NCBI RefSeq assembly: GCF_054482525.1
Contig: NZ_CM137006.1
Length of the DNA stretch: 64,000 nucleotides
Direction: 5' to 3' (one strand)
In this document: in pieces, positions 1 to 64,000 of the stretch
How the letters are laid out: each line of letters begins with the position of its first letter
How positions within the stretch are numbered: the first letter of the stretch is position 1
Position numbers and translations under genes: made by a program
Notes under the pieces: generated by a model
The model's database searches: none
What the model was told of the DNA's origin: nothing
The model's input: the letters and a program-made list of their open reading frames with translations, nothing else

Positions 1-11205: not shown

Positions 11206-12360
11206 TTACTTCAGACCGGCAGCATCGCGCAGCAGCTGCGCTTTGTCGGTTTTTTCCCACGGGAAATGTTCACGACCAAAGTGACCGTATGCTGCGGTTT
11301 CTTTGTAGATCGGGTGCAGCAGATCCAGCATCTGAATCAGACCGTATGGACGCAGGTCAAAGAACTCACGTACCAGCAGAGTCAGTTGTTCAGAAGGCAC
11401 TTTCTCGGTACCGAAAGTTTCCACCATGATGGAAGTCGGTTCAGCCACGCCGATTGCGTAGGAAACCTGAATTTCACAACGATCGGCCAGGCCAGCAGCA
11501 ACGATGTTTTTCGCGACATAACGTGCTGCGTAGGCTGCGGAACGGTCCACTTTTGATGGATCTTTACCAGAGAATGCACCACCACCGTGACGTGCCATGC
11601 CGCCGTAGGTATCAACGATAATTTTACGACCAGTCAGACCGCAGTCACCCATCGGGCCACCGATAACAAAACGACCGGTCGGGTTGATGAAGAATTTGGT
11701 GGCAGAAGTCAGCCATTCAGCCGGCAGAATCGGCTTGATGATCTCTTCCATTACCGCTTCTTGCAGCGATTTCTGGTCGATCTCTTCAGAGTGCTGAGTG
11801 GAAAGCACGACAGCATCGATACCAACGATTTTGCCGTCGTCATACTGGAAAGTCACCTGGCTTTTCGCGTCCGGGCGCAACCACGGCAGAGTGCCGTTTT
11901 TACGCACTTCAGCCTGACGCTGTACCAGACGGTGTGCATAGGTGATAGGTGCTGGCATCAGCACGTCGGTTTCATTGGTTGCGTAGCCAAACATCAGACC
12001 CTGGTCACCCGCGCCCTGTTCCAGCGGATCGGCACGGTCAACGCCCTGGTTGATGTCAGGAGACTGTTTGCCGATAGCGCTCAGAACCGCACAGGAATTA
12101 GCGTCAAAGCCCATGTCGGAATGCACATAGCCAATTTCGCGAACGGTGTTACGGGTGATCTCTTCGATGTCTACCCAGGCGCTGGTGGTGATTTCGCCGC
12201 CAACTAAAACCATGCCGGTTTTTACGTAGGTTTCGCAAGCAACGCGTGCTTTCGGATCCTGTTCGAGGATCGCGTCTAAAACGGCATCAGAGATTTGGTC
12301 AGCAATTTTGTCAGGATGCCCTTCAGAGACGGACTCGGACGTAAAAAGGTGTTTTGCCAT
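11206..12360 (-). CDS. metK: S-adenosylmethionine synthetase MetK, 384 aa
   Basis: Start [18 protein letters not shown] at ATG(rc) 12360; matches K-12 MetK. Confidence 0.95.
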
Positions 12361-12415
12361 ATTTAATATCACCTAAAGAGAATTTGGTTAGCTCAAACTG
12401 TTGTGTGGATTTTCT

Positions 12416-12667
12416 GTGGTAGCGGATCCTACCACGACTCTGCAGGTTAAAAACACTGGCAGTCTGAGTGTTAATCGGTATGGATGGATTAACATCTGGA
12501 TGGCTATTTTAGGTCAGTTCTTCACCCAATTTCCACTTTTTTTTGAATCGTGTCTCATTCTGTTAAAAACGTGGCTGGAAATTTTTCCTGACAATGCTGG
12601 CATTCTGCGTATTTATCTTTTGCAATTTTCTGCCATTGTGGGGTATAAAACGCGGCGCGCGGCTTAA
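12416..12667 (+). CDS. yqgD: Small hypothetical ORF at the position of K-12 yqgD (83 aa from GTG)
   Basis: ORF overlapping the metK promoter region; no recognisable domain; position and size fit K-12 annotation only. Confidence 0.3.
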
Positions 12668-12879
12668 ATAAAAAGCACACGACGTTTCTTTCGTGTTGCC
12701 ACTTCCAGCCGGGTTGAAATCAGAGTTTTGGCTTGTGGGTTCGTCTTAACAGGCGGCCGTGGAGGTGATACGAAATAATGAACCGTTGTCTGCTGCTTAA
12801 CCTGTCTCACCGTTCTGGTGAAGATTCGTTCCCCGCACTCTGCATCTCTGCTTTGCATACCTGCCGATGTTATACCCAT
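12664..12879 (-). CDS. yqgC: Small hypothetical ORF at the position of K-12 yqgC, 71 aa
   Basis: 71 aa ORF; length matches K-12 yqgC; no domain evidence. Confidence 0.3.
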
Positions 12880-13014
12880 CTCGGCGCTTCTCAGGATTCA
12901 AGAGCTGGTTACAGTTACTGAGGACTGAACAAGGGCGCTCTTGTAAAAACAAGAGTTTTCTCGTGGTTTCGCCGAACTGTCACACTTACGTTCGGTTATG
13001 TGCTTAATAATGTT

Positions 13015-13146
13015 ATGAAAAAGAAACCGGTTGCGCAGTTGGAGCGTCAGCATTCACTGCTGGAAAATCCATGTGCTTATGGGTTGTTATCGCAGTTCCA
13101 GGCTGCGATAGTCGTTAACTGTTTTACACTTAATAAAATAATTTGA
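13015..13146 (+). CDS. yqgB: Small protein YqgB, 43 aa, immediately upstream of speA
   Basis: [43 protein letters not shown]; stop TGA overlaps the speA RBS region. Confidence 0.6.
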
Positions 13147-13154
13147 GGTTCGCT

Positions 13155-15131
13155 ATGTCTGACGACATGTCTATGGGTTTGCCTTCGTCAGCGGGCGAAC
13201 ACGGTGTACTACGCTCCATGCAGGAGGTTGCAATGAGCTCCCAGGAAGCCAGCAAGATGCTGCGTACTTACAATATTGCCTGGTGGGGCAATAACTACTA
13301 TGACGTTAACGAGCTGGGCCACATTAGCGTGTGCCCGGACCCGGACGTCCCGGAAGCTCGCGTCGATCTCGCGCAGTTAGTGAAAACTCGTGAAGCACAG
13401 GGCCAGCGTCTGCCTGCACTGTTCTGTTTCCCACAGATCCTGCAGCACCGTTTGCGTTCTATTAACGCCGCGTTCAAACGTGCGCGGGAATCCTACGGCT
13501 ATAACGGCGATTACTTCCTCGTTTATCCGATCAAAGTTAACCAGCACCGTCGCGTGATTGAGTCCCTGATTCATTCGGGCGAACCGCTGGGCCTGGAAGC
13601 CGGTTCCAAAGCGGAGTTGATGGCGGTGCTGGCACATGCTGGCATGACCCGTAGCGTCATCGTCTGCAACGGTTATAAGGACCGCGAATATATCCGCCTG
13701 GCATTAATTGGCGAGAAGATGGGCCACAAGGTCTATCTGGTCATTGAGAAGATGTCAGAAATTGCCATTGTGCTGGATGAAGCAGAACGTCTGAATGTCG
13801 TTCCTCGTCTGGGCGTGCGTGCTCGTCTGGCTTCGCAGGGCTCCGGTAAATGGCAGTCCTCCGGAGGGGAAAAATCGAAGTTCGGCCTGGCGGCGACTCA
13901 GGTACTGCAACTGGTTGAAACGCTGCGTGAAGCCGGGCGTCTCGACAGCCTGCAACTGCTGCACTTCCACCTCGGTTCGCAGATGGCGAATATTCGCGAT
14001 ATCGCGACAGGCGTTCGTGAATCCGCGCGTTTCTATGTTGAGCTGCACAAGCTGGGCGTCAATATTCAGTGCTTCGACGTCGGCGGCGGTCTGGGCGTGG
14101 ACTATGAAGGCACCCGTTCGCAGTCCGACTGTTCGGTGAACTACGGCCTCAATGAATACGCCAACAACATCATCTGGGCGATTGGTGATGCGTGTGAAGA
14201 AAATGGTCTGCCACATCCGACGGTAATCACCGAGTCGGGTCGTGCGGTGACTGCGCATCACACCGTGCTGGTGTCGAATATCATCGGCGTGGAACGTAAC
14301 GAATACACGGTGCCGACCGCGCCTGCAGAAGACGCACCGCGCGCCCTGCAAAGCATGTGGGAAACCTGGCAGGAGATGCACGAACCGGGAACTCGCCGTT
14401 CTCTGCGTGAGTGGTTGCATGACAGCCAGATGGATCTGCACGATATTCATATCGGCTACTCTTCCGGCACCTTTAGCCTGCAAGAACGCGCATGGGCTGA
14501 GCAGCTTTATTTGAGCATGTGCCATGAAGTGCAAAAGCAGCTGGATCCGCAAAACCGTGCTCATCGTCCGATTATCGACGAGCTGCAGGAACGTATGGCG
14601 GACAAAATGTACGTCAACTTCTCGCTGTTCCAGTCGATGCCGGATGCGTGGGGGATCGACCAGTTGTTCCCGGTTCTGCCGCTGGAAGGGTTGGATCAAG
14701 TGCCGGAACGTCGTGCTGTGCTGCTGGATATTACCTGTGACTCTGACGGTGCTATCGACCACTATATTGATGGTGATGGTATTGCCACGACAATGCCAAT
14801 GCCGGAGTACGATCCAGAGAATCCGCCGATGCTCGGTTTCTTTATGGTCGGCGCATATCAGGAGATCCTCGGCAATATGCACAACCTGTTCGGTGATACC
14901 GAAGCGGTTGACGTGTTCGTGTTCCCTGACGGTAGCGTAGAAGTAGAACTGTCTGACGAAGGCGATACCGTGGCGGACATGCTGCAATATGTACAGCTCG
15001 ATCCGAAAACGCTGTTAACCCAGTTCCGCGATCAAGTGAAGAAAACCGATCTTGATGCTGAACTGCAACAACAGTTCCTTGAAGAGTTCGAGGCAGGTTT
15101 GTACGGTTATACCTATCTTGAAGATGAATAA
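13155..15131 (+). CDS. speA: Biosynthetic arginine decarboxylase SpeA, 658 aa
   Basis: Start [12 protein letters not shown] at ATG 13155 (ORF track TTG extension not needed); PLP-dependent decarboxylase. Confidence 0.95.
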
Positions 15132-15148
15132 TTAAGATTATTCCGCTG

Positions 15149-15190
15149 GCGGGTCGATTTATTTACGTAAATCGGCCCGCTTTCTTTTTA
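15149..15190 (+). terminator. Rho-independent terminator after speA
   Basis: 12-bp stem GCGGGTCGATTT/AAATCGGCCCGC, loop ATTTACGT, followed by TTTCTTTTT. Confidence 0.5.
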
Positions 15191-15276
15191 TATATTCTTA
15201 AAAATAATTTAGTTGCTTTTCTTATTAAATAATCTCCCTACAATCGCTGCATTAATTAAATGCAGAGGGAACGGTT

Positions 15277-16009
15277 ATGAAAAAATGGAAAGTACGTAGC
15301 GCGTTGGTGGCATTAGTCGTGCTGCTGGCCGGTTGTTCCAGTAATGCGCAGTATAATAGCAGTGCATCAGGCAATGTCGGCACCGCCTGGGGGGGGGGAT
15401 GTACACTCATCGGTTCAGGGCGTATCTGCTGAACGAGTCTGGCGCGATCCGGCAGAGATGATCGTTATTAGTTATTCGACTACTGTTCCTTCGGGCTACG
15501 ACCGCGTTTATAGCATTCGTATTAACGAACTGGAATATGCTATTCGCGATGGTAATTTTAATTCTCTACCTATTACGCGGGTTTATGATTCATCAAATAA
15601 TGAACCACGCTATATTATCCATGCCAGAGTAGGAATGAATTATCAATTATATGTCCGTAATTACAGTCGTAACACCAACTACGAGATCGTTGCTACGGTT
15701 GATGGCCTGGATGTTCTGAATGGTAAACAAGGTTCGCTGAATAACAACGGTTATATTGTGAATGCCGGAGATTCGTTAGCGATTAAAGGATTTCGCAAAG
15801 ATAAACATACCGAAGCGGCTTTTCAGTTCGCCAACGTTGCTGATTCCTACGCAGCCAATTCGGCGCAAGGCGATGTGCGTAATACCGGGGTAATCGGCTT
15901 TGCCGCCTTTGAATTACAAGGCTCGGCGCAAAACGCGATGCCGCCGTGCTCTGGACAAGCCTTTCCGGCAGATAACAATGGCTATGCGCCGCCACCGTGT
16001 CGGAAATAG
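15277..16009 (+). pseudogene. Lipoprotein gene interrupted by a frameshift at a G10 homopolymer; lipoprotein signal peptide in frame 1, ~200 aa mature domain in frame 2
   Basis: GAGGGA RBS, ATG 15277, MKKWKVRSALVALVVLLAGC lipobox; frame 1 stops at 15430-15432; removing one G from the 15389-15398 tract fuses it to ORF 15344..16009; no recognised domain in mature part. Confidence 0.55.
15389..15398. repeat. Homopolymeric G10 tract inside the lipoprotein coding sequence
   Basis: Ten consecutive G read directly from the sequence. Confidence 0.95.
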
Positions 16010-16076
16010 CAACCTCGCTTGATGCCTCGTCCATTTAAGGCGATAATTAGCACAAACTTGTGTTTCGCAAATCCAA

Positions 16077-16117
16077 CCCTTCCTCGTCGGGCCTAACGAC
16101 GCGGAAGGGTTTTTTTA
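16077..16117 (+). terminator. Rho-independent terminator after the lipoprotein gene, immediately upstream of speB
   Basis: Stem CCCTTCC...GGAAGGG with inner CGTCG/CGACG pairing, followed by TTTTTTT. Confidence 0.5.
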
Positions 16118-16144
16118 TATCGACTTTGTAATAGGAGTCCATCC

Positions 16145-17065
16145 ATGAGCACCTTAGGTCATCAATACGATAACTCACTGGTTTCCAACGCCTTTGGTTT
16201 TTTACGCCTGCCGATGAACTTCCAGCCATATGACAGCGATGCTGACTGGGTGATTACTGGCGTGCCGTTCGATATGGCCACTTCTGGTCGTGCGGGGGGA
16301 CGCCACGGTCCGGCAGCGATCCGTCAGGTTTCGACGAATCTGGCCTGGGAACACAATCGCTTCCCGTGGAATTTCGACATGCGTGAGCGCCTGAACGTCG
16401 TGGACTGCGGCGATCTGGTATATGCCTTCGGAGATGCCCGTGAGATGAGCGAGAAGCTGCAGGCGCACGCCGAGAAGCTGCTGGCTGCCGGTAAGCGTAT
16501 GCTCTCCTTCGGTGGTGACCACTTTGTTACGCTGCCGCTGCTGCGTGCTCATGCGAAGCATTTCGGCAAAATGGCGCTGGTACACTTTGACGCCCACACC
16601 GACACCTATGCGAACGGTTGTGAATTTGACCACGGCACCATGTTCTATACCGCGCCGAAAGAAGGTCTGATCGACCCGAATCATTCCGTGCAGATTGGTA
16701 TTCGTACCGAGTTTGATAAAGACAACGGCTTTACCGTGCTGGATGCCTGCCAGGTGAACGATCGCAGCGTGGATGACGTTATCGCCCAGGTGAAACAGAT
16801 TGTGGGTGATATGCCGGTTTACCTGACCTTTGATATTGACTGCCTGGATCCTGCTTTCGCGCCGGGAACCGGTACTCCGGTGATTGGCGGCCTGACCTCC
16901 GATCGCGCCATTAAACTGGTACGCGGCCTGAAAGATCTCAACATTGTTGGGATGGACGTAGTGGAAGTGGCTCCGGCATACGATCAGTCGGAAATCACTG
17001 CTCTGGCAGCGGCAACGCTGGCGCTGGAAATGCTGTATATTCAGGCGGCGAAAAAGGGCGAGTAA
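16145..17065 (+). CDS. speB: Agmatinase SpeB, 306 aa
   Basis: AGGAG RBS; arginase-family Mn-binding motifs ([26 protein letters not shown]). Confidence 0.95.
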
Positions 17066-17112
17066 GCGCCGGATAAGATGCGTTATGCGTCAAACCCGGC
17101 GTAATAAAATGC

Positions 17113-17871
17113 TTACTTAACTCCATCCGCGCTCATACGATCGCGAATATGCTGGGCGCGTTCGGCGGATGCTGGATGGTCGTCAAACATTGAGCTTTGA
17201 CGGCCTTCTTCCAGCTTCGCCAGTTTTTCAAAGCTGGTGGCAAGACCTGCCGGGCTGATGCCGCGTTGGCGCAGAAGATTGTAAGAATAATCATCGGCTT
17301 CTGCTTCCTGGCGCTGGGAGAATTGCGAATTAACTAATTTCTCGCCCAGATCACCGAGTTGTGATTGAGATAAACTGCCGACAATCCCGCCCGCAGAGGC
17401 CGCAGCTACTCGCACGGCATTTGTACCAAGTGCCACCTGCATCCCTTTTTTCACATGGCCTAACGCCACGTGCCCCATCTCGTGACCGATCACCGCTTCG
17501 ACTTCGTTATCCGTCATCATATCCATCAGCCCGCTATAGACGCGGATACAGCCGTTAGCCATTGCAAAGGCGTTCACATCCTTCGCCATATACACTTTGT
17601 AATTCACCGGCTGACCGTTGATATTGTTGCCTAGCGCATTGGCAATAGTTGTCAGACGTTTAGCGTATTCGCTATTGGCTGGCGCAATCGTCGCCTTGCT
17701 GTCCATCTCCTGACATGCCTGATCGCTCAGGGTTTTCACCTGCGCATCACTCAAACTGTAAGCCTGAAAAGCTTCCGCTCCTGATGAGAGCAGTCCGTTG
17801 GAGTCCATATTCTGGCAACCGGTCAGTACCGTTGCCACGCTCATTGCTACCAATAAGGCGCGAATTTTCAT
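17113..17871 (-). CDS. loiP: Outer-membrane metalloprotease LoiP (YggG, M48 family), 252 aa
   Basis: Start MKIRALLVAMSVATVLTGC (lipobox) at ATG(rc) 17871; HEMGH zinc motif. Confidence 0.9.
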   Translation of the reverse strand: MKIRALLVAMSVATVLTGCQNMDSNGLLSSGAEAFQAYSLSDAQVKTLSDQACQEMDSKATIAPANSEYAKRLTTIANALGNNINGQPVNYKVYMAKDVNAFAMANGCIRVYSGLMDMMTDNEVEAVIGHEMGHVALGHVKKGMQVALGTNAVRVAAASAGGIVGSLSQSQLGDLGEKLVNSQFSQRQEAEADDYSYNLLRQRGISPAGLATSFEKLAKLEEGRQSSMFDDHPASAERAQHIRDRMSADGVK

Positions 17872-18148
17872 GTTTTTTCTTCCGCACAAGGTCAGGATTA
17901 TTCTAAAAATGCGCCGTTTGCAGGTGAACCGACGCTCAGTCTCAGTATAAGGAAAAGCGCAGCGGACGGGCGAGTAGATTGCGCAACATGCGAGCATGAT
18001 CCAGAGATTTCTGAAGCGGCAAAAGGATGTTCCATGTACATGACGCGCGGCTTGCGGTAAATTGTTGGCAAATTTTCCGGCGTAGCCCAAAACGCGCTGT
18101 CGTCAAGTCGTTAAGGGCGTGCCCTTCATCATCCGATCTGGAGTCAAA

Positions 18149-20140
18149 ATGTCCTCACGTAAAGAGCTTGCCAATGCTATTCGTGCGCTGAGCATGGACG
18201 CAGTACAGAAAGCCAAATCCGGTCACCCGGGTGCCCCTATGGGTATGGCTGACATTGCCGAAGTCCTGTGGCGTGATTTCCTGAAACACAACCCGCAGAA
18301 TCCGTCCTGGGCTGACCGTGACCGCTTCGTGCTGTCCAACGGCCACGGCTCCATGCTGATCTACAGCCTGCTGCACCTCACCGGTTACGATCTGCCGATG
18401 GAAGAACTGAAAAACTTCCGTCAGCTGCACTCTAAAACTCCGGGCCACCCGGAAGTGGGTTACACCGCTGGTGTGGAAACCACTACAGGTCCGCTGGGTC
18501 AGGGTATTGCCAACGCAGTCGGTATGGCGATTGCAGAAAAAACGCTGGCGGCGCAGTTTAACCGTCCGGGCCACGACATCGTCGACCACTACACCTACGC
18601 CTTCATGGGCGACGGCTGCATGATGGAAGGCATCTCCCACGAAGTTTGCTCTCTGGCGGGTACGCTGAAGCTGGGTAAACTGATTGCGTTCTACGATGAC
18701 AACGGTATCTCTATCGATGGTCACGTTGAAGGCTGGTTCACCGACGACACCGCAATGCGTTTCGAAGCTTACGGCTGGCACGTTATTCGCGGCATCGACG
18801 GTCATGATGCGGCATCCATCAAACGCGCAGTAGAAGAAGCGCGCGCAGTGACTGACAAACCGTCCCTGCTGATGTGCAAAACCATCATCGGTTTCGGTTC
18901 ACCGAACAAAGCCGGTACGCACGACTCCCACGGTGCGCCGCTGGGCGATGCTGAAATCGCCCTGACCCGCGAACAGCTGGGCTGGAAATATGCACCGTTC
19001 GAAATCCCGTCTGAAATCTATGCTCAGTGGGATGCGAAAGAAGCAGGCCAGGCGAAAGAATCCGCATGGAACGAGAAATTCGCGGCTTACGCCAAAGCTT
19101 ATCCGCAGGAAGCCGCTGAATTTACCCGCCGTATGAAAGGCGAAATGCCGTCTGACTTCGATGCCAAAGCTAAAGAATTCATCGCTAAACTGCAGGCTAA
19201 TCCGGCGAAAATCGCCAGCCGTAAAGCGTCTCAGAATGCGATTGAAGCGTTCGGTCCGCTGTTGCCGGAATTCCTCGGCGGCTCTGCTGACCTGGCACCG
19301 TCTAACCTGACCCTGTGGTCTGGTTCTAAAGCAATCAACGAAGATGCTGCGGGTAACTACATCCACTACGGTGTTCGCGAGTTCGGTATGACCGCGATTG
19401 CTAACGGTATCTCCCTGCACGGTGGTTTCCTGCCGTACACCTCCACCTTCCTGATGTTCGTGGAATACGCACGTAACGCCGTACGTATGGCTGCGCTGAT
19501 GAAACAGCGTCAGGTGATGGTTTACACCCACGACTCCATCGGTCTGGGCGAAGATGGCCCGACTCACCAGCCGGTAGAGCAGGTCGCTTCTCTGCGCGTG
19601 ACCCCGAACATGTCCACATGGCGTCCGTGTGACCAGGTTGAATCCGCGGTCGCGTGGAAATACGGCGTTGAGCGTCAGGACGGCCCGACTGCGCTTATCC
19701 TCTCCCGTCAGAACCTGGCGCAGCAGGAGCGTACTGAAGAGCAGCTGGCAAACATCGCGCGCGGTGGTTATGTGCTGAAAGACTGTGCCGGTCAGCCGGA
19801 ACTGATCTTCATCGCGACCGGTTCGGAAGTTGAACTGGCTGTTGCCGCCTACGAAAAACTGACTGCCGAAGGCGTGAAGGCGCGCGTGGTTTCCATGCCG
19901 TCTACCGACGCGTTCGACAAGCAGGATGCGGCTTACCGTGAATCCGTACTGCCGAAAGCGGTTACTGCACGCGTTGCGGTAGAAGCGGGTATTGCTGACT
20001 ACTGGTACAAGTATGTTGGCCTGAACGGCGCTATCGTCGGCATGACCACCTTCGGTGAATCTGCTCCGGCAGAGCAACTGTTTGAAGAGTTCGGTTTCAC
20101 CGTTGACAACGTTGTTGCGAAAGCGAAAGCGCTGCTGTAA
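18149..20140 (+). CDS. tktA: Transketolase 1 TktA, 663 aa
   Basis: Start [20 protein letters not shown] at ATG 18149; thiamine diphosphate enzyme. Confidence 0.95.
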
Positions 20141-20162
20141 TCGGTAAGATGCTTTGTGAGAA

Positions 20163-20188
20163 GGGCCGCGAAAGCGGCCCTTTTTTAC
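20163..20188 (+). terminator. Rho-independent terminator after tktA
   Basis: GGGCCGCGAAAGCGGCCC followed by TTTTTT; the convergent SPFH gene stop codon lies in the T-run. Confidence 0.6.
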
Positions 20189-21093
20189 TTGGTGGAGATA
20201 AACGGAACTGTGCTGCCGGGGATCATGGTATCGGGTAGCTTACCGTCCCAACGCTCTGCAGTGGTTAGGGCAACAAGTCCGGGATTATCCCGCAGAGCTT
20301 CACCGCGCAGGCGGATAGCTTCTGCTTCAGCCGCACTTTTTAAACGAATAGTTTCAGCCTCTGCCGCGCCTCTTACGCGAATAGTCTCAGCTTCTGCTTT
20401 GGCTGCCGCCAGTTTACTGTCTGCTTCAGCCTGGGCCTGAGTTACTGCTATTTGCGCCTGGATTTTCTCTGTTTCCAGATTTTGCCTACGAGTAGCAATT
20501 GCAACTTCCGCTTTCATTCGGTCTTCAATCGATTTTTCATAAGCATCTGAAAAATCGATATTCTCGATCTGAACTCCGTCTATCACTACCGGGCCAACAA
20601 CCGCTTTGCGCATCGCGTTTTGCAGATCCTGCACCAGTTTCGTACGATCTTGTACTGCGCTAATGGCTGTATATTGCCCGAAAACGTTCTCCAGTTGGGT
20701 TGGCAGCTGGCGGACGATCAGACGCTCTTTTAAAGATTCAATGGTGTTGTAGGTTGTATAAACTGCGCCAGCTTCTGAAGGTTTAATGTGGAAGCTGACT
20801 GATACTGTCATTTGTGCCGGTTGCTGGTCGCGGCTGTAGGCCTGTAATCCCTGATAGACCACAGCCTGATTACGCGTGGAAATTTTCTCCACGCTTTCCA
20901 TAAAAGGGATCTTAAAACCCAGCCCCGGCTCGGCAACTTTTACGATTTTTCCGTAGCGCAGCAAAATGCCGCGTTCACCTTCATTAACGGTGTAATACGA
21001 GAGAAATGGCAGCACAACCACGGCAAGCACGCCAATGACGATAGCAATAGATTTTTGTGGGCGAAATGAGGTTATTGAAACAGGTGCTTTCAT
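20185..21093 (-). CDS. SPFH/band-7 (prohibitin/HflC-like) membrane protein, ~302 aa, with C-terminal Ala/Glu-rich tandem repeats
   Basis: ATG(rc) 21093 with AAGGAAG RBS; N-terminal TM helix IAIVIGVLAVVVLPFL; SPFH-like core; three 11-aa repeats EAETIRVRGAA/EAETIRLKSAA/EAEAIRLRGEA. Confidence 0.75.
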   Translation of the reverse strand: MKAPVSITSFRPQKSIAIVIGVLAVVVLPFLSYYTVNEGERGILLRYGKIVKVAEPGLGFKIPFMESVEKISTRNQAVVYQGLQAYSRDQQPAQMTVSVSFHIKPSEAGAVYTTYNTIESLKERLIVRQLPTQLENVFGQYTAISAVQDRTKLVQDLQNAMRKAVVGPVVIDGVQIENIDFSDAYEKSIEDRMKAEVAIATRRQNLETEKIQAQIAVTQAQAEADSKLAAAKAEAETIRVRGAAEAETIRLKSAAEAEAIRLRGEALRDNPGLVALTTAERWDGKLPDTMIPGSTVPFISTK

Positions 21094-21469
21094 GACAATC
21101 TTCCTTGAGTAAAGTGGGGAATATGTCACATGAGGTGAGGAGAAAACAGCCGACAGGTGAGAATTCAGAATCTATAAAGGGGTATAGCGAAAAAACATTG
21201 CATTAGAAAAGTATGCTTTCGGATATTCAATAAATAAATGGCGATATGCATCACAAATACAATAACAAACAAAATATTGATTTTGTGATAAACATACCAA
21301 ATACAAAGTTGACTTTAAAAATATCAATTTCATGTTGTTGTTATTTAAAGTTTTATTATTTTTACTGATGAGGTTTTTCTTCTCGCGTGCCCAATTGCTT
21401 TCATTAAACCGCACGAGTATTTTATTTTTACCGCCGGACGGCACCCTAAAAATAAAATAAGGATAATTT

Positions 21470-21913
21470 ATGCGGCTTATTAATTATTTTCCAGAATCAT
21501 CAATCTCAGTTATACATTCAGCAAAAGATTGGCAGGAAGCTATCGATTTCTCGATGGCATCATTGCTGGATAAAAACTATATCAGCGAGAATTACATTCA
21601 GGCTATTAAATATTCCACCATGAGTAATGGCCCTTACTATATTCTCGCGCCAGGCGTGGCAATGCCTCATGCGCGACCAGAATGTGGGGCGCTTAAAACC
21701 GGGATGTCATTGACGTTACTTACACAAGGCGTTTATTTTCCGGGGAATGATGAGCCGATAAAATTACTCATCGGGCTTTCTGCTGCCGATGCCGATTCGC
21801 ACATTGGCGCTATTCAGGCGTTAAGTGAATTACTGTGCGAAGAAGAAATACTCGAAGAACTCTTAACAGCATCATCAGAAAAACAATTAGCGGACATTAT
21901 CAGCCGCGGATAA
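21470..21913 (+). CDS. cmtB: Cryptic mannitol-type PTS enzyme IIA component CmtB, 147 aa
   Basis: PTS EIIA-2 fold with active-site His region GVAMPHARPE. Confidence 0.85.
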   Translation: MRLINYFPESSISVIHSAKDWQEAIDFSMASLLDKNYISENYIQAIKYSTMSNGPYYILAPGVAMPHARPECGALKTGMSLTLLTQGVYFPGNDEPIKLLIGLSAADADSHIGAIQALSELLCEEEILEELLTASSEKQLADIISRG

Positions 21914-21940
21914 TGACTCTCTCCTCTACAGGATAATATT

Positions 21941-23329
21941 ATGGAAAACAAGTCTGCTCGTGCAAAGGTCCAGGCTTTTGGGGGCTTTTTGACTGCAATG
22001 GTCATCCCCAATATCGGTGCTTTTATTGCCTGGGGTTTTATAACTGCGTTATTTATTCCCACCGGTTGGCTGCCGAATGAACATTTCGCCAAAATTGTCG
22101 GCCCGATGATTACCTATTTATTGCCCGTGATGATTGGTTCTACTGGTGGTCACCTGGTCGGCGGTAAACGCGGCGCGGTCATGGGCGGAATCGGTACTAT
22201 TGGTGTGATCGTCGGCGCAGAGATCCCGATGTTCCTTGGCTCAATGATTATGGGGCCGCTCGGTGGTCTGGTCATAAAATATGTTGATAAGGCACTGGAA
22301 AAACGCATACCTGCCGGTTTTGAGATGGTTATCAATAACTTCTCATTAGGTATCGCGGGGATGCTCCTTTGTCTGCTGGGTTTTGAAGTGATCGGCCCGG
22401 CGGTGTTAATTGCCAATACTTTCGTCAAAGAGTGTATTGAGGCGCTGGTACATGCGGGTTATCTGCCTCTGCTGTCAGTCATCAATGAACCGGCGAAAGT
22501 GCTTTTCCTTAATAATGCGATCGATCAGGGCGTCTATTATCCGCTGGGAATGCAACAGGCTTCGGTTAACGGCAAATCCATCTTCTTTATGGTGGCATCC
22601 AATCCAGGGCCTGGCTTAGGACTGTTGCTGGCATTCACTCTGTTTGGTAAAGGGATGAGTAAGCGCTCTGCGCCTGGCGCGATGATTATTCACTTCCTCG
22701 GTGGGATCCACGAACTGTATTTCCCATATGTGCTGATGAAGCCACTGACCATTATTGCCATGATTGCGGGCGGTATGTCCGGCACCTGGATGTTTAACTT
22801 ACTGGATGGTGGTTTGGTGGCTGGCCCAAGCCCTGGCTCTATTTTTGCTTACCTGGCACTGACGCCGAAAGGCTCGTTCCTGGCGACAATTGCCGGTGTT
22901 ACGGTAGGTACCCTGGTGTCCTTTGCTATCACTTCGCTGATACTGAAGATGGAAAAAACGGTGGAAACGGAGAGCGAAGATGAGTTTGCTCAGTCAGCCA
23001 ATGCGGTTAAGGCGATGAAACAAGAGGGTGCATTCTCGTTAAGCAGGGTTAAGCGTATCGCCTTTGTTTGCGATGCGGGGATGGGCTCCAGTGCGATGGG
23101 CGCAACCACCTTCCGTAAACGTCTGGAAAAAGCGGGGCTGGCAATTGAAGTAAAACATTACGCGATAGAAAACGTGCCTGCGGATGCGGATATCGTTGTT
23201 ACTCATGCCAGTCTGGAAGGGCGCGTGAAACGTGTGACGGATAAACCGCTGATACTGATTAATAACTATATTGGCGATCCAAAACTCGACACTTTATTTA
23301 ATCAATTAACCGCCGAACATAAAAACTGA
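21941..23329 (+). CDS. cmtA: Cryptic mannitol-type PTS enzyme IICB component CmtA, 462 aa
   Basis: Membrane EIIC followed by EIIB domain (FVCDAGMGSSAMGA). Confidence 0.85.
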   Translation: MENKSARAKVQAFGGFLTAMVIPNIGAFIAWGFITALFIPTGWLPNEHFAKIVGPMITYLLPVMIGSTGGHLVGGKRGAVMGGIGTIGVIVGAEIPMFLGSMIMGPLGGLVIKYVDKALEKRIPAGFEMVINNFSLGIAGMLLCLLGFEVIGPAVLIANTFVKECIEALVHAGYLPLLSVINEPAKVLFLNNAIDQGVYYPLGMQQASVNGKSIFFMVASNPGPGLGLLLAFTLFGKGMSKRSAPGAMIIHFLGGIHELYFPYVLMKPLTIIAMIAGGMSGTWMFNLLDGGLVAGPSPGSIFAYLALTPKGSFLATIAGVTVGTLVSFAITSLILKMEKTVETESEDEFAQSANAVKAMKQEGAFSLSRVKRIAFVCDAGMGSSAMGATTFRKRLEKAGLAIEVKHYAIENVPADADIVVTHASLEGRVKRVTDKPLILINNYIGDPKLDTLFNQLTAEHKN

Positions 23330-23343
23330 TTGCCGAGGTAAAA

Positions 23344-24621
23344 ATGAAAACCAAAGTTGCTGCTATTTATGGCAAGCGGGATGTCCGTCTGCGCGAATTT
23401 GAACTGCCAGAAATTACCGATAATGAACTGTTAGTGAGTGTAATTTCTGACAGCGTCTGTTTATCGACCTGGAAAGCGGCGTTACTCGGTAGTGAACATA
23501 AACGCGTACCCGACGATTTAGAAAATCATCCGGTCATTACCGGGCATGAATGTGCCGGGGTTATTGTTGAAGTGGGTAAAAATCTCACCGACAAATATAA
23601 AAAAGGCCAGCGTTTTGTATTGCAACCGGCGATGGGGTTACCAAGCGGATATTCAGCGGGCTACAGCTACGAATATTTTGGCGGTAACGCCACCTATATG
23701 ATTATTCCCGAGATCGCCATTAACCTGGGCTGCGTATTACCGTACCACGGCTCTTATTTTGCTGCGGCGTCGCTGGCAGAGCCTATGTGCTGCATTATTG
23801 GCGCTTATCATGCCAATTATCACACCACGCAATATGTTTATGAGCATCGCATGGGAGTTAAACCTGGCGGCAATATTGCGCTGCTGGCGTGTGCAGGTCC
23901 GATGGGCATTGGCGCTATCGATTATGCTATTAACGGCGGCATACAACCGTCGCGGGTGGTGGTGGTCGATATCGACGACAAACGCCTGGCGCAGGTACAA
24001 AAGCTGCTGCCGGTGGAACTGGCGGCCAGTAAAGGCATTGAGCTGGTGTATGTGAATACCAAAGGGATGAGCGATCCGGTCCAGACGCTGCGGGCGCTGA
24101 CGGATGATGCCGGATTTGATGACGTATTTGTCTATGCAGCGGTGCCTTCAGTCGTCGAGATGGCTGATGAATTACTGGCGGAAGATGGCTGCCTGAACTT
24201 CTTTGCCGGGCCGACGGATAAAAACTTCAAAGTGCCGTTTAATTTCTACAACGTCCATTACAACAGCACGCATGTCGTCGGTACGTCCGGCGGTTCAACG
24301 GACGACATGAAAGAGGCGATTGCGCTTAGCGCCACGGGGCAGTTACAGCCGTCGTTTATGGTGACCCATATCGGTGGCCTGGATGCAGTGCCAGAAACCG
24401 TGCTCAATCTGCCGGATATCCCCGGAGGTAAAAAACTCATTTATAACGGCGTGACCATGCCGCTGACTGCCATTGCCGATTTTGCCGAAAAAGGCAAAAC
24501 CGATCCGCTGTTTAAAGAGCTGGCGCGGCTGGTTGAGGAAACGCACGGCATCTGGAATGAGCAGGCCGAGAAATATCTGCTGGCGCAATTTGGCGTTGAT
24601 ATCGGGGAGGCCGCGCAATGA
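23344..24621 (+). CDS. yggP: Zinc-dependent alcohol/polyol dehydrogenase-like protein YggP, 425 aa
   Basis: MDR family GHECAGVI zinc motif; matches K-12 YggP length. Confidence 0.85.
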   Translation: MKTKVAAIYGKRDVRLREFELPEITDNELLVSVISDSVCLSTWKAALLGSEHKRVPDDLENHPVITGHECAGVIVEVGKNLTDKYKKGQRFVLQPAMGLPSGYSAGYSYEYFGGNATYMIIPEIAINLGCVLPYHGSYFAAASLAEPMCCIIGAYHANYHTTQYVYEHRMGVKPGGNIALLACAGPMGIGAIDYAINGGIQPSRVVVVDIDDKRLAQVQKLLPVELAASKGIELVYVNTKGMSDPVQTLRALTDDAGFDDVFVYAAVPSVVEMADELLAEDGCLNFFAGPTDKNFKVPFNFYNVHYNSTHVVGTSGGSTDDMKEAIALSATGQLQPSFMVTHIGGLDAVPETVLNLPDIPGGKKLIYNGVTMPLTAIADFAEKGKTDPLFKELARLVEETHGIWNEQAEKYLLAQFGVDIGEAAQ

Positions 24622-25583
24622 TGTCCCTGGCGTGGCCATTATTTCGCGTTACGGAACAGGCAGCGTTGGCTGCCTGGCCGCAAACCGGATGTGGCGACAA
24701 AAATAAAATTGATGGCCTGGCGGTCACCGCGATGCGCCAGGCGTTGAACGACGTCGCTTTTCGTGGGCGAGTGGTTATCGGCGAGGGAGAGATTGACCAT
24801 GCGCCGATGCTGTGGATTGGCGAAGAGGTGGGCAAAGGCGATGGGCCAGAAGTCGATATCGCGGTTGATCCCATTGAAGGTACGCGGATGGTGGCGATGG
24901 GGCAGAGCAATGCGCTGGCGGTCATGGCTTTCGCCCCTCGAGATAGCCTGTTACATGCGCCCGATATGTATATGAAAAAGCTGGTTGTTAATCGACAGGC
25001 TGCCGGGGCGATTGATCTGTCTTTGCCTCTGGCGGACAACTTGCGTAACGTGGCGCGGGCGTTAGGCAAACCGCTGGACAAGTTGCGTATGGTTACGCTG
25101 GATAAACCGCGCCTGAGAGTAGCGATTGATGAAGCGACACTGCTGGGCGTGAAGGTTTTTGCCCTGCCGGATGGCGATGTCGCCGCCAGCGTGCTGACCT
25201 GCTGGCAGGATAATCCTTACGATGTGATGTACACCATCGGCGGTGCGCCAGAAGGCGTGATTTCTGCCTGTGCCGTTAAAGCATTAGGCGGGGATATGCA
25301 GGCCGAGCTGATTGACTTTTGTCAGGCTAAAGGGGATTACACGGAAAATCGGCAGATTGCAGAGCAGGAGCGCAAGCGTTGCATGGAAATGGGCGTTGAC
25401 GTTAACCGTGTGTACTCGCTCGATGAACTGGTGAAGGGGAACGATATCCTCTTTAGCGCTACGGGCGTGACGGGCGGCGAATTGGTGAACGGTATCCAAC
25501 AGACGGCGAATGGGGTGCGGACGCAGACATTACTGATCGGCGGCGCGGACCAAACGTGTAATATAATAGACTCCCTGCATTGA
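24618..25583 (+). CDS. yggF: Class II fructose-1,6-bisphosphatase (GlpX-like) YggF, 321 aa
   Basis: GlpX-family sequence; 4-nt overlap with yggP. Confidence 0.85.
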   Translation: MMSLAWPLFRVTEQAALAAWPQTGCGDKNKIDGLAVTAMRQALNDVAFRGRVVIGEGEIDHAPMLWIGEEVGKGDGPEVDIAVDPIEGTRMVAMGQSNALAVMAFAPRDSLLHAPDMYMKKLVVNRQAAGAIDLSLPLADNLRNVARALGKPLDKLRMVTLDKPRLRVAIDEATLLGVKVFALPDGDVAASVLTCWQDNPYDVMYTIGGAPEGVISACAVKALGGDMQAELIDFCQAKGDYTENRQIAEQERKRCMEMGVDVNRVYSLDELVKGNDILFSATGVTGGELVNGIQQTANGVRTQTLLIGGADQTCNIIDSLH

Positions 25584-25604
25584 TGGTGATCTATCGGAAG
25601 ACCA

Positions 25605-26114
25605 ATGGCGACGCTGACAGAAGATGATGTGCTTGAGCAACTGGATGCACAGGACAATTTATTTTCATTTATGAATACTGCGCATTCTATTTTGCTCCAG
25701 GGGATACGCCAGTTTCTGCCGTCGCTGTTTGTCGATAACGATGAAGAGATCGTCGAATATGCAGTGAAGCCGTTACTCGCCCAAAGCGGCCCGCTTGACG
25801 ATATTGATGTTGCACTGCGTTTGATTTATGCGCTGGGGAAAATGGATAAATGGCTGTACGCCGATATCACGCACTTTTCCCAGTTCTGGCATTACCTGAA
25901 CGAACAGGATGAAATGCCCGGATTTGCCGATGACATGACCTGGGATTTTATCAGCAACGTCAATAGCATAACCCGCAATGCGACGCTCTATGACGCGTTG
26001 AAAGCGATGAAGTTCGCCGATTTCGCCGTCTGGTCAGAGGCGCGTTTTAGCGGGATGGTCAAAACGGCGCTGACGCTGGCAGTAACGACAACCTTAAAGG
26101 AATTAACGCCGTGA
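25605..26114 (+). CDS. yggD: MtlR-like transcriptional regulator YggD, 169 aa
   Basis: Full ORF at K-12 yggD position. Confidence 0.8.
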   Translation: MATLTEDDVLEQLDAQDNLFSFMNTAHSILLQGIRQFLPSLFVDNDEEIVEYAVKPLLAQSGPLDDIDVALRLIYALGKMDKWLYADITHFSQFWHYLNEQDEMPGFADDMTWDFISNVNSITRNATLYDALKAMKFADFAVWSEARFSGMVKTALTLAVTTTLKELTP

Positions 26115-26824
26115 AAATTGAATTAACGGTGAATGGTCTGAAGGTACAGGCACAGTACCATGATGATGAGATAGAAAACGTACATAAACCGTTGCTGCGC
26201 ATGTTGGCGGCCTTACAGACGGTAAATCCACAGCGGCGTACGGTAGTTTTTCTTTGCGCTCCGCCGGGGACGGGGAAATCTACCCTAACCACCTTCTGGG
26301 AATATCTCGCGCAACAAGACCCGGAACTACCCGCTATACAGACGCTGCCGATGGATGGTTTTCACCATTACAATAGCTGGCTGGATGCGCATCAATTGCG
26401 CCCCTTCAAAGGCGCACCAGAGACATTTGACGTTGCGAAACTGGCGGAAAATCTGCGCCAGGTAATGGAAGGGGATTGTACGTGGCCACAGTACGATCGA
26501 CAAAAGCATGATCCTGTTGAAGATGCGTTGCACGTTACCGCACCCCTCGTCATCGTCGAAGGAAACTGGCTATTACTGGATGATGAAAAGTGGCAGGAGT
26601 TGGCATCTTTCTGCGATTTTTCTATTTTTATTCATGCACCTGCTCAAATTCTGCGGGAACGCTTGATTAGTCGTAAAATTGCGGGAGGATTATCGCGGCA
26701 AGAAGCCGAAGCTTTTTATGCCCGAACCGATGGTCCCAATGTCGAGCGTGTGCTGGTGAATAGTCGTCAGGCCAATCTGATATTAGAGATGACCGAAGAA
26801 GGCAGATATCACTTCAAAAGCTGA
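26111..26824 (+). CDS. yggC: P-loop kinase-like protein YggC, 237 aa
   Basis: Walker A CAPPGTGKST; GTG start overlapping yggD stop. Confidence 0.8.
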   Translation: MKIELTVNGLKVQAQYHDDEIENVHKPLLRMLAALQTVNPQRRTVVFLCAPPGTGKSTLTTFWEYLAQQDPELPAIQTLPMDGFHHYNSWLDAHQLRPFKGAPETFDVAKLAENLRQVMEGDCTWPQYDRQKHDPVEDALHVTAPLVIVEGNWLLLDDEKWQELASFCDFSIFIHAPAQILRERLISRKIAGGLSRQEAEAFYARTDGPNVERVLVNSRQANLILEMTEEGRYHFKS

Positions 26825-27108
26825 CAATTTATTCCAGTTATTGCAGGGGTATTATTACGCCAGCCTGGAATAAAGACCCCTACAAAAGGGGATAAAAGTG
26901 TGATGTAAGTCAGATAAATGTCTTCTTCGGCTGGACAATCATTCCTTTTATTCCACGTTTCGCTTATCCTAGCTGAAGCGTTTCAGTCGATTAAATGTTC
27001 GACAATTAACCAATCAGTCGCAGTTTGCGACAGGTAAGGTTTCCCCGGACGATTTGCTGGATTACTCTGTCTGGCAAATTTGCTCAGGGAAAACCTTGCA
27101 GGAGATCT

Positions 27109-28128
27109 ATGACCGTACGCGTAGCGATAAATGGCTTCGGTCGCATCGGGCGTAATGTGGTTCGTGCTTTGTATGAATCCGGACGCCGGGCGGAAATTAC
27201 CGTGGTGGCAATCAACGAACTGGCGGATGCTGCGGGCATGGCGCATTTGTTGAAATATGACACCAGCCATGGCCGTTTTGCATGGGAAGTACGACAGGAA
27301 CGCGATCAACTTTTTGTTGGTGATGACGCCATCCGCGTATTGCATGAACGTTCACTGCAATCGCTCCCCTGGCGTGAACTTGGCGTTGATGTAGTCCTCG
27401 ACTGCACCGGCGTATATGGCTCCCGCGAGCATGGCGAAGCGCATATTGCCGCCGGGGCTAAAAAAGTGCTCTTTTCACATCCTGGCAGTAACGATCTCGA
27501 TGCGACCGTTGTTTACGGCGTCAATCAGGATCAACTTCGTGCGGAACACCGCATCGTTTCTAACGCTTCCTGTACCACGAATTGCATAATTCCCGTCATC
27601 AAATTGTTAGATGATGCGTACGGTATTGAGTCCGGCACTGTGACCACAATTCACTCCGCCATGCACGATCAACAGGTTATTGATGCATACCATCCTGACC
27701 TGCGTCGCACCCGGGCAGCCAGCCAGTCGATCATTCCGGTCGATACTAAACTGGCCGCCGGTATCACACGATTTTTTCCGCAATTTAACGATCGCTTTGA
27801 AGCGATTGCGGTACGTGTGCCAACCATAAATGTGACGGCAATCGATTTAAGCGTGACGGTGAAGAAACCTGTAAAAGCCAATGAAGTCAACCTGTTGCTG
27901 CAAAAAGCAGCACAAGGTGCATTTCATGGTATAGTTGACTATACGGAATTGCCGTTGGTCTCTGTAGATTTTAACCACGATCCGCACAGTGCCATTGTCG
28001 ATGGCACCCAAACCCGGGTCAGTGGCGCACACCTGATCAAAACGTTGGTCTGGTGCGATAACGAATGGGGCTTTGCTAACCGAATGCTCGACACGACGTT
28101 AGCTATGGCTACTGTTGCTTTCAGGTAA
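27109..28128 (+). CDS. epd: D-erythrose-4-phosphate dehydrogenase Epd, 339 aa
   Basis: Start [15 protein letters not shown] at ATG 27109; GAPDH-family fold. Confidence 0.9.
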
Positions 28129-28177
28129 GACGCAAGCAGCGTCTGCAAAACTTTTAGAATCAACGAGAGGATTCACC

Positions 28178-29341
28178 ATGTCTGTAATTAAGATGACCGA
28201 TCTGGATCTTGCTGGGAAACGTGTATTTATCCGTGCGGATCTGAACGTACCAGTAAAAGACGGGAAAGTAACCAGCGACGCGCGTATCCGTGCTTCTCTG
28301 CCGACCATCGAACTGGCCCTGAAACAAGGCGCAAAAGTGATGGTAACTTCCCACCTGGGTCGTCCTACCGAAGGCGAGTACAACGAAGAATTCTCTCTGC
28401 TGCCGGTTGTTAACTACCTGAAAGACAAACTGTCTAACCCGGTTCGTTTGGTTAAAGATTACCTCGACGGCGTTGACGTTGCTGAAGGTGAACTGGTTGT
28501 TCTGGAAAACGTTCGCTTCAACAAAGGCGAGAAGAAAGACGACGAAACTCTGTCCAAAAAATACGCTGCACTGTGTGACGTGTTCGTAATGGACGCATTC
28601 GGTACTGCTCACCGCGCGCAGGCTTCTACTCACGGTATCGGTAAATTTGCTGATGTTGCGTGCGCAGGTCCGCTGCTGGCAGCTGAACTGGACGCGCTGG
28701 GTAAAGCACTGAAAGAACCTGCTCGCCCGATGGTGGCTATCGTTGGTGGTTCTAAAGTATCTACCAAACTGACCGTTCTGGACTCCTTGTCTAAAATCGC
28801 TGACCAGCTGATTGTTGGTGGTGGTATCGCTAACACCTTTATCGCGGCACAAGGCCACGATGTGGGTAAATCTCTGTACGAAGCTGACCTGGTTGACGAA
28901 GCTAAACGTCTGCTGACCACCTGCAACATCCCGGTTCCGTCTGATGTTCGCGTAGCAACCGAGTTCTCTGAAACTGCACCGGCTACCCTGAAATCTGTTA
29001 ACGATGTGAAAGCTGACGAGCAGATCCTGGATATCGGTGATGCTTCCGCTCAGGAACTGGCTGAAATCCTGAAGAATGCGAAAACCATTCTGTGGAACGG
29101 TCCGGTTGGCGTGTTCGAATTCCCGAACTTCCGCAAAGGTACTGAAATCGTGGCTAACGCTATCGCAGACAGCGAAGCGTTCTCCATCGCTGGCGGCGGC
29201 GACACTCTGGCAGCAATCGACCTGTTCGGCATTGCTGACAAAATCTCCTACATCTCCACTGGCGGCGGCGCATTCCTCGAATTCGTGGAAGGTAAAGTAC
29301 TGCCTGCAGTAGCGATGCTCGAAGAGCGCGCTAAGAAGTAA
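28178..29341 (+). CDS. pgk: Phosphoglycerate kinase Pgk, 387 aa
   Basis: Start [25 protein letters not shown] at ATG 28178 with GAGAGGA RBS. Confidence 0.95.
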
Positions 29342-29350
29342 AAAATCACA

Positions 29351-29374
29351 GGGCAGGGAAACCTGCCCTTGTTT
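29351..29374 (+). terminator. Putative partial terminator/attenuator between pgk and fbaA
   Basis: GGGCAGG-GAAA-CCTGCCC stem followed by TTGTTT. Confidence 0.4.
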
Positions 29375-29414
29375 CAGCGCGCTTTTAAAGCACGCACTTT
29401 TTCATACTCTAAAT

Positions 29415-29545
29415 AATTCGAGTTGCAGGAAGGCGACAAGAGAGTGAATCCCCAGGAGCTTACATAAGTAATTGACTGGGGTGAGCGAACGCAGACGCAG
29501 CACATGCAACTTGAAGTATGACGAGTATAAGGCCCGACGATACAG
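29415..29545. repeat. ERIC (IRU) enterobacterial repetitive intergenic consensus element
   Basis: Contains GTGAATCCCCAGGAGCTTACAT and AAGTAATTGACTGGGGTGAGCG, i.e. the ERIC1R/ERIC2 primer-site cores. Confidence 0.65.
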
Positions 29546-29555
29546 GACAAGAGAC

Positions 29556-30635
29556 ATGTCTAAGATTTTTGATTTCGTAAAACCTGGCGTAATCACTGGT
29601 GATGACGTACAGAAAGTTTTCCAGGTAGCAAAAGAAAACAACTTCGCACTGCCAGCAGTAAACTGCGTCGGTACTGACTCCATCAACGCCGTACTGGAAA
29701 CTGCTGCTAAAGTTAAAGCACCGGTTATCGTTCAGTTCTCCAACGGTGGTGCTTCCTTTATCGCTGGTAAAGGCGTGAAATCTGATGTTCCGCAGGGCGC
29801 TGCTATCCTGGGCGCGATCTCTGGTGCGCATCACGTTCACCAGATGGCTGAACATTATGGTGTTCCGGTTATCCTGCACACCGACCACTGCGCGAAGAAA
29901 CTGCTGCCGTGGATCGACGGTCTGCTGGACGCGGGTGAAAAACACTTTGCAGCTACCGGTAAGCCGCTGTTCTCTTCTCACATGATCGACCTGTCTGAAG
30001 AATCTCTGCAAGAGAACATCGAAATCTGCTCTAAATACCTGGAGCGCATGTCCAAAATCGGCATGACTCTGGAAATCGAACTGGGTTGCACCGGTGGTGA
30101 AGAAGACGGCGTGGACAACAGCCACATGGACGCTTCTGCACTGTACACCCAGCCGGAAGACGTTGATTACGCATACACTGAGCTGAGCAAAATCAGCCCG
30201 CGTTTCACCATCGCAGCGTCCTTCGGTAACGTACACGGTGTTTACAAGCCGGGTAACGTGGTTCTGACTCCGACCATCCTGCGTGATTCTCAGGAATATG
30301 TTTCTAAGAAACACAACCTGCCGCACAACAGCCTGAACTTCGTATTCCACGGTGGTTCCGGTTCTACTGCTCAGGAAATCAAAGACTCCGTAAGCTACGG
30401 CGTAGTGAAAATGAACATCGATACCGATACCCAATGGGCAACCTGGGAAGGCGTTCTGAACTACTACAAAGCGAACGAAGCTTATCTGCAGGGTCAGCTG
30501 GGTAACCCGAAAGGCGAAGATCAGCCGAACAAGAAATACTACGATCCGCGCGTATGGCTGCGTGCCGGTCAGACTTCGATGATCGCTCGTCTGGAAAAAG
30601 CATTCCAGGAACTGAACGCGATCGACGTTCTGTAA
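29556..30635 (+). CDS. fbaA: Class II fructose-bisphosphate aldolase FbaA, 359 aa
   Basis: Start MSKIFDFVKPGVITGDD at ATG 29556. Confidence 0.95.
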   Translation: MSKIFDFVKPGVITGDDVQKVFQVAKENNFALPAVNCVGTDSINAVLETAAKVKAPVIVQFSNGGASFIAGKGVKSDVPQGAAILGAISGAHHVHQMAEHYGVPVILHTDHCAKKLLPWIDGLLDAGEKHFAATGKPLFSSHMIDLSEESLQENIEICSKYLERMSKIGMTLEIELGCTGGEEDGVDNSHMDASALYTQPEDVDYAYTELSKISPRFTIAASFGNVHGVYKPGNVVLTPTILRDSQEYVSKKHNLPHNSLNFVFHGGSGSTAQEIKDSVSYGVVKMNIDTDTQWATWEGVLNYYKANEAYLQGQLGNPKGEDQPNKKYYDPRVWLRAGQTSMIARLEKAFQELNAIDVL

Positions 30636-30657
30636 GTCATTCCTTTCTGCTTATCTC

Positions 30658-30683
30658 AAGGCCCGCTCTGCGGGTCTTTTTTT
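30658..30683 (+). terminator. Rho-independent terminator after fbaA
   Basis: CCCGC-TCTG-GCGGG stem followed by TCTTTTTTT. Confidence 0.5.
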
Positions 30684-30825
30684 CGCCAAAAGCAAGGTGA
30701 TACAGATGAGAAATCTGTGATCTATTTGGCAAAATTATGCTTTATTGTTTACCCTTGTCAGACTGCCCGTCATAAGGCGGCGGAGTGTATTTCTCCATTT
30801 TGAGTCAGTTGAAAAGGAATATTGA

Positions 30826-31686
<861 letters not shown>

Positions 31687-31694
31687 TCAACGCT

Positions 31695-31735
31695 GAGGCC
31701 AGATAATACTCTCTGGCCTCTCTCTTATTAGTTTT
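31695..31735 (+). terminator. Putative terminator after mscS
   Basis: GAGGCCA...TGGCCTC stem followed by T-rich sequence. Confidence 0.4.
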
Positions 31736-31824
31736 TCTGATTGCCAATTAATATTATCAATTTCCGCTAATAACAATCCCGCGATATAGTCTCTGCATCA
31801 GATACTTAATTCGGAATATCCAAC

Positions 31825-32460
31825 GTGTTTTCTTATTACTTTCAAGGTCTTGCGCTTGGCGCAGCTATGATCCTACCGCTCGGTCCACAAAATGCTTTTG
31901 TGATGAATCAGGGCATTCGTCGTCAGTACCACATTATGATTGCCTTACTTTGCGCCATCAGCGATTTGGTCCTGATTTGCGCCGGGATTTTTGGTGGCAG
32001 CGCGTTATTGATGCAGTCGCCGTGGTTGCTGGCGCTGGTCACCTGGGGCGGCGTAGCCTTCTTGCTGTGGTATGGTTTTGGCGCTTTTAAAACAGCGATG
32101 AGCAGTAATATTGAGTTAGCCAGTGCCGAAGTCCTGAAGCAAGGCAGATGGAAAATTATCGCCACCATGCTGGCAGTGACCTGGCTGAATCCGCATGTTT
32201 ACCTGGATACTTTTGTTGTACTGGGCAGCCTTGGCGGGCAACTTGATGTGGAACCAAAACGTTGGTTTGCGCTCGGGACTATTAGCGCCTCTTTCCTGTG
32301 GTTCTTTGGTCTGGCTATTCTCGCAGCCTGGCTGGCACCGCGCCTGCGCACGGCAAAATCACAACGCATTATCAATCTGGTTGTGGGATGTGTTATGTGG
32401 TTTATTGCCTTGCAGCTGGCGAGAGACGGTATTGCTCATGCACAAGCCTTGTTCAGTTAG
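31825..32460 (+). CDS. argO: Arginine exporter ArgO (LysE family), 211 aa
   Basis: GTG start; [25 protein letters not shown]. Confidence 0.85.
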
Positions 32461-32552
32461 GCGCTATCTGATGGAAAAATAAAACAGAGGCGCTAAGCTT
32501 GCCTCCAGAGGTCCTGAATTTTAGGCAAGTCAATTAACACGGAGAGACTAAC

Positions 32553-33293
32553 GTGAAGTTCAAAGTTATCGCCCTGGCGGCATTAATGGGTATTAGCGGG
32601 ATGGCAGCGCAGGCTAACGAATTGCCGGATGGACCGCATATTGTCACCTCCGGTACGGCAAGCGTGGATGCGGTGCCAGACATTGCCACTCTTGCGATTG
32701 AAGTCAACGTGGCCGCGAAGGATGCCGCTACTGCCAAGAAACAGGCGGATGAGCGCGTCGCACAATACATTTCCTTCCTTGAACTCAATCAGATCGCGAA
32801 AAAAGATATCAGCTCAGCGAACTTACGCACCCAGCCAGATTATGATTATCAGGATGGTAAAAGTATCCTGAAAGGCTACCGTGCTGTGAGAACGGTGGAA
32901 GTCACGCTCCGTCAGTTAGACAAACTGAATTCCTTGCTGGATGGCGCGCTGAAGGCGGGTCTTAACGAAATTCGTTCTGTGTCGCTGGGCGTGGCGCAGC
33001 CGGATGCCTATAAAGACAAAGCGCGTAAGGCAGCGATTGATAACGCGATTCATCAGGCGCAGGAACTGGCGAACGGCTTTCATCGTAAACTGGGGCCGGT
33101 ATATAGCGTGCGCTACCATGTTTCCAACTATCAGCCCAGCCCAATGGTGCGGATGATGAAAGCCGATGCCGCGCCGGTGTCCGCCCAGGAAACTTACGAG
33201 CAGGCCGCTATTCAGTTTGATGATCAGGTCGATGTGGTCTTCCAGTTAGAACCTGTGGATCAACAACCCGCTAAAACACCTGCAGCACAATAA
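32553..33293 (+). CDS. yggE: Oxidative-stress defence protein YggE (SIMPL/DUF541), 246 aa
   Basis: GTG start; signal peptide MKFKVIALAALMGISGMAAQA. Confidence 0.85.
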   Translation: MKFKVIALAALMGISGMAAQANELPDGPHIVTSGTASVDAVPDIATLAIEVNVAAKDAATAKKQADERVAQYISFLELNQIAKKDISSANLRTQPDYDYQDGKSILKGYRAVRTVEVTLRQLDKLNSLLDGALKAGLNEIRSVSLGVAQPDAYKDKARKAAIDNAIHQAQELANGFHRKLGPVYSVRYHVSNYQPSPMVRMMKADAAPVSAQETYEQAAIQFDDQVDVVFQLEPVDQQPAKTPAAQ

Positions 33294-33300
33294 TATTTGT

Positions 33301-33330
33301 AGCCCGACGTATTCGTCGGGCTAATGCCTT
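33301..33330 (+). terminator. Rho-independent terminator after yggE
   Basis: AGCCCGACG-TATT-CGTCGGGCT stem. Confidence 0.5.
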
Positions 33331-33460
33331 TACCCGATATTGCCTCCTTTTTCTGTAATTTTCTGTAAAACCATGACGTAATCACCTATCTTTGCTCGCG
33401 GTTTCATCAAGGATAGGCTGACTGAAACGGTTAAGCGGACAAGGATGCGGGGGAGGGGGT

Positions 33461-34357
33461 ATGGACATTTTTATTTCGAAAAAGATGCGCAATTTCATTT
33501 TATTAGCGCAAACCAATAATATTGCCCGGGCGGCAGAAAAAATCCATATGACGGCTTCGCCATTTGGTAAAAGCATTGCCGCGCTGGAAGAACAAATTGG
33601 CTATACGCTATTTACCCGCAAAGATAATAATATCAGCCTCAATAAAGCCGGACAGGAACTGTATCAAAAACTGTTCCCGGTTTATCAACGACTTTCTGCG
33701 ATTGATAATGAAATCCATAACTCAGGGCGTCGTTCACGAGAAATTGTGATTGGCATAGATAATACTTATCCGACAATTATTTTCGATCAGTTGATTAGTC
33801 TCGGAGATAAGTATGAAGGCGTGACCGCCCAGCCAGTTGAGTTCAGCGAAAACGGCGTTATCGATAATCTTTTTGACCGCCAGTTAGATTTTATTATCTC
33901 CCCACAGCATGTATCTGCACGAGTTCAGGAACTGGAAAACCTGACTATCAGTGAACTACCACCGCTGCGATTAGGCTTTCTCGTTTCTCGCCGTTATGAA
34001 GAGCGTCAAGAGCAAGAGCTGCTTCAGGAGCTGCCCTGGCTACAAATGCGCTTTCAGAACCGGGCCAACTTCGAAGCAATGATTGATGCGAATATGCGAC
34101 CTTGTGGGATCAATCCAACCATTATTTATCGTCCCTACAGTTTTATGGCCAAAATCAGCGCCGTGGAGCGCGGACATTTTCTGACGGTGATCCCGCATTT
34201 TGCCTGGCGACTGGTGAATCCGGCAACGCTGAAATATTTTGATGCGCCGCACAGGCCGATGTATATGCAGGAATATCTTTATTCAATCAGAAATCATCGT
34301 TATACCGCCACGATGCTTCAGCATATTGCTGAAGATCGTGACGGGACGAGTCATTAA
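33461..34357 (+). CDS. ygfI: LysR-family transcriptional regulator YgfI, 298 aa
   Basis: N-terminal HTH and LysR substrate-binding domain; convergent with scpC. Confidence 0.8.
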   Translation: MDIFISKKMRNFILLAQTNNIARAAEKIHMTASPFGKSIAALEEQIGYTLFTRKDNNISLNKAGQELYQKLFPVYQRLSAIDNEIHNSGRRSREIVIGIDNTYPTIIFDQLISLGDKYEGVTAQPVEFSENGVIDNLFDRQLDFIISPQHVSARVQELENLTISELPPLRLGFLVSRRYEERQEQELLQELPWLQMRFQNRANFEAMIDANMRPCGINPTIIYRPYSFMAKISAVERGHFLTVIPHFAWRLVNPATLKYFDAPHRPMYMQEYLYSIRNHRYTATMLQHIAEDRDGTSH

Positions 34358-35832
34358 CCCAGCATCGAGCCGGTTGCAATTAAATTACGGTGTAAATCGA
34401 AGACGTGGCTAAGATCGTGGTGAATATGTCCGCCGGGCGCATTTTCCAGATAGCGATGCAGATAATCCCGATACATAGGATGTGCACAATTATCAATGAT
34501 AGTGCGGGCGCGTTGAAGCGGGGAAAGACCACGCAGATCGGCGATGCCTTGTTCGGTGATGATCACTTTGACGCTGTGTTCGCTGTGATCAACATGGCTG
34601 CACATTGGCACGACGGTTGAGATCTTGCCTTCTTTAGCAATCGACGGGGCCATAAAGATCGACAGATACGCGTTGCGTTCAAAATCACCGCTGCCACCGA
34701 TGCCGTTCATCAGATCGACCCCGGCTACGTGCGTTGAGTTGGCATGCCCGTAAATATCAAACTCCAGGCCGACGTTCAGAGCGATGACGCCCAGACGACG
34801 GATGATTTCCGGGTTATTGGAAATCTCCTGCGGACGCAACACAATGCGGCTGGCAAAGTAATCCATATTGTCGTAAATCTTGCGCAGGGAATCGGCCGAG
34901 ATAGTCAGGCTGGAGGCGCTGGCCCCGCTGATTTTGCCCGTTTCCAGTAAATGCACCACCGATTCCTGTAGCACTTCCGAATACATCATGAACGGAGGAA
35001 TTTCCGGATTTTCCCCCAGACGCGCCATTACCGCATTATTGATGTTGCCCACGCCACTTTGCAGCGGCAGAAATTCCGGCGGAATACGCCCATGCGCCAT
35101 TTCCTGCAACAAGAACGTGACCACGTTATCGGCAATCTGCTGGCACATGGGATTTTGCTTATCCAGCATATTACCGGCGTCGGGCAAGTTGGTTTCCACG
35201 ACGGCGACAATCTTTTTCGGATCGATTTGCACATAGCGGGTACCGACGCGATCCATTGCATGGAAGATCGACACGCTATTGCGCCGCGGTGGTGCGCCAG
35301 GAATCACAATATCTGCCAGTTCTGCAACGCGCGGATCGTGATAGTGATTGAGTTCAATGATCACTTTCTTCGCCCGCAGCAGCCAGGTCGGCGCATTACC
35401 GATCCCGCTGGTTAACCAGACTCGACCATCCGGTGCCAGTGCCGATGCTTCAATGACGGCAACATCAATTTCGCCGAAGAAACCGTAATTGACCATTTGC
35501 GCCACTTCGCTCAAATGCAGGTCAACGAAACTCACCGCGCCCTGATTGATCTTTTTACGTAAACCGGACGATGTTTGATATGGCGCACGCCAGGAAACAG
35601 CATCGGCGTCAGAAAGTACATCGTCAGCGGCGGCGCTGATTGACGCCCCCGTCAGCAGGCGGATTTGATACGGCTTTTTGGCCTCATGCTGTTCGTTAGC
35701 TCTGCGGGCAATCGCGGTGGGAAGGGCTTTCGGCGAACCCGCCGGGGTAAAGCCGCTAAATGCCACCATGTCGTTATGCTGGATAATTTCTGCCGCTTCA
35801 TCGGCGGTCATCCTTGTCCACTGAGTTTCCAT
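34354..35832 (-). CDS. scpC: Propionyl-CoA:succinate CoA-transferase ScpC (YgfH), 492 aa
   Basis: Full ORF; matches K-12 ScpC. Confidence 0.9.
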   Translation of the reverse strand: METQWTRMTADEAAEIIQHNDMVAFSGFTPAGSPKALPTAIARRANEQHEAKKPYQIRLLTGASISAAADDVLSDADAVSWRAPYQTSSGLRKKINQGAVSFVDLHLSEVAQMVNYGFFGEIDVAVIEASALAPDGRVWLTSGIGNAPTWLLRAKKVIIELNHYHDPRVAELADIVIPGAPPRRNSVSIFHAMDRVGTRYVQIDPKKIVAVVETNLPDAGNMLDKQNPMCQQIADNVVTFLLQEMAHGRIPPEFLPLQSGVGNINNAVMARLGENPEIPPFMMYSEVLQESVVHLLETGKISGASASSLTISADSLRKIYDNMDYFASRIVLRPQEISNNPEIIRRLGVIALNVGLEFDIYGHANSTHVAGVDLMNGIGGSGDFERNAYLSIFMAPSIAKEGKISTVVPMCSHVDHSEHSVKVIITEQGIADLRGLSPLQRARTIIDNCAHPMYRDYLHRYLENAPGGHIHHDLSHVFDLHRNLIATGSMLG

Positions 35833-35855
35833 TTTTACTCCTTCGTTCGCAGGGA

Positions 35856-36641
35856 TTAATGACCAACGAAATTAGGTTTACGTTTTTCGAGGAAAGCGTT
35901 CATCCCTTCCTGGTAGTCTTCGCTGTCATAAACCGCGCGGCGCATCCCCTGAATACGTTCAAATTCATCGGAGTTCATGGTGTGCGCTTCGCCCAGTACA
36001 CGCAGCTCTTCTTTGATAACGGCAATGGCTAACGGCGCTTTCTCAGAGATGTGGTGCGCCATTTGTAAGGTGAAATCTTCCAGTTCTTCCACTTCCACAA
36101 CATGGTTGAGGATGCCGACAGCCAGCGCGCGCTGGGCGGTGATTGGCGAAGCGGTAAAAATCAGCTCTTTGACAATGTGGAAGCCCGCGTCGCGGGTCAG
36201 GTTGTGAATGCCGACCAGGTTATACGGGACACCGAGGTTTACAGGTGTCATTGAGAAGGTTGAGGTACTGGCGGCGATAATCAGATCGGAACTCATGATC
36301 ATTTCAAATGCGCCACCCCAAACACTACCTTCCACCATCGAAATGATCGGTTTCGGGAATTTTTGGATCATGCGGGTGATTTGACGCAATGGATCATCAT
36401 AGGAGAGCGGATCGCGACCGCCAGACGGCAGTTCGTGAATATCGTGACCTGCGGAGAAGACTTTGGATCCACTCGGCGCGCGCAAAATGATACAGCGAAT
36501 TTCCGACCGGTTGAGATCGCTTAACGCCTGCATAAGATCATCGATAAAGACTTTACTTAAGGCATTAAGTTTGCGGCCATAGTTAAACTCAATGACCGCC
36601 ACTTTGTTGATAGTGGCAACGTTCACATACTGATAAGACAT
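35856..36641 (-). CDS. scpB: Methylmalonyl-CoA decarboxylase ScpB (YgfG), 261 aa
   Basis: Start MSYQYVNVATINKVAVIEFNYG at ATG(rc) 36641 with AAAGGA RBS; crotonase fold. Confidence 0.9.
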   Translation of the reverse strand: MSYQYVNVATINKVAVIEFNYGRKLNALSKVFIDDLMQALSDLNRSEIRCIILRAPSGSKVFSAGHDIHELPSGGRDPLSYDDPLRQITRMIQKFPKPIISMVEGSVWGGAFEMIMSSDLIIAASTSTFSMTPVNLGVPYNLVGIHNLTRDAGFHIVKELIFTASPITAQRALAVGILNHVVEVEELEDFTLQMAHHISEKAPLAIAVIKEELRVLGEAHTMNSDEFERIQGMRRAVYDSEDYQEGMNAFLEKRKPNFVGH

Positions 36642-36651
36642 AAAAATTCCT

Positions 36652-37647
36652 TTAATCAAAATATTGCGTCTGGATAAATTCACTGAGCTGCCGCAGGCCG
36701 GTGCGCGGTGAGAGCGTATTGTTTTTGACCGCTAAAAGCGTCTGGCTGTAATAGCGATCGAAATCTTCATTCGCGAACAGGTGATTCAGTACTTCTTCTT
36801 CGGTTTGTTTACGCAGCCATTCCACCGATTGTTGTTGCCGCACTTGTTGCAAACGACCACTGGCAGTTAGCGCGGTTTTGAAGTCGATGATGGCGTGCCA
36901 GATCTCATCGATTCCACGTTTTTCCAGTGCGCTACAAGTCAGAACCCGTGGCTGCCATTCGTCGTATTTACGTCGCAGAATATGCAGGGCACTCTCGTAC
37001 ATATGCCGGGCAATGGCGATATTGGTATGGTTATCGCCATCGTCTTTGTTGATAACGATCAGATCTGCCACTTCCATCAGCCCCTTTTTAATGCCCTGCA
37101 GATCATCGCCGCCACCGGCAATTTGCAACGAGATAAAACAGTCCACCATGCGGGCGACTTCCGTTTCTGACTGCCCGACGCCAACCGTTTCGACAATCAC
37201 TACGTCATAACCCGCCGCTTCGCATAACAGCATTAATTCCCGCGCTCGCTGACTGGCACCGCCCAGATGGCCGGAGGAGGGTACCGGGCGAATAAACGCC
37301 GCCTCGGCACGCGCAAGGTCATTCATGCGGGTTTTATCCCCGAGAATGCTACCGCCAGTGACCGGGCTGCTGGGATCGACCGCAATAACCGCAACCTTTA
37401 ATCCCTCACGAATCAACAACATGCCAAAGGCTTCAAGAAAGGTACTTTTCCCCGCGCCGGGTGTGCCGGTAACGCCCAGTCGCAGGGCGTTACCACAGAA
37501 CGGCATAATGGCGTCAAGCAGCTGTGTACTTAGCGCCTGATGACGCGGGTGACGGCTTTCCACCAACGTCATGGCCTGGGCGAGCGTGGCACGCTCACCC
37601 TGACGTAAGCGGCGAATACTTTCTGCCAGCGTGGCTTCATTAATCAT
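36652..37647 (-). CDS. argK: Methylmalonyl-CoA mutase-associated GTPase ArgK/MeaB (YgfD), 331 aa
   Basis: P-loop GTPGAGKST; overlaps scpA stop by 8 nt. Confidence 0.9.
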
Positions 37648-39784
37648 GATGCTGGCTTATCAGATTCAGTACGTCGCGCACGCTGTCGAGCATAGGTGTA
37701 CCTGGACCATAAATCGCCGCCACGCCGCGATCTTGCAGGAAGGCGTAATCCTGCGGCGGAATGACGCCACCCGCGACCACGCAGATATCTTTGCGTCCCC
37801 ATTTTTTCAGCGCTTCGACCAGTTCCGGGATCAGCGTTTTATGACCGGCAGCCAGTGAGGATGCGCCCACTACGTGGACGTCGTTTTCTACGGCCAGGCG
37901 GGCGATCTCTTCAGGTGTAGAGAACATCGGGCTTAAATCTACGTCGAAACCGAGATCGGAATAGGCGCTGGCGATCACTTTCGCGCCGCGATCGTGCCCA
38001 TCCTGGCCCATTTTAGCGATCAGAATGCGCGGGCGACGACCATTGTCGGCAAGGAACTGCTCCGTTTGCGCAACAATGGCATCGAACTCGGAGGCCGATT
38101 TCTCAGACTGATGATAGCTTTGCGCAATCACGCCGGTAACACACTGGCTTGGCACCAGATAACGGTCGAAAGCGGCTTCCAGCGCATCGGAAATTTCACC
38201 CAGGGTGGCGCGAACGCGAGCAGCATTAACAGCGGCAGCCAGCAGGTTTTCGTTATGCTGTGCGGCGTGAGTCAGGGCGTTCAACGCGGCGGTTACGGCG
38301 GCATCATCACGGGTGGCGCGAATGCGTTCCAGCGAAGCAATTTGCTCGTTACGCACCATCACGTTGTCGATCTCAAGTACATCGGTTTCGTCTTCGTGAT
38401 CCAGTTTGTACTTGTTGACACCAACGATGACACGCTTGCCCTGGTCGATCAGCGACTGTTCGCGCGCTGAGGCCTCTTCGATCATTCGTTTTGGCAGACC
38501 TGCTTCGATCGCTTTCGCCATACCACCGGCTTCGTCGATCTGTTGGATAATAGCTCTGGCTTGTTTGACGATTTGATCGGTCAGCGACTCAACGTAATAG
38601 GATCCGGCCAGTGGATCGACGGTGCGGCAGAGTTCTGATTCTTCCTGAATGATGATCTGGGTATTGCGGGCAATGCGTGCTGAGAAATCGGTAGGCAAAC
38701 CAAGCGCTTCATCAAAGGCGTTGGTATGCAGTGACTGAGTACCGCCCAGCGTTGCAGCCAGTGCTTCAATGGTGGTGCGGATAACGTTGTTATACGGATC
38801 CTGTTCAGTCAGGCTCCAGCCTGAGGTCTGGCAGTGGGTACGCAGCGCCAGTGATTTCGGATCCTGTGCGCCAAATCCACTGACCGCTTCGCTCCATAAA
38901 TAACGTGCCGCACGCAACATGGCGACGTTCATAAACAGATCCATGCCAATGCCGAAGAAGAACGACAGGCGAGGAGCGAAGTCATCAATTTTCAGCCCAG
39001 CGGATATTGCTGCTTTGATGTACTCAATCCCATCGGCGAGCGTAAATGCTACCTGCTGCACGCAGTTGGCACCCGCTTCACCCATGTGGTAACCGCTGAT
39101 ACTGATGGTATTAAATCGCGGCATGTTGCCGGAACACCAGGCGATGATGTCGGCGATAATGCGCATTGACGGTTTTGGCGGGTAAATATAGGTGTTGCGG
39201 CAGAGGTACTCTTTGAGGATATCGTTTTGAATGGTGCCGGTCAGTTTATCAGGTGTAACACCTTGCTCTTCCGCGGCGACGATATAAAACGCCAGTACTG
39301 GTAGCACTGCGCCATTCATGGTCATCGAAACCGACATTTTATCCAGCGGGATCTGGTCGAACAGGACTTTCATATCTTCCACGGTGTCGATAGCGACGCC
39401 CGCTTTGCCGACGTCGCCCGCCACGCGTGGGTTATCGGAGTCGTAGCCTCGGTGGGTGGCAAGGTCAAACGCAACGGAAAGGCCTTTTTGCCCGGCGGCC
39501 AGGTTACGGCGATAAAAAGCGTTGGACTCTTTTGCTGTTGAAAAACCAGCATACTGACGGATGGTCCACGGTTGGGCGGTATACATAGTGGCACGCGGGC
39601 CACGAACGTAGGGAGGCAAACCAGGAAGGGTACCTGTCACCTCCAGATTATCGAGATCGGCTTCGGTATACAGCGGCTTGATGGCGATCCCTTCCGCGGT
39701 TTGCTGAACCAGCGAGTCGACAGTTTTCTCCCGACGGCTCAATTCCTTGTTGGCAAGCTGTTGCCACTCCTGCACGTTAGACAT
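37640..39784 (-). CDS. scpA: Methylmalonyl-CoA mutase ScpA (Sbm), 714 aa
   Basis: Start [20 protein letters not shown] at ATG(rc) 39784; B12-binding C-terminal domain. Confidence 0.9.
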
Positions 39785-39987
39785 TATTTGCTCCGTAAAA
39801 CGCAATCAAAATGAGGGTATTTGCGCCTACGGTGAGCTTTTTACGTGGGTTTGTCGCCAGCAAAAAAAATGCATTCAGACGTCGTTTTTTGCCGCCTGAG
39901 ATTTGTCTATTTTGTGATGTGATTCAAGGAATACAAAAAGAAGTGAGGACAACGCCTGATATGTGCTATCAGGCATTATTTGATGGA

Positions 39988-40881
39988 TTAATCCTGACGA
40001 AGGACTTTGTGACCATAATCGAGTAACGCATCAGTGACTTTACGCATCATGCGGCTTTCAGGAGCAAAGCGGTGCCAGTAGAGCATCCGTCGTTGAAATA
40101 GCCCAGGCGTTAAGTCAATCAGTTCACCGCTGGCCAGCTCTTTCTCGATTTGCAGGTGCGGGATCATACAGCAGGTGGTGCCCTGGCGAGCAAGTTGCAC
40201 GAACGCTTCTGAAGAATTAACAATATGGCACGGTACGCTGCCTGGGGGCAGATCGAAGTTTTGCTGCAAAAAGGCCTGGTGCATATCGTCAAGATGGTCA
40301 AAGGCGACCACTGGCGCTTTTAGCAGAGCCGAACGCGTTACGCCGTTAGGGAAATATTTTTCGGCAAACGGTTTTGAGCTGACGAATAGATAGTCGAGCG
40401 CACCGAGCTTATCGACAAGACAACTCGGCAGCGCCTGATGTTGAATACTCACCGCGCCGACCACTTCGCCGCGGCGCAGACGTTCCTGAGTGCGGGTTTC
40501 ATCTTCTACCTGCAAGTTGAGGCGGATAGGCGAATCAGCTAACACAGGAGCCAGCGCCGGAAGCAACCACGTCGCCAGACTGTCTGCGTTGACCGCCAGT
40601 GAAAGCAGCAGCGGAGTCGAACCGGTTTGTTCATCGCCCAGCCACTCTTCTTCCAGCAACTCCACCTGGCGCAGCAGTGCCAGCAGTTTTTGCCCTTGTT
40701 CTGTCGGGCGCGGCGGTACGGTACGCACCAACAGCGGCTGCCCGAACATATTTTCCAGTTGCTTAATGCGCTGTGAGACGGCTGATTGTGTAATGCACAG
40801 CTTTTGTGCCGCGCGCTCAAATCCTCGTTCACGTATCACCGCATCCAGTGCCTGTAATGTTCTGTAGTCCGGGCGTTTCAT
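39988..40881 (-). CDS. argP: LysR-family regulator ArgP (IciA), 297 aa
   Basis: Start [28 protein letters not shown] at ATG(rc) 40881; the 360 aa ORF-track version is an upstream extension. Confidence 0.9.
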
Positions 40882-40951
40882 TGCTGTTGTCTGCTCCTGG
40901 TAAATGCTTTTTCCTGCACTATGACACAATTTTGCGTTGGGTACAGAGCAT

Positions 40952-42277
40952 TTAACGCATACAAAAACGGTCGAAATGGAAGTTTTGGCTGGCAATCCCA
41001 TTTTCATATAACCCTTTGCTGAGCGCTTTGGCAAAACTCTGTGGGCCGCAAAACCAGAAATGGGTGTCACCTTTATTTGCTATTTTATCAGTAAGATAGT
41101 GCACCTGTAGGCGCTCACCTTTATGCGCATCAAGCAGATGCAGTGTGACCCTGGCCTGGGCACAAAGTGAGGTCAGTTTATCAATATACCAGGCATCCTC
41201 GCTTCGGCTGACGCAATACCAGAGATCCACAGGAACAAAGGACGCGCCATGATGTTTACGATACTCAAGCTGGGCGATAAAGGGGGTAATGCCGATGCCT
41301 CCTGCTATCCAGACCTGGTGGGAGCAAGGGAGAGTAAAATCAAACTTTCCCCATGGCCCTTCAACGAAGGCGGACTGGCCGATTTTTATCGAGGATGCCA
41401 GAGTCGAGGTATAATCCCCTAAATGTTTGATCGCAAAGCGCAACGTGTTCTTCTCTTTGGTATATGAAGCGATAGTAAAAGGGTGAGATTCTTTACTGTG
41501 TGCGAACGTTAAGAATGCAAACTGCCCCGGAGAATAGTCGATGGCATGTTCCAGCTCAAGGGTGACTTCGGTAATTTGTCCCGGATGGTTAACAATGTTT
41601 TTAATGGTAGCCTGATGCTTGTTTTTACTACCGTTTAATTTCAGCAGCGAAATGAAAGCCGCAAAGACGCCCGGAATAGTAATTAAAATTAATAAATACG
41701 CAGCAGGAGTTTCCCACCAGTATGATTTAAACAAAGCAGTAAACACATGAAAGGCAATTGCCAGATAAAAGACGGGGAACAAACGGTGAACAAGATGAAA
41801 TAAATGATAGGGAACTCTTTTGCTAAGAGACACGAAAACCATCGCTATCATAATAAACATTGCACATTCACCCGCCAACAGTCCCGCATGAAGCCAATTT
41901 TCTTGTACTGGCGTCAGGTTAATATCAACGATTTTACCAGGGTGAGTAAGCCAGCCAAAGGCGACGAATAACTGGGGTAATTTTTCATCCAGCCAGTGGG
42001 CGAAAGCAAACGCTATGGCGCATATTCCTGCCCACTTATGTAATCGCCATGCTTTATCCAGACCGCCCAGCACTTTGTTAAGCCATGATGAACGCAACGA
42101 TAAACACATCGTCAGCGTCATCAGACACCACGCAAGGGTTCCCGTAAAAAAGAGTATGTTTTGTCGAAGGAACCATATTAGCGCGATTGGCTTTTCACGA
42201 AAAATATCACCGGACGACAAAAAAATAAGGCATGCGACAAAGCAAACCAACGTACCTGTAAGATTAGCTTTTTTCAT
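40952..42277 (-). CDS. NOX/ferric-reductase-like membrane flavocytochrome (6-TM bis-heme domain fused to FAD- and NAD(P)H-binding domains), 441 aa
   Basis: His pairs H-x13-H ([15 protein letters not shown]) and H-x12-H ([14 protein letters not shown]); FAD motif HPFTIAS; NAD motif GGIGITPF; C-terminal CGP motif; start codon uncertain (weak RBS). Confidence 0.7.
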
Positions 42278-42338
42278 TTTTTATTTCATTTTGGCAGCGG
42301 AGCATGGAATAACTCCATGCTCCCGTTAAACAGAGTGA

Positions 42339-42599
42339 TTATTTATAGAAAATCACAGTGGCGTGGATATAATTTTTACCGGAGAAAGAACTGATGTAGT
42401 AATTGCTGGCTTGTAACTCTTCCGCTTTCTCTTTAATTTGGCTTTCAACGCCCGCTGGATTGCTATTGTGTGTGGACATGCTCACTTTTGATAACTGTTC
42501 AAGATTATTGTCCGGTTTGTGTATCTCGGTTGCTGCAAATGCGTGTCCTGTGAGAGTGCAAAGAAATAATGCGGCAAATAAATTTTGCTTAATAGACAT
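42339..42599 (-). CDS. Small secreted DUF1471 (YdgH/BhsA/McbA-family) stress protein, 86 aa
   Basis: AAGGAG RBS; signal peptide MSIKQNLFAALFLCTLTGHAFA; C-terminal ...YISSFSGKNYIHATVIFYK resembles BhsA family ending. Confidence 0.65.
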   Translation of the reverse strand: MSIKQNLFAALFLCTLTGHAFAATEIHKPDNNLEQLSKVSMSTHNSNPAGVESQIKEKAEELQASNYYISSFSGKNYIHATVIFYK

Positions 42600-42615
42600 A
42601 ATAACTCCTTTTATA

Positions 42616-43245
42616 TTAAAGATAATGATTAAATACGTGTGTTATGAGATCAGGGATTTGCGCTAATGCATTTTGCTCGGCGAGTTCGCGTCCCGGTTGG
42701 GTTTTGTCGACGCCTTCCGCACGTAAAATATGTGTATTGGTAATGCCCATTAATTTCAGCGTGGCTTGCAGATAACTTTCCTGATGATCCAGCGCCAGAT
42801 GTGCTTCATCGCAATAGATACCGCCGCGCGTCGAGACAATAAACGTCGGTTTATCCGTCAGTAACCCAACGGCACCAGCGGAAGTAAAACGAAACGTTAA
42901 ACCAGCCTGACAGACCTGATCTATCCAGGTTTTGAGGCCAGATGAAACGCTGTGATTAATCATCGGCGCGCCAATAATGAGCACATCGCACGATGCCAGT
43001 TCATCAATAGCAGCGTGGATATCATTCACCTCCTGCTGAATTTGTGCGTTCTCGCACTCCGCTTTACCGCAAAGCGCCAGAAAGGTTTCTTCACGCAAAT
43101 GGGGTGGGGGCGTCAGGCCAACGTCGCGATGAATAATTGTGGCTTGCGCGAAACGTTGGCAAAGCGCTTCTACCAGCGCCTGGCTTAATTTCCGCGAACT
43201 TGAATGCTTAAGCATTGGACTGCTATCGATATGGAGAATTTTCAT
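42616..43245 (-). CDS. FMN-dependent NADH azoreductase/quinone reductase-like flavoprotein (AzoR/AcpD family), 209 aa
   Basis: Flavodoxin-like fold; MKILHIDSSP..., DVLIIGAPMINHSVSSGLKTWIDQV, FIVSTRGGIY parallel AzoR motifs. Confidence 0.7.
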   Translation of the reverse strand: MKILHIDSSPMLKHSSSRKLSQALVEALCQRFAQATIIHRDVGLTPPPHLREETFLALCGKAECENAQIQQEVNDIHAAIDELASCDVLIIGAPMINHSVSSGLKTWIDQVCQAGLTFRFTSAGAVGLLTDKPTFIVSTRGGIYCDEAHLALDHQESYLQATLKLMGITNTHILRAEGVDKTQPGRELAEQNALAQIPDLITHVFNHYL

Positions 43246-43322
43246 GGGGTTGCTCTCATTTCTGCGATGAGAGAAGTTTAATTGTTGTTGATATGGTGAT
43301 TAAATAGACATAATTGAACTTC

Positions 43323-43344
43323 ATTGTTGTGAAAATAGAACAAT
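43323..43344. promoter_or_regulatory. Candidate LysR-type binding box (ATTGTT-N10-AACAAT) in the divergent promoter region
   Basis: Perfect 6-bp inverted repeat with 10-bp spacer ending 2 bp before the LysR start codon. Confidence 0.3.
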
Positions 43345-43345
43345 C

Positions 43346-44242
43346 ATGATCGACTGGAATGATTACTACTACTTTGCCCTGATTGCCGATGAAGGCAGCT
43401 ACAGCCAGGCGGCGCTGCGTGCGGGTGTGTCGAAATCGGTATTAAGCCGTCGAATGGCAGCGCTGGAAGAGCGCCTCGGCGTGAGGCTTATTCAGCGAAC
43501 TACGCGGCGTCTGGCCCTGACGGCGGCAGGGGAACAGTTTGCTGTCGAGTGTCGGGCGCTGGTGGCTCAGGGGGAACGGGCCAGAGCGGTGGTGATGGCC
43601 GCCCAGGAAAGCCCACAGGGAATGCTGCGCGTCAGCGCGCCGGTATTTATGGCTGAAACATGGTTTGGTGAGTTCGTCAGTGAATTTATCGCCCGCTGGC
43701 CCCTGGCGAAGGTGCAACTGCTGGCAATTAATCGCCCGGTGGATATGGTCGCTGAAGGCATTGATATTGCGCTGGTTACGGCTTCCGGCGCGCTTGCGGA
43801 CTCGACGCTGCATTATAAAAAATTACATACCCAGGCTGATATTTTAGTTGCCAGTTCGCAGTGGCTGGCCCGCCATCCGCAGGTGAAGGCCATTGACGAT
43901 CTTAACCGCGTCGACGGGATCCTCCGCCTGACGAACAATGGCGGGAGCCAGTGGCAGTTAATGAATGGCGACCAGGAGATTACGCTGCATCCCGAGGCGC
44001 GTTTGCAGACAAATAACATTCGCATCATGTTGCAGGCAGTGCTTGGCGGGAATGGCGTGGCGTTATTGCCTCAATTTGCCTGTAAACAGGGGCTTGCCAA
44101 CGGTGAACTGGTGCGCCTGTTCGCACCGTGGAGCGGCATACCCAGACCGTTGTATGCTTTATTTGCCGGGCGAAAGGGGATGCCCGCCATTGCGCGATAT
44201 TTTATGGATGAGTTAACCACGCGGCTTGCCAACGGGGTCTGA
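43346..44242 (+). CDS. LysR-family transcriptional regulator, 298 aa (intact counterpart of the K-12 yqfE pseudogene position)
   Basis: [36 protein letters not shown]; divergent from the azoreductase-like operon. Confidence 0.8.
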
Positions 44243-44297
44243 ATCGCTTTTTTTGTATATAATGCGTGTGAAATTTCATACCACAGGCGAAACGATC

Positions 44298-44957
44298 ATG
44301 ACGCAGGATGAATTGAAAAAAGCAGTAGGATGGGCGGCACTTCAGTATGTTCAGCCCGGCACCATTGTTGGTGTAGGTACAGGTTCCACCGCCGCACACT
44401 TTATTGACGCGCTCGGCACGATGAAAGGCCAGATTGAAGGGGCCGTTTCCAGTTCAGATGCTTCCACTGAAAAACTGAAAAGCCTCGGCATTCACGTTTT
44501 TGATCTCAACGAAGTCGACAGCCTTGGCATCTACGTTGATGGCGCAGATGAAATCAACGGCCACATGCAAATGATCAAAGGCGGCGGCGCGGCGCTGACC
44601 CGTGAAAAAATCATTGCTTCGGTTGCGGAAAAATTTATCTGTATTGCCGACGCCTCCAAGCAGGTTGATATTCTGGGCAAATTCCCGCTGCCAGTAGAAG
44701 TTATCCCGATGGCACGTAGTGCAGTGGCGCGCCAGCTGGTGAAACTGGGCGGTCGTCCGGAATACCGTCAGGGCGTGGTGACCGATAACGGCAACGTGAT
44801 CCTCGACGTCCACGGCATGGAAATCCTTGACCCGATAGCGATGGAAAACGCCATAAATGCGATTCCTGGCGTGGTGACTGTTGGCTTGTTTGCTAACCGT
44901 GGCGCGGACGTTGCGCTGATTGGCACACCTGACGGTGTCAAAACCATTGTGAAATGA
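44298..44957 (+). CDS. rpiA: Ribose-5-phosphate isomerase A, 219 aa
   Basis: Start [21 protein letters not shown] at ATG 44298. Confidence 0.95.
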
Positions 44958-45212
44958 TCTGACGGGGGAACCTCCCCCGTTAAAAAAATTCTCTTCATTA
45001 AATTTGGTGACATGTGTCACGTTTTTACCTGGCTATTGTCGATTGCTCTAAATAAACCCTTTAAACCAGCATATTCATCCAAGAAATACCTTTGCGTGAT
45101 ATATCCTCAACATCGCGACGCAAACGTTCATATTGCCGCAATATTATTTTTTGATATGTTGAAAGGCGGATGCAAATCCGCACACAACATTTCAAAAGAC
45201 AGGATTGGGTAA

Positions 45213-46445
45213 ATGGCAAAGGTATCGCTGGAGAAAGACAAGATTAAGTTTCTGCTGGTAGAAGGCGTGCACCAAAAGGCGCTTGAAAGCCTTCGTGCAG
45301 CGGGTTACACCAACATCGAATTTCACAAAGGCGCGCTGGATGATGAACAATTAAAAGAATCCATCCGCGATGCCCACTTCATCGGCCTGCGATCCCGTAC
45401 CCATCTGACTGAAGACGTGATCAACGCCGCAGAAAAACTGGTCGCTATTGGCTGTTTCTGTATCGGAACAAACCAGGTTGATCTGGATGCGGCGGCAAAA
45501 CGCGGGATCCCGGTATTTAACGCACCGTTCTCAAATACGCGCTCTGTTGCGGAGCTGGTGATTGGCGAACTGCTGCTGCTATTGCGCGGCGTGCCGGAAG
45601 CCAATGCTAAAGCGCACCGTGGCGTGTGGAACAAACTGGCGGCGGGTTCTTTTGAAGCGCGCGGCAAAAAGCTGGGTATCATCGGCTACGGTCATATTGG
45701 TACGCAATTGGGCATTCTGGCTGAATCGCTGGGAATGTATGTTTACTTTTATGATATTGAAAACAAACTGCCGCTGGGCAACGCCACTCAGGTACAGCAT
45801 CTTTCTGACCTGCTGAATATGAGCGATGTGGTGAGTCTGCATGTACCAGAGAATCCGTCCACCAAAAATATGATGGGTGCGAAAGAGATTTCACTAATGA
45901 AGCCCGGCTCGCTGCTGATTAATGCTTCGCGCGGTACTGTGGTGGATATTCCGGCGCTGTGTGACGCGCTGGCGAGCAAACATCTGGCGGGGGCGGCAAT
46001 CGACGTATTTCCGACGGAACCGGCAACCAATAGCGATCCATTTACCTCTCCGCTGTGTGAATTCGACAACGTCCTTCTGACGCCACACATTGGTGGTTCG
46101 ACTCAGGAAGCGCAGGAGAATATCGGCCTGGAAGTTGCGGGTAAATTGATCAAGTATTCTGACAATGGCTCAACGCTCTCTGCGGTGAACTTCCCGGAAG
46201 TCTCGCTGCCACTGCACGGTGGGCGTCGTCTGATGCACATCCACGAAAACCGTCCGGGCGTGCTAACTGCGCTGAACAAAATCTTCGCCGAGCAGGGCGT
46301 CAACATCGCCGCGCAATATCTGCAAACTTCCGCCCAGATGGGTTATGTAGTTATTGATATTGAAGCCGACGAAGACGTTGCCGAAAAAGCGCTGCAGGCA
46401 ATGAAAGCTATTCCGGGTACCATTCGCGCCCGCCTGCTGTACTAA
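45213..46445 (+). CDS. serA: D-3-phosphoglycerate dehydrogenase SerA, 410 aa
   Basis: Full ORF; NAD-binding GIIGYGHIGTQ and C-terminal ACT domain. Confidence 0.95.
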   Translation: MAKVSLEKDKIKFLLVEGVHQKALESLRAAGYTNIEFHKGALDDEQLKESIRDAHFIGLRSRTHLTEDVINAAEKLVAIGCFCIGTNQVDLDAAAKRGIPVFNAPFSNTRSVAELVIGELLLLLRGVPEANAKAHRGVWNKLAAGSFEARGKKLGIIGYGHIGTQLGILAESLGMYVYFYDIENKLPLGNATQVQHLSDLLNMSDVVSLHVPENPSTKNMMGAKEISLMKPGSLLINASRGTVVDIPALCDALASKHLAGAAIDVFPTEPATNSDPFTSPLCEFDNVLLTPHIGGSTQEAQENIGLEVAGKLIKYSDNGSTLSAVNFPEVSLPLHGGRRLMHIHENRPGVLTALNKIFAEQGVNIAAQYLQTSAQMGYVVIDIEADEDVAEKALQAMKAIPGTIRARLLY

Positions 46446-46465
46446 TTCCCCTTCTCTGAAAATCA

Positions 46466-46498
46466 ACGGGCAGGTCACTGACTTGCCCGTTTTTTTTA
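46466..46498 (+). terminator. Rho-independent terminator after serA
   Basis: ACGGGCAGGTCA/TGACTTGCCCGT stem followed by TTTTTTTT. Confidence 0.6.
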
Positions 46499-46624
46499 TC
46501 CCTTCTCCACACCGTTGCCGCGTTGCGCATTCTACTTTGCGAGTCTGCTCCAGAAAATAAATCAAAGTCAGATCAATGCGTTGTGTTTATTTAATGGGGA
46601 TTTACGATGGCAGGACAGCATGGG

Positions 46625-46770
46625 GCTGTAACGGTAAAGCCCTCACCGAAGCGAGGGCTTAAAGGAGAAGGGTTATGATGCGACTTGTCATCATACTGAT
46701 TGTACTGTTACTCATAAGTTTGCCAGCTTATTAACAGTCAGTCACAGGGGAGGAGTAATCCTCCCTTACC
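46625..46770 (-). ncRNA. sibC: SibC antisense sRNA (antitoxin of ibsC); boundaries approximate
   Basis: Inferred from the ibsC ORF on the opposite strand, flanking hairpins and the K-12 fau-serA sib locus; ends not determinable from sequence alone. Confidence 0.4.
46675..46734 (+). CDS. ibsC: Type I toxin IbsC-like hydrophobic peptide, 19 aa
   Basis: AAGGAGAAG RBS; MMRLVIILIVLLLISLPAY closely resembles the Ibs toxin family. Confidence 0.6.
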   Translation: MMRLVIILIVLLLISLPAY

Positions 46771-46834
46771 CTTACTCACTAAATTAGGTTAAAGAATCAA
46801 CGATGTCAATCAGGGCGATGCAGGTGTGTCGCCC

Positions 46835-47383
46835 TCACCACTCCCAGACTTTCGACGGTGTAACCACCGCAGGAAGAGGGATATCCCACTCTTCAACGGG
46901 GAGTTTTTCCACCAACTGACAATCATGCGCATAACCCACCGGTTGCATTTTATAGTGCTGCCAGTTTTGTAAGGTCCGATCATAAAAACCACCGCCCATT
47001 CCCAGGCGCTGGCCGTACTCATCAAAGGCGACCAGCGGTGTGATCAACACGTCTAATCGGGAAAGGGGGAGCACGTCACGCACATCCAGTTTTGGCTCAT
47101 GGATCTTCAACCTGTTCATCACCAGTTCGCTTTGCGGATGGTAATTCAGGAACAGCAAATTACCGGCACTAAAGGGATGCAAAACTGGAAGATATACGCG
47201 CTTACCGGCGCGCCAGAGTTGTTCTATAAGTGGCTGGGTGTCGAGTTCGCCATCAAAAGAGAGGAATACAGCGACCGTATGCGCCATCACCACTGGGGGA
47301 TAAGTCATCATCCGGGTAGCAGCTTGTTGACCCATTTCCTGCTGTTGTTCCGGCGTTAACGCACGACGACGTTGCCGAATCAT
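46835..47383 (-). CDS. fau: 5-formyltetrahydrofolate cyclo-ligase Fau (YgfA), ~182 aa
   Basis: MIRQRRRALTPEQQQEMGQQAATR...; downstream of and co-oriented with ssrS; start codon uncertain. Confidence 0.75.
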   Translation of the reverse strand: MIRQRRRALTPEQQQEMGQQAATRMMTYPPVVMAHTVAVFLSFDGELDTQPLIEQLWRAGKRVYLPVLHPFSAGNLLFLNYHPQSELVMNRLKIHEPKLDVRDVLPLSRLDVLITPLVAFDEYGQRLGMGGGFYDRTLQNWQHYKMQPVGYAHDCQLVEKLPVEEWDIPLPAVVTPSKVWEW

Positions 47384-47455
47384 TTTGCGGATTTCTTGTC
47401 GGGATAATGTCAGTGGGAGTTCTGGTAGTTGCGTCATGGCTGGTGCCAGATAAGA

Positions 47456-47641
47456 AGGGAATCTCCGAGATGCCGCCGCAGGCTGTAACCCTTGAACCCT
47501 TGGTTCAAGGTGAATGTGTCGTCGCAGTTTTAAGGCTTCTCGGACGGACCGAGCATGCTCACCAACCGCGGAGCGCCACATTCTTGTGGTATGAAATATC
47601 GGCTCAGGGGACTGGCCCGCTTGCGAACATCTCAGAGAAAT
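47456..47641 (-). ncRNA. ssrS: 6S RNA
   Basis: Reverse complement matches recalled 6S RNA (5' AUUUCUCUGAGAUGUUCGCAAGCGGGCC ... GGCAUCUCGGAGAUUCCCU 3'). Confidence 0.85.
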
Positions 47642-47682
47642 TTTGTCTTCACGGTTACTCTACCACAGTAAACCGAAAAGTG

Positions 47683-48078
<396 letters not shown>

Positions 48079-48179
48079 CTATAGCTACCCTGATGAGAAG
48101 AGACAAGCCCTTTTCTGGTCCACCAGGGCCCAAAGTGGTAGCATATCATGAATATTCCTCCCTTTGACGACGAATGCTT

Positions 48180-48758
48180 ATGTCTATACAGAACGAAATG
48201 CCTGGTTACAACGAAATGAACCAGTATCTGAACCAACAAGGGACGGGTCTGACCCCTGCTGAGATGCATGGTTTAATCAGCGGGATGATATGTGGCGGTA
48301 ACGATGACAGCTCATGGCTGCCGCTACTTCACGACCTGACGAACGAAGGCATGGCTTTCGGTCATGAGCTGGCACAGGCACTGCGTAAAATGCACTCTGC
48401 CACCAGCGATGCCCTGCAGGATGACGGCTTCCTTTTTCAGCTTTATCTGCCTGATGGCGATGATGTCAGCGTTTTTGATCGGGCTGATGCACTGGCAGGT
48501 TGGGTCAATCACTTCCTGCTTGGTCTTGGCGTTACGCAACCGAAGCTGGACAAAGTGACCGGAGAAACCGGTGAAGCCATCGACGATCTGCGTAACATCG
48601 CGCAGCTGGGCTACGACGAAGACGAAGATCAGGAAGAGCTTGAAATGTCGCTTGAAGAGATCATCGAATACGTTCGTGTTGCCGCGCTGTTATGCCACGA
48701 CACCTTTACTCATCCGCAACCGACCGCGCCAGAAGTACAAAAACCGACTCTACACTAA
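48180..48758 (+). CDS. ygfB: UPF0149 protein YgfB, 192 aa
   Basis: Start [17 protein letters not shown] at second in-frame ATG. Confidence 0.85.
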
Positions 48759-48783
48759 AAACAAAAAACGTAAGGAGAGTGTT

Positions 48784-50109
48784 ATGAGTGAGATATCCCG
48801 GCAAGAGTTTCAGCGTCGCCGTCAGGCCCTGGTGGAGCAAATGCAACCCGGCAGCGCCGCGCTGATTTTTGCTGCACCAGAAGTAACACGTAGCGCCGAC
48901 AGCGAATACCCCTATCGTCAGAACAGTGACTTCTGGTACTTCACCGGCTTTAACGAACCGGAAGCGGTGCTGGTGCTGATTAAAAGCGATGACACTCATA
49001 ACCACAGCGTTTTGTTTAACCGCGTTCGCGACCTGACGGCAGAGATCTGGTTTGGTCGTCGCTTAGGCCAGGATGCCGCGCCAGAGAAACTGGGCGTTGA
49101 CCGCGCACTGGCATTCAGCGAAATCAATCAGCAACTTTATCAACTGCTTAATGGTCTGGATGTGGTTTATCACGCTCAGGGCGAATATACCTATGCTGAT
49201 GAAATCGTGAACAGCGCGCTGGAAAAGCTGCGTAAAGGCTCGCGACAGAATCTCACCGCCCCGGCAACGATGATCGACTGGCGTCCCATGGTACATGAAA
49301 TGCGCCTGTTCAAATCACCAGAAGAGATTGCCGTACTTCGCCGCGCGGGGGAAATCACCGCTCTGGCGCATACCCGGGCGATGGAAAAATGCCGTCCGGG
49401 AATGTTCGAGTACCATCTGGAAGGCGAAATTCACCACGAATTTAACCGCCACGGTGCGCGCTATCCTTCCTACAACACCATTGTCGGCAGCGGTGAAAAC
49501 GGCTGTATTCTGCACTACACCGAAAACGAGTGTGAACTGCGTGACGGTGACCTGGTGTTGATTGACGCGGGCTGTGAATACAAAGGTTATGCGGGCGATA
49601 TTACCCGTACCTTCCCGGTCAACGGCAAATTCACCCAGGCCCAGCGTGAAATCTACGACATTGTGCTGGAGTCTCTTGAAACCAGCCTGCGCCTGTATCG
49701 TCCGGGAACCTCCATTCTGGAAGTCACCAGTGAAGTGGTGCGTATCATGGTTAGCGGCCTGGTAAAACTCGGCATCCTGAAAGGCGATGTTGATGAACTG
49801 ATCGCTCAGAACGCCCATCGTCCTTTCTTTATGCATGGCCTTAGCCACTGGTTAGGACTGGATGTCCATGACGTTGGCGTTTATGGTCAGGATCGCTCGC
49901 GCATTCTGGAACCGGGGATGGTACTGACCGTAGAGCCTGGTCTGTATATCGCGCCGGATGCGGATGTGCCAGAACAATATCGCGGTATCGGCATTCGTAT
50001 TGAAGACGACATTGTGATTACCGAAACCGGCAACGAAAACCTCACCGCCAGCGTGGTGAAAAAGCCGGAAGAAATCGAAGCGTTGATGGCTGCTGCGAGA
50101 AAGCAATGA
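48784..50109 (+). CDS. pepP: Xaa-Pro aminopeptidase PepP, 441 aa
   Basis: Start MSEISRQEFQRRRQALVEQ at ATG 48784; M24 metallopeptidase. Confidence 0.95.
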   Translation: MSEISRQEFQRRRQALVEQMQPGSAALIFAAPEVTRSADSEYPYRQNSDFWYFTGFNEPEAVLVLIKSDDTHNHSVLFNRVRDLTAEIWFGRRLGQDAAPEKLGVDRALAFSEINQQLYQLLNGLDVVYHAQGEYTYADEIVNSALEKLRKGSRQNLTAPATMIDWRPMVHEMRLFKSPEEIAVLRRAGEITALAHTRAMEKCRPGMFEYHLEGEIHHEFNRHGARYPSYNTIVGSGENGCILHYTENECELRDGDLVLIDAGCEYKGYAGDITRTFPVNGKFTQAQREIYDIVLESLETSLRLYRPGTSILEVTSEVVRIMVSGLVKLGILKGDVDELIAQNAHRPFFMHGLSHWLGLDVHDVGVYGQDRSRILEPGMVLTVEPGLYIAPDADVPEQYRGIGIRIEDDIVITETGNENLTASVVKKPEEIEALMAAARKQ

Positions 50110-51284
50110 GCGTAATCATCGTCGGTGGCGGCATGGCGGGCGCGACGCTGGCGCTGGCTATTTCCCGGTTAAGTCACGGGGCGCTGCCGGTACATTTGAT
50201 TGAAGCGACTGCGCCAGAGTCACATGCTCATCCGGGCTTTGATGGACGAGCGATAGCGCTGGCGGCGGGTACCTGTCAGCAACTGGCGCGCATCGGCGTC
50301 TGGCAATCTCTGGCTGATTGCGCAACCGCCATCACCAGCGTGCATGTCAGCGATCGTGGTCATGCCGGATTCGTCACCCTCGCCGCAGAAGATTACCAAC
50401 TGGCGGCGCTGGGGCAGGTTGTCGAATTGCATAATGTCGGGCAACGGCTGTTTGCATTGCTGCGCAAAGCACCTGGCGTAACGCTGCATTGCCCTGATCG
50501 CGTGGCTAACGTTGCCCGTGCTCAGAGTCACGTTGAAGTGACGCTGGAGAGCGGCGAGATGCTGACGGGCCGCGTGCTGGTAGCCGCTGATGGCACCCAT
50601 TCAGCGTTAGCGACTACCTGTGGTGTTGACTGGCAGCAGGAGCCTTACGAACAACTGGCTGTGATTGCTAACGTTGCGACTTCCGTTGCGCACGAAGGGC
50701 GCGCTTTTGAACGCTTTACGCAACATGGCCCGCTGGCGATGTTGCCGATGTCTGACGGACGCTGTTCGCTGGTCTGGTGTCATCCACTGGAACGGCGCGA
50801 AGAGGTGCTGTCGTGGAGCGACGATACGTTTTGCCGTGAACTCCAGTCTGCCTTTGGCTGGCGACTGGGGCAAATTACCCACGCCGGTAAACGCAGTGCT
50901 TATCCGCTGGCATTAACCCGCGCCGCCAGACCGATTACCCATCGTACCGTGCTGGTGGGCAATGCGGCGCAAACTCTGCACCCCATCGCCGGGCAAGGGT
51001 TCAACCTCGGTATGCGTGATGTGATGAGCCTTGCAGAAACCCTGACTCAGGCGCAGGAGCGCGGAGAAGACATGGGTGATTACGGCGTATTGTGCCGTTA
51101 TCAGCAGCGTCGACAGAGCGATCGCGAAGCAACCATCGGCGTCACGGACAGCCTTGTACATCTTTTTGCCAACCGTTGGACCCCGCTGGTTGTCGGGCGC
51201 AACATCGGGCTGATGACGATGGAATTATTTACCCCGGCACGCGATGTGCTGGCGCAGCGCACCCTCGGTTGGGTGGCGCGTTGA
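50106..51284 (+). CDS. ubiH: 2-octaprenyl-6-methoxyphenol hydroxylase UbiH, 392 aa
   Basis: FAD GxGxxG motif IIVGGGMAGA; 4-nt overlap with pepP. Confidence 0.9.
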   Translation: MSVIIVGGGMAGATLALAISRLSHGALPVHLIEATAPESHAHPGFDGRAIALAAGTCQQLARIGVWQSLADCATAITSVHVSDRGHAGFVTLAAEDYQLAALGQVVELHNVGQRLFALLRKAPGVTLHCPDRVANVARAQSHVEVTLESGEMLTGRVLVAADGTHSALATTCGVDWQQEPYEQLAVIANVATSVAHEGRAFERFTQHGPLAMLPMSDGRCSLVWCHPLERREEVLSWSDDTFCRELQSAFGWRLGQITHAGKRSAYPLALTRAARPITHRTVLVGNAAQTLHPIAGQGFNLGMRDVMSLAETLTQAQERGEDMGDYGVLCRYQQRRQSDREATIGVTDSLVHLFANRWTPLVVGRNIGLMTMELFTPARDVLAQRTLGWVAR

Positions 51285-51306
51285 AGGCGGTTTTAAGGAA
51301 TAAACA

Positions 51307-52509
51307 ATGCAAAGTGTTGATGTAGCCATTGTTGGTGGCGGCATGGTGGGGCTGGCGGTTGCCTGCGGCTTACAGGGGAGCGGCTTACGCGTTGCCGTAC
51401 TGGAGCAGCGCGTACCGGAACCTCTGGCGGCGGATGCACCACCACAACTGCGCGTTTCGGCTATCAATGCCGCCAGCGAAAAATTACTCACCCGTCTTGG
51501 CGTCTGGCAGGACATTCTCTCTCGTAGGGCCAGTTGTTATCACGGTATGGAAGTGTGGGACAAAGACAGTTTTGGTCACATTTCGTTTGACGATCAAAGC
51601 ATGGGCTATAGCCATCTTGGGCATATCGTTGAAAACTCAGTGATTCACTACGCGCTGTGGAACAAAGCGCAGCAGTCGTCAGATATCACTCTGTTGGCCC
51701 CCGCAGAATTACAGCAGGTCGCCTGGGGAGAAAACGAAACCTTCCTGACGCTGAAAGATGGCAGCATGTTAACGGCGCGTCTGGTGATTGGCGCGGACGG
51801 CGCTAATTCCTGGTTGCGCAACAAAGCCGATATTCCGCTGACTTTCTGGGATTATCAGCATCACGCGCTGGTAGCGACCATTCGCACGGAAGAACCGCAT
51901 GATGCGGTGGCGCGGCAGGTTTTCCATGGCGAAGGCATTCTGGCCTTTTTACCGCTTAGCGATCCGCATCTTTGCTCGATTGTCTGGTCACTGTCGCCAG
52001 AGGAAGCGCAGCGGATGCAGCAGGCAAGTGAAGACGAATTTAATCGCGCGTTAAATATCGCTTTTGATAATCGCCTTGGCTTATGCAAGGTTGAGAGCGC
52101 GCGTCAGGTGTTCCCACTGACGGGGCGTTATGCGCGCCAGTTTGCTGCGCACCGTCTGGCGTTGGTGGGCGACGCCGCGCATACCATTCACCCGCTGGCG
52201 GGGCAGGGGGTAAATCTCGGCTTTATGGATGCTGCAGAGCTGGTTGCTGAACTGAAACGGTTGCATCGTCAGGGGAAAGACATCGGGCAGTACATTTATC
52301 TGCGTCGCTATGAGCGTAGCCGCAAGCACAGTGCGGCGCTGATGCTGGCTGGTATGCAGGGATTTCGCGATCTGTTTTCCGGTACCAATCCGGCGAAAAA
52401 ACTGCTGCGTGATATTGGTTTAAAACTGGCCGACACGCTTCCTGGCGTTAAACCACAACTTATCCGCCAGGCAATGGGATTAAACGATTTGCCTGAATGG
52501 CTGCGTTAA
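51307..52509 (+). CDS. ubiI: 2-octaprenylphenol hydroxylase UbiI (VisC), 400 aa
   Basis: FAD motif VAIVGGGMVG; paralogue of UbiH. Confidence 0.9.
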   Translation: MQSVDVAIVGGGMVGLAVACGLQGSGLRVAVLEQRVPEPLAADAPPQLRVSAINAASEKLLTRLGVWQDILSRRASCYHGMEVWDKDSFGHISFDDQSMGYSHLGHIVENSVIHYALWNKAQQSSDITLLAPAELQQVAWGENETFLTLKDGSMLTARLVIGADGANSWLRNKADIPLTFWDYQHHALVATIRTEEPHDAVARQVFHGEGILAFLPLSDPHLCSIVWSLSPEEAQRMQQASEDEFNRALNIAFDNRLGLCKVESARQVFPLTGRYARQFAAHRLALVGDAAHTIHPLAGQGVNLGFMDAAELVAELKRLHRQGKDIGQYIYLRRYERSRKHSAALMLAGMQGFRDLFSGTNPAKKLLRDIGLKLADTLPGVKPQLIRQAMGLNDLPEWLR

Positions 52510-52551
52510 AAATTTCTCTTCTGCTGTTTATTTGATACCCATCACACTTTC

Positions 52552-52585
52552 ATCTCCCGGTTTTTTCGCCGGGAGATTTTCCTCA
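52552..52585 (+). terminator. Rho-independent terminator after ubiI
   Basis: ATCTCCCGG-TTTTTTCG-CCGGGAGAT stem followed by TTTCCTCATTT. Confidence 0.5.
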
Positions 52586-52599
52586 TTTGAAATAAACTA

Positions 52600-52956
52600 A
52601 TTTCACCTCCGTTTTCGCATTATATTTTCTAATGTCATGATTTTTTGATTTAGTGTTTTTTGACATTTTTTTAGTTCTTAATATTGCATTAATCAAATTA
52701 ACTTTCTCATCTATTTATCTTTATATAGAGATTTGTTCATTTTTTGGTTTTTTATTCTGTTGTGATTTTGGCGTTTTTTAACCATAAGCTAATGTGATGA
52801 TCAATTTTACCTTATGGTTAACAGTCTGTTTCGGTGGTAAGTTCAGGCAAAAGAGAACGATTGCGTTGGGGACCGGGAGTGGCTCCGATGCTGGGTTTCG
52901 TGGTGATAATTTCGCCATGGAAAAGTTGTCAGCCCCGCTTATTCAATGAGGACAAG
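52600..52956 (+). promoter_or_regulatory. gcvTHP promoter/regulatory region (AT-rich; expected GcvA/Lrp/PurR control region)
   Basis: ~350 bp AT-rich intergenic stretch upstream of gcvT; individual sites not resolved. Confidence 0.35.
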
Positions 52957-54051
52957 ATGGCACAACAGACTCCTTTGTACGAACAACATACGCTTTGCGG
53001 CGCTCGCATGGTGGATTTCCACGGCTGGATGATGCCGCTGCATTACGGTTCGCAAATCGACGAACATCATGCGGTACGTACCGATGCCGGAATGTTTGAT
53101 GTGTCACATATGACCATCGTCGATCTTCGCGGTAGCCGCACTCGGGAGTTTCTGCGTTATCTGCTGGCGAACGATGTGGCGAAACTCACCAAAAGCGGCA
53201 AAGCCCTTTACTCGGGGATGTTGAATGCCTCTGGCGGTGTGATAGATGACCTCATCGTCTACTACTTTACTGAAGATTTCTTCCGCCTCGTTGTTAACTC
53301 CGCCACCCGCGAAAAAGACCTCTCCTGGATTACCCAACACGCTGAACCTTTCGGCATTGAAATTACCGTTCGTGATGACCTTTCCATGATCGCCGTACAA
53401 GGGCCGAATGCGCAGGCAAAAGCTGCCACACTGTTTAATGACGCCCAGCGTCAGGCGGTGGAAGGGATGAAACCGTTCTTTGGCGTGCAGGCGGGCGATC
53501 TGTTTATTGCCACCACTGGTTATACCGGTGAAGCGGGCTACGAAATTGCGCTGCCCAATGAAAAAGCGGCCGATTTCTGGCGCGCGCTGGTGGAAGCGGG
53601 CGTTAAGCCATGTGGCCTGGGCGCGCGTGACACGCTGCGTCTGGAAGCGGGTATGAATCTTTATGGTCAGGAGATGGACGAAACCATTTCTCCGTTAGCC
53701 GCCAACATGGGCTGGACTATCGCCTGGGAACCGGCAGATCGTGACTTTATCGGTCGTGAAGCCCTGGAAGTGCAGCGTGAGCATGGCACAGAAAAACTGG
53801 TTGGTCTGGTGATGACCGAAAAAGGCGTGCTGCGTAATGAACTGCCGGTACGCTTTACCGATGCGCAGGGCAACCAGCATGAAGGCATTATCACTAGCGG
53901 TACTTTCTCCCCGACGCTGGGTTACAGCATTGCGCTGGCGCGCGTGCCGGAAGGTATTGGTGAAACAGCGATTGTGCAAATTCGCAACCGTGAAATGCCG
54001 GTTAAAGTGACGAAACCTGTTTTTGTGCGTAACGGTAAAGCCGTCGCGTGA
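52957..54051 (+). CDS. gcvT: Glycine cleavage system T protein (aminomethyltransferase), 364 aa
   Basis: Start [21 protein letters not shown] at ATG 52957. Confidence 0.95.
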
Positions 54052-54074
54052 TTTACTTTTTTGGAGATTGATTG

Positions 54075-54464
54075 ATGAGCAACGTACCAGCAGAACTGAA
54101 ATACAGCAAAGAACACGAATGGCTGCGTAAAGAAGCCGACGGCACTTACACCGTTGGCATCACCGAACACGCTCAGGAGCTGTTAGGCGATATGGTGTTT
54201 GTTGACCTGCCGGAAGTGGGCGCAACGGTTAGCGCGGGCGATGACTGCGCGGTTGCCGAATCAGTAAAAGCGGCGTCAGACATTTATGCGCCAGTAAGCG
54301 GTGAAATCGTGGCGGTAAACGACGCACTGAGCGATTCCCCGGAACTGGTGAACAGCGAACCGTATGCAGGCGGCTGGATCTTTAAAATCAAAGCCAGCGA
54401 TGAAAGCGAACTGGAATCACTGCTGGATGCGACCGCATACGAAGCATTGTTAGAAGACGAGTAA
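54075..54464 (+). CDS. gcvH: Glycine cleavage system H protein, 129 aa
   Basis: Start [16 protein letters not shown]; lipoyl-lysine region ESVKAASD. Confidence 0.95.
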
Positions 54465-54484
54465 CGGCTTTATTCCTCTTCTGC

Positions 54485-54546
54485 GGGAGAGGATCAGGGT
54501 GAGGAACTTTTACGCCTCACCCTCACTCTCTTCGCAAGGAGAGAGG
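54485..54546. repeat. Intergenic imperfect palindromic element (GGGAGAGG..AGGGTGAGG / CCTCACCCTCACTCTC) between gcvH and gcvP
   Basis: Inverted repeat read from sequence; shares its core with the element at 57535-57638. Confidence 0.4.
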
Positions 54547-54582
54547 TTCACAATTCACTGCACGTTTCAGGAACCATCGCTC

Positions 54583-57456
54583 ATGACACAGACGTTAAGC
54601 CAGCTTGAAAACAGCGGCGCTTTTATTGAACGCCATATCGGACCGGATGCCGCGCAACAGCAAGAAATGCTGAATGCCGTTGGCGCACAATCGTTAAACG
54701 CGCTGACCGGCCAGATTGTGCCGAAAGATATTCAGCTTGCGACCCCGCCGCAGGTTGGCGCACCGGCGACCGAATACGCCGCGCTGGCGGAACTCAAGGC
54801 TATTGCCAGTCGCAATAAACGCTTCACGTCTTACATCGGCATGGGTTACACCGCCGTGCAGCTACCGCCGGTTATCCTGCGTAATATGCTGGAAAATCCG
54901 GGCTGGTATACCGCGTATACTCCGTATCAACCTGAAGTCTCCCAGGGCCGCCTTGAAGCACTGCTCAACTTCCAGCAGGTAACGCTGGATTTAACCGGGC
55001 TGGATATGGCCTCTGCTTCTCTTCTTGACGAAGCCACCGCTGCCGCCGAAGCAATGGCGATGGCGAAACGCGTCAGCAAACTGAAAAATGCCAACCGCTT
55101 CTTCGTGGCTTCCGATGTGCATCCGCAAACGCTGGATGTGGTCCGTACTCGTGCCGAAACCTTTGGTTTTGAAGTGATTGTCGATGATGCGCAAAAAGTG
55201 CTCGACCATCAGGACGTCTTCGGCGTGCTGTTACAGCAGGTTGGCACTACCGGTGAAATTCACGACTACACTGCGCTCATCAGCGAACTGAAATCACGCA
55301 AAATTGTGGTCAGTGTCGCCGCCGATATTATGGCGCTGGTGCTGTTAACTGCGCCGGGTAAACAGGGCGCGGATATTGTCTTTGGTTCGGCGCAACGCTT
55401 CGGTGTGCCGATGGGCTACGGTGGCCCACACGCAGCATTCTTTGCGGCGAAAGATGAATACAAACGCTCAATGCCGGGCCGTATTATCGGTGTATCGAAA
55501 GATGCAGCTGGCAATACCGCTCTGCGCATGGCGATGCAGACTCGCGAGCAACATATTCGCCGTGAGAAAGCGAACTCCAACATTTGTACTTCCCAGGTAC
55601 TGCTGGCAAACATCGCCAGCCTGTATGCCGTTTATCACGGCCCGGTTGGCCTGAAACGTATCGCTAACCGCATTCACCGTCTGACCGATATCCTGGCGGC
55701 AGGCCTGCAACAAAAAGGTCTGAAGCTGCGCCATGCGCACTATTTCGACACTCTGTGTGTGGAAGTGGCCGACAAGGCGGGCGTACTGGCGCGTGCCGAA
55801 GCGGCTGAAATCAACCTGCGTAGCGATATCCTGAACGCGGTTGGGATCACCCTTGATGAAACCACCACGCGCGAAAACGTGATGCAGCTTTTCAGCGTAC
55901 TGCTGGGGGATAACCACGGCCTGGACATCGACACGCTGGACAAAGACGTGGCTCACGACAGCCGCTCTATCCAGCCTGCGATGCTGCGCGACGACGAAAT
56001 CCTCACCCATCCGGTGTTTAATCGCTACCACAGCGAAACCGAAATGATGCGCTATATGCACTCGCTGGAGCGTAAAGATCTGGCGCTGAATCAGGCGATG
56101 ATCCCGCTGGGTTCCTGCACCATGAAACTGAACGCCGCCGCCGAGATGATCCCCATCACCTGGCCGGAATTTGCCGAACTGCACCCGTTCTGCCCGCCGG
56201 AACAGGCAGAAGGTTATCAGCAGATGATTGCGCAGTTGGCTGACTGGCTGGTGAAACTGACCGGTTACGACGCCGTTTGTATGCAGCCGAACTCCGGCGC
56301 ACAGGGCGAATACGCGGGCCTGCTGGCGATTCGTCATTATCATGAAAGCCGCAACGAAGGGCATCGCGATATCTGCCTGATCCCGGCTTCTGCGCACGGA
56401 ACTAACCCCGCTTCTGCACATATGGCAGGAATGCAGGTGGTGGTTGTGGCGTGTGATAAAAACGGCAACATCGATCTGGCTGATCTGCGCGCGAAAGCGG
56501 AACAAGCGGGCGATAACCTCTCCTGTATCATGGTGACCTATCCTTCCACCCACGGCGTGTATGAAGAAACGATCCGTGAAGTGTGTGAAGTCGTGCATCA
56601 GTTCGGCGGTCAGGTTTACCTTGATGGCGCGAACATGAACGCCCAGGTCGGCATCACCTCACCGGGCTTTATTGGCGCGGACGTCTCGCACCTTAACCTG
56701 CATAAAACTTTCTGCATTCCGCACGGTGGCGGCGGCCCAGGTATGGGACCGATCGGCGTGAAAGCGCATCTGGCACCGTTTGTGCCAGGTCATAGCGTGG
56801 TACAAATAGAAGGCATGTTAACCCGTCAGGGCGCGGTTTCTGCGGCACCGTTCGGTAGCGCATCCATTCTGCCAATCAGCTGGATGTACATCCGCATGAT
56901 GGGCGCAGAAGGGCTGAAAAAAGCAAGCCAGGTGGCAATCCTCAACGCCAACTATATTGCCAGCCGCCTGCAGGATGCCTTCCCGGTGCTGTATACCGGT
57001 CGCGACGGTCGCGTGGCGCACGAATGTATTCTCGATATTCGCCCGCTGAAAGAAGAAACCGGCATCAGCGAACTGGATATTGCCAAGCGTCTGATCGACT
57101 ACGGTTTCCACGCGCCGACCATGTCGTTCCCGGTGGCGGGTACGCTGATGGTTGAACCGACTGAATCTGAAAGCAAAGTGGAACTGGATCGCTTTATCGA
57201 CGCGATGCTGGCTATCCGCGCAGAAATTGACCAGGTGAAAGCCGGTGTCTGGCCGCTGGAAGATAACCCGCTGGTGAACGCGCCGCACATTCAGAGCGAA
57301 CTGGTCGCCGAGTGGGCGCATCCGTACAGCCGTGAAGTTGCGGTATTCCCGGCAGGCGTGGCAGACAAATACTGGCCGACAGTGAAACGTCTGGATGATG
57401 TTTACGGCGACCGTAACCTGTTCTGCTCCTGCGTACCGATTAGCGAATACCAGTAA
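54583..57456 (+). CDS. gcvP: Glycine dehydrogenase (decarboxylating) GcvP, 957 aa
   Basis: Start [21 protein letters not shown] at ATG 54583. Confidence 0.95.
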
Positions 57457-57479
57457 TTCACTGATTCGACTATCTTCTA

Positions 57480-57501
57480 AAGGCGCTTCGGCGCCTTTTT
57501 A
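57480..57501 (+). terminator. Rho-independent terminator after gcvP
   Basis: AGGCGC-TTCG-GCGCCT followed by TTTTT. Confidence 0.55.
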
Positions 57502-57534
57502 GTCAGATGACAAAGTACAAAAGTGCTCAGACAG

Positions 57535-57638
57535 TCCCCTCGCCCCTTTGGGGAGAGGGTTAGGGTGAGGGGAACAGGCCGGCACTGGCGCGAATATTTA
57601 CCCTCACCCCGGCCCTCTCCCCAAAGGGGCGAGGGGGA
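57535..57638. repeat. ~100-bp imperfect palindromic intergenic repeat
   Basis: CCCCTCGCCCCTTTGGGGAGAGGGTTAGGGTGAGGGG ... CCCTCACCCCGGCCCTCTCCCCAAAGGGGCGAGGGG; arms are reverse complements. Confidence 0.5.
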
Positions 57639-57722
57639 AAAGCGTGCCAACATTGAAGATTGAGCCAGTTTGTTAGCAATCTCAAAGATACGTCAACGAA
57701 TTAATTTTTCCAGGAAAAACAA

Positions 57723-58466
57723 TTGGCTATAGCACTTGTGACCGGTGGCAGTCGCGGCATCGGGCGGGCAACTGCATTACTGTTGGCGCAAGAAGGGTAT
57801 ACGGTGGCGGTTAATTATCAGCAAAACCTCCACGCGGCGCAGGAAGTGGTGAACTTAATCACGCAAGCTGGTGGCAAGGCATTCGTGCTCCAGGCGGATA
57901 TCAGCGACGAAAATCAGGTCGTCGAGATGTTTACCGCAATCGATCTGCACGATGAACCGCTAGCCGCACTGGTCAATAACGCCGGGATCTTGTTTACCCA
58001 GTGCACCGTAGAAAACCTTACCGCAGAGCGAATCAACCGGGTACTTTCCACCAATGTGACGGGACATTTTCTCTGTTGCCGCGAGGCGGTAAAACGCATG
58101 GCGCTGAAAAATGGCGGTAATGGCGGTGCTATCGTCAACGTCTCTTCAGTGGCCTCACGGCTGGGATCTCCGGGGGAATACGTTGATTATGCGGCATCGA
58201 AAGGGGCGATTGATACGTTAACCACAGGGCTGTCGCTGGAAGTCGCTGCGCAAGGAATTCGCGTTAATGGCGTGCGGCCCGGTTTTATCTATACCGGAAT
58301 GCACGCCAGCGGTGGCGAACCTGGACGCGTTGATCGCGTTAAGTCGAACATCCCCATGCAGCGCGGTGGGCAGGCGGAAGAGGTCGCGCAGGCCATCGTC
58401 TGGCTGTTAAGTGATAAAGCCTCTTATGTCACGGGAAGTTTTATCGATTTGGCGGGCGGAAAATAA
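57723..58466 (+). CDS. ygfF: Short-chain dehydrogenase/reductase YgfF, 247 aa
   Basis: TGGSRGIG cofactor motif; TTG start as in ORF track. Confidence 0.8.
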   Translation: MAIALVTGGSRGIGRATALLLAQEGYTVAVNYQQNLHAAQEVVNLITQAGGKAFVLQADISDENQVVEMFTAIDLHDEPLAALVNNAGILFTQCTVENLTAERINRVLSTNVTGHFLCCREAVKRMALKNGGNGGAIVNVSSVASRLGSPGEYVDYAASKGAIDTLTTGLSLEVAAQGIRVNGVRPGFIYTGMHASGGEPGRVDRVKSNIPMQRGGQAEEVAQAIVWLLSDKASYVTGSFIDLAGGK

Positions 58467-58475
58467 GATGGGAAA

Positions 58476-58512
58476 GTTATCTGACCGGATGCAACACAAT
58501 TGGCGTTGCATC
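58476..58512. terminator. Palindromic hairpin between convergent ygfF and bglA (bidirectional terminator or REP-like)
   Basis: CCGGATGCAAC...GTTGCATCCGG inverted repeat. Confidence 0.4.
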
Positions 58513-58527
58513 CGGCACATCAGATAA

Positions 58528-59988
<1,461 letters not shown>

Positions 59989-60005
59989 TTACAGGAAATA
60001 GTACC

Positions 60006-60317
60006 ATGCAGCCAAACGACATCACTTTTTTTCAACGTTTCCAGGATGACATTCTGGCTGGGCGTAAAACCATCACCATCCGCGACGAGTCTGAATCGCA
60101 CTTCAAAACGGGTGATGTGCTTCGTGTCGGGCGTTTTGAAGATGACGGTTATTTTTGCACGATTGAAGTCACCGCAACCTCAACCGTAACGCAGGATACA
60201 CTGACGGAAAAACATGCAGAGCAGGAAAATATGACCCTGACTGAACTGAAAAAGGTCATTGCCGACATCTATCCCGGTCAGACACAGTTTTATGTGATTG
60301 AATTTAAATGTCTTTAA
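60006..60317 (+). CDS. yqfB: ASCH-domain protein YqfB, 103 aa
   Basis: Full ORF matches K-12 YqfB. Confidence 0.85.
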
Positions 60318-60477
60318 ATTGAACTCACACCTGTTAGTTGAAATTTTTCATTTAATTTCATGATTTTTCGGAGATTAGTCCCAAATCAGAATTTATTTTA
60401 GCTAACAGGTGTTCACTGGAACTATTCTCAGTTACGCTGGAGAGGTTTACACGTGCGTGTACGTTTCTCCGGAGTAA

Positions 60478-61140
<663 letters not shown>

Positions 61141-61216
61141 TGGGTGTGCCTTTGTAGGCCTGAAAAGACACACCCTTGTCGCATCAGGCGATAAATGCAT
61201 GATGCGACACAGAGAT

Positions 61217-62197
61217 TTACTCTTCGAGTGAATACGGCAGCGGCTCGATATGCAATGTATTCGCATCGTCACGCACGCGGAAGATGCTGTCCGGTTCCAT
61301 ATCGTTATTCATGACGACCTGTACCACGACCTGACCATCTTCCAGTTTTACCGCAGCCAGCACGGTTCCGGTACGACGCCAGTTCTCGCCCATTTTCAGC
61401 TCTAAGTCTTCACCGGCTTCCGGCAGTCGGCTGGCGCTACCCGTCAGCAACCAGAGCGCGCGTTTGTTGGCACCACGGAATTTAGCTCGCGCCACCATCT
61501 CTTGTCCGGTATAGCAGCCTTTTTTAAAGCTAATGCCGCCCAGCGCCTGGAGGTTGGTCGCCTGTGGGATAAACTGCCCGCTGTTGGCGGCATCAATCAC
61601 CGGGAAACCCGCTTCAATGTTTAATGCCAGCCACTGTTGGCTATTGTTCAGTTCCGCTTCACCGCGCAGTTTATCGGTCAGCATATTGGCAGTGGCTTCA
61701 TCGGTTACGATCAGGAAACGTTCTGCCGGGTGTTCAAACCATAGCAAAGTGGTCGCGCCTTCTTTAACTACCTGTTTTTCTTTCGAAGGCAGTTCACTAA
61801 AGAGATTTGCCAGCGCGGCGCGCGCCTGAAAACCGGCAACACCAAGCAGCACACGCTCGTCGTCTGGCGCGATGGTCACTTTAGAGAACACCGCATATTT
61901 TTTCAGTTCAGTCAGCTGCGGTTCACGCACGCTGCGCCGTTCAATCCATGCAAAGCCATCGCCGTCGCGGAACAGACGTAAATTGCTCCACATTTTACCT
62001 TTGGCGTCGCAATGGGCGGCGAGCAGGTGCTGATCTTCAGTCATCTGGCTGACATCTGCTGTCACCTGGCCTTGCATATATTTTTCGCTGTCCGCGCCAG
62101 TAATAGTGGCAAGCGCCCAGTCATCAAGCGTCATCAGCGTCAGTGGCAAACGGGCAGAAGCCGTAGGCTGACGGGGAGGAAAAGGTGTAAAAGCCAT
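61217..62197 (-). CDS. ygfZ: Folate-binding tRNA-modifying protein YgfZ, 326 aa
   Basis: Full ORF; GcvT-like fold. Confidence 0.9.
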
Positions 62198-62427
62198 AAT
62201 AGAGTCCTGAGTTGCTTAACGGCGTATTAATAACTAATGGTAAAAGAGCTATGAGGCAATGCAAGTGCTTTCACTACGCGATCTGTGCCTTCTGCGAGGC
62301 GACTTCCAAAAAAATGAAGCCCTTGAATTGTTGTGAATTAATTTCGCGATCGCGATTGTGTTTACTGATATTCCCGCAAAAGAAGTCGAAAAACACGTTA
62401 CAATAGCCGGGTACTGGATTTTCGTGA

Positions 62428-63094
<667 letters not shown>

Positions 63095-63133
63095 AGATGA
63101 CGGCAAAGCATATGCGCTAAGCCGTCAGTGACA

Positions 63134-63655
63134 TCAGGCGTAATGCTCTGCCATTTCGTTGAGGATTTGTTCACACCAGCTCTGAATACGCTCGTCGCTA
63201 AGGTCATACTGGTTAGTTTCGTCCAGCGCCAGCCCCACGAACAGTTGCCCGTCAGCAATCACCGGTTTCGGGCTGGTAAATTCATACCCTTCCGTTGGCC
63301 AGTAGCCGACGAACTTCACGCCTTTGGTCGAGAGTTTGTCATGCAGCATACCGAGCGCATCGAGGAACCACTCGCCGTATCCCAGTTGATCGCCAAGCCC
63401 ATACAGCGCAACAATTTTACCTTCAAGGTTCAGGTCGTCGAGCTGATCCCAGACGGCTTCCCAGTCTTCCTGGATTTCGCCAAAATCCCAGGTCGGGATA
63501 CCCAGAATGAGCACATCGTACTGCTCCATTAATTTCGGGGAGTCGTCCTTGAGGTTATGTAAGGTCACCAGTTCTGGGCCGATAATATCGCGGATTTTTT
63601 CTGCCGCCATTTCGGTGTAACAGGTGCTGGAACCGTAAAAAAGACCCATATTCAT
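63134..63655 (-). CDS. fldB: Flavodoxin 2 FldB, 173 aa
   Basis: Full ORF matches K-12 FldB. Confidence 0.9.
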
Positions 63656-63766
63656 AACGTAAGCTTCTCGATTCTGCTGTGGCTTTTGCGGCTAGTGTAT
63701 CAGAATCGCTTTAGTCACGGCACAATAAGGCATAATGGATCAAATGAGTGACCATAAGGGGCGCAA

Positions 63767-64000
63767 GTGAAACAGGATCTGGCACGCATCGAGCAGTTTC
63801 TTGATGCTCTGTGGCTGGAAAAAAATCTGGCTGAAAATACGTTGAACGCATACCGTCGCGATCTGTCAATGATGGTGGAGTGGTTGCATCACCGCGGGTT
63901 GACGCTGGCGACGGTGCAAAGTGACGATTTGCAGGCATTACTGGCAGAAAGGCTGGAGGGCGGGTATAAAGCCACCAGCTCAGCGCGTTTGCTGAGTGCA
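63767..64000 (+). CDS. xerD: Tyrosine recombinase XerD, N-terminal 78 aa (continues past window end)
   Basis: GTG start after AAGGGG RBS; KQDLARIEQFLDALWLEKNLAENTLNAYRRDL matches XerD. Confidence 0.8.
   Translation, partial: MKQDLARIEQFLDALWLEKNLAENTLNAYRRDLSMMVEWLHHRGLTLATVQSDDLQALLAERLEGGYKATSSARLLSA

Follow-up and report, generated by a model that had tools for sequence, protein, structure and literature searches.

Two BoxC-family repeats flank gcvP: an intact downstream pair and an eroded copy at an RNA 3' end in the gcvH–gcvP spacer

BoxC repeats, for which PIT elements (Hoyne/Maher 2000) and TMECO are other names, have been known since the 1990s. They are G+C-rich, three-block, imperfectly palindromic intergenic repeats of Enterobacteriaceae (Holder et al., 2015, PMC4666352), and their unit consensus is CCCTCNCCC-N3-6-GGGNGAGGG-N3-GGGNGAGGG. 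Inverted pairing of a type-A with a type-B unit is the rule for all five pairs of E. coli K-12, and single-stranded oligonucleotides of both types form an intrastrand triplex in vitro, as observed by CD and NMR (Holder et al., 2015, PMC4666352). Earlier BoxC tests of promoter, terminator and in vivo triplex activity were negative; the summary by Holder et al. of the work of Hoyne and Maher reports neither promoter nor terminator activity of PIT elements in functional tests, and includes no test of RNA stability.

Palindromic repeats of another family, REP/BIME, have been described as stabilisers or attenuators of mRNA within operons, one example lying between malE and malF (Higgins/Newbury 1988 and Espeli 2001, both cited by PMC2267715). 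In the gcvTHP transcription unit of Dickeya dadantii, termination after gcvH amounts to ~71% (PMC9239193).

Here we analyse two related palindromes on either side of E. coli gcvP, one in the gcvH–gcvP spacer and one downstream of the gcvP terminator, within a 64-kb stretch of DNA (the window). Both are BoxC copies. The downstream copy is intact and most likely passive; the spacer copy is eroded, and for it we infer a role at RNA ends as an exonuclease barrier. We consider this account as a whole likely. The BoxC family is not new, and the two-element observation is a known repeat family rediscovered, which matters little alone because the family is known and the genome is the best studied among bacteria.

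Two members of one family in the window

The gene calls of the initial annotation were all correct (gcvH, 54072-54464; gcvP, 54583-57456; gcvP terminator, 57482-57500). A 985-codon open reading frame from GTG 54499 is an in-frame upstream extension of gcvP over the spacer and was rejected; the true start is ATG 54583. The features of both intergenic regions are as follows.

54474-54546, + strand: eroded BoxC palindrome with six degenerate blocks (profiles; intact BoxC at the same site elsewhere)
54474-54493, + strand: hairpin 1, block 1 UCCUCUUC paired with block 2 GGAGAGGA, the latter within GGGAGAGG, 54485-54492 (RNA fold)
54496-54523, + strand: hairpin 2, block 3 AGGGUGAGG paired with block 3' CCUCACCCU, with a 10-nt loop at 54505-54514 (RNA folds)
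54526-54545, + strand: hairpin 3, block 2' CUCUCUUC paired with block 1' GGAGAGAG (RNA fold)
54527, + strand: position orthologous to the K-12 Term-seq 3' end 3,049,097(-), 4 nt past hairpin 2 (coordinate checked against the K-12 locus)
54553-54582, + strand: conserved 30-nt leader ATTCACTGCACGTTTCAGGAACCATCGCTC with the gcvP ribosome-binding site, outside the repeat (cross-genus conservation)
57482-57500, + strand: gcvP intrinsic terminator, GGCGC-TTCG-GCGCC followed by T5 (direct reading; kept in other genera)
57537-57571, + strand: intact type-A unit of BoxC/TMECO with TTA as its second loop, CCCTCGCCCCTTTGGGGAGAGGGTTAGGGTGAGGG (strict consensus, HMM, identity to TMECO 11)
57572-57600, no strand: central spacer between the inverted units (direct reading, arm search, fold)
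57601-57635, - strand: intact type-B unit of BoxC/TMECO with CCG as its second loop, inverted relative to the type-A unit (strict consensus, HMM, orthologue of TMECO 10)

The window contains the motif GGGAGAGG-N3-AGGGTGAGG at exactly two places, 54485 and 57551, each time opposite an inverted CCTCACCC arm. When the gap was relaxed to N(1-6), the window again gave two exact matches (54485-54504 and 57551-57570), while 100 dinucleotide-preserving shuffles gave none. GGGTGAGG or its complement was found at 54497(+), 54515(-), 57563(+) and 57602(-); one further match, at 56001 inside gcvP, is due to chance. The inverted arms measure 29 nt each in the spacer element (54476-54504 and 54515-54543; 72% complementarity) and 39 nt each in the downstream element (57536-57574 and 57598-57636; 90%), confirming that both are imperfect palindromes.

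A full-palindrome profile was built from the gcvH–gcvP spacers of eight genera other than Escherichia. Its matches in the window were confined to the two elements, with E = 6e-15 and 1e-11 at 57.5 kb and E = 1.7e-8 and 1.6e-6 at 54.5 kb; the next best match had E = 1.1. An HMM built from 21 other K-12 BoxC units matched the four arms of the two elements and nothing else in the window. Its scores were E = 2.2e-12 for 57537-57571(+) and 1.4e-10 for 57601-57635(-) in the downstream element, and E = 0.0068 for the + arm (54482-54504) and 2 for the - arm of the spacer element. The strict TMECO pattern matched the window solely at the two downstream units, where chance predicts no match at all. A genome-wide family model recovers the spacer copy above background, and the spacer elements of Enterobacter are related to dispersed BoxC copies.

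These searches bear out the initial annotation's central claim that the two elements belong to one family, since both the 8-genus profile and the K-12 unit HMM find them together; their formal alignment, whose failure it had named as a refutation, lies, by profile search, far beyond chance. Comparison with boxC, another of its suggestions, supplied the answer. Its notion of a less-characterised intergenic repeat family was right about membership in a family, but that family is already published as BoxC/PIT/TMECO. Two details needed correction. The spacer element had been given a start at 54485, whereas its left edge lies at ~54474, since GGGAGAGG has a pairing partner further left in CCTCTTC, the degenerate first block; the end at 54546 stands. 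The hexamer CTCTCC, described as common to both elements, reads CTCTCT in the spacer.

It is extremely improbable that both elements are REP/BIME or ERIC variants, or that they resemble each other by chance or through G+C-rich low complexity. They are G+C-rich intergenic palindromes, as REP is, and a true REP-like palindrome lies nearby (58485-58515). On direct reading, however, the REP core GCCGGATG...CATCCGGC and the ERIC core are missing from both, in keeping with the initial annotation's view that neither is a canonical REP or ERIC, and the genuine REP and ERIC sequences with which Citrobacter and Kluyvera fill this spacer bear little likeness to them. The REP core does occur in Citrobacter and Lelliottia spacers and at 58485-58515 of the window. 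Chance is excluded by the shuffles, the HMM, the 8-genus profile, the strict pattern and a 20-mer comparison (described below). An Rfam scan of 52-60 kb with an E-value threshold identified no known RNA family: nothing reached the gathering score, and the weaker hits were to generic hairpin models, miRNA precursors among them. A MITE-like insertion signature is not supported, because no target-site duplications are evident by eye beside either element.

The intact downstream pair

The downstream element is an intact inverted pair of one type-A and one type-B unit, carrying the strict unit consensus on both strands and obeying the A+B pairing rule (+ arm TTA, - arm CCG). Its type-A unit is identical to TMECO 11 (Holder et al., 2015, Table 1), and its type-B unit differs from K-12 TMECO 10 by three clustered bases, all in loop 1. 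TMECO 10 and 11 occupy K-12 positions 3,045,989-3,046,087 (Holder et al., 2015, PMC4666352); the downstream element is their orthologue, in an intergenic region that is 99% identical between K-12 and the window. The + arm of the window has exactly the sequence from which a published mutated control oligonucleotide was derived (PMC4666352). The pair folds whole as one long hairpin (region z = -8.1).

This intergenic element lies between the gcvP terminator and ygfF, where it was inserted in the Escherichia lineage. The 126-nt downstream element is a dispersed repeat: 5408 of 5426 E. coli genomes contain it, at a median of 17 places each. At the present locus, the ygfF-containing segment with the pair is found in 3026 of the 5426 genomes, the pair being absent, along with ygfF, from ~44%. 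At least three alternative versions of this segment exist, with a single common breakpoint at 57502. No Term-seq 3' ends were found inside the element in the coordinate prefixes searched, which span ~90% of its extent in K-12.

The initial annotation had suggested that both repeats could act as mRNA stabilisers or decay barriers that tune gcvTHP expression. Such a role is unsupported for the downstream copy, because it lies beyond the gcvP terminator, no 3' end was found inside the part searched, and it is strain-variable; most likely, it is a passive or selfish repeat. The proposal fares better in the spacer, where a Term-seq 3' end follows a hairpin.

The eroded spacer copy and its RNA 3' end

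The spacer element is transcribed within the gcvTHP mRNA. It fails to match the strict TMECO pattern: decay has left its blocks as CCTCTTC, GGGAGAGG and GGGTGAGG. Its left arm is identical to the type-A block 2-loop-block 3 20-mer at 18 of 20 positions, and judged from its sequence it is best described as an eroded BoxC derivative rather than a strict member. RNA folding, which had been suggested as a check, yielded stable structures for this element (MFE -44.3 kcal/mol, z = -4.4) as it did for the downstream region. Hairpins 1 and 2 also appear in the fold of an RNA ending at 54527. In an alternative fold, block 2' pairs with block 2 to give one long hairpin, and the MFE and centroid structures disagree on this point.

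All but one of 5426 E. coli genomes (5425) have a single copy of the spacer, and its alignment between the window and K-12 is gap-free. Five aligned E. coli strains show no difference in the blocks, nearly all variation falling in loops. Strains differ in the loop of hairpin 2, and beside this central loop TW10590 carries a 6-nt duplication. The 30-nt leader is kept across Enterobacteriaceae genera whichever repeat occupies the remaining spacer.

We compared this spacer across the 80 loci listed, among which Salmonella, E. albertii and E. fergusonii do not figure. Strict TMECO units occur in the spacers of Enterobacter cloacae, E. wuhouensis, E. asburiae, Pseudocitrobacter, strain RIT691 and Pluralibacter gergoviae, where they have the same boundaries as in E. 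coli, beginning 8-12 nt past the gcvH stop codon. What E. coli carries here is thus an ancient pair in eroded form, while other genera have intact BoxC. The units are not oriented alike in all genera, which hints at repeated insertions, so that descent from one ancestral insertion is not proven. Photorhabdus, Providencia, Serratia, Yersinia, Dickeya, Pantoea and Alishewanella carry a hairpin and T-run terminator at the same position; REP sequences fill the spacer in Citrobacter, Lelliottia, Kosakonia and others, and ERIC in Citrobacter youngae CCUG 30791, C. freundii and Kluyvera. Folding z-scores were negative in all 76 spacers of at least 40 nt. Covariation among nine BoxC-type spacers is weak: the consensus is one long hairpin with double changes at 8 of 21 pairs, but the covariation term is +0.3 and the alignment contains register shifts. 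Arm-to-arm conversion of DNA could likewise maintain the complementarity of a palindrome.

That one spacer has been refilled by BoxC, REP or ERIC suggests selection for any stable hairpin at this position, not for a given sequence. Intra-operon spacers may also merely tolerate palindromic repeats, and such occupancy is therefore no proof of selection.

Term-seq of MG1655 places an abundant RNA 3' end at 3,049,097(-) (PMC7815308, Supplementary file 1). Three entries in the file concern this end, with average read counts of 412,219 (LB OD 0.4 sheet) and 171,112 (second sheet), and its authors class it there only as 'orphan'. A second 3' end, 3,046,123, corresponds to window position 57501 at the gcvP terminator; the spacer end has ~11 times its reads (412,219 vs 36,065). 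Term-seq does not discriminate between two origins of such an end, a full-length gcvTH mRNA and a small, stable piece of hairpin RNA left by decay. At least five other BoxC-like K-12 loci carry Term-seq 3' ends, four of them 3-4 nt and one 10 nt past the block 1:block 2 hairpin. No Rho-termination regions are listed in the intervals of the file searched around 3,049,097, and the text and supplements of Yan 2018 contain nothing on gcv.

The combination of a G+C-rich hairpin and a T-run that marks an intrinsic terminator is lacking in the spacer and present at 57482-57500. In a promoter and terminator scan, nothing resembling a promoter came up in 54-58 kb, nor anything resembling a terminator on the + strand of the spacer; it overlooked the obvious gcvP terminator because its stem extension consumed part of the T-run.

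Proposed role and comparison with known systems

Because the spacer copy is located exactly at an abundant RNA end, it probably helps to set the level of GcvT and GcvH relative to GcvP. In the mechanism we propose, it would fold into stable hairpins within the gcvTHP transcript, and RNA 3' ends would pile up 4 nt past the central hairpin, most likely through stalling of 3'-to-5' exonucleases there. The gcvT-gcvH RNA could then outlive or outnumber gcvP RNA, and the copy would take the role that an intrinsic terminator at the same position plays in more distant Enterobacterales. The analysis shows the family identity, the fold, where the RNA end lies and how elements at this site have turned over between genera, whereas the exonuclease barrier and any effect on the GcvH:GcvP ratio are inferred; for the spacer copy only, a decay barrier with differential expression is plausible.

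RNA polymerase might instead stop at the hairpin with no exonuclease stalling, the relic being a non-canonical partial terminator, or attenuator. A true intrinsic terminator stands at this position in distant relatives, the internal end of Dickeya was called a termination site at the efficiency quoted above, with E. coli studies said to agree (PMC9239193), and an attenuator function has been reported for BIME/REP (Espeli 2001, via PMC2267715). We nevertheless think attenuation unlikely: no T-run follows any E. coli spacer hairpin, the scan detected no + strand terminator there, the 3' end lies a mere 4 nt past the stem, PIT elements lacked terminator activity in the functional tests as summarised by Holder et al. 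(2015, PMC4666352), and the intervals searched list no Rho region. The 3' end could also belong to a small stable hairpin fragment cut out by endonucleases, RNase III or RNase E for instance, and thus be a decay by-product of a neutral relic that leaves gcv expression unaffected. The long-hairpin fold is a plausible double-stranded RNA substrate and has the 3' end within its 3' arm, at an internal loop; Term-seq counts reflect RNA end stability, not transcript throughput, and the 'orphan' class given by the authors would suit such a fragment. This account is unlikely, given that full-length RNA methods in E. coli are cited for transcripts ending past gcvH (PMC9239193) and that a structured element is kept at the spacer site in almost every relative examined.

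An action at the level of DNA, in which BoxC intrastrand triplexes or cruciforms disturb replication and promote local rearrangement, is compatible with the RNA reading and has a modest chance of being correct. It draws on the in vitro triplex and on the finding that sequences near TMECO loci vary more (Holder et al., 2015, PMC4666352), on the patchy distribution and common breakpoint of the segment with the downstream pair, and on the strain-variable central loop of the spacer copy with the adjoining TW10590 duplication. In vivo DMS footprinting, however, yielded no sign that a stable triplex forms (Holder et al., 2015, PMC4666352), the spacer copy is stable although it lacks three intact blocks, and the breakpoint lies at the terminator, 35 nt from the BoxC pair.

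The K-12 'orphan' RNA 3' end at 3,049,097 falling on a BoxC relic is a concrete, testable link, and it stands beside the RNA ends at several other BoxC copies and a spacer filled by terminator, BoxC, REP or ERIC according to genus. The relic may be a working intra-operon RNA-end element, which would be a modest new lead. More tentatively, and with somewhat less than even confidence, we suggest that a decayed BoxC was taken over as an RNA-end or stability element separating gcvT-gcvH from gcvP, in replacement of an ancestral intrinsic terminator, and that BoxC hairpins may define 3' ends genome-wide. If confirmed, selfish palindromic repeats would have been recruited to set subunit ratios within an operon, and a family listed for 30 years as 'function unknown' would have its first cellular role.

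Among described systems, BoxC itself is the closest. The downstream element is typical of it, with inverted A+B units, an intergenic position and the strict consensus on both strands. The spacer copy shares the block order and the bases beside the central spacer (GGGTGAGG..AAC and TTTAC..CCTCACCC), but it is absent from the 23 listed K-12 TMECOs and, whereas typical BoxC loci are variable, it is not. With REP/BIME it has in common a palindrome between cistrons, the lack of a U-run and an RNA 3' end just past the hairpin; it differs in sequence family and lacks the REP core, and the three blocks of BoxC allow alternative folds, as three short hairpins or one long one. ERIC/IRU elements are likewise imperfect palindromes, intergenic and transcribed, and occupy the same spacer in some genera, but they are unrelated in sequence and longer (about 127 bp). 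The internal terminator of Dickeya matches the spacer copy in its position directly past gcvH and in the proposed outcome, more gcvT-gcvH than gcvP transcript. Where Dickeya, Providencia, Serratia and Yersinia have a classic hairpin and T-run, E. coli has a repeat-derived hairpin with no T-run.

Two palindromes of one repeat family

The window is E. coli DNA; across gcvT–ygfF it shares 97.1% identity with K-12, and its genes run gcvT–gcvH–gcvP–ygfF–bglA. A pattern search for GGGAGAGG-N(1-6)-AGGGTGAGG returned exactly two matches in the 64 kb, starting at 54485 and 57551, and none in 100 shuffles of the sequence. An inverted CCTCACCC arm lies opposite each copy, confirming the initial annotation's claim that two related palindromes flank gcvP. 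The palindrome in the gcvH–gcvP spacer has 29-nt arms with 72% complementarity and a true left edge at about 54474; the one downstream of gcvP has 39-nt arms with 90% complementarity.

The 126-nt element downstream of gcvP recurs as a dispersed repeat: of 5426 complete E. coli genomes, 5408 match it, nearly always on the chromosome, in up to 29 places per genome (median 17). The family has carried three names, first BoxC in the 1990s, next PIT element (Hoyne/Maher 2000) and later TMECO; its motif is described by Holder et al. 2015 (PMC4666352). The TMECO consensus is CCCTCNCCC-N3-6-GGGNGAGGG-N3-GGGNGAGGG; a second loop of TTA marks a unit as type A and one of CCG as type B, and K-12 has 23 units, among which are five inverted pairs that each join a type-A to a type-B unit (PMC4666352). 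Scanned over the window with this strict pattern, only the downstream element matched, and the spacer element did not.

Strict TMECO matches in the window
57537-57571, + strand, type-A unit
57601-57635, - strand, type-B unit

TMECO 10+11 in Table 1 of Holder et al. 2015 (MG1655 3,045,989-3,046,087; PMC4666352) is the ygfF–gcvP intergenic region and shares 99% identity with its counterpart in the window. A separate survey likewise includes BoxC among known E. coli families, quoting 56 bp and 32 copies from the literature and recovering 22 with its own model (PMC2267715). Judged by this orthology and the published surveys, the downstream element is an already catalogued repeat. The less-characterised intergenic family suggested in the initial annotation is one already known, BoxC, and one of the two copies appears in a published table (PMC4666352). 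In the type-B arm, loop 1 has three clustered substitutions (57620-57628; CCCCAAAGGGG in the window, CCCTGAAAGGG in K-12) that bring the window's palindrome closer to perfect than that of K-12, which would fit arm-to-arm conversion.

Three tests place the spacer element in the same family. In the window, an HMM trained on 21 K-12 TMECO units, with the gcvP-downstream locus excluded from training, matched at four places only: the downstream arms, at E = 2e-12 and 1e-10, and the pair of spacer arms, exactly inverted in register, at E = 0.0068 and E = 2. Among 80 gcvH loci fetched from other species, strict TMECO units occupy the gcvH–gcvP spacer of Enterobacter cloacae, E. wuhouensis, E. asburiae, Pseudocitrobacter, strain RIT691 and Pluralibacter gergoviae, beginning 8-12 nt past the gcvH stop codon and stopping just short of a conserved 30-nt leader; these are the boundaries of the E. 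coli spacer element. Finally, a profile of eight BoxC-bearing non-Escherichia spacers matched both the 57.5 kb (E = 6e-15 and 1e-11) and the 54.5 kb element (E = 1.7e-8 and 1.6e-6) and nothing else in the window at E < 1, so that the two do belong to one family (E <= 1.6e-6 for both). All six blocks (1-2-3 and, inverted, 3'-2'-1') are present in the spacer element in decayed form, and the bases beside the central region are kept (GGGTGAGG..AAC and TTTAC..CCTCACCC). By sequence, then, the spacer holds an eroded BoxC pair.

An RNA 3' end at the spacer element

The spacer RNA has a computed folding energy of -44.3 kcal/mol (z = -4.4), with two alternative predicted folds, three hairpins or one long hairpin. 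MG1655 Term-seq (Adams et al. 2021, PMC7815308, Supplementary file 1) places an RNA 3' end, in three entries and classed by the authors as 'orphan', at 3,049,097(-), with 412,219 average reads at LB OD 0.4 versus 36,065 at the gcvP terminator end, 3,046,123. Checked against the K-12 sequence, this position is window 54527, 4 nt past the block 3:block 3' hairpin; an RNA ending there is predicted to form two hairpins (-33.5 kcal/mol). For the flanking intervals searched, the dataset lists no Rho-termination region (PMC7815308). In Dickeya, a strong internal transcript end follows gcvH (~71% termination), and E. coli studies are said to agree (PMC9239193).

At least five other BoxC or BoxC-like MG1655 loci coincide with Term-seq 3' ends (PMC7815308), four lying 3-4 nt and one 10 nt past the CCCTCNCCC-loop-GGGNGAGGG (block 1:block 2) hairpin, and none of the five with a U-run.

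3' ends at other BoxC or BoxC-like loci in K-12 (Adams 2021, Supplementary file 1)
632,098(+)
847,200(-)
3,781,065(+)
3,959,467(-)
4,231,270(-)

The analysis shows which family the element belongs to, how it folds, where the RNA end lies and how abundant it is, and that elements at this site turn over from genus to genus; the mechanism is inferred. The spacer hairpin would act mainly as a barrier to 3'-to-5' exonucleases, leaving more gcvT–gcvH RNA than gcvP RNA. We favour this over a weak terminator, which is less likely because the hairpin lacks a U-run and PIT elements had no terminator activity in functional tests (summarised in PMC4666352). The end might also possibly belong to a stable decay fragment, Term-seq being blind to what RNA a 3' end belongs to. 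An exonuclease barrier at the spacer copy would agree with the earlier suggestion of decay barriers tuning differential expression, given the abundant end 4 nt past its hairpin. For the downstream pair neither that suggestion nor any other RNA role is supported: no 3' end is listed inside it across the ~90% of its K-12 span covered by the search (PMC7815308).

Conservation and turnover in the gcvH–gcvP spacer

Of 5426 E. coli genomes, 5425 have the spacer copy, each at a single place. In five diverse strains every block is invariant, and variation is limited to loops (the central loop, a GCAA/GTAA loop) and a 6-nt duplication in TW10590, where CCTCAC is repeated at the 3' arm of the hairpin; the variable central loop of the hairpin is 10 nt long (54505-54514), between invariant stem blocks.

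Folding z-scores are negative for all spacers of 40 nt or more in the 80 loci. Distant taxa (Photorhabdus, Providencia, Serratia, Yersinia, Dickeya, Pantoea, Alishewanella) carry a hairpin plus T-run terminator; Enterobacteriaceae proper have BoxC, REP/BIME or ERIC instead.

Repeats in the gcvH–gcvP spacer (L005-L084)
BoxC: Escherichia, Enterobacter, Pluralibacter, Pseudocitrobacter
REP/BIME: Citrobacter, Lelliottia, Kosakonia
ERIC: C. youngae CCUG 30791, C. freundii, Kluyvera

In three loci (L021, L023, L029) just a short CCCTCTCCC-N4-GGGAGAGGG hairpin is left. The 30-nt leader ATTCACTGCACGTTTCAGGAACCATCGCTC (54553-54582), directly upstream of the gcvP ATG and including the ribosome-binding site, is kept across Enterobacteriaceae genera while different repeats replace the remaining spacer. 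BoxC orientation differs by genus (L011, L020, L022, L030; ~5390-5480 of each locus), the type-A arm being the left one in E. wuhouensis and the right one in E. cloacae, E. asburiae and Pseudocitrobacter, which may reflect repeated insertion at a single site or arm-to-arm conversion.

The segment downstream of gcvP

Of 5426 E. coli genomes, only 3026 carry the segment with the downstream pair. At least three alternative versions of the gcvP–bglA interval (57502-58527) exist in Escherichia, and their common breakpoint is 57502, directly after the T-run of the gcvP terminator.

Versions of the gcvP–bglA interval
Window 57502-58527: BoxC pair, ygfF and REP; 3026/5426 genomes
L002 1620-1740 and L003 1624-1742: ~120 bp and REP, without BoxC pair or ygfF; UTI89 and O157:H7
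L007 8427-9780: a different insert, ~1.4 kb with a 298-aa, outer-membrane-protein-like ORF; divergent Escherichia

Elsewhere in the Enterobacteriaceae, the gcvP terminator leads directly into the ribosome-binding site and ATG of ygfF (gap 57-80 nt); in E. coli the corresponding interval (57503-57725) has ~190 extra bases, including the BoxC pair. The position of ygfF in other genera argues that these bases are an Escherichia-lineage insertion. The E. coli ygfF start codon is TTG, and the gene may be on its way to loss. A REP-like palindrome, CCGGATGCAACACAATTGGCGTTGCATCCGG, lies at 58485-58515 between the convergent ygfF and bglA; its K-12 orthologue carries a 'primary' bglA 3' end at 3,045,144(+) (PMC7815308).

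Overall, the initial annotation's observation holds and its interpretation does so in part, the family being the known BoxC. As a modest new lead, a BoxC relic may serve as a functional intra-operon RNA-end element. The best reading of the downstream pair is a passive repeat within a segment prone to rearrangement, consistent with the association of TMECO repeats with genomic instability made by Holder et al. (PMC4666352).

Follow-up and report, generated by a model that had tools for sequence, protein, structure and literature searches.

An inverted repeat between yqfB and trhA

A perfect inverted repeat in an intergenic region may act in the RNA, as the two strands of a stem, or in the DNA, as sites for a dimeric protein, and the repeat that precedes yqfA (trhA) in a 64,000-nucleotide stretch of contig NZ_CM137006.1 (RefSeq assembly GCF_054482525.1; the whole stretch is referred to here as the window) raises the question of which of these it is. 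The left arm, ACACCTGTTAG on the plus strand at 60327-60337, has its exact reverse complement, CTAACAGGTGT, at 60402-60412; the 64-nt spacer (60338-60401) is 76.6% A+T, and the unit of 86 bp sits in the 163-bp interval between the yqfB stop codon (60315-60317) and the trhA ATG (60481). A first-pass annotation that had reported a perfect 11-bp repeat with a 64-nt AT-rich spacer is thus confirmed at these positions. The arms can be lengthened to 18 nt with two mismatches (60327-60344 and 60395-60412; 89% complementarity), and the 11-mer occurs at no place in the window besides the two arms, even when one mismatch is allowed. Eight perfect inverted repeats with arms of 11 bp or more and spacers of 3-100 nt occur in the window, against a mean of 1.3 in first-order Markov simulations of it. 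The repeat by itself is weak evidence; we regard it as non-random because both of its arms are conserved elements. The coordinates of the features discussed below are collected in Table 1.

Table 1. Features of the yqfB-trhA region, in coordinates of the window.
Feature	Sequence	Position	Strand	Remarks
yqfB coding sequence		60006..60317	+	N4-acetylcytidine amidohydrolase; open reading frame and RefSeq annotation; upstream neighbour
Distal FabR-like box (predicted)	AACTCACACCTGTTAGTT	60322..60339	.	contains the left arm; strong right half-site TGTTAGyT, degenerate left half
IHF-core-consensus element (predicted)	TAATTTCATGATT (plus-strand letters)	60353..60365	-	one mismatch; conserved
Upstream flanking hexamer	TATTTT	60394..60399	+	conserved, directly upstream of the operator; putative alternative -10 or part of a -35 region
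Proximal FabR operator	AGCTAACAGGTGTTCACT	60400..60417	.	contains the right arm; published FabR box of the trhA/yqfA promoter
Downstream flanking block	TGGAACTATTCTCAGTTACG	60417..60436	+	nearly invariant; candidate -10 elements and probable start region (~60430-60436)
Shine-Dalgarno sequence of trhA	GGAG	60472..60475	+	invariant alignment columns
trhA (yqfA) coding sequence		60481..61140	+	PAQR / hemolysin-III family membrane homeostasis protein; regulated gene

The gene order is bglA (minus strand), yqfB (plus), trhA (plus) and ygfZ (minus). The segment 60250-60550 is 100% identical to that of Escherichia coli strain PCN033, and it has a match in 5,425 of 5,426 complete E. coli genomes. The perfect (11/11) form of the repeat requires an A at position 60329, which is found in just 145 of the 5,426; K-12 and 5,101 other genomes have a G there (left arm ACGCCTGTTAG), so that the DNA match is 10/11 and the RNA pair would be a G-U wobble, and the E. 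albertii left arm, ACGCCCGTTAG, has one further mismatch. The perfect match is a minority-allele accident atop a conserved architecture. We note also that the yqfB protein looks nearer to E. albertii by its amino acids, a lead that was dropped because the nucleotides of the window are closest to K-12 (96-98%). Elsewhere in the window, a terminator-like hairpin (57480-57500) is followed at 57536-57636 by a perfect 24-bp G+C-rich inverted repeat beginning CCCCTCGCCCCTTTGGGGAGAGGG, its arms 53 nt apart; it may be one of the boxC-type intergenic repeats known from E. coli.

The right arm and the FabR operator of trhA

FabR (YijC) is a TetR-family dimer with trhA, fabA and fabB as its targets, and its repression is promoted by unsaturated fatty acids. 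Membership of trhA in the FabR regulon is published (PMC9017321), and the motif shared by fabA, fabB and yqfA was predicted in 2001 by phylogenetic footprinting (PMC4804515, PMC9017321), its published core being ACAnnTGTnnnnT (PMC4804515). The right arm lies within the trhA operator: the published mutagenesis primer CAGAATTTATTTTAGCTAGTGGGTGTTCACTGGAAC covers 60387-60422 and replaces the ACA at 60405-60407, inside the arm, by GTG, and in E. coli this mutation derepresses trhA and abolishes its response to FabR and to oleate, the position of the box relative to the mapped start being consistent with repression (PMC9017321). In Salmonella, FabR occupies the yqfA promoter in vivo by ChIP (the ChIP-qPCR amplicon covers both this box and the second one described below, so that the signal is not assignable to either), and yqfA is up 2.7-fold in a fabR mutant (PMC4804515); derepression of yqfA has likewise been published for Klebsiella. 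The existing pUA-trhA fusion, with an upstream primer that begins at 60227, includes both boxes.

We compared sites with a symmetric FabR matrix derived from 32 distinct proximal boxes together with the fabA and fabB sites. The proximal box scores 24.5 bits, rank 1 in the 64-kb window, and is kept in 79 of 80 orthologous loci of the Enterobacteriaceae, Erwiniaceae and Pectobacteriaceae; it is an 18-bp imperfect palindrome that resembles AGCGTACACGTGTTAGCT, has the core ACAnnTGT(nnnnT) and agrees with ACAnnTGTnnnnT. The right arm is a member of a known operator family and is already described. The first-pass annotation had proposed that the repeat could bind a dimeric regulator or form a long-range stem in the yqfA leader, and had held that neither was documented; the former proposal is borne out for the right arm, which forms the core of the published operator and carries the published mutation, and the supposed lack of documentation was mistaken. 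Since the right arm belongs to a textbook-level FabR operator, it offers no evidence for a new riboregulator.

The operator is flanked on both sides by conserved blocks, TATTTT and TGGAAyCATTCTCAG, and probably overlaps the core promoter. Across 80 loci the consensus before the operator is atttaTTTt, and on its 3' side the block G(G/A)AA(T/C)(C/T)ATTCTCAGTTA adjoins it in 80 taxa, irrespective of how far away the ATG lies (58-139 nt). Three segments are candidate -10 elements: an extended TGnAAyyAT (60417-60425), yATTCT (60423-60428), and the upstream TATTTT. If one of the first two is used, the operator would fill the promoter spacer, as it does at fabA and fabB, and transcription would start near 60430-60436; with TATTTT, the start would fall within the operator. 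The left arm would lie some 70-100 bp upstream of any of these candidate starts and so would not overlap the core promoter, and both arms are probably upstream of the trhA transcription start. A simple scan of 59900-60700 found neither a sigma-70 consensus promoter nor an intrinsic terminator, and there is no FadR-like site with up to three mismatches in the yqfB-trhA intergenic region; by eye, the left arm lacks a FadR left half-site, and no conserved CRP, FNR or ArcA pattern is apparent. A sigma-54 reading of TGGAAC-N-TCAG was rejected, the GC of the -12 element being absent by eye.

Two further observations concern the DNA downstream of the operator. The block at 60417-60436 is more conserved than is usual for a -10 element and start region, and it might carry another signal as well, such as a further FabR contact or an RNA 5'-end element. 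In the putative trhA 5' untranslated region, ahead of the Shine-Dalgarno sequence, 60432-60477 forms an imperfect repeat with 22-nt arms (73% complementary; core TACACG-tg-CGTGTA); it was rejected as a conserved structure, there being no consensus structure in 32 taxa, and is therefore probably specific to E. coli or due to chance.

A probable second FabR box at the left arm

Read on the plus strand, the left arm is ACAccTGTtagtT and agrees with the published FabR core. When the best matrix match was sought in the 150 bp upstream of the operator at 81 loci, it fell at an offset of -75 to -78 in 39 of them, corresponding to the core Enterobacteriaceae; these comprise 31 of the 34 loci with yqfB upstream and eight loci without it. 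In the window the offset is 78 bp. The boxes at this position include AGAGAACACCTGTTAGTT in Yokenella (16.4 bits), AGAATACACTTGTTAGCT in Citrobacter gillenii (15.6 bits) and TGGTAACACGTGTTAGCT in Enterobacter wuhouensis (14.7 bits). In E. coli the distal box is weak (8.5-9.4 bits here and 3.0 bits for the K-12 allele, versus 23-27 bits for the fabA, fabB and proximal boxes). At 9.4 bits it is third among the approximately 64,000 positions of the window; the substitution at 60329 alone takes the score from 3.0 bits with G to 8.5 bits with A.

Conservation around the left arm is confined to particular columns. In an alignment of 37 taxa, in which the intergenic columns around the distal box are saturated with substitutions, five columns within it are invariant (A60327, C60328, G60333, T60334 and G60337), and the conservation islands of the arm fall on AC..TGT.aG. 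The third base of the distal ACA is a G in 14 of the 37 taxa, whereas it is invariantly A in true operators; K-12, for example, carries ACG in place of ACA. Outside the proximal operator, 60322-60339 is the segment of the intergenic region most like a profile derived from the K-12 fabA and fabB sites only (r=0.57; the known operator gives 0.67 and the runner-up 0.41), and also the one most like the profile of the proximal boxes (r=0.85). Enterobacter quasihormaechei and Superficieibacter lack yqfB and have instead a divergent RpiR-like regulator gene upstream, and both keep the distal box, which shows that it belongs to trhA control rather than to the 3' end of yqfB. The first-pass annotation would have given up its proposals if the arms were neither conserved nor co-varying in orthologous intergenic regions; conserved they are, and co-variation is absent.

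The distal box is probably a new member of the FabR operator kind, to judge from its sequence and position, and is apparently undescribed. The literature searched, from which Feng and Cronan 2011 and McCue 2001 were missing, makes no mention of a second FabR site at trhA, and such a site may already have been described or excluded in those two papers. In a separate group of eight taxa that have other genes upstream (loci L053, L064, L061, L017, L038, L044, L054 and L060), the best second match lies at -64 to -66, a spacing shorter by about 12 bp (about one helical turn) than the 77 bp of the core Enterobacteriaceae; the first three of these exceed chance expectation (shuffle p <= 0.01), and AGCTTACGGCTGTACTCA is an example.

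The IHF core consensus is WATCAAnnnnTTR, and the spacer between the two boxes contains an element that departs from it at one position (AATCAT). A match with no more than one departure is present at the same aligned place in 33 of the 37 taxa (nine of them perfect), versus 6.3% of shuffles, with A60354, T60361 and G60362 invariant and conservation centred on AA and TGAT. Exact matches to the consensus are rare in the 64-kb window (three, with 2.3 expected). The consensus is degenerate and the DNA A+T-rich, and we consider 60353-60365 to be no more than a putative IHF site. The conserved TGAT suits an IHF core better than a -10 hexamer, because position 2 of the hexamer varies by eye between A and T.

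Alternative explanations

We favor the interpretation, with a probability of roughly 0.6, that the repeat is a DNA-level pair of FabR-type operator boxes in the trhA control region, of which the distal one is likely auxiliary. Pairing of the arms in RNA, either in the trhA leader or in a transcript reading through from yqfB, with a hairpin that affects processing, stability or termination, is by comparison highly improbable. If transcribed, 60318-60420 would indeed fold with its arms paired (-30.4 kcal/mol, z = -5.4), the absence of an intrinsic terminator between yqfB and trhA in our scan makes read-through possible, and 84% of cells across the 37 taxa are able to pair; but the exact figure of 84.4% compares with 84.1 +/- 0.5% after shuffling of the 3' letters (a value as high as that observed arises in 191 of 500 shuffles), the covariation score of the arms in these taxa is 0.101 versus 0.100 in shuffles, and at the two central positions that vary, 16-17 of the 37 taxa have no pair. 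Rfam 15 returns nothing relevant in 59900-61300 at E-values up to 1. Moreover, the left arm is kept beside a divergent upstream gene, from which no read-through is possible, while the right arm is a proven protein site with a conserved core-promoter block at or after it. We therefore rejected an RNA motif in spite of the strong single-sequence fold, and with it the leader stem of the first-pass annotation; with neither covariation nor an Rfam match, the pairing potential is best seen as a by-product of two conserved palindromic protein sites. A reading of the 86-bp unit as a miniature transposable element, whole or remnant, with the arms as its terminal inverted repeats, draws on their 18-nt extent and 89% complementarity and on the A+T-rich interior, and we give it practically no credence: dispersed copies were not found, the unit being single-copy with a median of one place per genome across 5,425 genomes, the 11-mer is confined in the window to the two arms, and the right arm is present in taxa that have no left arm.

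The remaining alternatives accept the proximal operator and differ over the left arm. The main rival, which we regard as doubtful, is that this arm is conserved for some other protein or for a second upstream promoter (with, for example, the -35-like TTGAAA at 60339-60344), its likeness to a FabR site being incidental. Such a reading would accommodate the observation that the most conserved stretch, TGTTAGyTGAAA, runs past the 18-bp box, as well as the degenerate left half-site (ACA or ACG), the low matrix score in E. coli, and the fact that FabR control in K-12 is fully accounted for by the proximal box. It does not readily explain why, the operator aside, nothing in the region should match an independent fabA/fabB profile as well as the distal profile does, why several taxa have near-consensus FabR boxes at exactly the distal position (those of E. 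wuhouensis and C. gillenii, for example), or why a complete AGCTTACGGCTGTACTCA box occurs at -66 in unrelated lineages, and the scans for sigma-70 and FadR-like sites described above provide it with no candidate. It is improbable, in our estimation, that the distal box no longer functions in E. coli and persists as a neutral or decaying relic, with the perfect match a chance allele; the rarity of A60329, the further mismatch in E. albertii, and the expectation of about 1.3 perfect 11-bp inverted repeats per window by chance all point that way, but across 37 taxa the box keeps a fixed position and has five unchanging columns, amid neighbouring columns that are saturated.

A proposed role in trhA control

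The pair of FabR-type boxes offers a simple account of the repeat. Each FabR site is palindromic (core ACAnnTGT), and two copies appear to be present in the trhA control region; the good half-site of the distal copy (TGTTAGyT) is the one nearer the promoter, and that of the proximal copy (AGCTAACA) is the one nearer the distal box. The best half-sites, TGTTAG and CTAACA, would thus face each other, so that the two boxes read as an inverted repeat, and any such facing pair yields complementary arms without selection for pairing. The repeat is mostly explained by known biology, and half of the pair is already known.

The distal box would most likely be an auxiliary operator, increasing the occupancy of the promoter by FabR. 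This gain could come about through cooperative binding or through a loop assisted by bending, and a bend at the IHF-like element may bring the distal box near the promoter. The proximal box would stay indispensable; indeed, the K-12 proximal mutation alone removes all FabR dependence, and hence the distal box is unable to repress on its own. We know of no FabR dimer-dimer contacts or looping, and the centre-to-centre spacing of 77-78 bp corresponds to a non-integer 7.3-7.4 helical turns. A full three-part module of distal FabR box, IHF bend and proximal operator, in which FabR dimers 65-78 bp apart cooperate via a protein-bent loop, strikes us as unlikely. Were it to exist, it would be a repressosome-like architecture that is undescribed for FabR and unusual among TetR-family repressors, trhA would be tuned to the levels of unsaturated acyl-thioesters more tightly than fabA or fabB, and the A/G polymorphism at 60329 would shift the repression set-point among E. 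coli lineages.

The product of trhA is a bacterial PAQR homologue that links membrane energetics to the control of unsaturated fatty acids. Repression of trhA has been published to be as strong as that of fabB, and strains and studies are at odds over whether FabR regulates yqfA at all; a functional distal box would provide a testable explanation both for the strength of repression and for the conflicting reports, and the A and G alleles at 60329 constitute a natural pair with which to test it.

Comparison with known systems

The fabA box AGCGTACACGTGTTAGCT and the fabB box GGCGTACAAGTGTACGCT of K-12 share with the trhA box AGCTAACAGGTGTTCACT a common 18-bp imperfect palindrome with the core ACAnnTGT; all three respond to the same TetR-family repressor, and the fabA and fabB boxes overlap their core promoters, as the trhA box probably does. 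fabA and fabB each have one FabR box, adjoining a FadR activator site, whereas trhA has no FadR-like site and, unlike them, appears to have, 78 bp upstream, a second FabR-like box that is weaker and conserved and is separated from the first by an IHF-like element, an arrangement that would be modestly new. The GalR-HU repressosome and the O1-O3 pair of LacI are two-operator repression loops, and trhA resembles them in having two palindromes for a dimeric repressor tens of base pairs apart, a strong one at the promoter and a weak, presumably auxiliary one; it further resembles loops of the GalR-HU type in having a site for a bending protein, here predicted, between the boxes. It differs from both in that the distal site lies upstream, the two sites thus not flanking the promoter, and the likeness is accordingly one of mechanism by analogy and not of membership in the same class.
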